Below are positions 1-64,000 of a stretch of 64,000 bases of DNA, piece after piece. The stretch's first letter is position 1. Each line of letters opens with the position of its first letter. Source of the stretch: Auanema rhodensis (Eukaryota > Animalia > Nematoda). Below the pieces are notes generated by a model, which was given only the letters and a program-made list of their open reading frames with translations, was not told the origin of the DNA and ran no database searches. A program made the position numbers and the translations under genes. The DNA is taken from assembly GCA_964057225.1 (NCBI GenBank), contig OZ059896.1, positions 18,662,001 to 18,726,000 on the forward strand, read 5' to 3'.

Positions 1-54
1 AGTGAGTTACTGGGTTGGGTTATACAAATTGTCTAATTAGAATGCGATTTACAT

Positions 55-127
55 GGCCTTGTGGCCTAATGGATAAGGCGTCGGACTTCGGATCCGAAGA
101 TTGTAGTTTCGAGTCCTGCCAGGGTCG
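55..127 (+). tRNA. tRNA-Arg(TCG), G53T variant (B-box/T-stem damaged)
   Basis: GGCCTTG-TG-GCCT-AATGGATA-AGGC-G-TCGGA-CTTCGGA-TCCGA-AGATT-GTAGT-TTCGAGT-CCTGC-CAGGGTC-G. T at 107 replaces the conserved G53. Confidence 0.85.
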
Positions 128-130
128 TTA

Positions 131-136
131 TTTTTT
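131..136 (+). terminator. Pol III oligo-T terminator (recurs after each tRNA)
   Basis: TTTTTT 3 nt downstream of the discriminator base in nearly every unit. Confidence 0.9.
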
Positions 137-432
137 GTTTCAAAAAAATCATTACCTGATAGTTTACATGTTTTATTCTGTATTATCTCATACAATTGAA
201 AAAAATACTAGCAGTAAAACAAATGCAGTGATATTATTCTCGAGAATGTTCCTATTCAGAGTGAGAAAATATCTACAATTTCCCGAAGGTTTTCTCATAA
301 GGTACTAAAATAAAAGTATTATTTCATATTATTATTTTTTCAGACCTAGAATCGATAAAAAAAAATCAACTACATTTTAGTGAGTTACTGGGTTGGGTTA
401 TACAAATTGTCTAATTAGAATGCGATTTACAT

Positions 433-505
433 GGCCTTGTGGCCTAATGGATAAGGCGTCGGACTTCGGATCCGAAGATTGTAGGTTCGAGTCCTGCCAG
501 GGTCG
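433..505 (+). tRNA. tRNA-Arg(TCG), consensus copy (representative of most units)
   Basis: Full cloverleaf: acceptor GGCCTTG/CAGGGTC, D stem GCCT/AGGC, anticodon stem TCGGA/TCCGA with loop CT-TCG-GA, T stem GTAGG/CCTGC with loop TTCGAGT. A and B boxes intact; no encoded CCA (eukaryotic type). Confidence 0.97.
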
Positions 506-3500
506 TTATTTTTTGTTTCAAAACAATCATTACTCGATAGTTTACATGTTTTATTCTATATTATCTCATACAATTGAAAAAAATACTAGCAATAAAACAA
601 ATGCAGTGATAATATTCTCGAAAATGTTCCTATTCAGAGTGAGAAAGTATCAAAAATTTCTCAAAGGTTTTCTCATAAGGTACTAAAATAAAAGTATTAT
701 TTCATATTATTATTTTTTCAGACCTAGAATCGATAAAAAAAATCAACTACATTTTATTCAGTTACTGGGTTGGGTTATACAAATTGTCTAATTAGAATGC
801 GATTTACATGGCCTTGTGGCCTAATGGATAAGGCGTCGGACTTCGGATCCGAAGATTGTAGGTTCGAGTCCTGCCAGGGTCGTTATTTTTTGTTTTAAAA
901 AAATCATTACTCGATAGTTTACATGTTTTATGCTGTATTATCTCATACAATTGAAAAAAATACTAGCAATAAAACAAATGCAGTGATAATATTCTCGAAA
1001 ATGTTCCTATTCAGAGTGAGAAAATATCTACAATTTCCCGAAGATTTTCTCATAAGGTACTAAAATAAAAGTATTATTTCATATTATTATTTTTTCAGAC
1101 CTAAATCGATAAAAAAAAATCAACTACATTTTAGTGAGTTACTGGGTTGGGTTATACAAATTGTCTAATTAGAATGCGATTTAAATGGCCTTGTGGCCTA
1201 ATGGATAAGGCGTCGGACTTCGGATCCGAAGATTGTAGTTTCGAGTCCTGCCAGGGTCGTTATTTTTTGTTTCAAAAAAATCATTACCTGATAGTTTACA
1301 TGTTTTATTCTGTTTTATCTCATACAATTGAAAAAAATACTAGCAGTAAAACAAATGCAGTGATATTATTCTCGAGAATGTTCCTATTCAGAGTGAGAAA
1401 ATATCTACAATTTCCCGAAGGTTTTCTCATAAGGTACTAAAATAAAAGTATTATTTCATATTATTATTTTTTCAGACCTAGAATCGATAAAAAAAAATCA
1501 ACTACATTTTAGTGAGTTACTGGGTTGGGTTATACAAATTGTCTAATTAGAATGCGATTTACATGGCCTTGTGGCCTAATGGATAAGGCGTCGGACTTCG
1601 GATCCGAAGATTGTAGGTTCGAGTCCTGCCAGGGTCGTTATTTTTTGTTTTAAAAAAATCATTACTCGATAGTTTACATGTTTTATGCTGTATTATCTCA
1701 TACAATTGAAAAAACTACTAGCAATAAAACAAATGCAGTGATAATATTCTCGAAAATGTTCCTATTCAGAGTGAGAAAGTATCAAAAGTTTCCCAAAGGT
1801 TTTCTCATAAGGTACTAAAATAAAAGTATTATTTCATATTATTATTTTTTCAGACCTAGAATCGATAAAAAAAAATCAACTACATTTTAGTGAGTTACTG
1901 GGTTGGGTTATACAAATTGTCTAATTTGAATGCGATTTAAATGGCCTTGTGGCCTAATGGATAAGGCGTCGGACTTCGGATCCGAAGATTGTAGGTTCGA
2001 GTCCTGCCAGGGTCGTTATTTTTTGTTTCAAAACAATCATTACCTGATAGTTTACATGTTTTATTCTATATTATCTCATACAATTGAAAAAAAATACTAT
2101 CAGTAAAACAAATGCAGTGATAATATTCTCGAAAATGTTCCTATTCAGAGTGAGAAAGTATCAAAAATTTCTCAAAGGTTTTCTCATAAGGTACTAAAAT
2201 AAAAGTATTATTTCATATTATTATTTTTTCAGACCTAGAATCGATAAAAAAAATCAACTACATTTTATTGAGTTACTGGGTTGGGTTATACAAATTGTCT
2301 AATTAGAATGCGATTTACATGGCCTTGTGGCCTAATGGATAAGGCGTCGGACTTCGGATCCGAAGATTGTAGGTTCGAGTCCTGCCAGGGTCGTTATTTT
2401 TTGTTTTAAAAAAATCATTACTCGATAGTTTACATGTTTTATGCTGTATTATCTCATACAATTGAAAAAAATACTAGCAATAAAACAAATGCAGTGATAA
2501 TATTCTCGAAAATGTTCCTATTCAGAGTGAGAAAGTATCAAAATTTTCCCAAAGGTTTTCTCATAAGGTACTAAAATAAAAGTATTATTTCATATTATTA
2601 TTTTTTCAGACCTAGAATCGATAAAAAAAAATCAACTACATTTTAGTGAGTTACTGGGTTGGGTTATACAAATTGTCTAATTTGAATGCGATTTAAATGG
2701 CCTTGTGGCCTAATGGATAAGGCGTCGGACTTCGGATCCGAAGATTGTAGGTTCGAGTCCTGCCAGGGTCGTTATTTTTTGTTTCAAAACAATCATTACC
2801 TGATAGTTTACATGTTTTATTCTATATTATCTCATACAATTGAAAAAAAATACTATCAGTAAAACAAATGCAGTGATAATATTCTCGAAAATGTTCCTAT
2901 TCAGAGTGAGAAAGTATCAAAAATTTCTCAAAGGTTTTCTCATAAGGTACTAAAATAAAAGTATTATTTCATATTATTATTTTTTCAGACCTAGAATCGA
3001 TAAAAAAAATCAACTACATTTTATTGAGTTACTGGGTTGGGTTATACAAATTGTCTAATTAGAATGCGATTTACATGGCCTTGTGGCCTAATGGATAAGG
3101 CGTCGGACTTCGGATCCGAAGATTGTAGGTTCGAGTCCTGCCAGGGTCGTTATTTTTTGTTTTAAAAAAATCATTACTCGATAGTTTACATGTTTTATGC
3201 TGTATTATCTCATACAATTGAAAAAAATACTAGCAATAAAACAAATGCAATGATAATATTCTCGAAAATGTTCCTATTCAGAGTGAGAAAATATCTACAA
3301 TTTCCCGAAGGTTTTCTCATAAGGTACTAAAATAAAAGTATTATTCCATATTATTATTTTTTCAGACCTAAATCGATAAAAAAAAATCAACTACATTTTA
3401 GTGAGTTACTGGGTTGGGTTATACAAATTGTCTAATTACAATGCGATTTAAATGGCCTTGAGGCCTAATGGATAAGGCGTCGGACTTCGGATCCGAAGAT

Positions 3501-6500
3501 TGTAGTTTCGAGTCCTGCCAGGGTCGTTATTTTTTGTTTCAAAAAAATCATTACCTGATAGTTTACATGTTTTATTCTGTATTATCTCATACAATTGAAA
3601 AAAATACTAGCAGTAAAACAAATGCAGTGATATTATTCTCGAGAATGTTCCTATTCAGAGTGAGAAAATATCTACAATTTCCCGAAGGTTTTCTCATAAG
3701 GTACTAAAATAAAAGTATTATTTCATATTATTATTTTTTCAGACCTAGAATCGATAAAAAAAAATCAACTACATTTTAGTGAGTTACTGGGTTGGGTTAT
3801 ACAAATTGTCTAATTAGAATGCGATTTACATGGCCTTGTGGCCTAATGGATAAGGCGTCGGACTTCGGATCCGAAGATTGTAGGTTCGAGTCCTGCCAGG
3901 GTCGTTATTTTTTGTTTTAAAAAAATCATTACTCGATAGTTTACATGTTTTATGCTGTATTATCTCATACAATTGAAAAAAATACTAGCAATAAAACAAA
4001 TGCAGTGATAATATTCTCGAAAATGTTCCTATTCAGAGTGAGAAAATATCTACAATTTCCCGAAGGTTTTCTCATAAGGTACTAAAATAAAAGTATTATT
4101 TCATATTATTATTTTTTCAGACCTAGAATCGATAAAAAAAAATCAACTACATTTTAGTGAGTTACTGGGTTGGGTTATACAAATTGTCTAATTTGAATGC
4201 GATTTAAATGGCCTTGTGGCCTAATGGATAAGGCGTCGGACTTCGGATCCGAAGATTGTAGGTTCGAGTCCTGCCAGGGTCGTTATTTTTTTTTGTTTCA
4301 AAACAATCATTACCTGATAGTTCACATGTTTTATTCTATATTATCTCATACAATTGAAAAAAATACTAGCAGTAAAACAAATGCAGTGATAATATTCTCG
4401 AAAATGTTCCTATTCAGAGTGAGAAAGTATCAAAAATTTCCCAAAGGTTTTCTCATAAGGTACTAAAATAAAAGTATTATTTCATATTATTATTTTTTCA
4501 GACCTAGAATCGATAAAAAAAAATCAACTACATTTTAGTGAGTTACTGGGTTGGGTTATACAAATTGTCTAATTAGAATGCGATTTACATGGCCTTGTGG
4601 CCTAATGGATAAGGCGTCGGACTTCGGATCCGAAGATTGTAGGTTCGAGTCCTGCCAGGGTCGTTATTTTTTGTTTTAAAAAAATCATTACCTGATAGTT
4701 TACATGTTTTATGCTGTATTATCTCATACAATTGAAAAAAATACTAGCAATAAAACAAATGCAGTGATAATATTCTCGAAAATGTTCCTATTCAGAGTGA
4801 GAAAATATCTACAATTTCCCGAAGGTTTTCTCATAAGGTACTAAAATAAAAGTATTATTTCATATTATTATTTTTTCAGACCTAGAATCGATAAAAAAAA
4901 ATCAACTACATTTTAGTGAGTTACTGGGTTGGGTTATACAAATTGTCTAATTAGAATGCGATTTACATGGCCTTGTGGCCTAATGGATAAGGCGTCGGAC
5001 TTCGGATCCGAAGATTGTAGGTTCGAGTCCTGCCAGGGTCGTTATTTTTTGTTTTAAAAAAATCATTACTCGATAGTTTACATGTTTTATGCTGTATTAT
5101 CTCATACAATTGAAAAAAATACTAGCAATAAAACAAATGCAGTGATAATATTCTCGAAAATGTTCCTATTCAGAGTGAGAAAGTATCAAAATTTTCCCAA
5201 AGGTTTTCTCATAAGGTACTAAAATAAAAGTATTATTTCATATTATTATTTTTTCAGACCTAGAATCGATAAAAAAAAATCAACTACATTTTATTGAGTT
5301 ACTGGGTTGGGTTATACAAATTGTCTAATTAGAATGCGATTTACATGGCCTTGTGGCCTAATGGATAAGGCGTCGGACTTCGGATCCGAAGATTGTAGGT
5401 TCGAGTCCTGCCAGGGTCGTTATTTTTTGTTTTAAAAAAATCATTACTCGATAGTTTACATGTTTTATGCTGTATTATCTCATACAATTGAAAAAAATAC
5501 TAGCAATAAAACAAATGCAATGATAATATTCTCGAAAATGTTCCTATTCAGAGTGAGAAAATATCTACAATTTCCCGAAGGTTTTCTCATAAGGTACTAA
5601 AATAAAAGTATTATTCCATATTATTATTTTTTCAGACCTAAATCGATAAAAAAAAATCAACTACATTTTAGTGAGTTACTGGGTTGGGTTATACAAATTG
5701 TCTAATTACAATGCGATTTAAATGGCCTTGAGGCCTAATGGATAAGGCGTCGGACTTCGGATCCGAAGATTGTAGTTTCGAGTCCTGCCAGGGTCGTTAT
5801 TTTTTGTTTCAAAAAAATCATTACCTGATAGTTTACATGTTTTATTCTGTATTATCTCATACAATTGAAAAAAATACTAGCAGTAAAACAAATGCAGTGA
5901 TATTATTCTCGAGAATGTTCCTATTCAGAGTGAGAAAATATCTACAATTTCCCGAAGGTTTTCTCATAAGGTACTAAAATAAAAGTATTATTTCATATTA
6001 TTATTTTTTCAGACCTAGAATCGATAAAAAAAAATCAACTACATTTTAGTGAGTTACTGGGTTGGGTTATACAAATTGTCTAATTAGAATGCGATTTACA
6101 TGGCCTTGTGGCCTAATGGATAAGGCGTCGGACTTCGGATCCGAAGATTGTAGGTTCGAGTCCTGCCAGGGTCGTTATTTTTTGTTTTAAAAAAATCATT
6201 ACTCGATAGTTTACATGTTTTATGCTGTATTATCTCATACAATTGAAAAAAATACTAGCAATAAAACAAATGCAGTGATAATATTCTCGAAAATGTTCCT
6301 ATTCAGAGTGAGAAAATATCTACAATTTCCCGAAGGTTTTCTCATAAGGTACTAAAATAAAAGTATTATTTCATATTATTATTTTTTCAGACCTAGAATC
6401 GATAAAAAAAAATCAACTACATTTTAGTGAGTTACTGGGTTGGGTTATACAAATTGTCTAATTTGAATGCGATTTAAATGGCCTTGTGGCCTAATGGATA

Positions 6501-9500
6501 AGGCGTCGGACTTCGGATCCGAAGATTGTAGGTTCGAGTCCTGCCAGGGTCGTTATTTTTTTTTGTTTCAAAACAATCATTACCTGATAGTTCACATGTT
6601 TTATTCTATATTATCTCATACAATTGAAAAAAATACTAGCAGTAAAACAAATGCAGTGATAATATTCTCGAAAATGTTCCTATTCAGAGTGAGAAAGTAT
6701 CAAAAATTTCCCAAAGGTTTTCTCATAAGGTACTAAAATAAAAGTATTATTTCATATTATTATTTTTTCAGACCTAGAATCGATAAAAAAAAATCAACTA
6801 CATTTTAGTGAGTTACTGGGTTGGGTTATACAAATTGTCTAATTAGAATGCGATTTACATGGCCTTGTGGCCTAATGGATAAGGCGTCGGACTTCGGATC
6901 CGAAGATTGTAGGTTCGAGTCCTGCCAGGGTCGTTATTTTTTGTTTTAAAAAAATCATTACCTGATAGTTTACATGTTTTATGCTGTATTATCTCATACA
7001 ATTGAAAAAAATACTAGCAATAAAACAAATGCAGTGATAATATTCTCGAAAATGTTCCTATTCAGAGTGAGAAAATATCTACAATTTCCCGAAGGTTTTC
7101 TCATAAGGTACTAAAATAAAAGTATTATTTCATATTATTATTTTTTCAGACCTAGAATCGATAAAAAAAAATCAACTACATTTTAGTGAGTTACTGGGTT
7201 GGGTTATACAAATTGTCTAATTAGAATGCGATTTACATGGCCTTGTGGCCTAATGGATAAGGCGTCGGACTTCGGATCCGAAGATTGTAGGTTCGAGTCC
7301 TGCCAGGGTCGTTATTTTTTGTTTTAAAAAAATCATTACTCGATAGTTTACATGTTTTATGCTGTATTATCTCATACAATTGAAAAAAATACTAGCAATA
7401 AAACAAATGCAGTGATAATATTCTCGAAAATGTTCCTATTCAGAGTGAGAAAGTATCAAAATTTTCCCAAAGGTTTTCTCATAAGGTACTAAAATAAAAG
7501 TATTATTTCATATTATTATTTTTTCAGACCTAGAATCGATAAAAAAAAATCAACTACATTTTAGTGAGTTACTGGGTTGGGTTATACAAATTGTCTAATT
7601 TGAATGCGATTTAAATGGCCTTGTGGCCTAATGGATAAGGCGTCGGACTTCGGATCCGAAGATTGTAGGTTCGAGTCCTGCCAGGGTCGTTATTTTTTGT
7701 TTCAAAACAATCATTACCTGATAGTTTACATGTTTTATTCTATATTATCTCATACAATTGAAAAAAAATACTATCAGTAAAACAAATGCAGTGATAATAT
7801 TCTCGAAAATGTTCCTATTCAGAGTGAGAAAGTATCAAAAATTTCTCAAAGGTTTTCTCATAAGGTACTAAAATAAAAGTATTATTTCATATTATTATTT
7901 TTTCAGACCTAGAATCGATAAAAAAAATCAACTACATTTTATTGAGTTACTGGGTTGGGTTATACAAATTGTCTAATTAGAATGCGATTTACATGGCCTT
8001 GTGGCCTAATGGATAAGGCGTCGGACTTCGGATCCGAAGATTGTAGGTTCGAGTCCTGCCAGGGTCGTTATTTTTTGTTTTAAAAAAATCATTACTCGAT
8101 AGTTTACATGTTTTATGCTGTATTATCTCATACAATTGAAAAAAATACTAGCAATAAAACAAATGCAATGATAATATTCTCGAAAATGTTCCTATTCAGA
8201 GTGAGAAAATATCTACAATTTCCCGAAGGTTTTCTCATAAGGTACTAAAATAAAAGTATTATTCCATATTATTATTTTTTCAGACCTAAATCGATAAAAA
8301 AAAATCAACTACATTTTAGTGAGTTACTGGGTTGGGTTATACAAATTGTCTAATTACAATGCGATTTAAATGGCCTTGTGGCCTAATGGATAAGGCGTCG
8401 GACTTCGGATCCGAAGATTGTAGTTTCGAGTCCTGCCAGGGTCGTTATTTTTTGTTTCAAAAAAATCATTACCTGATAGTTTACATGTTTTATTCTGTAT
8501 TATCTCATACAATTGAAAAAAATACTAGCAGTAAAACAAATGCAGTGATATTATTCTCGAGAATGTTCCTATTCAGAGTGAGAAAATATCTACAATTTCC
8601 CGAAGGTTTTCTCATAAGGTACTAAAATAAAAGTATTATTTCATATTATTATTTTTTCAGACCTAGAATCGATAAAAAAAAATCAACTACATTTTAGTGA
8701 GTTACTGGGTTGGGTTATACAAATTGTCTAATTAGAATGCGATTTACATGGCCTTGTGGCCTAATGGATAAGGCGTCGGACTTCGGATCCGAAGATTGTA
8801 GGTTCGAGTCCTGCCAGGGTCGTTATTTTTTGTTTTAAAAAAATCATTACTCGATAGTTTACATGTTTTATGCTGTATTATCTCATACAATTGAAAAAAA
8901 TACTAGCAATAAAACAAATGCAGTGATAATATTCTCGAAAATGTTCCTATTCAGAGTGAGAAAATATCTACAATTTCCCGAAGGTTTTCTCATAAGGTAC
9001 TAAAATAAAAGTATTATTTCATATTATTATTTTTTCAGACCTAGAATCGATAAAAAAAAATCAACTACATTTTAGTGAGTTACTGGGTTGGGTTATACAA
9101 ATTGTCTAATTTGAATGCGATTTAAATGGCCTTGTGGCCTAATGGATAAGGCGTCGGACTTCGGATCCGAAGATTGTAGGTTCGAGTCCTGCCAGGGTCG
9201 TTATTTTTTTTTGTTTCAAAACAATCATTACCTGATAGTTCACATGTTTTATTCTATATTATATCATACAATTGAAAAAAATACTAGCAGTAAAACAAAT
9301 GCAGTGATAATATTCTCGAAAATGTTCCTATTCAGAGTGAGAAAGTATCAAAAATTTCCCAAAGGTTTTCTCATAAGGTACTAAAATAAAAGTATTATTT
9401 CATATTATTATTTTTTCAGACCTAGAATCGATAAAAAAAAATCAACTACATTTTAGTGAGTTACTGGGTTGGGTTATACAAATTGTCTAATTAGAATGCG

Positions 9501-11023
9501 ATTTACATGGCCTTGTGGCCTAATGGATAAGGCGTCGGACTTCGGATCCGAAGATTGTAGGTTCGAGTCCTGCCAGGGTCGTTATTTTTTGTTTTAAAAA
9601 AATCATTACTCGATAGTTTACATGTTTTATGCTGTATTATCTCATACAATTGAAAAAAATACTAGCAATAAAACAAATGCAGTGATAATATTCTCGAAAA
9701 TGTTCCTATTCAGAGTGAGAAAATATCTACAATTTCCCGAAGGTTTTCTCATAAGGTACTAAAATAAAAGTATTATTTCATATTATTATTTTTTCAGACC
9801 TAGAATCGATAAAAAAAAATCAACTACATTTTAGTGAGTTACTGGGTTGGGTTATACAAATTGTCTAATTAGAATGCGATTTACATGGCCTTGTGGCCTA
9901 ATGGATAAGGCGTCGGACTTCGGATCCGAAGATTGTAGGTTCGAGTCCTGCCAGGGTCGTTATTTTTTGTTTTAAAAAAATCATTACTCGATAGTTTACA
10001 TGTTTTATGCTGTATTATCTCATACAATTGAAAAAAATACTAGCAATAAAACAAATGCAGTGATAATATTCTCGAAAATGTTCCTATTCAGAGTGAGAAA
10101 ATATCTACAATTTCCCGAAGGTTTTCTCATAAGGTACTAAAATAAAAGTATTATTTCATATTATTATTTTTTCAGACCTAGAATCGATAAAAAAAAATCA
10201 ACTACATTTTAGTGAGTTACTGGGTTGGGTTATACAAATTGTCTAATTTGAATGCGATTTAAATGGCCTTGTGGCCTAATGGATAAGGCGTCGGACTTCG
10301 GATCCGAAGATTGTAGGTTCGAGTCCTGCCAGGGTCGTTATTTTTTTTTGTTTCAAAACAATCATTACCTGATAGTTCACATGTTTTATTCTATATTATA
10401 TCATACAATTGAAAAAAATACTAGCAGTAAAACAAATGCAGTGATAATATTCTCGAAAATGTTCCTATTCAGAGTGAGAAAGTATCAAAAATTTCCCAAA
10501 GGTTTTCTCATAAGGTACTAAAATAAAAGTATTATTTCATATTATTATTTTTTCAGACCTAGAATCGATAAAAAAAAATCAACTACATTTTAGTGAGTTA
10601 CTGGGTTGGGTTATACAAATTGTCTAATTAGAATGCGATTTACATGGCCTTGTGGCCTAATGGATAAGGCGTCGGACTTCGGATCCGAAGATTGTAGGTT
10701 CGAGTCCTGCCAGGGTCGTTATTTTTTGTTTTAAAAAAATCATTACTCGATAGTTTACATGTTTTATGCTGTATTATCTCATACAATTGAAAAAAATACT
10801 AGCAATAAAACAAATGCAGTGATAATATTCTCGAAAATGTTCCTATTCAGAGTGAGAAAATATCTACAATTTCCCGAAGGTTTTCTCATAAGGTACTAAA
10901 ATAAAAGTATTATTTCATATTATTATTTTTTCAGACCTAGAATCGATAAAAAAAAATCAACTACATTTTAGTGAGTTACTGGGTTGGGTTATATAAATTG
11001 TCTAATTTGAATGCGATTTAAAT

Positions 11024-11096
11024 GGCCTTGTGGCCTAATGGATAAGGCGTCGGACTTTGGATCCGAAGATTGTAGGTTCGAGTCCTGCCAGGGTCG
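11024..11096 (+). tRNA. Arg-body tRNA with TTG (Gln) anticodon
   Basis: Anticodon loop CT-TTG-GA at 11055-11061; rest of the gene is consensus. Confidence 0.8.
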
Positions 11097-12157
11097 TTAT
11101 TTTTTGTTTCAAAACAATCATTACCTGATAGTTTTTATGTTTTATTCTATATTATCTCATACAATTGAAAAAAATACTAGCAGTAAAACAAATGCAGTGA
11201 TAATATTCTCGAAAATGTTCCTATTCAGAGTGAGAAAGTATCAAAAATTTCCCAAAGGTTTTCTCATAAGGTACTAAAATAAAAGTATTATTTCATATTA
11301 TTATTTTTTCAGACCTAGAATCGATAAAAAAAAATCAACTACATTTTAGTGAGTTACTGGGTTGGGTTATACAAATTGTCTAATTAGAATGCGATTTACA
11401 TGGCCTTGTGGCCTAATGGATAAGGCGTCGGACTTCGGATCCGAAGATTGTAGGTTCGAGTCCTGCCAGGGTCGTTATTTTTTGTTTCAAAACAATCATT
11501 ACCTGATAGTTTACATGTTTTATTCTATATTATCTCATACAATTGAAAAAAATAATAGCAGTAAAACAAATGCAGTGTTAATATTCTTGAGAATGTTCCT
11601 ATTCAGAGTGAGAAAATATCTAAAATTTCTCAAAGGTTTTCTCATAAGGTACTAAAATAAAAGTATTATTTCATATTATTATTTTTTCAGACCTAGAATC
11701 GATAAAAAAAAATCAACTACATTTTAGTGAGTTACTGGGTTGGGTTATACAAATTGTCTAATTTGAATGCGATTTAAATGGCCTTGTGGCCTAATGGATA
11801 AGGCGTCGGACTTCGGATCCGAAGATTGTAGGTTCGAGTCCTGCCAGGGTCGTTATTTTTTGTTTCAAAACAATCATTACCTGATAGTTTACATGTTTTA
11901 TTCTATATTATCTCATACAATTGAAAAAAATACTAGCAGTAAAACAAATGCAGTGATAATATTCTCGAAAATGTTCCTATTCAGAGTGAGAAAGTATCAA
12001 AAATTTCCCAAAGGTTTTCTCATAAGGTACTAAAATAAAAGTATTATTTCATATTATTATTTTTTCAGACCTAGAATCGATAAAAAAAAATCAACTACAT
12101 TTTAGTGAGTTACTGGGTTGGGTTATACAAATTGTCTAATTTGAATGCGATTTACAT

Positions 12158-12230
12158 GGCCTTGTGGCCTAATGGATAAGGCGTCGGACTTTGGATCCGA
12201 AGATTGTAGGTTCGAGTCCTGCCAGGGTCG
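12158..12230 (+). tRNA. Arg-body tRNA with TTG (Gln) anticodon
   Basis: TTG at 12191-12193; rest consensus. Confidence 0.8.
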
Positions 12231-15200
12231 TTATTTTTTGTTTCAAAACAATCATTACCTGATAGTTTTTATGTTTTATTCTATATTATCTCATACAATT
12301 GAAAAAAATACTAGCAGTAAAACAAATGCAGTGATAATATTCTCGAAAATGTTCCTATTCAGAGTGAGAAAGTATCAAAAATTTCCCAAAGGTTTTCTCA
12401 TAAGGTACTAAAATAAAAGTATTATTTCATATTATTATTTTTTCAGACCTAGAATCGATAAAAAAAAATCAACTACATTTTAGTGAGTTACTGGGTTGGG
12501 TTATACAAATTGTCTAATTAGAATGCGATTTACATGGCCTTGTGGCCTAATGGATAAGGCGTCGGACTTCGGATCCGAAGATTGTAGGTTCGAGTCCTGC
12601 CAGGGTCGTTATTTTTTGTTTCAAAACAATCATTACCTGATAGTTTACATGTTTTATTCTATATTATCTCATACAATTGAAAAAAATAATAGCAGTAAAA
12701 CAAATGCAGTGTTAATATTCTTGAGAATGTTCCTATTCAGAGTGAGAAAATATCTAAAATTTCTCAAAGGTTTTCTCATAAGGTACTAAAATAAAAGTAT
12801 TATTTCATATTATTATTTTTTCAGACCTAGAATCGATAAAAAAAAATCAACTACATTTTAGTGAGTTACTGGGTTGGGTTATACAAATTGTCTAATTTGA
12901 ATGCGATTTAAATGGCCTTGTGGCCTAATGGATAAGGCGTCGGACTTCGGATCCGAAGATTGTAGGTTCGAGTCCTGCCAGGGTCGTTATTTTTTGTTTC
13001 AAAACAATCATTACCTGATAGTTTACATGTTTTATTCTATATTATCTCATACAATTGAAAAAAATACTAGCAGTAAAACAAATGCAGTGATAATATTCTC
13101 GAAAATGTTCCTATTCAGAGTGAGAAAGTATCAAAAATTTCCCAAAGGTTTTCTCATAAGGTACTAAAATAAAAGTATTATTTCATATTATTATTTTTTC
13201 AGACCTAGAATCGATAAAAAAAAATCAACTACATTTTAGTGAGTTACTGGGTTGGGTTATACAAATTGTCTAATTAGAATGCGATTTACATGGCCTTGTG
13301 GCCTAATGGATAAGGCGTCGGACTTCGGATCCGAAGATTGTAGGTTCGAGTCCTGCCAGGGTCGTTATTTTTTGTTTTAAAAAAACCTTACTCGATAGTT
13401 TACATGTTTTATGCTGTATTATCTCATACAATTGAAAAAAATAATAGCAGTAAAACAAATGCAGTGTTAATATTCTTGAGAATGTTCCTATTCAGAGTGA
13501 GAAAATATCTAAAATTTCTCAAAGGTTTTCTCATAAGGTACTAAAATAAAAGTATTATTTCATATTATTATTTTTTCAGACCTAGAATCGATAAAAAAAA
13601 TCAACTACATTTTATTGAGTTACTGGGTTGGGTTATACAAATTGTCTAATTAGAATTCGATTTAAATGGCCTTGTGGCCTAATGGATAAGGCGTCGGACT
13701 TCGGATCCGAAGATTGTAGGTTCGAGTCCTGCCAGGGTCGTTATTTTTTGTTTCAAAACAATCATTACCTGATAGTTTACATGTTTTATTCTATATTATC
13801 TCATACAATTGAAAAAAATAATAGCAGTAAAACAAATGCAGTGTTAATATTCTTGAGAATGTTCCTATTCAGAGTGAGAAAATATCTAAAATTTCTCAAA
13901 GGTTTTCTCATAAGGTACTAAAATAAAAGTATTATTTCATATTATTATTTTTTCAGACCTAGAATCGATAAAAAAAATCAACTACATTTTATTGAGTTAC
14001 TGGGTTGGGTTATACAAATTGTCTAATTAGAATTCGATTTAAATGGCCTTGTGGCCTAATGGATAAGGCGTCGGACTTCGGATCCGAAGATTGTAGGTTC
14101 GAGTCCTGCCAGGGTCGTTATTTTTTGTTTCAAAACAATCATTACCTGATAGTTTACATGTTTTATTCTATATTATCTCAAACAATTGAGAAAAATACTA
14201 GCAGTAAAACAAATGCAGTGATAATATTCTCGAAAATGTTCCTGTTCAGAGTGAGAAAGTATCAAAAATTTCCCGAAGGTTTTCTCATAAGGTACTAAAA
14301 TAAAAATGTTATTTCATATTATTATTTTTTCAGACCTAGAATCGATAAAAAATATCAACTACATTTTAGTGAGTTACTGGGTTGGGTTATACAAATTGTC
14401 TAATTTGAATGCGATTTAAATGGCCTTGTGGCCTAATGGATAAGGCGTCGGACTTCGGATCCGAAGATTGTAGGTTCGAGTCCTGCCAGGGTCGTTATTT
14501 TTTGTTTCAAAACAATCATTACCTGATAGTTTACATGTTTTATTCTATATTATCTCATACAATTGAAAAAAATACTAGCAGTAAAACAAATGCAGTGATA
14601 ATATTCTCGAAAATGTTCCTATTCAGAGTGAGAAAGTATCAAAAATTTCCCAAAGGTTTTCTCATAAGGTACTAAAATAAAAGTATTATTTCATATTATT
14701 ATTTTTTCAGACCTAGAATCGATAAAAAAAAATCAACTACATTTTAGTGAGTTACTGGGTTGGGTTATACAAATTGTCTAATTAGAATGCGATTTACATG
14801 GCCTTGTGGCCTAATGGATAAGGCGTCGGACTTCGGATCCGAAGATTGTAGGTTCGAGTCCTGCCAGGGTCGTTATTTTTTGTTTTAAAAAAACCTTACT
14901 CGATAGTTTACATGTTTTATGCTGTATTATCTCATACAATTGAAAAAAATAATAGCAGTAAAACAAATGCAGTGTTAATATTCTTGAGAATGTTCCTATT
15001 CAGAGTGAGAAAATATCTAAAATTTCTCAAAGGTTTTCTCATAAGGTACTAAAATAAAAGTATTATTTCATATTATTATTTTTTCAGACCTAGAATCGAT
15101 AAAAAAAATCAACTACATTTTATTGAGTTACTGGGTTGGGTTATACAAATTGTCTAATTAGAATTCGATTTAAATGGCCTTGTGGCCTAATGGATAAGGC

Positions 15201-18200
15201 GTCGGACTTCGGATCCGAAGATTGTAGGTTCGAGTCCTGCCAGGGTCGTTATTTTTTGTTTCAAAACAATCATTACCTGATAGTTTACATGTTTTATTCT
15301 ATATTATCTCAAACAATTGAGAAAAATACTAGCAGTAAAACAAATGCAGTGATAATATTCTCGAAAATGTTCCTATTCAGAGTGAGAAAGTATCAAAAAT
15401 TTCCCGAAGGTTTTCTCATAAGGTACTAAAATAAAAATGTTATTTCATATTATTATTTTTTCAGACCTAGAATCGATAAAAAATATCAACTACATTTTAG
15501 TGAGTTACTGGGTTGGGTTATACAAATTGTCTAATTTGAATGCGATTTAAATGGCCTTGTGGCCTAATGGATAAGGCGTCGGACTTCGGATCCGAAGATT
15601 GTAGGTTCGAGTCCTGCCAGGGTCGTTATTTTTTGTTTTAAAAAAACCTTACTCGATAGTTTACATGTTTTATGCTGTATTATCTCATACAATTGAAAAA
15701 AATAATAGCAGTAAAACAAATGCAGTGTTAATATTCTTGAGAATGTTCCTATTCAGAGTGAGAAAATATCTAAAATTTCTCAAAGGTTTTCTCATAAGGT
15801 ACTAAAATAAAAGTATTATTTCATATTATTATTTTTTCAGACCTAGAATCGATAAAAAAAATCAACTACATTTTATTGAGTTACTGGGTTGGGTTATACA
15901 AATTGTCTAATTAGAATTCGATTTAAATGGCCTTGTGGCCTAATGGATAAGGCGTCGGACTTCGGATCCGAAGATTGTAGGTTCGAGTCCTGCCAGGGTC
16001 GTTATTTTTTGTTTCAAAACAATCATTACCTGATAGTTTACATGTTTTATTCTATATTATCTCAAACAATTGAGAAAAATACTAGCAGTAAAACAAATGC
16101 AGTGATAATATTCTCGAAAATGTTCCTATTCAGAGTGAGAAAGTATCAAAAATTTCCCGAAGGTTTTCTCATAAGGTACTAAAATAAAAATGTTATTTCA
16201 TATTATTATTTTTTCAGACCTAGAATCGATAAAAAATATCAACTACATTTTAGTGAGTTACTGGGTTGGGTTATACAAATTGTCTAATTTGAATGCGATT
16301 TAAATGGCCTTGTGGCCTAATGGATAAGGCGTCGGACTTCGGATCCGAAGATTGTAGGTTCGAGTCCTGCCAGGGTCGTTATTTTTTGTTTCAAAACAAT
16401 CATTACCTGATAGTTTACATGTTTTATTCTATATTATCTCATACAATTGAAAAAAATACTAGCAGTAAAACAAATGCAGTGATAATATTCTCGAAAATGT
16501 TCCTATTCAGAGTGAGAAAGTATCAAAAATTTCCCAAAGGTTTTCTCATAAGGTACTGAAATAAAAGTATTATTTCATATTATTATTTTTTCAGACCTAG
16601 AATCGATAAAAAAAAATCAACTACATTTTAGTGAGTTACTGGGTTGGGTTATACAAATTGTCTAATTAGAATGCGATTTACATGGCCTTGTGGCCTAATG
16701 GATAAGCCGTCGGACTTCGGATCCGAAGATTGTAGGTTCGAGTCCTGCCAGGGTCGTTATTTTTTGTTTTAAAAAAACCTTACTCGATAGTTTACATGTT
16801 TTATGCTGTATTATCTCATACAATTGAAAAAAATACTAGCAATAAAACAAATGCAGTGATAATATTCTCGAAAATGTTCCTATTCAGAGTGAGAAAATAT
16901 CTACAATTTCCCGAAGGTTTTCTCATAAGGTACTAGAATAAAAGTATTATTTCATATTATTATTTTTTCAGACCTAGAATCGATAAAAAAAAATCAACTA
17001 CATTTTAGTGAGTTACTGGGTTGGGTTATATAATTTGTCTAATTTGAATGCGATTTAAATGGCCTTGTGGCCTAATGGATAAGGCGTCGGACTTCGGATC
17101 CGAAGATTGTAGGTTCGAGTCCTGCCAGGGTCGTTATTTTTTGTTTCAAAACAATCATTACCTGATAGTTTACATGTTTTATTCTATATTATCTCATACA
17201 ATTGAAAAAAATACTAGCAGTAAAACAAATGCAGTGATAATATTCTCGAAAATGTTCCTATTCAGAGTGAGAAAGTATCAAAAATTTCCCAAAGGTTTTC
17301 TCATAAGGTACTAAAATAAAAGTATTATTTCATATTATTATTTTTTCAGACCTAGAATCGATAAAAAAAAATCAACTACATTTTAGTGAGTTACTGGGTT
17401 GGGTTATACAAATTGTCTAATTAGAATGCGATTTACATGGCCTTGTGGCCTAATGGATAAGGCGTCGGACTTCGGATCCGAAGATTGTAGGTTCGAGTCC
17501 TGCCAGGGTCGTTATTTTTTGTTTTAAAAAAATCATTACTCGATAGTTTACATGTTTTATGCTGTATTATCTCATACAATTGAAAAAAATACTAGCAATA
17601 AAACAAATGCAGTGATAATATTCTCGAAAATGTTCCTATTCAGAGTGAGAAAATATCTACAATTTCCCGAAGGTTTTCTCATAAGGTACTAAAATAAAAG
17701 TATTATTTCATATTATTATTTTTTCAGACCTAGAATCGATAAAAAAAAATCAACTACATTTTAGTGAGTTACTGGGTTGGGTTATATAAATTGTCTAATT
17801 TGAATGCGATTTAAATGGCCTTGTGGCCTAATGGATAAGGCGTCGGACTTCGGATCCGAAGATTGTAGGTTCGAGTCCTGCCAGGGTCGTTATTTTTTGT
17901 TTCAAAACAATCATTACCTGATAGTTTTTATGTTTTATTCTATATTATCTCATACAATTGAAAAAAATACTAGCAGTAAAACAAATGCAGTGATAATATT
18001 CTCGAAAATGTTCCTATTCAGAGTGAGAAAGTATCAAAAATTTCCCAAAGGTTTTCTCATAAGGTACTAAAATAAAAGTATTATTTCATATTATTATTTT
18101 TTCAGACCTAGAATCGATAAAAAAAAATCAACTACATTTTAGTGAGTTACTGGGTTGGGTTATACAAATTGTCTAATTAGAATGCGATTTACATGGCCTT

Positions 18201-21200
18201 GTGGCCTAATGGATAAGGCGTCGGACTTCGGATCCGAAGATTGTAGGTTCGAGTCCTGCCAGGGTCGTTATTTTTTGTTTCAAAACAATCATTACTCGAT
18301 AGTTTACATGTTTTATGCTGTATTATCTCATACAATTGAAAAAAATACTAGCAATAAAACAAATGCAGTGATAATATTCTCGAAAATGTTCCTATTCAGA
18401 GTGAGAAAATATCTACAATTTCCCGAAGGTTTTCTCATAAGGTACTAAAATAAAAGTATTATTTCATATTATTATTTTTTCAGACCTTGAATCGATAAAA
18501 AAAAATCAACTACATTTTAGTGAGTTACTGGATTGGGTTATATAAATTGTCTAATTTGAATGCGATTTAAATGGCCTTGTGGCCTAATGGATAAGGCGTC
18601 GGACTTCGGATCCGAAGATTGTAGGTTCGAGTCCTGCCAGGGTCGTTATTTTTTGTTTCAAAACAATCATTACCTGATAGTTTTTATGTTTTATTCTATA
18701 TTATCTCATACAATTGAAAAAAATACTAGCAGTAAAACAAATGCAGTGATAATATTCTCGAAAATGTTCCTATTCAGAGTGAGAAAGTATCAAAAATTTC
18801 CCAAAGGTTTTCTCATAAGGTACTAAAATAAAAGTATTATTTCATATTATTATTTTTTCAGACCTAGAATCGATAAAAAAAAATCAACTACATTTTAGTG
18901 AGTTACTGGGTTGGGTTATACAAATTGTCTAATTAGAATGCGATTTACATGGCCTTGTGGCCTAATGGATAAGGCGTCGGACTTCGGATCCGAAGATTGT
19001 AGGTTCGAGTCCTGCCAGGGTCGTTATTTTTTGTTTCAAAACAATCATTACCTGATAGTTTACATGTTTTATTCTATATTATCTCATACAATTGAAAAAA
19101 ATAATAGCAGTAAAACAAATGCAGTGTTAATATTCTTGAGAATGTTCCTATTCAGAGTGAGAAAATATCTAAAATTTCTCAAAGGTTTTCTCATAAGGTA
19201 CTAAAATAAAAGTATTATTTCATATTATTATTTTTTCAGACCTAGAATCGATAAAAAAAATCAACTACATTTTATTGAGTTACTGGGTTGGGTTATACAA
19301 ATTGTCTAATTAGAATGCGATTTAAATGGCCTTGTGGCCTAATGGATAAGGCGTCGGACTTCGGATCCGAAGATTGTAGGTTCGAGTCCTGCCAGGGTCG
19401 TTATTTTTTGTTTCAAAACAATCATTACCTGATAGTTTACATGTTTTATTCTATATTATCTCATACAATTGAAAAAAATACTAGCAGTAAAACAAATGCA
19501 GTGATAATATTCTCGAAAATGTTCCTATTCAGAGTGAGAAAGTATCAAAAATTTCCCAAAGGTTTTCTCATAAGGTACTAAAATAAAAGTATTATTTCAT
19601 ATTATTATTTTTTCAGACCTAGAATCGATAAAAAAAAATCAACTACATTTTAGTGAGTTACTGGGTTGGGTTATACAAATTGTCTAATTAGAATGCGATT
19701 TACATGGCCTTGTGGCCTAATGGATAAGGCGTCGGACTTCGGATCCGAAGATTGTAGGTTCGAGTCCTGCCAGGGTCGTTATTTTTTGTTTTAAAAAAAC
19801 CTTACTCGATAGTTTACATGTTTTATGCTGTATTATCTCATACAATTGAAAAAAATAATAGCAGTAAAACAAATGCAGTGTTAATATTCTTGAGAATGTT
19901 CCTATTCAGAGTGAGAAAATATCTAAAATTTCTCAAAGGTTTTCTCATAAGGTACTAAAATAAAAGTATTATTTCATATTATTATTTTTTCAGACCTAGA
20001 ATCGATAAAAAAAATCAACTACATTTTATTGAGTTACTGGGTTGGGTTATACAAATTGTCTAATTAGAATTCGATTTAAATGGCCTTGTGGCCTAATGGA
20101 TAAGGCGTCGGACTTCGGATCCGAAGATTGTAGGTTCGAGTCCTGCCAGGGTCGTTATTTTTTGTTTCAAAACAATCATTACCTGATAGTTTACATGTTT
20201 TATTCTATATTATCTCAAACAATTGAGAAAAATACTAGCAGTAAAACAAATGCAGTGATAATATTCTCGAAAATGTTCCTATTCAGAGTGAGAAAGTATC
20301 AAAAATTTCCCGAAGGTTTTCTCATAAGGTACTAAAATAAAAATGTTATTTCATATTATTATTTTTTCAGACCTAGAATCGATAAAAAATATCAACTACA
20401 TTTTAGTGAGTTACTGGGTTGGGTTATACAAATTGTCTAATTTGAATGCGATTTAAATGGCCTTGTGGCCTAATGGATAAGGCGTCGGACTTCGGATCCG
20501 AAGATTGTAGGTTCGAGTCCTGCCAGGGTCGTTATTTTTTGTTTTAAAAAAACCTTACTCGATAGTTTACATGTTTTATGCTGTATTATCTCATACAATT
20601 GAAAAAAATAATAGCAGTAAAACAAATGCAGTGTTAATATTCTTGAGAATGTTCCTATTCAGAGTGAGAAAATATCTAAAATTTCTCAAAGGTTTTCTCA
20701 TAAGGTACTAAAATAAAAGTATTATTTCATATTATTATTTTTTCAGACCTAGAATCGATAAAAAAAATCAACTACATTTTATTGAGTTACTGGGTTGGGT
20801 TATACAAATTGTCTAATTAGAATTCGATTTAAATGGCCTTGTGGCCTAATGGATAAGGCGTCGGACTTCGGATCCGAAGATTGTAGGTTCGAGTCCTGCC
20901 AGGGTCGTTATTTTTTGTTTCAAAACAATCATTACCTGATAGTTTACATGTTTTATTCTATATTATCTCAAACAATTGAGAAAAATACTAGCAGTAAAAC
21001 AAATGCAGTGATAATATTCTCGAAAATGTTCCTATTCAGAGTGAGAAAGTATCAAAAATTTCCCGAAGGTTTTCTCATAAGGTACTAAAATAAAAATGTT
21101 ATTTCATATTATTATTTTTTCAGACCTAGAATCGATAAAAAATATCAACTACATTTTAGTGAGTTACTGGGTTGGGTTATACAAATTGTCTAATTTGAAT

Positions 21201-24200
21201 GCGATTTAAATGGCCTTGTGGCCTAATGGATAAGGCGTCGGACTTCGGATCCGAAGATTGTAGGTTCGAGTCCTGCCAGGGTCGTTATTTTTTGTTTCAA
21301 AACAATCATTACCTGATAGTTTACATGTTTTATTCTATATTATCTCATACAATTGAAAAAAATACTAGCAGTAAAACAAATGCAGTGATAATATTCTCGA
21401 AAATGTTCCTATTCAGAGTGAGAAAGTATCAAAAATTTCCCAAAGGTTTTCTCATAAGGTACTGAAATAAAAGTATTATTTCATATTATTATTTTTTCAG
21501 ACCTAGAATCGATAAAAAAAAATCAACTACATTTTAGTGAGTTACTGGGTTGGGTTATACAAATTGTCTAATTAGAATGCGATTTACATGGCCTTGTGGC
21601 CTAATGGATAAGCCGTCGGACTTCGGATCCGAAGATTGTAGGTTCGAGTCCTGCCAGGGTCGTTATTTTTTGTTTTAAAAAAACCTTACTCGATAGTTTA
21701 CATGTTTTATGCTGTATTATCTCATACAATTGAAAAAAATACTAGCAATAAAACAAATGCAGTGATAATATTCTCGAAAATGTTCCTATTCAGAGTGAGA
21801 AAATATCTACAATTTCCCGAAGGTTTTCTCATAAGGTACTAGAATAAAAGTATTATTTCATATTATTATTTTTTCAGACCTAGAATCGATAAAAAAAAAT
21901 CAACTACATTTTAGTGAGTTACTGGGTTGGGTTATATAATTTGTCTAATTTGAATGCGATTTAAATGGCCTTGTGGCCTAATGGATAAGGCGTCGGACTT
22001 CGGATCCGAAGATTGTAGGTTCGAGTCCTGCCAGGGTCGTTATTTTTTGTTTCAAAACAATCATTACCTGATAGTTTACATGTTTTATTCTATATTATCT
22101 CATACAATTGAAAAAAATACTAGCAGTAAAACAAATGCAGTGATAATATTCTCGAAAATGTTCCTATTCAGAGTGAGAAAGTATCAAAAATTTCCCAAAG
22201 GTTTTCTCATAAGGTACTAAAATAAAAGTATTATTTCATATTATTATTTTTTCAGACCTAGAATCGATAAAAAAAAATCAACTACATTTTAGTGAGTTAC
22301 TGGGTTGGGTTATACAAATTGTCTAATTAGAATGCGATTTACATGGCCTTGTGGCCTAATGGATAAGGCGTCGGACTTCGGATCCGAAGATTGTAGGTTC
22401 GAGTCCTGCCAGGGTCGTTATTTTTTGTTTTAAAAAAATCATTACTCGATAGTTTACATGTTTTATGCTGTATTATCTCATACAATTGAAAAAAATACTA
22501 GCAATAAAACAAATGCAGTGATAATATTCTCGAAAATGTTCCTATTCAGAGTGAGAAAATATCTACAATTTCCCGAAGGTTTTCTCATAAGGTACTAAAA
22601 TAAAAGTATTATTTCATATTATTATTTTTTCAGACCTAGAATCGATAAAAAAAAATCAACTACATTTTAGTGAGTTACTGGGTTGGGTTATATAAATTGT
22701 CTAATTTGAATGCGATTTAAATGGCCTTGTGGCCTAATGGATAAGGCGTCGGACTTCGGATCCGAAGATTGTAGGTTCGAGTCCTGCCAGGGTCGTTATT
22801 TTTTGTTTCAAAACAATCATTACCTGATAGTTTTTATGTTTTATTCTATATTATCTCATACAATTGAAAAAAATACTAGCAGTAAAACAAATGCAGTGAT
22901 AATATTCTCGAAAATGTTCCTATTCAGAGTGAGAAAGTATCAAAAATTTCCCAAAGGTTTTCTCATAAGGTACTAAAATAAAAGTATTATTTCATATTAT
23001 TATTTTTTCAGACCTAGAATCGATAAAAAAAAATCAACTACATTTTAGTGAGTTACTGGGTTGGGTTATACAAATTGTCTAATTAGAATGCGATTTACAT
23101 GGCCTTGTGGCCTAATGGATAAGGCGTCGGACTTCGGATCCGAAGATTGTAGGTTCGAGTCCTGCCAGGGTCGTTATTTTTTGTTTCAAAACAATCATTA
23201 CTCGATAGTTTACATGTTTTATGCTGTATTATCTCATACAATTGAAAAAAATACTAGCAATAAAACAAATGCAGTGATAATATTCTCGAAAATGTTCCTA
23301 TTCAGAGTGAGAAAATATCTACAATTTCCCGAAGGTTTTCTCATAAGGTACTAAAATAAAAGTATTATTTCATATTATTATTTTTTCAGACCTTGAATCG
23401 ATAAAAAAAAATCAACTACATTTTAGTGAGTTACTGGATTGGGTTATATAAATTGTCTAATTTGAATGCGATTTAAATGGCCTTGTGGCCTAATGGATAA
23501 GGCGTCGGACTTCGGATCCGAAGATTGTAGGTTCGAGTCCTGCCAGGGTCGTTATTTTTTGTTTCAAAACAATCATTACCTGATAGTTTTTATGTTTTAT
23601 TCTATATTATCTCATACAATTGAAAAAAATACTAGCAGTAAAACAAATGCAGTGATAATATTCTCGAAAATGTTCCTATTCAGAGTGAGAAAGTATCAAA
23701 AATTTCCCAAAGGTTTTCTCATAAGGTACTAAAATAAAAGTATTATTTCATATTATTATTTTTTCAGACCTAGAATCGATAAAAAAAAATCAACTACATT
23801 TTAGTGAGTTACTGGGTTGGGTTATACAAATTGTCTAATTAGAATGCGATTTACATGGCCTTGTGGCCTAATGGATAAGGCGTCGGACTTCGGATCCGAA
23901 GATTGTAGGTTCGAGTCCTGCCAGGGTCGTTATTTTTTGTTTCAAAACAATCATTACCTGATAGTTTACATGTTTTATTCTATATTATCTCATACAATTG
24001 AAAAAAATAATAGCAGTAAAACAAATGCAGTGTTAATATTCTTGAGAATGTTCCTATTCAGAGTGAGAAAATATCTAAAATTTCTCAAAGGTTTTCTCAT
24101 AAGGTACTAAAATAAAAGTATTATTTCATATTATTATTTTTTCAGACCTAGAATCGATAAAAAAAATCAACTACATTTTATTGAGTTACTGGGTTGGGTT

Positions 24201-24988
24201 ATACAAATTGTCTAATTAGAATGCGATTTAAATGGCCTTGTGGCCTAATGGATAAGGCGTCGGACTTCGGATCCGAAGATTGTAGGTTCGAGTCCTGCCA
24301 GGGTCGTTATTTTTTGTTTCAAAACAATCATTACCTGATAGTTTACATGTTTTATTCTATATTATCTCAAACAATTGAGAAAAATACTAGCAGTAAAACA
24401 AATGCAGTGATAATATTCTCGAAAATGTTCCTATTCAGAGTGAGAAAGTATCAAAAATTTCCCGAAGGTTTTCTCATAAGGTACTAAAATAAAAATGTTA
24501 TTTCATATTATTATTTTTTCAGACCTAGAATCGATAAAAAATATCAACTACATTTTAGTGAGTTACTGGGTTGGGTTATACAAATTGTCTAATTAGAATG
24601 CGATTTACATGGCCTTGTGGCCTAATGGATAAGGCGTCGGACTTCGGATCCGAAGATTGTAGGTTCGAGTCCTGCCAGGGTCGTTATTTTTTGTTTCAAA
24701 ACAATCATTACCTGATAGTTTACATGTTTTATTCTATATTATCTCATACAATTGAGAAAAATACTAGCAGTAAAACAAATGCAGTGATAATATTCTCGAA
24801 AATGTTCCTATTCAGAGTGAGAAAGTATCAAAAATTTCTCAAAGGTTTTCTCATAAGGTACTAAAATAAAAATGTTATTTCATATTATTATTTTTTCAGA
24901 CCTAGAATCGATAAAAAAAAATCAACTACATTTTAGTGAGTTACTGGGTTGGGTTATACAAATTGTCTAATTAGAATGCGATTTACAT

Positions 24989-25061
24989 GGCCTTGTGGCC
25001 TAATGGATAAGGCGTCGGACTTTGGATCCAAAGATTGTAGATTCGAGTCCTGCCAGGGTCG
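24989..25061 (+). pseudogene. Degenerate tRNA copy: TTG anticodon, anticodon-stem mismatch, G53A
   Basis: CTTTGGA-TCCAA and GTAGA-TTCGAGT. Confidence 0.7.
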
Positions 25062-28000
25062 TTATTTTTTGTTTCAAAACAATCATTACCTGATAGTTTA
25101 CATGTTTTATTCTATATTATCTCATACAATCGAAAAAAATACTAGCAGTAAAACAAATGCAGTGTTAATATTCTTGAGAATGTTCCTATTCAGAGTGAGA
25201 AAATATCTAAAATTTCAAGAAGGTTTTCTCATAAGATACTAAAATAAAAGTATTATTTCATAATATCATTTTCTCAGACCTAGAATCGATGAAAAAAATC
25301 AACTGCATTTTAGTGAGTTACTGGGTTGGGTTATACAAATTGTCTAATTTGAATGCGATTTACATGGCCTTGTGGCCTAATGGATAAGGCGTCGGACTTC
25401 GGATCCGAAGATTGTAGGTTCGAGTCCTGCCAGGGTCGTTATTTTTTGTTTCAAAAAAATCATTACCTGATAGTTTACATGTGTTATTCTGTATTATCTC
25501 AAACAATTGAAAAAAATACTAGCAGTAAAACAAATGTAGTGTTAATATTCTCGAGAATGTTCCTATTCAGAGTGAGAAAATATCTAAAATTTCAAGAAGG
25601 TTTTCTCATAAGGTACTAAAATAAAAGTATTATTTCATATTATTATTTTTTCAGACCTAGAATCGATAAAAAAAATCAACTACATTTTATTGAGTTACTG
25701 GGTTGGGTTACACAAATTGTCTAATTAGAATGCGATTTAAATGGCCTTGTGGCCTAATGGATAAGGCGTCGGACTTCGGATCCGAAGATTGTAGGTTCGA
25801 GTCCTGCCAGGGTCGTTATTTTTTGTTTTAAAAAAATCATTACCTGATAGTTTACATGTTTTATGCTGTATTATCTCATACAATTGAAAAAAATACTAGC
25901 AATAAAACAAATGCAGTGATAATATTCTCGAAAATGTTCCTATTCAGAGTGAGAAAATATCTACAATTTCCCGAAGGTTTTCTCATAAGGTACTAAAATA
26001 AAAGTATTATTTCATATTATTATTTTTTCAGACCTAGAATCGATAAAAAAAATCAACTACATTTTATTGAGTTACTGGGTTGGGTTACACAAATTGTCTA
26101 ATTAGAATGCGATTTAAATGGCCTTGTGGCCTAATGGATAAGGCGTCGGACTTCGGATCCGAAGATTGTAGGTTCGAGTCCTGCCAGGGTCGTTATTTTT
26201 TGTTTTAAAAAAATCATTACCTGATAGTTTACATGTTTTATGCTGTATTATCTCATACAATTGAAAAAAATACTAGCAATAAAACAAATGCAGTGATAAT
26301 ATTCTCGAAAATGTTCCTATTCAGAGTGAGAAAATATCTACAATTTCCCGAAGGTTTTCTCATAAGGTACTAAAATAAAAGTATTATTTCATATTATTAT
26401 TTTTTCAGACCTTGAATCGATAAAAAAAAATCAACTACATTTTAGTGAGTTACTGGATTGGGTTATATAAATTGTCTAATTTGAATGCGATTTAAATGGC
26501 CTTGTGGCCTAATGGATAAGGCGTCGGACTTCGGATCCGAAGATTGTAGGTTCGAGTCCTGCCAGGGTCGTTATTTTTTGTTTCAAAACAATCATTACCT
26601 GATAGTTTTTATGTTTTATTCTATATTATCTCATACAATTGAAAAAAATACTAGCAGTAAAACAAATGCAGTGATAATATTCTCGAAAATGTTCCTATTC
26701 AGAGTGAGAAAGTATCAAAAATTTCCCAAAGGTTTTCTCATAAGGTACTAAAATAAAAGTATTATTTCATATTATTATTTTTTCAGACCTAGAATCGATA
26801 AAAAAAAATCAACTACATTTTAGTGAGTTACTGGGTTGGGTTATACAAATTGTCTAATTAGAATGCGATTTACATGGCCTTGTGGCCTAATGGATAAGGC
26901 GTCGGACTTCGGATCCGAAGATTGTAGGTTCGAGTCCTGCCAGGGTCGTTATTTTTTGTTTCAAAACAATCATTACCTGATAGTTTACATGTTTTATTCT
27001 ATATTATCTCATACAATTGAAAAAAATAATAGCAGTAAAACAAATGCAGTGTTAATATTCTTGAGAATGTTCCTATTCAGAGTGAGAAAATATCTAAAAT
27101 TTCTCAAAGGTTTTCTCATAAGGTACTAAAATAAAAGTATTATTTCATATTATTATTTTTTCAGACCTAGAATCGATAAAAAAAATCAACTACATTTTAT
27201 TGAGTTACTGGGTTGGGTTATACAAATTGTCTAATTAGAATGCGATTTAAATGGCCTTGTGGCCTAATGGATAAGGCGTCGGACTTCGGATCCGAAGATT
27301 GTAGGTTCGAGTCCTGCCAGGGTCGTTATTTTTTGTTTCAAAACAATCATTACCTGATAGTTTACATGTTTTGTTCTATATTATCTCAAACAATTGAGAA
27401 AAATACTAGCAGTAAAACAAATGCAGTGATAATATTCTCGAAAATGTTCCTATTCAGAGTGAGAAAGTATCAAAAATTTCCCGAAGGTTTTCTCATAAGG
27501 TACTAAAATAAAAATGTTATTTCATATTATTATTTTTTCAGACCTAGAATCGATAAAAAATATCAACTACATTTTAGTGAGTTACTGGGTTGGGTTATAC
27601 AAATTGTCTAATTAGAATGCGATTTACATGGCCTTGTGGCCTAATGGATAAGGCGTCGGACTTCGGATCCGAAGATTGTAGGTTCGAGTCCTGCCAGGGT
27701 CGTTATTTTTTGTTTTAAAAAAATCATTACCTGATAGTTTACATGTTTTATGCTGTATTATCTCATACAATTGAAAAAAATACTAGCAATAAAACAAATG
27801 CAGTGATAATATTCTCGAAAATGTTCCTATTCAGAGTGAGAAAATATCTACAATTTCCCGAAGGTTTTCTCATAAGGTACTAAAATAAAAGTATTATTTC
27901 ATATTATTATTTTTTCAGACCTTGAATCGATAAAAAAAAATCAACTACATTTTAGTGAGTTACTGGATTGGGTTATATAAATTGTCTAATTTGAATGCGA

Positions 28001-29517
28001 TTTAAATGGCCTTGTGGCCTAATGGATAAGGCGTCGGACTTCGGATCCGAAGATTGTAGGTTCGAGTCCTGCCAGGGTCGTTATTTTTTGTTTCAAAACA
28101 ATCATTACCTGATAGTTTTTATGTTTTATTCTATATTATCTCATACAATTGAAAAAAATACTAGCAGTAAAACAAATGCAGTGATAATATTCTCGAAAAT
28201 GTTCCTATTCAGAGTGAGAAAGTATCAAAAATTTCCCAAAGGTTTTCTCATAAGGTACTAAAATAAAAGTATTATTTCATATTATTATTTTTTCAGACCT
28301 AGAATCGATAAAAAAAAATCAACTACATTTTAGTGAGTTACTGGGTTGGGTTATACAAATTGTCTAATTAGAATGCGATTTACATGGCCTTGTGGCCTAA
28401 TGGATAAGGCGTCGGACTTCGGATCCGAAGATTGTAGGTTCGAGTCCTGCCAGGGTCGTTATTTTTTGTTTCAAAACAATCATTACCTGATAGTTTACAT
28501 GTTTTATTCTATATTATCTCATACAATTGAAAAAAATAATAGCACTAAAACAAATGCAGTGTTAATATTCTTGAGAATGTTCCTATTCAGAGTGAGAAAA
28601 TATCTAAAATTTCTCAAAGGTTTTCTCATAAGGTACTAAAATAAAAGTATTATTTCATATTATTATTTTTTCAGACCTAGAATCGATAAAAAAAATCAAC
28701 TACATTTTATTGAGTTACTGGGTTGGGTTATACAAATTGTCTAATTAGAATGCGATTTAAATGGCCTTGTGGCCTAATGGATAAGGCGTCGGACTTCGGA
28801 TCCGAAGATTGTAGGTTCGAGTCCTGCCAGGGTCGTTATTTTTTGTTTCAAAACAATCATTACCTGATAGTTTACATGTTTTATTCTATATTATCTCAAA
28901 CAATTGAGAAAAATACTAGCAGTAAAACAAATGCAGTGATAATATTCTCGAAAATGTTCCTATTCAGAGTGAGAAAGTATCAAAAATTTCCCGAAGGTTT
29001 TCTCATAAGGTACTAAAATAAAAATGTTATTTCATATTATTATTTTTTCAGACCTAGAATCGATAAAAAATATCAACTACATTTTAGTGAGTTACTGGGT
29101 TGGGTTATACAAATTGTCTAATTAGAATGCGATTTACATGGCCTTGTGGCCTAATGGATAAGGCGTCGGACTTCGGATCCGAAGATTGTAGGTTCGAGTC
29201 CTGCCAGGGTCGTTATTTTTTGTTTTAAAAAAATCATTACCTGATAGTTTACATGTTTTATGCTGTATTATCTCATACAATTGAAAAAAATACTAGCAAT
29301 AAAACAAATGCAGTGATAATATTCTCGAAAATGTTCCTATTCAGAGTGAGAAAATATCTACAATTTCCCGAAGGTTTTCTCATAAGGTACTAAAATAAAA
29401 GTATTATTTCATATTATTATTTTTTCAGACCTAGAATCGATAAAAAAAAATCAACTACATTTTAGTGAGTTACTGGGTTGGGTTATACAAATTGTCTAAT
29501 TAGAATGCGATTTACAT

Positions 29518-29590
29518 GGCCTTGTGGCCTAATGGATAAGGCGTCGGACTTTGGATCCGAAGATTGTAGATTCGAGTCCTGCCAGGGTCG
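29518..29590 (+). pseudogene. tRNA copy with TTG anticodon and G53A
   Basis: CTTTGGA-TCCGA; GTAGA-TTCGAGT breaks G53:C61 and the B box. Confidence 0.65.
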
Positions 29591-32500
29591 TTATTTTTTG
29601 TTTCAAAACAATCATTACCTGATAGTTTACATGTTTTATTCTATATTATCTCATACAATCGAAAAAAATACTAGCAGTAAAACAAATGCAGTGTTAATAT
29701 TCTTGAGAATGTTCCTATTCAGAGTGAGAAAATATCTAAAATTTCAAGAAGGTTTTCTCATAAGATACTAAAATAAAAGTATTATTTCATAATATCATTT
29801 TCTCAGACCTAAAATCGATGAAAAAAATCAACTGCATTTTAGTGAGTTACTGGGTTGGGTTATACAAATTGTCTAATTTGAATGCGATTTACATGGCCTT
29901 GTGGCCTAATGGATAAGGCGTCGGACTTCGGATCCGAAGATTGTAGGTTCGAGTCCTGCCAGGGTCGTTATTTTTTGTTTCAAAAAAATCATTACCTGAT
30001 AGTTTACATGTGTTATTCTGTATTATCTCAAACAATTGAAAAAAATACTAGCAGTAAAACAAATGTAGTGTTAATATTCTCGAGAATGTTCCTATTCAGA
30101 GTGAGAAAATATCTAAAATTTCAAGAAGGTTTTCTCATAAGGTACTAAAATAAAAGTATTATTTCATATTATTATTTTTTCAGACCTAGAATCGATAAAA
30201 AAAATCAACTACATTTTATTGAGTTACTGGGTTGGGTTACACAAATTGTCTAATTAGAATGCGATTTAAATGGCCTTGTGGCCTAATGGATAAGGCGTCG
30301 GACTTCGGATCCGAAGATTGTAGGTTCGAGTCCTGCCAGGGTCGTTATTTTTTGTTTCAAAACAATCATTACTTGATAGTTTACATGTTTTATTCTATAT
30401 TATCTCATACAATTGAAAAAAAAATCTAGCAGTAAAACAAATGCAGTGTTAATATTCTTGAGAATGTTCCTATTCAGAGTGAGAAAGTATCAAATTCCCG
30501 AAGGTTTTCTCATAAGGTACTAAAATAAAAATATTATTTCATATTGTTATTTTTTCAGACCTAGAATCGATAAAAAATATCAACTACATTTTAGTGAGTT
30601 ACTGGGTTGGGTTATACAAATTGTCTAATTAGAATGCGATTTACATGGCCTTGTGGCCTAATGGATAAGGCGTCGGGCTTCGGATCCGAAGATTGTAGGT
30701 TCGAGTCCTGCCAGGGTCGTTATTTCTTGTTTCAAAACAATCATTACCTGATAGTTTACATGTTTTATTCTATATTATCTCATACAATTGAAAAAAATAC
30801 TAGCAGTAAAACAAATGCAGTGTTAATATTCTTGAGAATGTTCCTATTCAGAGTGAGAAAATATCTAAAATTTCTCAAAGGTTTTCTCATAAGGTACTAA
30901 AATAAAAGTATTATTTCATAATATTATTTTTTCAGACCTAGAATCGATAAAAAAAAATCAACTACATTTTAGTGAGTTACTGGGTTGGGTTATACAAATT
31001 GTCTAATTTGAATGCGATTTAAAGGGCCTTGTGGCCTAATGGATAAGGCGTCGGACTTCGGATCCGAAGATTGTAGGTTCGAGTCCTGCCAGGGTCGTTA
31101 TTTCTTGTTTTAAAAAAATCATTACCTGATAGTTTACATGTTCTATTCTATATTATCTCATACAATTGAAAAAAATACTAGCAGTAAAACAAATGCAGTG
31201 TTAATATTCTTGAGAATGTTCCTATTCAGAGTGAGAAAATATCTAAAATTTCTCAAAGGTTTTCTCATAAGGTACTAAAATAAAAGTATTATTTCATATT
31301 ATTATTCTTTCAGACCTAGAATCGATAAAAAAAATCAACTACATTTTATTGGGTTACTGGGTTGGGTTATACAAATTGTCTAATTAGAATGCGATTTACA
31401 TGGCCTTGTGGCCTAATGGATAAGGCGTCGGACTTCGGATCCGAAGATTGTAGGTTCGAGTCCTGCCAGGGTCGTTATTTTTTGTTTTTAAAAAATCATT
31501 ACCTGATAGTTTACATGTTTTATTCTGTATTATCTCATACAATTGAAAAAAATACTAGCAGTAAAACAAATGCAGTGTTAATATTCTTGAGAATGTTCCT
31601 ATTCAGAGTGAGAAAATATCTAAAATTTCAAGAAGGTTTTCTCATAAGATACTAAAATAAAAGTATTATTTCATAATATCATTTTCTCAGACCTAGAATC
31701 GATGAAAAAAATCAACTGCATTTTAGTGAGTTACTGGGTTGGGTTATACAAATTGTCTAATTTGAATGCGATTTACATGGCCTTGTGGCCTAATGGATAA
31801 GGCGTCGGACTTCGGATCCGAAGATTGTAGGTTCGAGTCCTGCCAGGGTCGTTATTTTTTGTTTCAAAAAAATCATTACCTGATAGTTTACATGTGTTAT
31901 TCTGTATTATCTCAAACAATTGAAAAAAATACTAGCAGTAAAACAAATGTAGTGTTAATATTCTCGAGAATGTTCCTATTCAGAGTGAGAAAATATCTAA
32001 AATTTCAAGAAGGTTTTCTCATAAGGTACTAAAATAAAAGTATTATTTCATATTATTATTTTTTCAGACCTAGAATCGATAAAAAAAATCAACTACATTT
32101 TATTGAGTTACTGGGTTGGGTTACACAAATTGTCTAATTAGAATGCGATTTAAATGGCCTTGTGGCCTAATGGATAAGGCGTCGGACTTCGGATCCGAAG
32201 ATTGTAGGTTCGAGTCCTGCCAGGGTCGTTATTTTTTGTTTCAAAACAATCATTACTTGATAGTTTACATGTTTTATTCTATATTATCTCATACAATTGA
32301 AAAAAAAATCTAGCAGTAAAACAAATGCAGTGTTAATATTCTTGAGAATGTTCCTATTCAGAGTGAGAAAGTATCAAAAATTCCCGAAGGTTTTCTCATA
32401 AGGTACTAAAATAAAAATATTATTTCATATTGTTATTTTTTCAGACCTAGAATCGATAAAAAATATCAACTACATTTTAGTGAGTTACTGGGTTGGGTTA

Positions 32501-33961
32501 TACAAATTGTCTAATTAGAATGCGATTTACATGGCCTTGTGGCCTAATGGATAAGGCGTCGGACTTCGGATCCGAAGATTGTAGGTTCGTGTCCTGCGAG
32601 GGTCGTTATTTTTTGTTTCAAAACAATCATTACCTGATAGTTTACATGTTTTATTCTATATTATCTCATACAATTGAAAAAAATACTAGCAGTAAAACAA
32701 ATGCAGTGATAATATTCTCGAAAATGTTCCTATTCAGAGTGAGAAAATATCTACAATTTCCCGAAGGTTTTCTCATAAGGTACTAAAATAAAAGTATTAT
32801 TTCATATTATTATTTTTTCAGACCTAGAATCGATAAAAAAAAATCAACTACATTTTAGTGAGTTACTGGGTTGGGTTACACAAATTGTCTAATTAGAATG
32901 CGATTTACATGGCCTTGTGGCCTAATGGATAAGGCGTCGGGCTTCGGATCCGAAGATTGTAGGTTCGAGTCCTGCCAGGGTCGTTATTTCTTGTTTTAAA
33001 ACAATCATTACCTGATAGTTTACATGTTTTATTCTATATTATCTCATACAATTGAAAAAAATACTAGCAGTAAAACAAATGCAGTGTTAATATTCTTGAG
33101 AATGTTCCTATTCAGAGTGAGAAAATATCTAAAATTTCTCAAAGGTTTTCTCATAAGGTACTAAAATAAAAGTATTATTTCATAATATTATTTTTTCAGA
33201 CCTAGAATCGATAAAAAAAAATCAACTACATTTTAGTGAGTTACTGGGTTGGGTTATACAAATTGTCTAATTTGAATGCGATTTAAAGGGCCTTGTGGCC
33301 TAATGGATAAGGCGTCGGACTTCGGATCCGAAGATTGTAGGTTCGAGTCCTGCCAGGGTCGTTATTTCTTGTTTTAAAAAAATCATTACCTGATAGTTTA
33401 CATGTTCTATTCTATATTATCTCATACAATTGAAAAAAATACTAGCAGTAAAACAAATGCAGTGTTAATATTCTTGAGAATGTTCCTATTCAGAGTGAGA
33501 AAATATCTAAAATTTCTCAAAGGTTTTCTCATAAGGTACCAAAATAAAAGTATTATTTCATATTATTATTCTTTCAGACCTAGAATCGATAAAAAAAATC
33601 AACTACATTTTATTGGGTTACTGGGTTGGGTTATACAAATTGTCTAATTAGAATGCGATTTACATGGCCTTGTGGCCTAATGGATAAGGCGTCGGACTTC
33701 GGATCCGAAGATTGTAGGTTCGAGTCCTGCCAGGGTCGTTATTTTTTGTTTTTAAAAAATCATTACCTGATAGTTTACATGTTTTATTCTGTATTATCTC
33801 ATACAATTGAAAAAAATACTAGCAGTAAAACAAATGCAGTGTTAATATTCTTGAGAATGTTCCTATTCAGAGTGAGAAAATATCTAAAATTTCAAGAAGG
33901 TTTTCTCATAAGATACTAAAATAAAAGTATTATTTCATAATATCATTTTCTCAGACCTAGA

Positions 33962-33966
33962 ATCGA
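33962..33966. other. Target-site duplication ATCGA (left copy)
   Basis: Removing the element and one ATCGA restores the array spacer gacctagaATCGAtgaaaaaaatcaactgc, as seen at about 31690-31720. Confidence 0.95.
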
Positions 33967-34034
33967 TGTGGCGTTATACCACAAGTGTATAGTATGGTTG
34001 GAAGTAAAACACAAAGCAAATATGTAGAAAAGGG

Positions 34035-34040
34035 TTTATT
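34035..34040 (-). promoter_or_regulatory. Probable polyadenylation signal AATAAA in the 3' LTR
   Basis: TTTATT on + strand, about 70 nt from the LTR 3' end. Confidence 0.55.
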
Positions 34041-34216
34041 GATGAATTAACAAGACAAGCACGGAATAAAATCACTGACTGCGAACGTTGAAAAAGTAAG
34101 ACTGATCTCTTCTCGTGGGCGGTCGTCAGCCTGAAACAAAGAGTTAGTCATGCCACATGTATAACACAACATGTGGTATGGATAAAAATTACTTAGGAAG
34201 TTAGAAGAAAGAAGAA

Positions 34217-34220
<4 letters not shown>

Positions 34221-34264
<44 letters not shown>
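34221..34264. repeat. (GA)22 microsatellite in LTR
   Basis: Direct reading; counterpart (GA)23 at 43637-43682. Confidence 0.95.
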
Positions 34265-34266
<2 letters not shown>

Positions 34267-34332
34267 AGGAGAAACAAATAAAACAATTGTTGAAGATAAA
34301 AAATTATACAAACTCACTCGCTTATCGCGACA

Positions 34333-34340
34333 CTCCCGGC
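34333..34340 (-). other. Short polypurine-tract-like segment (GCCGGGAG) abutting the 3' LTR
   Basis: Minus strand ...cattGCCGGGAG|TG; position-based call, weak purine run. Confidence 0.5.
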
Positions 34341-34362
34341 AATGCGGGAATGAGAAGAAGGC

Positions 34363-34869
34363 CTACAAAGGTCTTTTACGTTTTATATCACCACAAACCA
34401 CTCCATGATGCGTATCCGCCTTACATCTATAGCAGGATACCTCGCAAATCGCTGGATGTTTTTGATTCAAACATCTGATGCATAACCCCAGTTCATGAAG
34501 ACGGAGAGTGCGTTCCGGTGAGGAAGGATAAATCGGACAGGCCGCAGTACGGTGCCCATCAGCTGTCGGTTTATTGCAGAATACACATGAAGCTTTAGGA
34601 GCAGTCTGAATGGTCAAATTGTCTAGTTTCAGATTTAACGAATGTTGAATATTGTCCAGTCGTTCGGATAGATGGTTCACCGCGCTAGCTAGGTGCTCGT
34701 AGAGCCTCTTTTCAAGCACAATTAGTTGCCTCAGATTGGCGGCAGTGTTAGGTAGATGGGAATATTTTTTGAGCTCTTCCTCAAAGGAAGCATTCTCAAT
34801 TATATTCGAGACAATATCTACCATTTTCATGGAATATAGGAGAAACATGAGCTGCATCCTTATATACAT
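34363..34869 (-). CDS. Accessory ORF2: coiled coil + three Cys/His zinc knuckles + basic C-terminus (start uncertain; first ATG at 34869)
   Basis: CVFC-x7-H-x4-C, 18-aa linker, CIRC-x4-H-x3-C, CYRC-x4-HH-x3-C, ending KRKRPL; stop codon 30 nt before the 3' LTR. Confidence 0.8.
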   Translation of the reverse strand: MYIRMQLMFLLYSMKMVDIVSNIIENASFEEELKKYSHLPNTAANLRQLIVLEKRLYEHLASAVNHLSERLDNIQHSLNLKLDNLTIQTAPKASCVFCNKPTADGHRTAACPIYPSSPERTLRLHELGLCIRCLNQKHPAICEVSCYRCKADTHHGVVCGDIKRKRPL

Positions 34870-35165
34870 GTTCACATCTGGACTTTAAACGCTGATTAAC
34901 ATCTATTAGTTTATTGTACAATGGTGTGTTTAGGTTATCTTGTTACAGATACAATGAATTTTAGAGCCTGTACAAAAGGTTATGTGTTATGTAACTGATA
35001 AAAGAAACTTGATACTACCATAAATTGAAAAGAAAGAAAAACAATGATATTGTTTTATTACAATGGTTATATTCGTACATAATGCTTTCTTTTTCTTTTG
35101 TTTCATTATTATTTCAATTTTTAATTTTTAATTTTATCTCCACAAGAAATTCTTCTCTTATGCTT

Positions 35166-38100
35166 TTAAAATCTTTGATCCCGAAATAAGGCTTTTGATT
35201 TTATCCACAGTGTGAATATCCTGGTAGCTATCCATTGTGTGGTTAAGACTGTATTCAAAACTACACAGTACATGATGGGTGTACATGCCACATATCCTAT
35301 GGTGGCGGTTATTGCAACGCCTATCAATATGATTCCCAACTTTGATAAAATTAACTTGAAGATTGGAGCGAAGTCAATGGATTTGGATTCTGTAACCTTA
35401 CTTGAGTCACTTTCGTTTATTTCATCTATGCTTGCTATGTGATGTAATATTCCTTTAATAATGATCTTAATTTTTTTATTGTCGCATGTGGTATAGCATA
35501 ATTCATCAATCTGAGAATTTTCTCTTTTCATTGTTACTTTTGTGATTGCTACTTTTGGAGAGCATTTTATCATGAATACTTCTTTTTGACATTCGATAGA
35601 AATCCATGTTTCTTCTGCCGTAAGGCATTGGAATTCTGCGAATGCACCCTGCCCGCAGGAGTAGCAACCTGATAGTTTTGTCAGGGCAGGTGCGCAAGGC
35701 AAATTGTTGGAGAAAATCACTGAGTTTAAGAATAGGGATGAATCGACCGTAACTAAATTTTCGTCTAAATTCGTAGAGAATGATAACGTGTTATCTTTAG
35801 TTTTAAAGTTTTGGTTAGGAGATTTTATGTCTGATGTATTGGACATTTTTTCAAAAGTAGGGGTATCACACCTACATTTTATTTCATCAAATCTATTGAA
35901 TGTGCAAGGGCAGAATGAGGATACTGTACAGTTATTAAAATGTTTTAATGCTGCTTCCTCTGTTGCACATTGAATTATTCCCTTTGTGTGTATATCCGTA
36001 ATGTACGTGTTTTCTTTGGAGGAAAAAAATAATTTTGTGTACATTTCTGGAGGAGGTTGTGATTGTGATAACGTTGTTATATTGAAAAGTTGTTCACGAT
36101 TTTTCGTGTAAGGTTGTAGAGTGATATTGTAATTATTTTTCTGCTGGAGTAATGTTGTTTCTATATTAAATACGGTTTGGGTGGACCAACTATCACAAGT
36201 ATAGACTTCGTATACTTCCTCAGTGACGGGTATATGCTCTATTTTGTAGAAAAGACAAGGATCTGTCCAAATCATAGGACATGTGTAAAATCTCGCTGAC
36301 GATGTGAAGCAACCTGATTGTGAAGGGAACGTATATGGTTGTAGTTCCTCGATTTTATTATGGAGCGAGTTAGTTTCACATGTTCCGTCACACGAGCCCC
36401 GGTGACGGCATCGTAATATGCTCAATATGTTGACGGTTGTCTGTCTAGTGAAGTATCTAGTATTCTTTTGGCAGACATGTTCAGTATATAGTTTAGTTAT
36501 TTTAAATTGACCAATTTCATGATTAGAATGCGTTATGGTAATGCATAATTGTTTTGTTCCGGGAGAAAATATGATATCTTGACTGTATTCGTGATAACAA
36601 GCTAAGTTGTCATCGCATCGTATGTTAACGAAGTGTTGAACATGAACATCGGAACATGAACTGCAGCTTCCAATACATAAAGCCAAGATGATTGCCAGTA
36701 ACGATGGTAAAGATGTTTGCGACCCTCTAGTAAAGAGAGAGAATTTTGGTGGCTTTCTCGTATGGTTTAAAATAGGGTAAATATGCTTTTGAAAGGTTTC
36801 ATGATCCACAATATTAGCGTCTTGTGTGTTCGTTTGTTTTAATTGCAACGTATCATTGTGGTCTTCTGTTATTTTTTGATCAGTTTCATGATCTTCTTGT
36901 TCGGAGATTGTTTTATGTTTTAATTTCATGATGTTGAGCATGGTTTGAGTGTTTTTGGACCATGTCTTATATCTATATTGGCTGTAGCCCATGCGGCATA
37001 GACAAGAGACTATGAGGGTAACTGCCATAATGGTTATTATCACTGTCCATGTTGCCATTTCTGGGGAGCAATGAGGATTTGCTATAAGTTTTGTGGTGAA
37101 CATGTTAGAGTCCTTGCAACTATTGATTTCTTCGGCATATGTCGAAGTAATTATAATCGGTAATGAAAGGGCTTTCATTATGTCAGCTGCTATTTTTGGG
37201 TTTATTTTATTTTTTCTTTGGTGTGTGGCATAGGACATTTTTAGTGGGAAGGCTTTTATATTTTCCTTCTCAGTGACCTCATCTTGTTCTGTATATTTTG
37301 CTGTTTTCACTGATGATAGTTTTGTTTTATTTTGAGGTCGATCGTTTGTTGCATCCTCATTATTCTCTGTTTCTGGAGTGTATGTATTATCATGTTGAGA
37401 GTTGTCTGATTCATATGCAATATCGTAATTATGGTTGCTATCATTTATGTTATTGTTCTCATGTATTGTTTCATCTGTATGTTCTATATGATGATCGGAG
37501 TGTATGTTGTCTAATACGGTATCAGTATGTGCTATTCTATCTGTTGAGCTATTATTTTCTTGGACTATGTGTGAGTTGTCTTCTATGATTTTGTTGTTGC
37601 TAGTGTTGCATCTTATCTCTAGTGGATAGAGCTGATTGATGGATCGAGTAATTATGTTTCCGTTGCTTGTTGCAACTTTTGCTGAACGTATGTTGCCATC
37701 TGAACTAGTAATTGTTTCAATAATGCGACCTAGTTTCCATGTTCCTCGTGGCGACATGTCGTTTTGTATTATTACTATTTCATCCTTGTGAGGAAAGAGA
37801 TTTGTGTGATTTTTTCTCTTGTTTTTATGTTTGAAAATGTCTTTTAAACTAGTTAGATACTCCTCCTGGAAACGTGTCCAGAATTTAGACGCTGAGTCTT
37901 CTGATAACTGAAGAGCTTCTAGCGCTTGTTCTGTCGATTGAATCGTTTGGATATCGCTGTGAATATCGAATATATGAGTGTTATCATTGTTTTCTGGTAA
38001 TGAAAACTTTATTGCTGATGTTAAAAAATCAATTGGTCTTATGGGTAAAGCATCTAAATTAACTGGGTGTGGATGAGTGAGTGGGCGTGTATTAATTATG

Positions 38101-41100
38101 GCTTCTATTTTTACAATAGCTGTGTGTAAATCATCTAGTGACATTTGACTAGGAACGAAGCATTTTTTGAGGGATGATTTGGTGACAACTAAGCGTTCCC
38201 AACAACCTCCTTTCCAAGGAGATAGCGGAGTGTTGTATATCCATTTAATTTTTCTTTGAGCTAATGTGTTTAGTATGCTACTTTCATTGTAATCCGAGGT
38301 TTTTTCAAGGGTTTCTAATATTTTTGAGCTCAGAATAAAGTTTCCTGCGCAGTCACTGCGCATAATTTCTGGAGTACCTCTGCGTGAAATAAATCTATTA
38401 AATGCATTCATAAAGGCAACTGTGGATTGATTGGTGACTACCTCTAAGTGAACCGCTCTAGTTGTCATGCATGTAAACAGACAAATATGGACTTTAGACC
38501 CATTTCGAAGGGTGAAGGGGCCCATAAGATCACACCCTGTTGAAAAGAATGCTCTTGTAAGAATTGCTCTGTCTTTTGGTAGCGATGGCATATCTGGTAA
38601 TTCATAAGGATGTGATTGAAATCTTTTACATGTCACACAGTTTTTCAATGTTTGCTTAATGACTCCGGTTATTTTTGGTATATAGAACTTTTGTCTGAGT
38701 TGAATAAGCGTGAAATTTTTGCCTTGATGATTATTATCTTTGTGTATTTTGTTGATCAGTTTTTTAACTATGGGGTTTGTTTTGAGAAGGAATATAGGGT
38801 TTTTTGTCTCTTCGGGAAGAAGAGTATTTTGTAAACGACTTCTTACGCGATAAATGTCCCATGTATCTTTGAAGAATTTTAAATTTATATTTCTTTGCTG
38901 TAGCTCATCGAGGCTCATATTAGATTGGCTGTTACTGATCAAAATATTTTCAATTATGTTGATGTCTTCAACAGTATTCGTGTCTGTTGATGTGAGATGT
39001 TTTATTTTTTGCAACTTGTTGGCGTTGTTAGGATGGACTTTAAGAAACCATTTTTTGAATAATTTTCCTACGGTTGTCATTGTTTTGATCACATCATCAT
39101 AGTTTTCACGAATGTTCCAAATATCATCGGTTGGAAGATTGTCTATAATTATGTGGACCACATTGTGATGCTCCGATTCTGATTCTGCGTTATTCCTGTT
39201 AGAGTTCTTAGGCGAGCCGAATGATGTCAGAGGGTTATGAGCGGAAAGTGTAGTTAACCAATGTGGACCCTTTATCCAGTCGGAATCTTGTAGTTTCTCG
39301 ATGTCTGCACCTCGGGATCCGATGTCTGCAGTATTGTACGAGGTTTGTACATGATGTAATTCTACATTGCAACATACTTGTTTGATTTGGTGTAGCTGTT
39401 TATTTATAATGTTTGTTTGATTTTTAATGAACAGTGGGAGGGATTTTAGAGAAATAATCCATGATAGCGCGATGTTGCTATCGCTTACAATGTTGACTTT
39501 TGCCACTTTCGGGCATATGGTTACAATAGCTAATGCCATTCGTACTGCTAAGCGGATGGCTAATAATTCTAATCGAGGAATTGTGGTCTTATTTTTGGGT
39601 GCTATGCGGGATTTACCGTTGAGCAGAGAACTAATCTGCTCGTTTGTTTGGAAATATGAACATGCGGCCATGGCTTGGTTGCTTGCGTCAGCAAAGACCC
39701 ATAACTGTGTTTTATGTTCAGAGAATTTAAAATATCTTTTCATGGTCAATTGCTGATTGTTAATGTGATTAATATGTTGTTCCCATTGTTTGATATTATC
39801 TGATTCAATGGGTTGGTCCCATGATAATTTTGTGTTTATGATTTCTCGCAAGATAAGTTTGAGAGGTAACAGTAATGGTGCTGCTAATCCAATGGGATCA
39901 AATATTGAGTGTAGCTGACTGAGTAGAATTCTCTTGGTGTAACTTGTGTGAGTCGTTGTTATTTTTATTGGGATAATGAAGGAGTCGTGTTCTTTATTAA
40001 AAGATATGCCAAGTATTTTGGTTGTCATGTTCGGATATCTGTCTTCTTCAGGAAGGTTCTGTATTACTTGTTCGTCGTTTGACAAGAATTCGCGAACATG
40101 CATGTTTATTTCTGTAAATAGTTTTTGGGTTTCTTTACATTTCTTTATAGCTTCTGCTGTTGTATTTGCTGTAAGAATGATATTGTCAACGTATAAGTTG
40201 TTCAGTATTTCCATAGCTAATGGGTTGTCTACTTTTGATTCTAAGAACCATTTTATGCCCATGTTCAATACGCTGGGGGATGCAGTGATACCGAACGGTA
40301 ATCTGTTGAATCGAAGGGTTATGATATTGTTGTGAGATATTGGGTATTCTTTGTTTTTTATCCAAAAGAATTTGCATAGATTTTTGTGATTCTCTGTCAG
40401 TTGTATTTGTAAAAATGCGGCTTTGATATCGCATGTTATTAATATTGGTCTTGTTCTGCAGGAGATCATGATGTCGTGTATATATGTGATAAATGATCGT
40501 CCTGTGTGTATTATCTCATTCAACGACGGGCTGTCTTTCTGTTTAGCGGAGGCGTCAAAAACGATTCTGAGAGGGTTAGCCTTGCTGGGCTTCCAAACCC
40601 CATGGTGGGGCATATAAAACTCTAAAGGCTCCTGGTGATTGTTGGGAATTTGTTCGACAATGTTATCTTTGAGGTAACTTTCAATGGTTGTAGTATAGTG
40701 TGAGAGCATTTCTGGATTGTGCAGTAACTTTCGCCATAGGGATACGAATCTATGGTACGCGGGCATTTTGTTGTTTTTAAGATTTTTGAAGTTATTTTTT
40801 AACGGGAACGGTGCAATAATACGGTTGTTCTCAATTTTTATATCTTTTGAGTATTCTTCATAGTAATCAATAGTGCGGTCTGCGTTGGCATTTTCTGTAT
40901 TGATGCCGATAGAATCCAGTTCAAACAGATTAGTGAGGAGTTCTTTATGAGAGGTTTCTTTTGTTATTTCTTCTACTGTAGAGCATAATATTACTTCTTG
41001 TTGTGTATTATCATCGGGAAGAGGAGCTTCTCCATGTATCATGTGGCCGAATACCGAATTTTTCAATCTCATACGCGAGGGGAGTTCGGTTTCTTCGTTT

Positions 41101-43094
41101 AAATGCATGAACAGTTTGTATCTATCCATACCTATCAGTATATCCGGAGTAAATGATTCTCCGTTTGTTTGTGGATTGGCTAATTTTATTTTTCTTGTCT
41201 TTATAAATTTCAAGTCTTCTTTAGATAGTTTTGGACAACGTATGGGTGTGGTTAACATGGGTTTGGTGAATAGTTTTGTTACGATAAGGGATCCACTTGA
41301 GGTTCCAATAATTACCTTTACGTCCTGAACTTCGTGCGTTTCGGACAATGCTCCGATACCGTAAAAGGTTTTCTTTTGAGAACCAAGGATGGGCAATCCT
41401 AACTTAGTGGATAAGTCCTTGGATATAAAAGATCTCATGGATCCTTCATCTATGAGCATGCGTACTTGCTCATATTTTTTACTATTGTGGTTGTATATGT
41501 TCGCCATTGCTGTTCGTAATATTACTTGACTTTCTTCAATATTATGGGTGTCGGCAATGTGATTAAGCGATACTGGTGCATTAAGTGCCTCAGTAGGGAT
41601 TCGATTATTAGTGTCAGAGTCTTGTTTATATTCTGTTGTTTTTTTATTCAATAATTCTTCTGTGGTGATCAGTAAAGCCTGATCTTTTTTAATTGTGGGA
41701 GTTTCTTTATCTTTTTGGATATTTTGTACACTTTTTCTTCCTTGTGAGCACAAGGCGGAATTATGATCTCCTTGGCAATTGCGACATTTTTGTTTTCTGC
41801 ATTCCGAACTTTTGTGTTTATCGGAAAAGCAAATCCAACAGATGGCCTTTCCGCGAATGCGGTACCTTCTTTTCTCTGGTGTTTCAAATGTGGTGCATTG
41901 ATAAAAACGATGCTCGGATGAGTCGCAAAAGACACATGGCCAAGTTTGGGTTTTCCGTTGTTCTGCAGTGCTGTCTTTATGTGAAACAGATGTGACATTG
42001 TCTTTGTGATTTCGAAACTTTTGTTCATGACTATTTCTTGTTTGTTCTTTTAGAATAAACGAATAGATTTTATGGTCTACAGCTGCCAGCATTTCTTTAG
42101 TAGAATGGTAGTTGTTTGGATGAATTAGAATGTCTTCCACGATGTGGTATGGGAATTTGTTGAGAATCATCGCGGTACACATTTCGCGGGATACTGTAGC
42201 TCCGGCTGCTTCAATTTGCCTGATAAGTGCCTTGGTTTCTCCAAATGTTTCTTTGCATGCTTTTGCATTATTGCTTGCAAATCTCAAATTATGTAGTTGT
42301 GTTAAAAGAGAGTTGATATCCGACGAATAGTCTCCAAATTCAGAAACTAATGCTTCACGCATGAGCTCATAATTTTGAGCAGAGGGTTCTATTCCTCTGA
42401 TTGCTATTTGTGAATTGCCTTTGAGGCTTTCACAGAGTAGGTTTACCTTTTCTAAGGTTGTAAACTGTTCATTATCATGAACACGTCTATCAAAACGGCC
42501 CCAGAATGATTTGAAGTTCTCTGGTTTGCCATCAAATGTAGGTAGCGACATCGCTGGTTTTTGGATGCTAGTTTGTTGGATGTGTAGGAATGACTTGATA
42601 ATTTCCAGAAATTGATCATTCGATTTGTTTTCTGTTTCATTGTTTTCTGTTGAGCAATTGCTGTTGTGCTCAGATTCATTCTTATGAAGCGTTTTTCTCA
42701 GCTTTCTAAGTATGCGTTCGGCTTTCATGATGTGTTCGTCAAGCTCAATAATGGCGTTTTGAACCTTTTTAATGTTGGGTTCAAAGTCTTCATCGGATGT
42801 GAAGGCGATGTACTGTTCGTCTAATGCTTTACGAAGCGTTTTGTCTGATGCTTCGTAAAATTTTTGGAATTTTTTCTCGTTATCTTGATGATTTTTCAAC
42901 GATTCTTTGAATTGGTGTTGGACTTTTGTCCAGCGAATGATAAGGCAAGAGAGGGTTTCCTCTTCTTCCTCAGTGTGGAAGTCGCAATCTACCAGAATAC
43001 CAGGAAGGTCCTTCACTTCCATCTCGTATCGTGTAAGCAGTTCTCCAAGAAACTGGTTAGATTGTTTGATATGATTGACAAAAAGGAGTGACAT
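35166..43094 (-). CDS. Gag-protease-RT-RNaseH-integrase-Env polyprotein (2642 aa)
   Basis: Gag LPTFDG..F..FW..F (DUF1759-like) and three CCHC knuckles (about 41750-41936); protease LIDEGSMRSFI (about 41450); RT DIKAAF, RLPFG, YVDN (about 40190); RNase H FADAS, TIPRLELLA; integrase HHCC, CDLMGP, SDCAGNF, GGCWERL; C-terminal WKLGRI..DG.IRSA.V; Cys-rich Gc-like ectodomain plus TM. Confidence 0.97.
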   Translation of the reverse strand: MSLLFVNHIKQSNQFLGELLTRYEMEVKDLPGILVDCDFHTEEEEETLSCLIIRWTKVQHQFKESLKNHQDNEKKFQKFYEASDKTLRKALDEQYIAFTSDEDFEPNIKKVQNAIIELDEHIMKAERILRKLRKTLHKNESEHNSNCSTENNETENKSNDQFLEIIKSFLHIQQTSIQKPAMSLPTFDGKPENFKSFWGRFDRRVHDNEQFTTLEKVNLLCESLKGNSQIAIRGIEPSAQNYELMREALVSEFGDYSSDINSLLTQLHNLRFASNNAKACKETFGETKALIRQIEAAGATVSREMCTAMILNKFPYHIVEDILIHPNNYHSTKEMLAAVDHKIYSFILKEQTRNSHEQKFRNHKDNVTSVSHKDSTAEQRKTQTWPCVFCDSSEHRFYQCTTFETPEKRRYRIRGKAICWICFSDKHKSSECRKQKCRNCQGDHNSALCSQGRKSVQNIQKDKETPTIKKDQALLITTEELLNKKTTEYKQDSDTNNRIPTEALNAPVSLNHIADTHNIEESQVILRTAMANIYNHNSKKYEQVRMLIDEGSMRSFISKDLSTKLGLPILGSQKKTFYGIGALSETHEVQDVKVIIGTSSGSLIVTKLFTKPMLTTPIRCPKLSKEDLKFIKTRKIKLANPQTNGESFTPDILIGMDRYKLFMHLNEETELPSRMRLKNSVFGHMIHGEAPLPDDNTQQEVILCSTVEEITKETSHKELLTNLFELDSIGINTENANADRTIDYYEEYSKDIKIENNRIIAPFPLKNNFKNLKNNKMPAYHRFVSLWRKLLHNPEMLSHYTTTIESYLKDNIVEQIPNNHQEPLEFYMPHHGVWKPSKANPLRIVFDASAKQKDSPSLNEIIHTGRSFITYIHDIMISCRTRPILITCDIKAAFLQIQLTENHKNLCKFFWIKNKEYPISHNNIITLRFNRLPFGITASPSVLNMGIKWFLESKVDNPLAMEILNNLYVDNIILTANTTAEAIKKCKETQKLFTEINMHVREFLSNDEQVIQNLPEEDRYPNMTTKILGISFNKEHDSFIIPIKITTTHTSYTKRILLSQLHSIFDPIGLAAPLLLPLKLILREIINTKLSWDQPIESDNIKQWEQHINHINNQQLTMKRYFKFSEHKTQLWVFADASNQAMAACSYFQTNEQISSLLNGKSRIAPKNKTTIPRLELLAIRLAVRMALAIVTICPKVAKVNIVSDSNIALSWIISLKSLPLFIKNQTNIINKQLHQIKQVCCNVELHHVQTSYNTADIGSRGADIEKLQDSDWIKGPHWLTTLSAHNPLTSFGSPKNSNRNNAESESEHHNVVHIIIDNLPTDDIWNIRENYDDVIKTMTTVGKLFKKWFLKVHPNNANKLQKIKHLTSTDTNTVEDINIIENILISNSQSNMSLDELQQRNINLKFFKDTWDIYRVRSRLQNTLLPEETKNPIFLLKTNPIVKKLINKIHKDNNHQGKNFTLIQLRQKFYIPKITGVIKQTLKNCVTCKRFQSHPYELPDMPSLPKDRAILTRAFFSTGCDLMGPFTLRNGSKVHICLFTCMTTRAVHLEVVTNQSTVAFMNAFNRFISRRGTPEIMRSDCAGNFILSSKILETLEKTSDYNESSILNTLAQRKIKWIYNTPLSPWKGGCWERLVVTKSSLKKCFVPSQMSLDDLHTAIVKIEAIINTRPLTHPHPVNLDALPIRPIDFLTSAIKFSLPENNDNTHIFDIHSDIQTIQSTEQALEALQLSEDSASKFWTRFQEEYLTSLKDIFKHKNKRKNHTNLFPHKDEIVIIQNDMSPRGTWKLGRIIETITSSDGNIRSAKVATSNGNIITRSINQLYPLEIRCNTSNNKIIEDNSHIVQENNSSTDRIAHTDTVLDNIHSDHHIEHTDETIHENNNINDSNHNYDIAYESDNSQHDNTYTPETENNEDATNDRPQNKTKLSSVKTAKYTEQDEVTEKENIKAFPLKMSYATHQRKNKINPKIAADIMKALSLPIIITSTYAEEINSCKDSNMFTTKLIANPHCSPEMATWTVIITIMAVTLIVSCLCRMGYSQYRYKTWSKNTQTMLNIMKLKHKTISEQEDHETDQKITEDHNDTLQLKQTNTQDANIVDHETFQKHIYPILNHTRKPPKFSLFTRGSQTSLPSLLAIILALCIGSCSSCSDVHVQHFVNIRCDDNLACYHEYSQDIIFSPGTKQLCITITHSNHEIGQFKITKLYTEHVCQKNTRYFTRQTTVNILSILRCRHRGSCDGTCETNSLHNKIEELQPYTFPSQSGCFTSSARFYTCPMIWTDPCLFYKIEHIPVTEEVYEVYTCDSWSTQTVFNIETTLLQQKNNYNITLQPYTKNREQLFNITTLSQSQPPPEMYTKLFFSSKENTYITDIHTKGIIQCATEEAALKHFNNCTVSSFCPCTFNRFDEIKCRCDTPTFEKMSNTSDIKSPNQNFKTKDNTLSFSTNLDENLVTVDSSLFLNSVIFSNNLPCAPALTKLSGCYSCGQGAFAEFQCLTAEETWISIECQKEVFMIKCSPKVAITKVTMKRENSQIDELCYTTCDNKKIKIIIKGILHHIASIDEINESDSSKVTESKSIDFAPIFKLILSKLGIILIGVAITATIGYVACTPIMYCVVLNTVLTTQWIATRIFTLWIKSKALFRDQRF
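35240..36710 (-). other. Phlebovirus Gc (G2)-like class II fusion glycoprotein domain within the polyprotein
   Basis: Internal signal LPSLLAIILALCIGSCSS, then C...YFTR...RC...GSC...C...GC...CLFY...VYEVYTC.SW...GCYSC..GA...C, and a C-terminal hydrophobic anchor. Matches my recollection of the env in nematode BEL elements. Confidence 0.85.
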
Positions 43095-43367
43095 TTTTGT
43101 TGTAGATGTAGGAATAATGCTTATATTCCTTTTTTGTTTTCTTTTTTCTTTGTTTGTTTGGTGATCACAGTATATGTGAACGTAAGGAAATTGAAACCTC
43201 TGTTTCTAATTTCAGAGTTTGCTTATTGTTCAAGTCTGTTTGGTGTGACTTGACGTGGACTTATGATCGCCACGATTTTTATTAAGTATGTTTTTTGCTC
43301 AAACACGCTTGGTTCGAGTTGTATCTCACCTGCCACGCGGGACTTAAAGCGGCTAAGATCTAAACTA

Positions 43368-43379
43368 GCCGATGCACCA
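43368..43379 (-). promoter_or_regulatory. Primer-binding site complementary to the 3' end of tRNA-Gly(GCC)
   Basis: Minus strand TGGTGCATCGGC, 3 nt after the 5' LTR. The + strand GCCGATGCACCA equals the 3' end of invertebrate tRNA-Gly(GCC) plus CCA. Confidence 0.88.
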
Positions 43380-43382
43380 ATT

Positions 43383-43632
43383 TGTGGCGTTATACCACAA
43401 GTGTATAGTATGGTTGGAAGTAAAACACAAAGCAAATATGTAGAAAAGGGTTTATTGATGAATTAACAAGACAAGCACGGAATAAAATCACTGACTGCGA
43501 ACGTTGAAAAAGTAAGACTGATCTCTTCTCGTGGGCGGTCGTCAGCCTGAAACAAAGAGTTAGTCATGCCACATGTATAACACAACATGTGGTATGGATA
43601 AAAATTACTTAGGAAGTTAGAAGAAAGAAGAA

Positions 43633-43684
<52 letters not shown>

Positions 43685-43750
43685 AGGAGAAACAAATAAA
43701 ACAATTGTTGAAGATAAAAAATTATACAAACTCACTCGCTTATCGCGACA
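43383..43750 (-). repeat. 5' LTR (368 bp)
   Basis: Same as the left LTR except (GA)23; followed on the minus strand by the PBS. Confidence 0.96.
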
Positions 43751-43755
43751 ATCGA
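43751..43755. other. Target-site duplication ATCGA (right copy)
   Basis: Directly follows the LTR end ...cgcgaCA. Confidence 0.95.
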
Positions 43756-43831
43756 TGAAAAAAATCAACTGCATTTTAGTGAGTTACTGGGTTGGGTTAT
43801 ACAAATTGTCTAATTTGAATGCGATTTACAT

Positions 43832-43904
43832 GGCCTTGTGGCCTGATGGATAAGGCGTCGGACTTCGGATCCGAAGATTGTAGGTTCGAGTCCTGCCAGG
43901 GTCG
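43832..43904 (+). tRNA. tRNA-Arg(TCG) next to the 5' LTR, A14G variant
   Basis: GCCTGATGG instead of GCCTAATGG (43845). Confidence 0.75.
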
Positions 43905-45341
43905 TTATTTTTTGTTTCAAAAAAATCATTACCTGATAGTTTACATGTGTTATTCTGTATTATCTCAAACAATTGAAAAAAATACTAGCAGTAAAACAAA
44001 TGTAGTGTTAATATTCTCGAGAATGTTCCTATTCAGAGTGAGAAAATATCTAAAATTTCAAGAAGGTTTTCTCATAAGGTACTAAAATAAAAGTATTATT
44101 TCATATTATTATTTTTTCAGACCTAGAATCGATAAAAAAAATCAACTACATTTTATTGAGTTACTGGGTTGGGTTACACAAATTGTCTAATTAGAATGCG
44201 ATTTAAATGGCCTTGTGGCCTAATGGATAAGGCGTCGGACTTCGGATCCGAAGATTGTAGGTTCGAGTCCTGCCAGGGTCGTTATTTTTTGTTTCAAAAC
44301 AATCATTACTTGATAGTTTACATGTTTTATTCTATATTATCTCATACAATTGAAAAAAAAATCTAGCAGTAAAACAAATGCAGTGTTAATATTCTTGAGA
44401 ATGTTCCTATTCAGAGTGAGAAAATATCTACAATTTCCCGAAGGTTTTCTCATAAGGTACTAAAATAAAAGTATTATTTCATATTATTATTTTTTCAGAC
44501 CTAGAATCGATAAAAAAAAATCAACTACATTTTAGTGAGTTACTGGGTTGGGTTATACAAATTGTCTAATTAGAATGCGATTTACATGGCCTTGTGGCCT
44601 AATGGATAAGGCGTCGGACTTCGGATCCGAAGATTGTAGGTTCGTGTCCTGCGAGGGTCGTTATTTTTTGTTTCAAAACAATCATTACCTGATAGTTTAC
44701 ATGTTCTATTCTATATTATCTCATACAATTGAAAAAAATACTAGCAGTAAAACAAATGCAGTGTTAATATTCTTGAGAATGTTCCTATTCAGAGTGAGAA
44801 AATATCTAAAATTTCAAGAAGGTTTTCTCATAAGATACTAAAATAAAAGTATTATTTCATAATATCATTTTCTCAGACCTAGAATCGATGAAAAAAATCA
44901 ACTGCATTTTAGTGAGTTACTGGGTTGGGTTATACAAATTGTCTAATTTGAATGCGATTTACATGGCCTTGTGGCCTAATGGATAAGGCGTCGGACTTCG
45001 GATCCGAAGATTGTAGGTTCGAGTCCTGCCAGGGTCGTTATTTTTTGTTTCAAAAAAATCATTACCTGATAGTTTACATGTTTTATTCTGTATTATCTCA
45101 TACAATTGAAAAAAATACTAGCAGTAAAACAAATGTAGTGATAATATTCTCGAGAATGTTCCTATTCAGAGTGAGAAAATATCAAAAATTTCCCGAAGGT
45201 TTTCTCATAAGGTACTAAAATAAAAGTATTACTTCATATTATTTTTTTTTCAGACCTAGAATCGATAAAAAAAATCAACTACATTTTAGTGAGAAACTGG
45301 GTTGGGTTATACAAATTGTCTAATTTGAATGCGATTTAGAT

Positions 45342-45414
45342 GACCTTGTGGCCTAATGGATAAGGCGTCGGACTTCGGATCCGAAGATTGTAGGTTCGAG
45401 TCCTACCAGGGTCG
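45342..45414 (+). tRNA. tRNA-Arg(TCG) isodecoder with G2A and G64A (second copy at 47227-47299)
   Basis: GACCTTG/CAGGGTC and GTAGG/CCTAC: two G:U pairs become Watson-Crick. Confidence 0.85.
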
Positions 45415-48400
45415 TTATTTTTTGTTTTAAAAAAATCATTACCTGATAGTTTACATGTTTTATTCTGTATTATCTCATACAATTGAAAAAAATACTAGCA
45501 GTAAAACAAATGCAGTGATGATATTCTCGAGAATGTTCCTATTCAGAGTGAGAAAATATCAAAAATTTCAAGACGGTTTTCTCATAAGGTACTAAAATAA
45601 AAGTATTATTTCATATTATTATTTTTTCAGACCTAGAATCGATAAAAAAATCAACTACATTTTAGTTAGTTACTGGGTTGGGTTATACAAATTGTCTAAT
45701 TTGAATGCGATTTGAATGGCCTTGTGGCCTAATGGATAAGGCGTCGGACTTCGGATCCGAAGATTGTAGGTTCGAGTCCTGCCAGGGTCGTTATTTTTTG
45801 TTTCAAAACAATCATTACTTGATAGTTTACATGTTTTATTCTATATTATCTCATACAATTGAAAAAAAAATCTAGCAGTAAAACAAATGCAGTGTTAATA
45901 TTCTTGAGAATGTTCCTATTCAGAGTGAGAAAGTATCAAAAATTCCCGAAGGTTTTCTCATAAGGTACTAAAATAAAAATATTATTTCATATTGTTATTT
46001 TTTCAGACCTAGAATCGATAAAAAATATCAACTACATTTTAGTGAGTTACTGGGTTGGGTTATACAAATTGTCTAATTAGAATGCGATTTACATGGCCTT
46101 GTGGCCTAATGGATAAGGCGTCGGACTTCGGATCCGAAGATTGTAGGTTCGTGTCCTGCGAGGGTCGTTATTTTTTGTTTCAAAACAATCATTACCTGAT
46201 AGTTTACATGTTTTATTCTATATTATCTCATACAATTGAAAAAAATACTAGCAGTAAAACAAATGCAGTGATAATATTCTCGAAAATGTTCCTATTCAGA
46301 GTGAGAAAATATCTACAATTTCCCGAAGGTTTTCTCATAAGGTACTAAAATAAAAGTATTATTTCATATTATTATTTTTTCAGACCTAGAATCGATAAAA
46401 AAAAATCAACTACATTTTAGTGAGTTACTGGGTTGGGTTATACAAATTGTCTAATTAGAATGCGATTTACATGGCCTTGTGGCCTAATGGATAAGGCGTC
46501 GGACTTCGGATCCGAAGATTGTAGGTTCGTGTCCTGCGAGGGTCGTTATTTTTTGTTTCAAAACAATCATTACCTGATAGTTTACATGTTCTATTCTATA
46601 TTATCTCATACAATTGAAAAAAATACTAGCAGTAAAACAAATGCAGTGTTAATATTCTTGAGAATGTTCCTATTCAGAGTGAGAAAATATCTAAAATTTC
46701 AAGAAGGTTTTCTCATAAGATACTAAAATAAAAGTATTATTTCATAATATCATTTTCTCAGACCTAGAATCGATGAAAAAAATCAACTGCATTTTAGTGA
46801 GTTACTGGGTTGGGTTATACAAATTGTCTAATTTGAATGCGATTTACATGGCCTTGTGGCCTAATGGATAAGGCGTCGGACTTCGGATCCGAAGATTGTA
46901 GGTTCGAGTCCTGCCAGGGTCGTTATTTTTTGTTTCAAAAAAATCATTACCTGATAGTTTACATGTTTTATTCTGTATTATCTCATACAATTGAAAAAAA
47001 TACTAGCAGTAAAACAAATGTAGTGATAATATTCTCGAGAATGTTCCTATTCAGAGTGAGAAAATATCAAAAATTTCCCGAAGGTTTTCTCATAAGGTAC
47101 TAAAATAAAAGTATTACTTCATATTATTTTTTTTTCAGACCTAGAATCGATAAAAAAAATCAACTACATTTTAGTGAGAAACTGGGTTGGGTTATACAAA
47201 TTGTCTAATTTGAATGCGATTTAGATGACCTTGTGGCCTAATGGATAAGGCGTCGGACTTCGGATCCGAAGATTGTAGGTTCGAGTCCTACCAGGGTCGT
47301 TATTTTTTGTTTTAAAAAAATCATTACCTGATAGTTTACATGTTTTATTCTGTATTATCTCATACAATTGAAAAAAATACTAGCAGTAAAACAAATGCAG
47401 TGATGATATTCTCGAGAATGTTCCTATTCAGAGTGAGAAAATATCAAAAATTTCAAGACGGTTTTCTCATAAGGTACTAAAATAAAAGTATTATTTCATA
47501 TTATTATTTTTTCAGACCTAGAATCGATAAAAAAATCAACTACATTTTAGTTAGTTACTGGGTTGGGTTATACAAATTGTCTAATTTGAATGCGATTTGA
47601 ATGGCCTTGTGGCCTAATGGATAAGGCGTCGGACTTCGGATCCGAAGATTGTAGGTTCGAGTCCTGCCAGGGTCGTTATTTTTTGTTTCAAAAAAATCAT
47701 TACCTGATAGTTTACATGTTTTATTCTGTATTATCTCATACAATTAAAAAAATACTAGCAGTAAAACAAATGCAGTGATAATATTCTCGAAAATGTTCCT
47801 ATTCAGAGTGAGAAAGTATCAAAAATTTCCCGAAGGTTTTCTCATAAGCTACTAAAAGAAAAGTATTATTTCGTATTATTATTTTTTCAGACCTAGAATC
47901 GATAAAAAAAAATCAACTACATTTTAGTGAGTTACTGGGTTGGGGTATACAAATTGTCTAATTTGAATGCGATTTAAATGGCCTTGTGGCCTAATGGATA
48001 AGGCGTCGGACTTCGGATCCGAAGATTGTAGGTTCGAGTCCTGCCAGGGTCGTTATTTCTTGTTTCAAAACAATCATTACCTGATAGTTTACATGTTTTA
48101 TTCTATATTATCTCATACAATTGAAAAAAATACTAGCAATAAAACAAATGCAGTGATAATATTCTCGAAAATGTTCCTGTTCAGAGTGAGAAAATATCTA
48201 CAATTTCCCGAAGGTTTTCTCATAAGGTACTAAAATAAAAGTATTATTTCATATTATTATTTTTTCAGACCTAGAATCGATAAAAAAAATTAACTACATT
48301 TTAGTGAATTACTAGGTTGGGTTATACAAATTGTCTAATTAGAATGCGATTTAGATGGCCTTGTGGTCTAATGGATAAGGCGTCGGACTTCGGATCCGAA

Positions 48401-51400
48401 GATTGTAGGTTCGAGTCCTGCCAGGGTCGTTATTTTTTGTTTTAAAAAAATCATTACCTGATAGTTTACATTTTTTATTCTGTATTATCTCATACAATTG
48501 AAAAAAATACTAGCAGTAAAACAAATGCAGTGATAATATTCTCGAAAATGTTCCTATTCAGAGTGAGAAAGTATCAAAAATTGCCCGAAGGTTTTCTCAT
48601 AAGGTACTAAAATAAAAGTATTATTTCATATTATTATTTTTTCAGACCTAGAATCGATAAAAAAAATTAACTACATTTTAGTGAGTTACTGGGTTGGGTT
48701 ATACAAATTGTCTAATTAGAATGCGATTTACATGGCCTTGTGGTCTAATGGATAAGGCGTCGGACTTCGGATCCGAATGTTGTAGGTTCGAGTCCTGCCA
48801 GGGTTGTTATTTTTTGTTTCAAAAAAATCATTACCTGATAGTTTACATGTTTTATGCTGTATTATCTCATACAATTGAAAAAAATACTAGCAGTAAAACA
48901 AATGCAGTGATGATATTCTCGAGAATGTTCCTATTCAGAGTGAGAAAATATCAAAAATTTCAAGACGGTTTTCTCATAAGGTACTAAAATAAAAGTATTA
49001 TTTCATATTATTATTTTTTCAGACCTAGAATCGATAAAAAAAATCAACTACATTTTAGTGAGTTACTAGGTTGGGTTATACAAATTGTCTAATTTGAATG
49101 CGATTTAAATGGCCTTGTGGCCTAATGGATAAGGCGTCGGACTTCGGATCCGAAGATTGTAGGTTCGAGTCCTGCCAGGGTCGTTATTTTTTGTTTCAAA
49201 ACAATCATTACCTGATAGTTTACATGTTTTATTCTATATTATCTCATACAATTGAAAAAAATACTAGCAGTAAAACAAATGCAGTGTTAATATTCTCGAG
49301 AATGTTCCTATTCAGAGTGAGAAAATATCGAAAATTTCCCGAAGCTTTTCTCATAAGGTACTAAAATAAAAGTATTATTCCATATTATTATTTTTTCAGA
49401 CCTAGAATCGATAAAAAAAATTAACTACATTTTAGTGAGTTACTGGGTTGGGTTATACAAATTGTCTAATTAGAATGCGATTTAGATGGCCTTGTGGTCT
49501 AATGGATAAGGCGTCGGACTTCGGATCCGAAGATTTTAGGTTCGAGTCCTGTCAGGGTCGTTATTTTTTGTTTTAAAAAAATCATTACCTGATAGTTTAC
49601 ATTTTTTATTCTGTATTATCTCATACAATTGAAAAAAATACTAGCAGTAAAACAAATGCAGTGATAATATTCTCGAGAATGTTCCTATTCAGAGTGAGAA
49701 AATATCGAAAATTTCCCGAAGGTTTTCTCATAAGGTACTAAAATAAAAGTATTATTTCATATTATTATTTTTTCAGACCTAGAATCGATAAAAAAAATTA
49801 ACTACATTTTAGTGAGTTACTGGGTTGGGTTATACAAATTGTCTAATTAGAATGCGATTTACATGGCCTTGTGGTCTAATGGATAAGGCGTCGGACTTCG
49901 GATCCGAATGTTGTAGGTTCGAGTCCTGCCAGGGTTGTTATTTTTTGTTTCAAAAAAATCATTACCTGATAGTTTACATGTTTTATGCTGTATTATCTCA
50001 TACAATTGAAAAAAATACTAGCAGTAAAACAAATGCAGTGATGATATTCTCGAGAATGTTCCTATTCAGAGTGAGAAAATATCAAAAATTTCAAGACGGT
50101 TTTCTCATAAGGTACTAAACTAAAAGTATTATTTCATATTATTATTTTTTCAGACCTAGAATCGATAAAAAAAAATCAACTACATTTTAGTGAGTTACTA
50201 GGTTGGGTTATACAAATTGTCTAATTTGAATGCGATTTAAATGGCCTTGTGGCCTAATGGATAAGGCGTCGGACTTCGGATCCGAAGATTGTAGGTTCGA
50301 GTCCTGCCAGGGTCGTTATTTTTTGTTTCAAAACAATCATTACCTGATAGTTTACATGTTTTATTCTATATTATCTCATACAATTGAAAAAAATACTAGC
50401 AGTAAAACAAATGCAGTGTTAATATTCTCGAGAATGTTCCTATTCAGAGTGAGAAAATATCGAAAATTTCCCGAAGCTTTTCTCATAAGGTACTAAAATA
50501 AAAGTATTATTTCATATTATTATTTTTTCAGACCTAGAATCGATAAAAAAAATTAACTACATTTTAGTGAGTTACTGGGTTGGGTTATACAAATTGTCTA
50601 ATTAGAATGCGATTTACATGGCCTTGTGGCCTAATGGATAAGGCGTCGGACTTCGGATCCGAAGATTTTAGGTTCGAGTCCTGTCAGGGTCGTTATTTTT
50701 TGTTTTAAAAAAATCATTACCTGATAGTTTACATTTTTTATTCTGTATTATCTCATACAATTGAAAAAAATACTAGCAGTAAAACAAATGCAGTGATAAT
50801 ATTCTCGAAAATGTTCCTATTCAGAGTGAGAAAGTATCAAAAATTGCCCGAAGGTTTTCTCATAAGGTACTAAAAGAAAAGTATTATTTCATATTATTAT
50901 TTTTTCAGACCTAGAATCGATAAAAAAAAATCAACTACATTTTAGTGAGTTACTAGGTTGGGTTATACAAATTGTCTAATTTGAATGCGATTTAAATGGC
51001 CTTGTGGCCTAATGGATAAGGCGTCGGACTTCGGATCCGAAGATTGTAGGTTCGAGTCCTGCCAGGGTCGTTATTTTTTGTTTCAAAACAATCATTACCT
51101 GATAGTTTACATGTTTTATTCTATATTATCTCATACAATTGAAAAAAATACTAGCAGTAAAACAAATGCAGTGTTAATATTCTCGAGAATGTTCCTATTC
51201 AGAGTGAGAAAATATCGAAAATTTCCCGAAGGTTTTCTCATAAGGTACTAAAATAAAAGTATTATTTCATATTATTATTTTTTCAGACCTAGAATCGATA
51301 AAAAAAATTAACTACATTTTAGTGAGTTACTGGGTTGGGTTATACAAATTGTCTAATTAGAATGCGATTTACATGGCCTTGTGGTCTAATGGATAAGGCG

Positions 51401-54400
51401 TCGGACTTCGGATCCGAATGTTGTAGGTTCGACTCCTGCCAGGGTTGTTATTTTTTGTTTCAAAAAAATCATTACCTGATAGTTTACATGTTTTATGCTG
51501 TATTATCTCATACAATTGAAAAAAATACTAGCAGTAAAACAAATGCAGTGATAATATTCTCGAAAATGTTCCTATTCAGAGTGAGAAAGTATCAAAAATT
51601 GCCCGAAGGTTTTCTCATAAGGTACTAAAATAAAAGTATTATTTCATATTATTATTTTTTCAGACCTAGAATCGATAAAAAAAATTAACTACATTTTAGT
51701 GAGTTACTGGGTTGGGTTATACAAATTGTCTAATTAGAATGCGATTTACATGGCCTTGTGGTCTAATGGATAAGGCGTCGGACTTCGGATCCGAATGTTG
51801 TAGGTTCGAGTCCTGCCAGGGTTGTTATTTTTTGTTTCAAAAAAATCATTACCTGATAGTTTACATGCTTTATGCTGTATTATCTCATACAATTGAAAAA
51901 AATACTAGCAGTAAAACAAATGCAGTGATGATATTCTCGAGAATGTTCCTATTCAGAGTGAGAAAATATCAAAAATTTCAAGACGGTTTTCTCATAAGGT
52001 ACTAAAATAAAAGTATTATTTCATATTATTATTTTTTCAGACCTAGAATCGATAAAAAAAATCAACTACATTTTAGTGAGTTACTAGGTTGGGTTATACA
52101 AATTGTCTAATTTGAATGCGATTTAAATGGCCTTGTGGCCTAATGGATAAGGCGTCGGACTTCGGATCCGAAGATTGTAGGTTCGAGTCCTGCCAGGGTC
52201 GTTATTTTTTGTTTCAAAACAATCATTACCTGATAGTTTACATGTTTTATTCTATATTATCTCATACAATTGAAAAAAATACTAGCAGTAAAACAAATGC
52301 AGTGTTAATATTCTCGAGAATGTTCCTATTCAGAGTGAGAAAATATCGAAAATTTCCCGAAGCTTTTCTCATAAGGTACTAAAATAAAAGTATTATTTCA
52401 TATTATTATTTTTTCAGACCTAGAATCGATAAAAAAAATTAACTACATTTTAGTGAGTTACTGGGTTGGGTTATACAAATTGTCTAATTAGAATGCGATT
52501 TACATGGCCTTGTGGCCTAATGGATAAGGCGTCGGACTTCGGATCCGAAGATTTTAGGTTCGAGTCCTGTCAGGGTCGTTATTTTTTGTTTTAAAAAAAT
52601 CATTACCTGATAGTTTACATTTTTTATTCTGTATTATCTCATACAATTGAAAAAAATACTAGCAGTAAAACAAATGCAGTGATAATATTCTCGAAAATGT
52701 TCCTATTCAGAGTGAGAAAGTATCAAAAATTGCCCGAAGGTTTTCTCATAAGGTACTAAAAGAAAAGTATTATTTCATATTATTATTTTTTCAGACCTAG
52801 AATCGATAAAAAAAAATCAACTACATTTTAGTGAGTTACTAGGTTGGGTTATACAAATTGTCTAATTTGAATGCGATTTAAATGGCCTTGTAGCCTAATG
52901 GATAAGGCGTCGGACTTCGGATCCGAAGATTGTAGGTTCGAGTCCTGCCAGGGTCGTTATTTTTTGTTTCAAAACAATCATTACCTGATAGTTTACATGT
53001 TTTATTCTATATTATCTCATACAATTGAAAAAAATACTAGCAGTAAAACAAATGCAGTGTTAATATTCTCGAGAATGTTCCTATTCAGAGTGAGAAAATA
53101 TCGAAAATTTCCCGAAGGTTTTCTCATAAGGTACTAAAATAAAAGTATTATTTCATATTATTATTTTTTCAGACCTAGAATCGATAAAAAAAATTAACTA
53201 CATTTTAGTGAGTTACTGGGTTGGGTTATACAAATTGTCTAATTAGAATGCGATTTACATGGCCTTGTGGTCTAATGGATAAGGCGTCGGACTTCGGATC
53301 CGAATGTTGTAGGTTCGAGTCCTGCCAGGGTTGTTATTTTTTGTTTCAAAAAAATCATTACCTGATAGTTTACATGTTTTATGCTGTATTATCTCATACA
53401 ATTGAAAAAAATACTAGCAGTAAAACAAATGCAGTGATGATATTCTCGAGAATGTTCCTATTCAGAGTGAGAAAATATCAAAAATTTCAAGACGGTTTTC
53501 TCATAAGGTACTAAAATAAAAGTATTATTTCATATTATTATTTTTTCAGACCTAGAATCGATAAAAAAAATCAACTACATTTTAGTGAGTTACTAGGTTG
53601 GGTTATACAAATTGTCTAATTTGAATGCGATTTAAATGGCCTTGTGGCCTAATGGATAAGGCGTCGGATTTCGGATCCGAAGATTGTAGGTTCGAGTCCT
53701 GCCAGGGTCGTTATTTTTTGTTTCAAAACAATCATTACCTGATAGTTTACATGTTTTATTCTATATTATCTCATACAATTGAAAAAAATACTAGCAGTAA
53801 AACAAATGCAGTGTTAATATTCTCGAGAATGTTCCTAATCAGAGTGAGAAAATATCTACAATTTCCCGAAGGTTTTCTCATAAGGTACTAAAATAAAAGT
53901 ATTATTTCATATTATTATTTTTTCAGACCTAGAATCGATAAAAAAAATTAACTACATTTTAGTGAGTTACTGGGTTGGGTTATACAAATTGTCTAATTAG
54001 AATGCGATTTACATGGCCTTGTGGCCTAATGGATAAGGCGTCGGACTTCGGATCCGAAGATTGTAGGTTCGAGTCCTGCCAGGGTCGTTATTTTTTGTTT
54101 CAAAACAATCATTACCTGATAGTTTACATGTTTTATTCTATATTATCTCATACAATTAAAAAGAATACTAGCAGTAAAACAAATGCAGTGTTAATATTCT
54201 CGAAAATGTTCCTATTCAAAGTGAGAAAGTATCAAAAATTTCCCGAAGGTTTTCTCATAAGGTACTAAAATAAAAGTATTATTTCATATTATTATTTTTT
54301 CAGACCTAGAATCGATAAAAAAAATTAACTACATTTTAGTGAGTTACTGGGTTGGGTTATACAAATTGTCTAATTAGAATGCGATTTACATGGCCTTGTG

Positions 54401-57400
54401 GCCTAATGGATAAGGCGTCGGACTTCGGATCCGAAGATTGTAGGTTCGAGTCCTGCCAGGGTCGTTATTTTTTGTTTCAAAACAATCATTACCTGATAGT
54501 TTACATGTTTTATTCTATATTATCTCATACAATTGAAAAGAATACTAGCAGTAAAACAAATGCAGTGTTAATATTCTCGAAAATGTTCCTATTCAAAGTG
54601 AGAAAGTATCAAAAATTTCCCGAAGGTTTTCTCATAAGGTACTAAAAGAAAAGTATTATTTCATATTATTATTTTTTCAGACCTAGAATCGATAAAAAAA
54701 AATCAACTACATTTTAGTGAGTTACTAGGTTGGGTTATACAAATTGTCTAATTAGAATGCGATTTAGATGGCCTTGTGGTCTAATGGATAAGGCGTCGGA
54801 CTTCGGATCCGAAGATTTTAGGTTCGAGTCCTGCCAGGGTCGTTATTTTTTGTTTTAAAAAAATCATTACCTGATAGTTTACATTTTTTATTCTGTATTA
54901 TCTCATACAATTGAAAAAAATACTAGCAGTAAAACAAATGCAGTAATAATATTCTCGAAAATGTTCCTATTCAGAGTGAGAAAGTATCAAAAATTTCCCG
55001 AAGGTTTTCTCATAAGGTACTAAAAGAAAAGTATTATTTCATATTATTTTTTTTTCAGACCTAGAATCGATAAAAAAAATCAACTACATTTTAGTGAGTT
55101 ACTAGGTTGGGTTATACAAATTGTCTAATTAGAATGCGATTTAGATGGCCTTGTGGTCTAATGGATAAGGCGTCGGACTTCGGATCCGAAGATTTTAGGT
55201 TCGAGTCCTGCCAGGGTCGTTATTTTTTGTTTTAAAAAAATCATTACCTGATAGTTTACATTTTTTATTCTGTATTATCTCATACAATTGAAAAAAATAC
55301 TAGCAGTAAAACAAATGTAGTGATAATATTCTCGAAAATGTTCCTATTCAGAGTGAGAAAGTATCAAAAATTGCCCGAAGGTTTTCTCATAAGGTACTAA
55401 AAGAAAAGTATTATTTCATATCATTATTTTTTCAGACCTAGAATCGATAAAAAAAAATCAACTACATTTTAGTGAGTTACTAGGTTGGGTTATACAAATT
55501 GTCTAATTTGAATGCGATTTAAATGGCCTTGTGGCCTAATGGATAAGGCGTCGGACTTCGGATCCGAAGATTTTAGGTTCGAGTCCTGCCAGGGTCGTTA
55601 TTTTTTGTTTTAAAAAAATCATTACCTGATAGTTTACATTTTTTATTCTGTATTATCTCATACAATTGAAAAAAATACTAGCAGTAAAACAAATGTAGTG
55701 ATAATATTCTCGAAAATGTTCCTATTCAGAGTGAGAAAGTATCAAAAATTGCCCGAAGGTTTTCTCATAAGGTACTAAAAGAAAAGTATTATTTCATATC
55801 ATTATTTTTTCAGACCTAGAATCGATAAAAAAAAATCAACTACATTTTAGTGAGTTACTAGGTTGGGTTATACAAATTGTCTAATTTGAATGCGATTTAA
55901 ATGGCCTTGTGGCCTAATGGATAAGGCGTCGGACTTCGGATCCGAAGATTTTAGGTTCGAGTCCTGCCAGGGTCGTTATTTTTTGTTTTAAAAAAATCAT
56001 TACCTGATAGTTTACATTTTTTATTCTGTATTATCTCATACAATTGAAAAAAATACTAGCAGTAAAACAAATGCAGTGATAATATTCTCGAAAATGTTCC
56101 TATTCAGAGTGAGAAAGTATCAAAAATTGCCCGAAGGTTTTCTCATAAGGTACTAAAATAAAAGTATTATTTCATATTATTATTTTTTCAGACCTAGAAT
56201 CGATAAAAAAAATTAACTACATTTTAGTGAGTTACTGGGTTGGGTTATACAAATTGTCTAATTAGAATGCGATTTACATGGCCTTGTGGTCTAATGGATA
56301 AGGCGTCGGACTTCGGATCCGAATGTTGTAGGTTCGAGTCCTGCCAGGGTTGTTATTTTTTGTTTCAAAAAAATCATTACCTGATAGTTTACATGTTTTA
56401 TGCTGTATTATCTCATACAATTGAAAAAAATACTAGCAGTAAAACAAATGCAGTGATGATATTCTCGAGAATGTTCCTATTCAGAGTGAGAAAATATCAA
56501 AAATTTCAAGACGGTTTTCTCATAAGGTACTAAAATAAAAGTATTATTTCATATTATTATTTTTTCAGACCTAGAATCGATAAAAAAAATCAACTACATT
56601 TTAGTGAGTTACTAGGTTGGGTTATACAAATTGTCTAATTTGAATGCGATTTAAATGGCCTTGTGGCCTAATGGATAAGGCGTCGGACTTCGGATCCGAA
56701 GATTGTAGGTTCGAGTCCTGCCAGGGTCGTTATTTTTTGTTTCAAAACAATCATTACCTGATAGTTTACATGTTTTATTCTATATTATCTCATACAATTG
56801 AAAAAAATACTAGCAGTAAAACAAATGCAGTGTTAATATTCTCGAGAATGTTCCTATTCAGAGTGAGAAAATATCGAAAATTTCCCGAAGCTTTTCTCAT
56901 AAGGTACTAAAATAAAAGTATTATTTCATATTATTATTTTTTCAGACCTAGAATCGATAAAAAAAATTAACTACATTTTAGTGAGTTACTGGGTTGGGTT
57001 ATACAAATTGTCTAATTAGAATGCGATTTAGATGGCCTTGTGGTCTAATGGATAAGGCGTCGGACTTCGGATCCGAAGATTTTAGGTTCGAGTCCTGTCA
57101 GGGTCGTTATTTTTTGTTTTAAAAAAATCATTACCTGATAGTTTACATTTTTTATTCTGTATTATCTCATACAATTGAAAAAAATACTAGCAGTAAAACA
57201 AATGCAGTGTTAATATTCTCGAGAATGTTCCTATTCAGAGTGAGAAAATATCGAAAATTTCCCGAAGGTTTTCTCATAAGGTACTAAAATAAAAGTATTA
57301 TTTCATATTATTATTTTTTCAGACCTAGAATCGATAAAAAAAATTAACTACATTTTAGTGAGTTACTGGGTTGGGTTATACAAATTGTCTAATTAGAATG

Positions 57401-60400
57401 CGATTTACATGGCCTTGTGGTCTAATGGATAAGGCGTCGGACTTCGGATCCGAATGTTGTAGGTTCGAGTCCTGCCAGGGTTGTTATTTTTTGTTTCAAA
57501 AAAATCATTACCTGATAGTTTACATGTTTTATGCTGTATTATCTCATACAATTGAAAAAAATACTAGCAGTAAAACAAATGCAGTGATGATATTCTCGAG
57601 AATGTTCCTATTCAGAGTGAGAAAATATCAAAAATTTCAAGACGGTTTTCTCATAAGGTACTAAAATAAAAGTATTATTTCATATTATTATTTTTTCAGA
57701 CCTAGAATCGATAAAAAAAATCAACTACATTTTAGTGAGTTACTAGGTTGGGTTATACAAATTGTCTAATTTGAATGCGATTTAAATGGCCTTGTGGCCT
57801 AATGGATAAGGCGTCGGACTTCGGATCCGAAGATTGTAGGTTCGAGTCCTGCCAGGGTCGTTATTTTTTGTTTCAAAACAATCATTACCTGATAGTTTAC
57901 ATGTTTTATTCTATATTATCTCATACAATTGAAAAAAATACTAGCAGTAAAACAAATGCAGTGTTAATATTCTCGAGAATGTTCCTATTCAGAGTGAGAA
58001 AATATCGAAAATTTCCCGAAGCTTTTCTCATAAGGTACTAAAATAAAAGTATTATTTCATATTATTATTTTTTCAGACCTAGAATCGATAAAAAAAATTA
58101 ACTACATTTTAGTGAGTTACTGGGTTGGGTTATACAAATTGTCTAATTAGAATGCGATTTAGATGGCCTTGTGGTCTAATGGATAAGGCGTCGGACTTCG
58201 GATCCGAAGATTTTAGGTTCGAGTCCTGTCAGGGTCGTTATTTTTTGTTTTAAAAAAATCATTACCTGATAGTTTACATTTTTTATTCTGTATTATCTCA
58301 TACAATTGAAAAAAATACTAGCAGTAAAACAAATGCAGTGTTAATATTCTCGAGAATGTTCCTATTCAGAGTGAGAAAATATCGAAAATTTCCCGAAGGT
58401 TTTCTCATAAGGTACTAAAATAAAAGTATTATTTCATATTATTATTTTTTCAGACCTAGAATCGATAAAAAAAATTAACTACATTTTAGTGAGTTACTGG
58501 GTTGGGTTATACAAATTGTCTAATTAGAATGCGATTTACATGGCCTTGTGGTCTAATGGATAAGGCGTCGGACTTCGGATCCGAATGTTGTAGGTTCGAG
58601 TCCTGCCAGGGTTGTTATTTTTTGTTTCAAAAAAATCATTACCTGATAGTTTACATGTTTTATGCTGTATTATCTCATACAATTGAAAAAAATACTAGCA
58701 GTAAAACAAATGCAGTGATGATATTCTCGAGAATGTTCCTATTCAGAGTGAGAAAATATCAAAAATTTCAAGACGGTTTTCTCATAAGGTACTAAAATAA
58801 AAGTATTATTTCATATTATTATTTTTTCAGACCTAGAATCGATAAAAAAAATCAACTACATTTTAGTGAGTTACTAGGTTGGGTTATACAAATTGTCTAA
58901 TTTGAATGCGATTTAAATGGCCTTGTGGCCTAATGGATAAGGCGTCGGACTTCGGATCCGAAGATTGTAGGTTCGAGTCCTGCCAGGGTCGTTATTTTTT
59001 GTTTCAAAACAATCATTACCTGATAGTTTACATGTTTTATTCTATATTATCTCATACAATTGAAAAAAATACTAGCAGTAAAACAAATGCAGTGTTAATA
59101 TTCTCGAGAATGTTCCTATTCAGAGTGAGAAAATATCGAAAATTTCCCGAAGCTTTTCTCATAAGGTACTAAAATAAAAGTATTATTTCATATTATTATT
59201 TTTTCAGACCTAGAATCGATAAAAAAAATTAACTACATTTTAGTGAGTTACTGGGTTGGGTTATACAAATTGTCTAATTAGAATGCGATTTACATGGCCT
59301 TGTGGCCTAATGGATAAGGCGTCGGACTTCGGATCCGAAGATTTTAGGTTCGAGTCCTGTCAGGGTCGTTATTTTTTGTTTTAAAAAAATCATTACCTGA
59401 TAGTTTACATTTTTTATTCTGTATTATCTCATACAATTGAAAAAAATACTAGCAGTAAAACAAATGCAGTGATAATATTCTCGAAAATGTTCCTATTCAG
59501 AGTGAGAAAGTATCAAAAATTGCCCGAAGGTTTTCTCATAAGGTACTAAAAGAAAAGTATTATTTCATATTATTATTTTTTCAGACCTAGAATCGATAAA
59601 AAAAAATCAACTACATTTTAGTGAGTTACTAGGTTGGGTTATACAAATTGCCTAATTTGAATGCGATTTAAATGGCCTTGTGGCCTAATGGATAAGGCGT
59701 CGGACTTCGGATCCGAAGATTGTAGGTTCGAGTCCTGCCAGGGTCGTTATTTTTTGTTTCAAAACAATCATTACCTGATAGTTTACATGTTTTATTCTAT
59801 ATTATCTCATACAATTGAAAAAAATACTAGCAGTAAAACAAATGCAGTGTTAATATTCTCGAGAATGTTCCTATTCAGAGTGAGAAAATATCGAAAATTT
59901 CCCGAAGCTTTTCTCATAAGGTACTAAAATAAAAGTATTATTTCATATTATTATTTTTTCAGACCTAGAATCGATAAAAAAAATTAACTACATTTTAGTG
60001 AGTTACTGGGTTGGGTTATACAAATTGTCTAATTAGAATGCGATTTAGATGGCCTTGTGGTCTAATGGATAAGGCGTCGGACTTCGGATCCGAAGATTTT
60101 AGGTTCGAGTCCTGTCAGGGTCGTTATTTTTTGTTTTAAAAAAATCATTACCTGATAGTTTACATTTTTTATTCTGTATTATCTCATACAATTGAAAAAA
60201 ATACTAGCAGTAAAACAAATGCAGTGTTAATATTCTCGAGAATGTTCCTATTCAGAGTGAGAAAATATCGAAAATTTCCCGAAGGTTTTCTCATAAGGTA
60301 CTAAAATAAAAGTATTATTTCATATTATTATTTTTTCAGACCTAGAATCGATAAAAAAAATTAACTACATTTTAGTGAGTTACTGGGTTGGGTTATACAA

Positions 60401-63400
60401 ATTGTCTAATTAGAATGCGATTTACATGGCCTTGTGGTCTAATGGATAAGGCGTCGGACTTCGGATCCGAATGTTGTAGGTTCGAGTCCTGCCAGGGTTG
60501 TTATTTTTTGTTTCAAAAAAATCATTACCTGATAGTTTACATGTTTTATGCTGTATTATCTCATACAATTGAAAAAAATACTAGCAGTAAAACAAATGCA
60601 GTGATGATATTCTCGAGAATGTTCCTATTCAGAGTGAGAAAATATCAAAAATTTCAAGACGGTTTTCTCATAAGGTACTAAAATAAAAGTATTATTTCAT
60701 ATTATTATTTTTTCAGACCTAGAATCGATAAAAAAAATCAACTACATTTTAGTGAGTTACTAGGTTGGGTTATACAAATTGTCTAATTTGAATGCGATTT
60801 AAATGGCCTTGTGGCCTAATGGATAAGGCGTCGGACTTCGGATCCGAAGATTGTAGGTTCGAGTCCTGCCAGGGTCGTTATTTTTTGTTTCAAAACAATC
60901 ATTACCTGATAGTTTACATGTTTTATTCTATATTATCTCATACAATTGAAAAAAATACTAGCAGTAAAACAAATGCAGTGTTAATATTCTCGAGAATGTT
61001 CCTATTCAGAGTGAGAAAATATCGAAAATTTCCCGAAGCTTTTCTCATAAGGTACTAAAATAAAAGTATTATTTCATATTATTATTTTTTCAGACCTAGA
61101 ATCGATAAAAAAAATTAACTACATTTTAGTGAGTTACTGGGTTGGGTTATACAAATTGTCTAATTAGAATGCGATTTACATGGCCTTGTGGCCTAATGGA
61201 TAAGGCGTCGGACTTCGGATCCGAAGATTTTAGGTTCGAGTCCTGTCAGGGTCGTTATTTTTTGTTTTAAAAAAATCATTACCTGATAGTTTACATTTTT
61301 TATTCTGTATTATCTCATACAATTGAAAAAAATACTAGCAGTAAAACAAATGCAGTGATAATATTCTCGAAAATGTTCCTATTCAGAGTGAGAAAGTATC
61401 AAAAATTGCCCGAAGGTTTTCTCATAAGGTACTAAAAGAAAAGTATTATTTCATATTATTATTTTTTCAGACCTAGAATCGATAAAAAAAAATCAACTAC
61501 ATTTTAGTGAGTTACTAGGTTGGGTTATACAAATTGCCTAATTTGAATGCGATTTAAATGGCCTTGTGGCCTAATGGATAAGGCGTCGGACTTCGGATCC
61601 GAAGATTGTAGGTTCGAGTCCTGCCAGGGTCGTTATTTTTTGTTTCAAAACAATCATTACCTGATAGTTTACATGTTTTATTCTATATTATCTCATACAA
61701 TTGAAAAAAATACTAGCAGTAAAACAAATGCAGTGTTAATATTCTCGAGAATGTTCCTATTCAGAGTGAGAAAATATCGAAAATTTCCCGAAGGTTTTCT
61801 CATAAGGTACTAAAATAAAAGTATTATTTCATATTATTATTTTTTCAGACCTAGAATCGATAAAAAAAATTAACTACATTTTAGTGAGTTACTGGGTTGG
61901 GTTATACAAATTGTCTAATTAGAATGCGATTTACATGGCCTTGTGGTCTAATGGATAAGGCGTCGGATTTCGGATCCGAATGTTGTAGGTTCGAGTCCTG
62001 CCAGGGTTGTTATTTTTTGTTTCAAAAAAATCATTACCTGATAGTTTACATGTTTTATGCTGTATTATCTCATACAATTGAAAAAAATACTAGCAGTAAA
62101 ACAAATGCAGTGATGATATTCTCGAGAATGTTCCTATTCAGAGTGAGAAAATATCAAAAATTTCAAGACGGTTTTCTCATAAGGTACTAAAATAAAAGTA
62201 TTATTTCATATTATTATTTTTTCAGACCTAGAATCGATAAAAAAAATCAACTACATTTTAGTGAGTTACTAGGTTGGGTTATACAAATTGTCTAATTTGA
62301 ATGCGATTTAAATGGCCTTGTGGCCTAATGGATAAGGCGTCGGACTTCGGATCCGAAGATTGTAGGTTCGAGTCCTGCCAGGGTCGTTATTTTTTGTTTC
62401 AAAACAATCATTACCTGATAGTTTACATGTTTTATTCTATATTATCTCATACAATTGAAAAAAATACTAGCAGTAAAACAAATGCAGTGTTAATATTCTC
62501 GAGAATGTTCCTATTCAGAGTGAGAAAATATCGAAAATTTCCCGAAGCTTTTCTCATAAGGTACTAAAATAAAAGTATTATTTCATATTATTATTTTTTC
62601 AGACCTAGAATCGATAAAAAAAATTAACTACATTTTAGTGAGTTACTGGGTTGGGTTATACAAATTGTCTAATTAGAATGCGATTTAGATGGCCTTGTGG
62701 TCTAATGGATAAGGCGTCGGACTTCGGATCCGAAGATTTTAGGTTCGAGTCCTGTCAGGGTCGTTATTTTTTGTTTTAAAAAAATCATTACCTGATAGTT
62801 TACATTTTTTATTCTGTATTATCTCATACAATTGAAAAAAATACTAGCAGTAAAACAAATGCAGTGTTAATATTCTCGAGAATGTTCCTATTCAGAGTGA
62901 GAAAATATCGAAAATTTCCCGAAGGTTTTCTCATAAGGTACTAAAATAAAAGTATTATTTCATATTATTATTTTTTCAGACCTAGAATCGATAAAAAAAA
63001 TTAACTACATTTTAGTGAGTTACTGGGTTGGGTTATACAAATTGTCTAATTAGAATGCGATTTACATGGCCTTGTGGTCTAATGGATAAGGCGTCGGACT
63101 TCGGATCCGAATGTTGTAGGTTCGAGTCCTGCCAGGGTTGTTATTTTTTGTTTCAAAAAAATCATTACCTGATAGTTTACATGTTTTATGCTGTATTATC
63201 TCATACAATTGAAAAAAATACTAGCAGTAAAACAAATGCAGTGATGATATTCTCGAGAATGTTCCTATTCAGAGTGAGAAAATATCAAAAATTTCAAGAC
63301 GGTTTTCTCATAAGGTACTAAAATAAAAGTATTATTTCATATTATTATTTTTTCAGACCTAGAATCGATAAAAAAAATCAACTACATTTTAGTGAGTTAC

Positions 63401-64000
63401 TAGGTTGGGTTATACAAATTGTCTAATTTGAATGCGATTTAAATGGCCTTGTGGCCTAATGGATAAGGCGTCGGACTTCGGATCCGAAGATTGTAGGTTC
63501 GAGTCCTGCCAGGGTCGTTATTTTTTGTTTCAAAACAATCATTACCTGATAGTTTACATGTTTTATTCTATATTATCTCATACAATTGAAAAAAATACTA
63601 GCAGTAAAACAAATGCAGTGTTAATATTCTCGAGAATGTTCCTATTCAGAGTGAGAAAATATCGAAAATTTCCCGAAGCTTTTCTCATAAGGTACTAAAA
63701 TAAAAGTATTATTTCATATTATTATTTTTTCAGACCTAGAATCGATAAAAAAAATTAACTACATTTTAGTGAGTTACTGGGTTGGGTTATACAAATTGTC
63801 TAATTAGAATGCGATTTACATGGCCTTGTGGCCTAATGGATAAGGCGTCGGACTTCGGATCCGAAGATTTTAGGTTCGAGTCCTGTCAGGGTCGTTATTT
63901 TTTGTTTTAAAAAAATCATTACCTGATAGTTTACATTTTTTATTCTGTATTATCTCATACAATTGAAAAAAATACTAGCAGTAAAACAAATGCAGTGATA

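What the first reader, a model, noticed from the sequence alone, without database searches (positions are those of the whole stretch)
43310..43379. Retroelement leader complementary to three separate parts of tRNA-Gly(GCC): multipartite PBS or captured tRNA relic
Seen: besides the 12-nt PBS (GCCGATGCACCA, 43368-43379), the + strand carries CTCACCTGCCACGCGGG (43325-43341) and TGGTTCGAGTTGTA (43310-43323). Known: invertebrate tRNA-Gly(GCC) has anticodon arm CTCGCCTGCCACGCGGG (16/17 match, GCC anticodon at 43332-43334) and D arm TGGTTCAGTGGTA, in the same order and over about tRNA length. The T arm is replaced and the 5' acceptor strand GCATCGG is absent, so this cannot fold as a tRNA. The single anticodon-arm difference becomes a G:U pair when genomic RNA anneals to the tRNA. 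Inference: the segment is kept to unfold and clamp the whole primer tRNA (or bind tRNA-Gly fragments) rather than to act as a gene. I recall a tRNA-Gly-like antisense sequence reported in the leader of C. elegans Cer7; this is from memory and should be verified.
Basis: partly seen in the sequence, partly recalled or inferred. Interest (0 to 1): 0.82.

Follow-up and report, generated by a model that had tools for sequence, protein, structure and literature searches.

The report
Primer tRNA copy in retroelement leader
A young BEL/Pao endogenous retrovirus carries, just behind its primer-binding site, an antisense partial copy of the tRNA-Gly it uses as primer; it probably arose when reverse transcriptase read too far into the primer, and it may now help hold that tRNA in place.

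Summary
The host tRNA-Gly(GCC) gene (L006:1472-1542) matches the + strand at 43325-43341 in 16 of 17 bases. The one mismatch gives a G:U pair. It matches 43310-43323 in 12 of 13 bases plus one extra base, in tRNA order, next to the 12-nt PBS (43368-43379). No shuffle of 5000 scored as high. ARAGORN and Rfam do not call it a tRNA.

The host element is an intact 9.8-kb BEL/Pao provirus with a phlebovirus-like env, on the minus strand. All three subfamilies (about 45 copies) carry the segment.

Origin: capture of the primer tRNA by reverse-transcriptase read-through is well supported. Other LTR families in this genome hold independent captures of 24 to 73 nt of tRNA-Gly plus CCA right after the LTR.

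Function: plausible but unproven. The D block decays freely. The anticodon block shows 2 changes against 5.4 expected (P about 0.1), no better than the non-tRNA linker. However, sister families and a Necator element pair a 10-12-nt Gly PBS with an exact 15-16-nt complement of the tRNA D-arm region in the LTR. An Arg-primed sister lacks it, and so does the focal LTR.

The scan had already noted the LTR site on other DNA of this genome (s1-373174, s1-384106), but not the leader blocks. The Cer7 recollection could not be verified.

The parts
43751..43755 (.). Target-site duplication ATCGA (right copy). The left copy is at 33962-33966.
   Evidence: Read directly. The same 5 bases flank both LTR outer ends.
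43383..43750 (-). 5' LTR (element sense TGTCGCG...CGCCACA). AATAAA lies about 68 nt before its inner end. It contains a (GA)n run. It has no complement of the tRNA-Gly D arm.
   Evidence: It is identical to the 3' LTR except for a 2-nt difference in (GA)n length. The best match to the tRNA complement scores 12 (z -0.8).
43380..43382 (-). 3-nt spacer (AAT in element sense) between LTR and PBS.
43368..43379 (-). Primer-binding site TGGTGCATCGGC, complementary to the last 12 nt of mature tRNA-Gly(GCC) including CCA.
   Evidence: It is invariant in 38 copies. RNAduplex gives -23.2 kcal/mol.
43342..43367 (-). 26-nt linker in the place of the tRNA variable loop and T arm, with no convincing tRNA similarity. 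It can form a short hairpin with an AGAUCU palindrome in the loop.
   Evidence: It has 5 changes in 26 sites among 38 copies. The hairpin is not better than shuffles (z -0.6).
43325..43341 (-). Complement of the whole anticodon stem-loop of tRNA-Gly(GCC): 16 of 17 bases, or 17 of 17 pairs counting one G:U.
   Evidence: -38.2 kcal/mol. It has 2 changes in 17 sites among 38 copies.
43310..43323 (-). Degenerate complement of tRNA-Gly positions 8-20 (D-arm region): 12 of 13 bases plus one bulged base in subfamily A, less in subfamilies B and C.
   Evidence: -11.7 kcal/mol; 7 changes in 14 sites.
43095..43309 (-). Rest of the leader up to the gag start codon, with no tRNA similarity.
35166..43094 (-). 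Single 2642-aa gag-pol-env open reading frame of a BEL/Pao element of the Tas/Atlas kind.
   Evidence: DUF1759, Peptidase_A17, Integrase_H2C2, DUF5641, Phlebovirus_G2 and Phlebo_G2_C. The closest outside relatives are in strongylid nematodes.
34363..34875 (-). 170-aa open reading frame between env and the 3' LTR. Not studied here.
Evidence: no Pfam match.
33967..34332 (-). 3' LTR.

Best explanation
The 70-nt stretch is a reverse-transcribed partial copy of the element's own primer, mature tRNA-Gly(GCC). It lies antisense in the genomic RNA, directly downstream of the PBS.

Origin (my odds about 0.8). During plus-strand strong-stop synthesis in a founder element, reverse transcriptase did not stop in the T loop. 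It copied on through the anticodon and D arms, and the product was built into the provirus. All descendants (subfamilies A, B and C) inherited it. The T-arm part was later replaced by a 26-nt linker, and the D part is decaying.

Present role (my odds about 0.5). The 17-nt anticodon-arm complement acts as a second annealing site. Together with the short 12-nt PBS it holds an unfolded tRNA-Gly on the leader. This is the job that a D-arm complement in the LTR appears to do in the sister families.

Shown: the sequence identity to the host tRNA, the colinearity, the family-wide presence, independent captures elsewhere in the genome, second sites in relatives, and the gain in predicted binding energy.

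Inferred: the read-through event itself, and any effect on priming.
For: Identity and order of the blocks relative to the host tRNA, contiguous with a CCA-containing PBS.

Independent captures next to LTRs of other families:
- L098 holds 73 nt of the tRNA-Gly complement.
- L088 and L091 hold 41-42 nt, ending in the anticodon.
- L087 holds 45 nt and L081 about 35 nt.
- L061 and L065 hold a few extra bases.
- Three of these copies have T at tRNA position 58, as expected from misreading of m1A58.

All 38 aligned copies of the focal family carry the segment.

Second sites against the same tRNA in relatives with short PBS:
- Family 2b: 16 of 16 bases in 49 LTRs.
- Family 3a: 15 of 16 bases in 25 LTRs.
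- Family 3b: 15 of 15 bases in both LTRs of at least 6 elements.
- Necator americanus: 16 of 16 bases.
- z scores run from 6.4 to 8.7.

Specificity: family 2a shares a 5S rRNA-array insertion context with 2b, uses an 18-nt tRNA-Arg PBS, and has no Gly site.

The focal LTR has no such site.

Predicted net binding of tRNA to leader is -24.1 kcal/mol, against -12.3 +/- 2.7 when the post-PBS leader is shuffled.
Against: - The T arm, which read-through must copy first, is missing from the family, and I cannot say how it was replaced.
- The D block is not conserved (7 changes in 14 sites, against 0.32 per site in the distal leader).
- The anticodon block's quietness is not significant (P about 0.10) and is matched by the linker.
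- Family divergence (at most about 16% in the leader) is too small for a real test.
- No relative between 38% and 80% RT identity exists in the genome.
- Family 4 and a Haemonchus element have 10-12-nt Gly PBSs without any second site, so a short PBS does not strictly need one.
- There are no RNA or cDNA data.
Confidence: 0.45

Rival explanations
1. Same origin, but no present function. The segment is a neutral passenger that the founder happened to carry. It looks well kept only because the family is young.
For: - The D block decays as fast as or faster than the leader.
- The anticodon block (2 changes in 17 sites) is no quieter than the non-tRNA linker (5 in 26), and its deficit is not significant.
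- Sporadic captures in other families show that such insertions arise without any need.
- Family 4 and the Haemonchus element manage with a short PBS alone.
Against: - Uniform neutral decay does not explain a T-arm part that is unrecognisable next to an anticodon arm at 16 of 17 bases.
- The focal family is the only Gly-primed, env-bearing family here without an LTR second site. That fits replacement of one site by another.
- The family is the product of many successful replication rounds, all with the block.
Confidence: 0.38
2. The tRNA-like DNA came from a tRNA-Gly gene, not from the primer RNA. It would have entered by recombination or gene conversion at an insertion site inside a tRNA-Gly array.
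For: - Copies of this family sit in tandem tRNA arrays. 24 of 37 loci have tRNA genes next to the 5' LTR.
- L053 and L058 lie beside genuine tRNA-Gly(GCC) genes.
- L058 has an authentic T arm in place of the linker, most simply by conversion from the gene 58 nt outside its LTR.
Against: - The blocks lie inside the element, in register with a PBS that includes the non-encoded CCA, and antisense to the element, exactly as read-through predicts.
- Conversion needs pre-existing homology on both sides.
- The captures in other families abut the LTR with CCA. One carries an inverted leader duplication typical of aberrant strand transfer.
Confidence: 0.08
3. The antisense blocks are a landing site or decoy for tRNA-Gly fragments (5' halves or 5' tRFs). 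The host could use them to silence the element, or the element could use them to soak up such fragments.
For: The blocks are complementary to tRNA positions 8-42, the part contained in 5' fragments. Small RNAs from tRNAs are known to target PBS regions of LTR elements (PMC7472051, PMC12853362; titles and abstracts seen).
Against: - There are no small-RNA data for this host.
- A silencing target should be lost, not carried by about 45 young copies.
- 5' halves end in the anticodon loop and would not cover the 3' strand of the stem, which is fully matched.
Confidence: 0.05
4. Chance resemblance, or a degenerate tRNA gene or tRNA-derived SINE that happens to lie there.
For: None beyond the fact that tRNA-like DNA is very abundant in this genome.
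Against: - None of 5000 shuffles reached the observed score.
- The segment is present in every copy at the same place.
- There is no tRNA call by ARAGORN or Rfam.
- There is no B box and no 5' acceptor strand.
Confidence: 0.01

Closest known systems
Ty1 (yeast): 10-nt PBS plus boxes downstream that pair with the T and D arms of tRNAiMet (Friant et al. 1996 and 1998, as cited in PMC5371799)
   Same: A short PBS. Extra complementarity to the primer lies a few tens of nucleotides downstream of the PBS in the same RNA. The D-arm region of the tRNA is involved.
   Different: Here the extra site is a colinear copy of the anticodon and D arms, and the T arm is not paired. The primer is tRNA-Gly(GCC). 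The element is BEL/Pao, not copia-like. The requirement for priming is not tested.
Ty3 (yeast): bipartite PBS, with 8 nt at the 5' end plus U3 sequences at the 3' end that pair with the T and D arms (Gabus et al. 1998; PMC5371799). Also gypsy, with two tRNA-Lys binding sites at the 5' and 3' ends (PMC1635307).
   Same: This is the best analogue for the sister families and the Necator element. Their second site lies in the LTR near AATAAA, so it is probably present at both RNA ends, and it pairs with the D-arm region.
   Different: The focal family has no LTR site. Its extra site is internal. In gypsy only the 5' site is indispensable.
HIV-1, FIV and RSV: contacts outside the PBS, namely A-rich loop with anticodon, PAS with T arm, and U5 with the TpsiC arm (summarised in PMC5371799)
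   Same: The anticodon region of the primer contacts viral RNA near the PBS.
   Different: Those contacts are 4-8 nt long and sit on an 18-nt PBS. Here the whole 17-nt stem-loop is matched and the PBS is 12 nt.
Read-through of plus-strand strong-stop DNA past m1A58 of the primer (PMC8599865). From memory: retroviral circle junctions that contain tRNA sequence (Colicelli and Goff 1986).
   Same: This is the mechanism I propose for the origin. The sporadic copies L098, L088, L091, L087 and L081 look like its integrated products.
   Different: In HIV such products are described as dead ends. Here one was inherited by a whole family.
copia and Ty5: a half-tRNA primer annealed through the anticodon stem-loop
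   Same: [quoted passage not shown]
   Different: In copia and Ty5 that site abuts the LTR and is the priming site. Here it lies 41 nt from the LTR behind a normal 3'-end PBS, so it cannot define the LTR edge.
Helenus TRIMs: tRNA-derived sequence inside LTRs that serves as a Pol III promoter (PMC10886601)
   Same: A tRNA-derived sequence fixed in an LTR element that no longer folds as a tRNA.
   Different: Helenus has boxes A and B in sense orientation within the LTR, unrelated to the primer. Here the sequence is antisense, in the leader, has no B box, and derives from the primer itself.

Membership tests
Functional tRNA gene | Cloverleaf recognised by tRNA finders; 5' acceptor strand; T arm with B box | tested here: not met
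   ARAGORN lists no tRNA between 33739 and 43831. Rfam gives no tRNA hit at E<=10. The acceptor 5' strand and the T arm are absent.
Canonical LTR-retroelement PBS | Complement of the 3' end of a host tRNA including CCA, 0-5 nt inside the 5' LTR | tested here: met
   The 12-nt match to tRNA-Gly(GCC) plus CCA lies 3 nt from the LTR end CA and is invariant in 38 copies.
Extended or multipartite PBS (Ty1, Ty3, HIV-1, RSV type) | Additional complementarity to the same primer tRNA outside its 3' end | tested here: met
   Pairing of 17 nt and about 13 nt with the anticodon and D arms.
Extended or multipartite PBS (Ty1, Ty3, HIV-1, RSV type) | The extra sites are conserved among related elements beyond the neutral rate | tested here: inconclusive
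   Anticodon block: 2 changes against 5.4 expected, P about 0.10. D block: 7 changes in 14 sites, not conserved. Linker: 5 in 26. In sister families the LTR site is conserved across families and genera.
Extended or multipartite PBS (Ty1, Ty3, HIV-1, RSV type) | The extra sites are needed for tRNA annealing or initiation of minus-strand synthesis | not testable with these tools
   Only predicted energies are available: -24.1 against -12.3 kcal/mol net.
Primer-tRNA read-through capture | tRNA complement colinear with and directly downstream of the PBS, derived from the mature CCA-bearing tRNA | tested here: met
   The order is D, anticodon, (linker), acceptor-CCA over 70 nt, against 67 nt in the tRNA. 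There are precedents in other families.
Primer-tRNA read-through capture | Uninterrupted copy, including the T arm next to the PBS | tested here: not met
   The T arm is replaced by 26 unrelated nt in all subfamilies. The one copy with a T arm (L058) is nested in subfamily A and lies beside a genuine tRNA-Gly gene.
BEL/Pao, env-bearing Tas/Atlas-like lineage | Peptidase_A17, DUF1759 gag, DUF5641, integrase, phlebovirus-type Gc; LTRs with TG...CA; 5-bp target duplication | tested here: met
   The closest relatives are in Haemonchus, Necator and Ancylostoma.
Helenus-type tRNA-derived Pol III promoter | Boxes A and B in sense orientation inside the LTR | tested here: not met
   The segment is in the leader, antisense to the element, and has no B box.

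The most novel reading that the evidence does not exclude
Env-bearing BEL/Pao endogenous retroviruses of nematodes share a two-site primer system that has not been described. It has a short 10-12-nt PBS for the 3' end of tRNA-Gly(GCC), plus a second site of 15 nt or more against the 5' half of the same tRNA. In most families the second site lies in the LTR near the poly(A) signal. In this family it was supplied afresh by a reverse-transcribed copy of the primer. Read-through capture, normally a dead end, would then be a source of new cis-acting replication signals.
Probability: 0.4. Interest if true: 0.75.

Novelty: new variant of a known kind. Interest (0 to 1): 0.62.

Why it matters
Extra contacts between primer tRNA and genomic RNA are established for Ty1, Ty3, HIV-1 and RSV. 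In the literature I could search, nothing is reported for BEL/Pao, the third large group of LTR elements. The main survey of the group does not mention tRNA or PBS at all (PMC3118150).

This genome offers a natural series:
- Families with a short Gly PBS plus an LTR site.
- A sister family that switched to an 18-nt tRNA-Arg PBS and has no such site.
- A family with the extra site in the leader, as a colinear tRNA copy.
- Single copies that preserve read-through products of 24 to 73 nt, some with a possible m1A58 misreading mark.

Together they make two questions testable with short RNA fragments. One is how short-PBS elements secure their primer. The other is whether aberrant reverse-transcription products can seed new regulatory sequence.

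If the segment is only a relic, it is still a clear case of a primer copy inherited by a whole active family.

Tried and rejected
- **Cer7 claim.** Full-text searches for Cer7 with PBS and tRNA found nothing. The Sinbad paper and the Atlas-virus preprint do not discuss primers. Bowen and McDonald 1999 is not held. The claim is unverified, not refuted.
- **Outside relatives.** The Ditylenchus (L105) and Bursaphelenchus (L128) elements use other primers. The Haemonchus placei contig (L126) lacks the 5' end. A Logan contig (L127) has no Gly PBS. The H. contortus element (L129) has a 10-nt Gly PBS and only a 9-mer T-arm match (z 1.7). No close relative of the focal family exists outside this genome at the sensitivity used.
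- **L058 as proof of re-capture.** I first read its authentic T arm as a second read-through that used the anticodon block as homology. I then found a genuine tRNA-Gly gene 58 nt outside its LTR. Gene conversion is now the likelier cause.
- **m1A58 signature.** T at position 58 occurs in three captures, but one array gene (C6:9635558) also has T58. The signature is suggestive only.
- **Leader structure.** The leader RNA is not more structured than shuffles (z -1.0). The linker hairpin is not significant. The one Rfam hit is noise.
- **Decayed LTR site.** Only a TTCTAC 6-mer follows AATAAA in the focal LTR, which is not significant.
- **tRNA-Arg second site in family 2a.** Only a 9-mer was found (z 2.7).
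- **RNA evidence.** No listed run holds the stretch.

Full report
**What is in the window.**
The window is a tandem array of 377-bp units, each with a tRNA-Arg(TCG)-like gene. At 33967-43750 the array is interrupted by a 9.8-kb LTR element on the minus strand.
- The two LTRs (33967-34332 and 43383-43750) are identical except for one GA unit in a microsatellite. They are flanked by a 5-bp duplication, ATCGA.
- One 2642-aa frame (43094 down to 35166) carries DUF1759, Peptidase_A17, integrase, DUF5641 and a phlebovirus-type G2 fusion protein. The element is an env-bearing BEL/Pao element of the Tas/Atlas kind.
- Its nearest outside relatives are in strongylid nematodes, at 38-43% identity in the integrase region.
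- In element sense the 5' LTR ends in CA and is followed by AAT and the PBS TGGTGCATCGGC (43379 down to 43368).

**Check of the observation.**
I recovered the host tRNA-Gly(GCC) gene from the same genome (L006:1472-1542). It is present in hundreds of tandem copies.
- The + strand at 43325-43341 matches its anticodon stem-loop in 16 of 17 bases.
- 43310-43323 matches positions 8-20 in 12 of 13 bases, with one extra base.
- 43368-43379 equals the last 12 nt of the mature tRNA including CCA.
- The order and total length (70 nt against 67) are those of the tRNA.
- The variable loop and T arm are replaced by 26 unrelated bases. The 5' acceptor strand is missing.

With the PBS part of the tRNA removed, the leader still aligns with score 33. 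Shuffles give 13.8 +/- 2.0, and none of 5000 reached 33. Two tRNA-Arg controls score 14 and 16.

The single mismatch gives a G:U pair, and RNAduplex draws a continuous 17-bp helix. ARAGORN and Rfam do not see a tRNA here.

**The family.**
A DNA search and a search for the 12-nt PBS find about 45 copies in the genome. They fall into subfamilies A (97-100% RT identity to the window copy), B (about 90%) and C (about 80%). All carry the segment.

I aligned 38 distinct copies over 42900-43600 and counted parsimony changes on their tree.

| Segment | Changes per site | Count |
|---|---|---|
| gag | 0.35 | |
| distal leader | 0.32 | |
| D block | 0.50 | 7 in 14 |
| anticodon block | 0.12 | 2 in 17 |
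| linker | 0.19 | 5 in 26 |
| PBS | 0 | |
| LTR | 0.60 | |

- The D block differs between the active subfamilies and moves away from the tRNA, so it is not being kept.
- The anticodon block has fewer changes than expected (5.4), but P is only about 0.10. The non-tRNA linker is almost as quiet.
- The family is too young for this test to decide. No relative between 38% and 80% RT identity exists in the genome.

**Primer captures elsewhere in the genome.**
The 12-mer GCCGATGCACCA occurs 88 times. I read all sites outside the focal family.
- Several other LTR families use the same primer, mostly with exactly 12 nt.
- Individual copies of these families carry much more of the tRNA, always as a perfect or near-perfect complement running on from the PBS. 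The lengths are 73 nt in L098, 41-42 nt ending at anticodon positions 34/35 in L088 and L091, 45 nt in L087, about 35 nt in L081, and a few extra bases in L061 and L065.
- L098 also has an inverted duplication of its leader, as expected from a faulty strand transfer.
- Three captures have T at tRNA position 58. This fits misreading of m1A58, the normal stop for plus-strand strong-stop DNA (PMC8599865; PMC4787781, seen). However, one array gene also has T58, so this mark is only suggestive.

These copies show that read-through of the primer, followed by integration of the product, happens in this genome. The focal segment has the same position, orientation and register. I therefore take capture of the primer as its origin (about 0.8). 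The missing T arm remains unexplained.

**The copy L058.**
One copy nested in subfamily A has the authentic variable loop and T arm in place of the linker. I first read this as a second read-through that used the anticodon block as homology. However, a genuine tRNA-Gly(GCC) gene lies 58 nt outside its LTR, in the same orientation. Only two of about 40 copies lie beside such a gene. Conversion by the neighbour is therefore the likelier cause, and I do not count L058 as evidence for function.

**Second sites in relatives.**
An RT search of the genome shows sister families at 35-37% identity (2a, 2b), 28% (3a, 3b) and lower. I fetched their 5' ends and scored them against the tRNA complement with shuffled controls.

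| Element | Gly PBS | Second site against tRNA-Gly | Position | z |
|---|---|---|---|---|
| Family 2b | 10 nt | exact 16-nt complement of positions 12-27 | in the LTR, 78 nt upstream, right after AATAAA | 8.3 |
| Family 3a | 10 nt | 15 of 16 against positions 8-23 | between a TATA box and AATAAA | 6.4 |
| Family 3b | 9 of 10 nt | 15 of 15 against positions 10-24 | same place as 3a | 7.9 |
| Necator americanus element | 12 nt (same as focal) | 16 of 16 against positions 6-21 | 98 nt upstream, after AATAAA | 8.7 |

- Pattern searches find the 2b site in 49 LTRs and the 3a site in 25. They find the 3b site in both LTRs of at least six elements.
- The extents differ from family to family but always follow the tRNA. 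The shared feature is therefore complementarity to the tRNA, not a common motif.
- Family 2a sits in the same kind of 5S rRNA array as 2b. It uses an 18-nt tRNA-Arg(ACG) PBS and has no Gly site. It has no clear Arg site either.
- A family with an 18-nt Gly PBS has only two 9-mers.
- Family 4 and a Haemonchus element have short Gly PBSs without any second site.
- The focal LTR has no site (z -0.8). The focal family's only extra complementarity is the leader segment (z 7.4).

Two earlier first-reader notes on other DNA of this genome had flagged the 16-nt LTR site. I reached it independently and tested it.

**Energetics.**
RNAcofold of a 100-nt leader fragment with the tRNA gives a net gain of -24.1 kcal/mol after paying for both self-structures. 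With the post-PBS part shuffled the gain is -12.3 +/- 2.7. The PBS helix alone is -23.2 kcal/mol, the anticodon block -38.2 and the D block -11.7. The leader on its own is not unusually structured.

**How it most likely works.**
- Shown: the element primes from tRNA-Gly(GCC) through a 12-nt PBS, and the next 58 nt contain a colinear antisense copy of the tRNA's anticodon and D arms.
- Inferred: a founder acquired this copy when plus-strand synthesis ran through the primer. In the genomic RNA the 17-nt block now pairs with the opened anticodon arm of the annealed primer. The 26-nt linker loops out opposite the still-folded T arm. This adds stability to a short PBS, as the LTR sites may do for the sister families.
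- I put the present function at about 0.5 and the neutral-relic reading at about 0.4. The D block contributes little and is probably on its way out.

**Comparison with what is known.**
Extra primer contacts are established for Ty1 (boxes downstream of a 10-nt PBS, pairing with the T and D arms) and for Ty3 (an 8-nt PBS plus U3 sites). They are also known for gypsy (two tRNA-Lys sites) and for HIV-1, FIV and RSV (PMC5371799, PMC1635307).
- The focal arrangement works like Ty1 in layout. It differs in the tRNA parts used, in being a colinear tRNA copy, and in its likely origin.
- The sister families resemble Ty3.
- It is not a Helenus-type promoter (PMC10886601), and it is not a copia/Ty5-type half-tRNA priming site.
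- I found no report of either feature in BEL/Pao. The main survey does not mention primers (PMC3118150).

**Verdict.**
The origin as a captured primer copy is well supported. The function as part of a multipartite PBS is plausible, backed by relatives, and unproven within the family. I class it as a new variant of a known kind, with interest 0.62.

Noticed in passing
L031-L060, L002, L013, L019; window 33962-33966 and 43751-43755: Copies of the focal family sit inside tandem tRNA-gene arrays of many isotypes (Asp, Ser, His, Ala, Arg, Glu, Met, Gly-TCC, Leu, Thr, Gln, Pro). 24 of 37 loci have tRNA genes roughly 5-100 bp from the 5' LTR. The window copy lies about 80 bp upstream of a tRNA-Arg unit. 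This looks like integration targeted to Pol III gene arrays.
   Followed up: partly
L106-L109 (5S rRNA), L110-L112 (tRNA), L113 (SL1 RNA): Sister families are also embedded in small-RNA gene arrays. Families 2a and 2b are in 5S rRNA arrays. Family 3 LTRs interrupt tRNA genes. The 18-nt-PBS family is in SL1-like arrays (below the Rfam gathering score, E 1e-7). SL1 and the closest relatives point to a nematode host.
   Followed up: partly
window 1-33890 and 43757-64000: A 377-bp tandem array holds 144 tRNA-Arg(TCG)-like units, and a few units carry a Gln (TTG) anticodon. Genome-wide there are hundreds of tandem tRNA-Gly(GCC) and tRNA-Arg(ACG) genes.
   Followed up: no
L098:about 400-475 (minus-strand view); L088, L091, L087, L081, L061, L065: These are single copies of other LTR families with 24-73 nt of tRNA-Gly complement plus CCA right after the LTR. 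L098 also has an inverted duplication of its leader. L091 is a tandem LTR-tRNA unit. Two captures end at anticodon positions 34/35. Three have T at position 58.
   Followed up: partly
L058 (G000:C6:about 10264522-10264816): This is the one focal-family copy in which the 26-nt linker is replaced by the authentic variable loop and T arm of tRNA-Gly. A genuine tRNA-Gly(GCC) gene lies 58 nt outside its 5' LTR in the same orientation. Gene conversion by that gene is the probable cause.
   Followed up: yes
L125:2124-2250 (Necator americanus, GCA_031761385.1): A hookworm BEL/Pao-env element has AATAAA, then 11 nt, a 16-nt exact complement of tRNA-Gly positions 6-21, 82 nt, and the same 12-nt PBS. This is the two-site layout in another genus.
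   Followed up: partly
L066 and about 20 similar loci; L064: Two further LTR families of undetermined type have 12-13-nt Gly PBSs. They carry an 11-mer (tRNA positions 5-15, 267 nt upstream) or a 19-nt imperfect match (positions 1-20, 64 nt upstream) in the LTR (z 4.7 and 3.7).
   Followed up: no
window 43342-43371: The last bases of the PBS and the linker can form a 7-bp hairpin whose loop holds the palindrome AGAUCU. This is reminiscent of a dimerisation hairpin but is not significant against shuffles.
   Followed up: partly
window 33967-34332 versus 43383-43750: The two LTRs differ only by one GA unit in an internal (GA)n run. Many copies of the family keep open frames of about 2.6 kaa. The family is therefore very young.
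   Followed up: no
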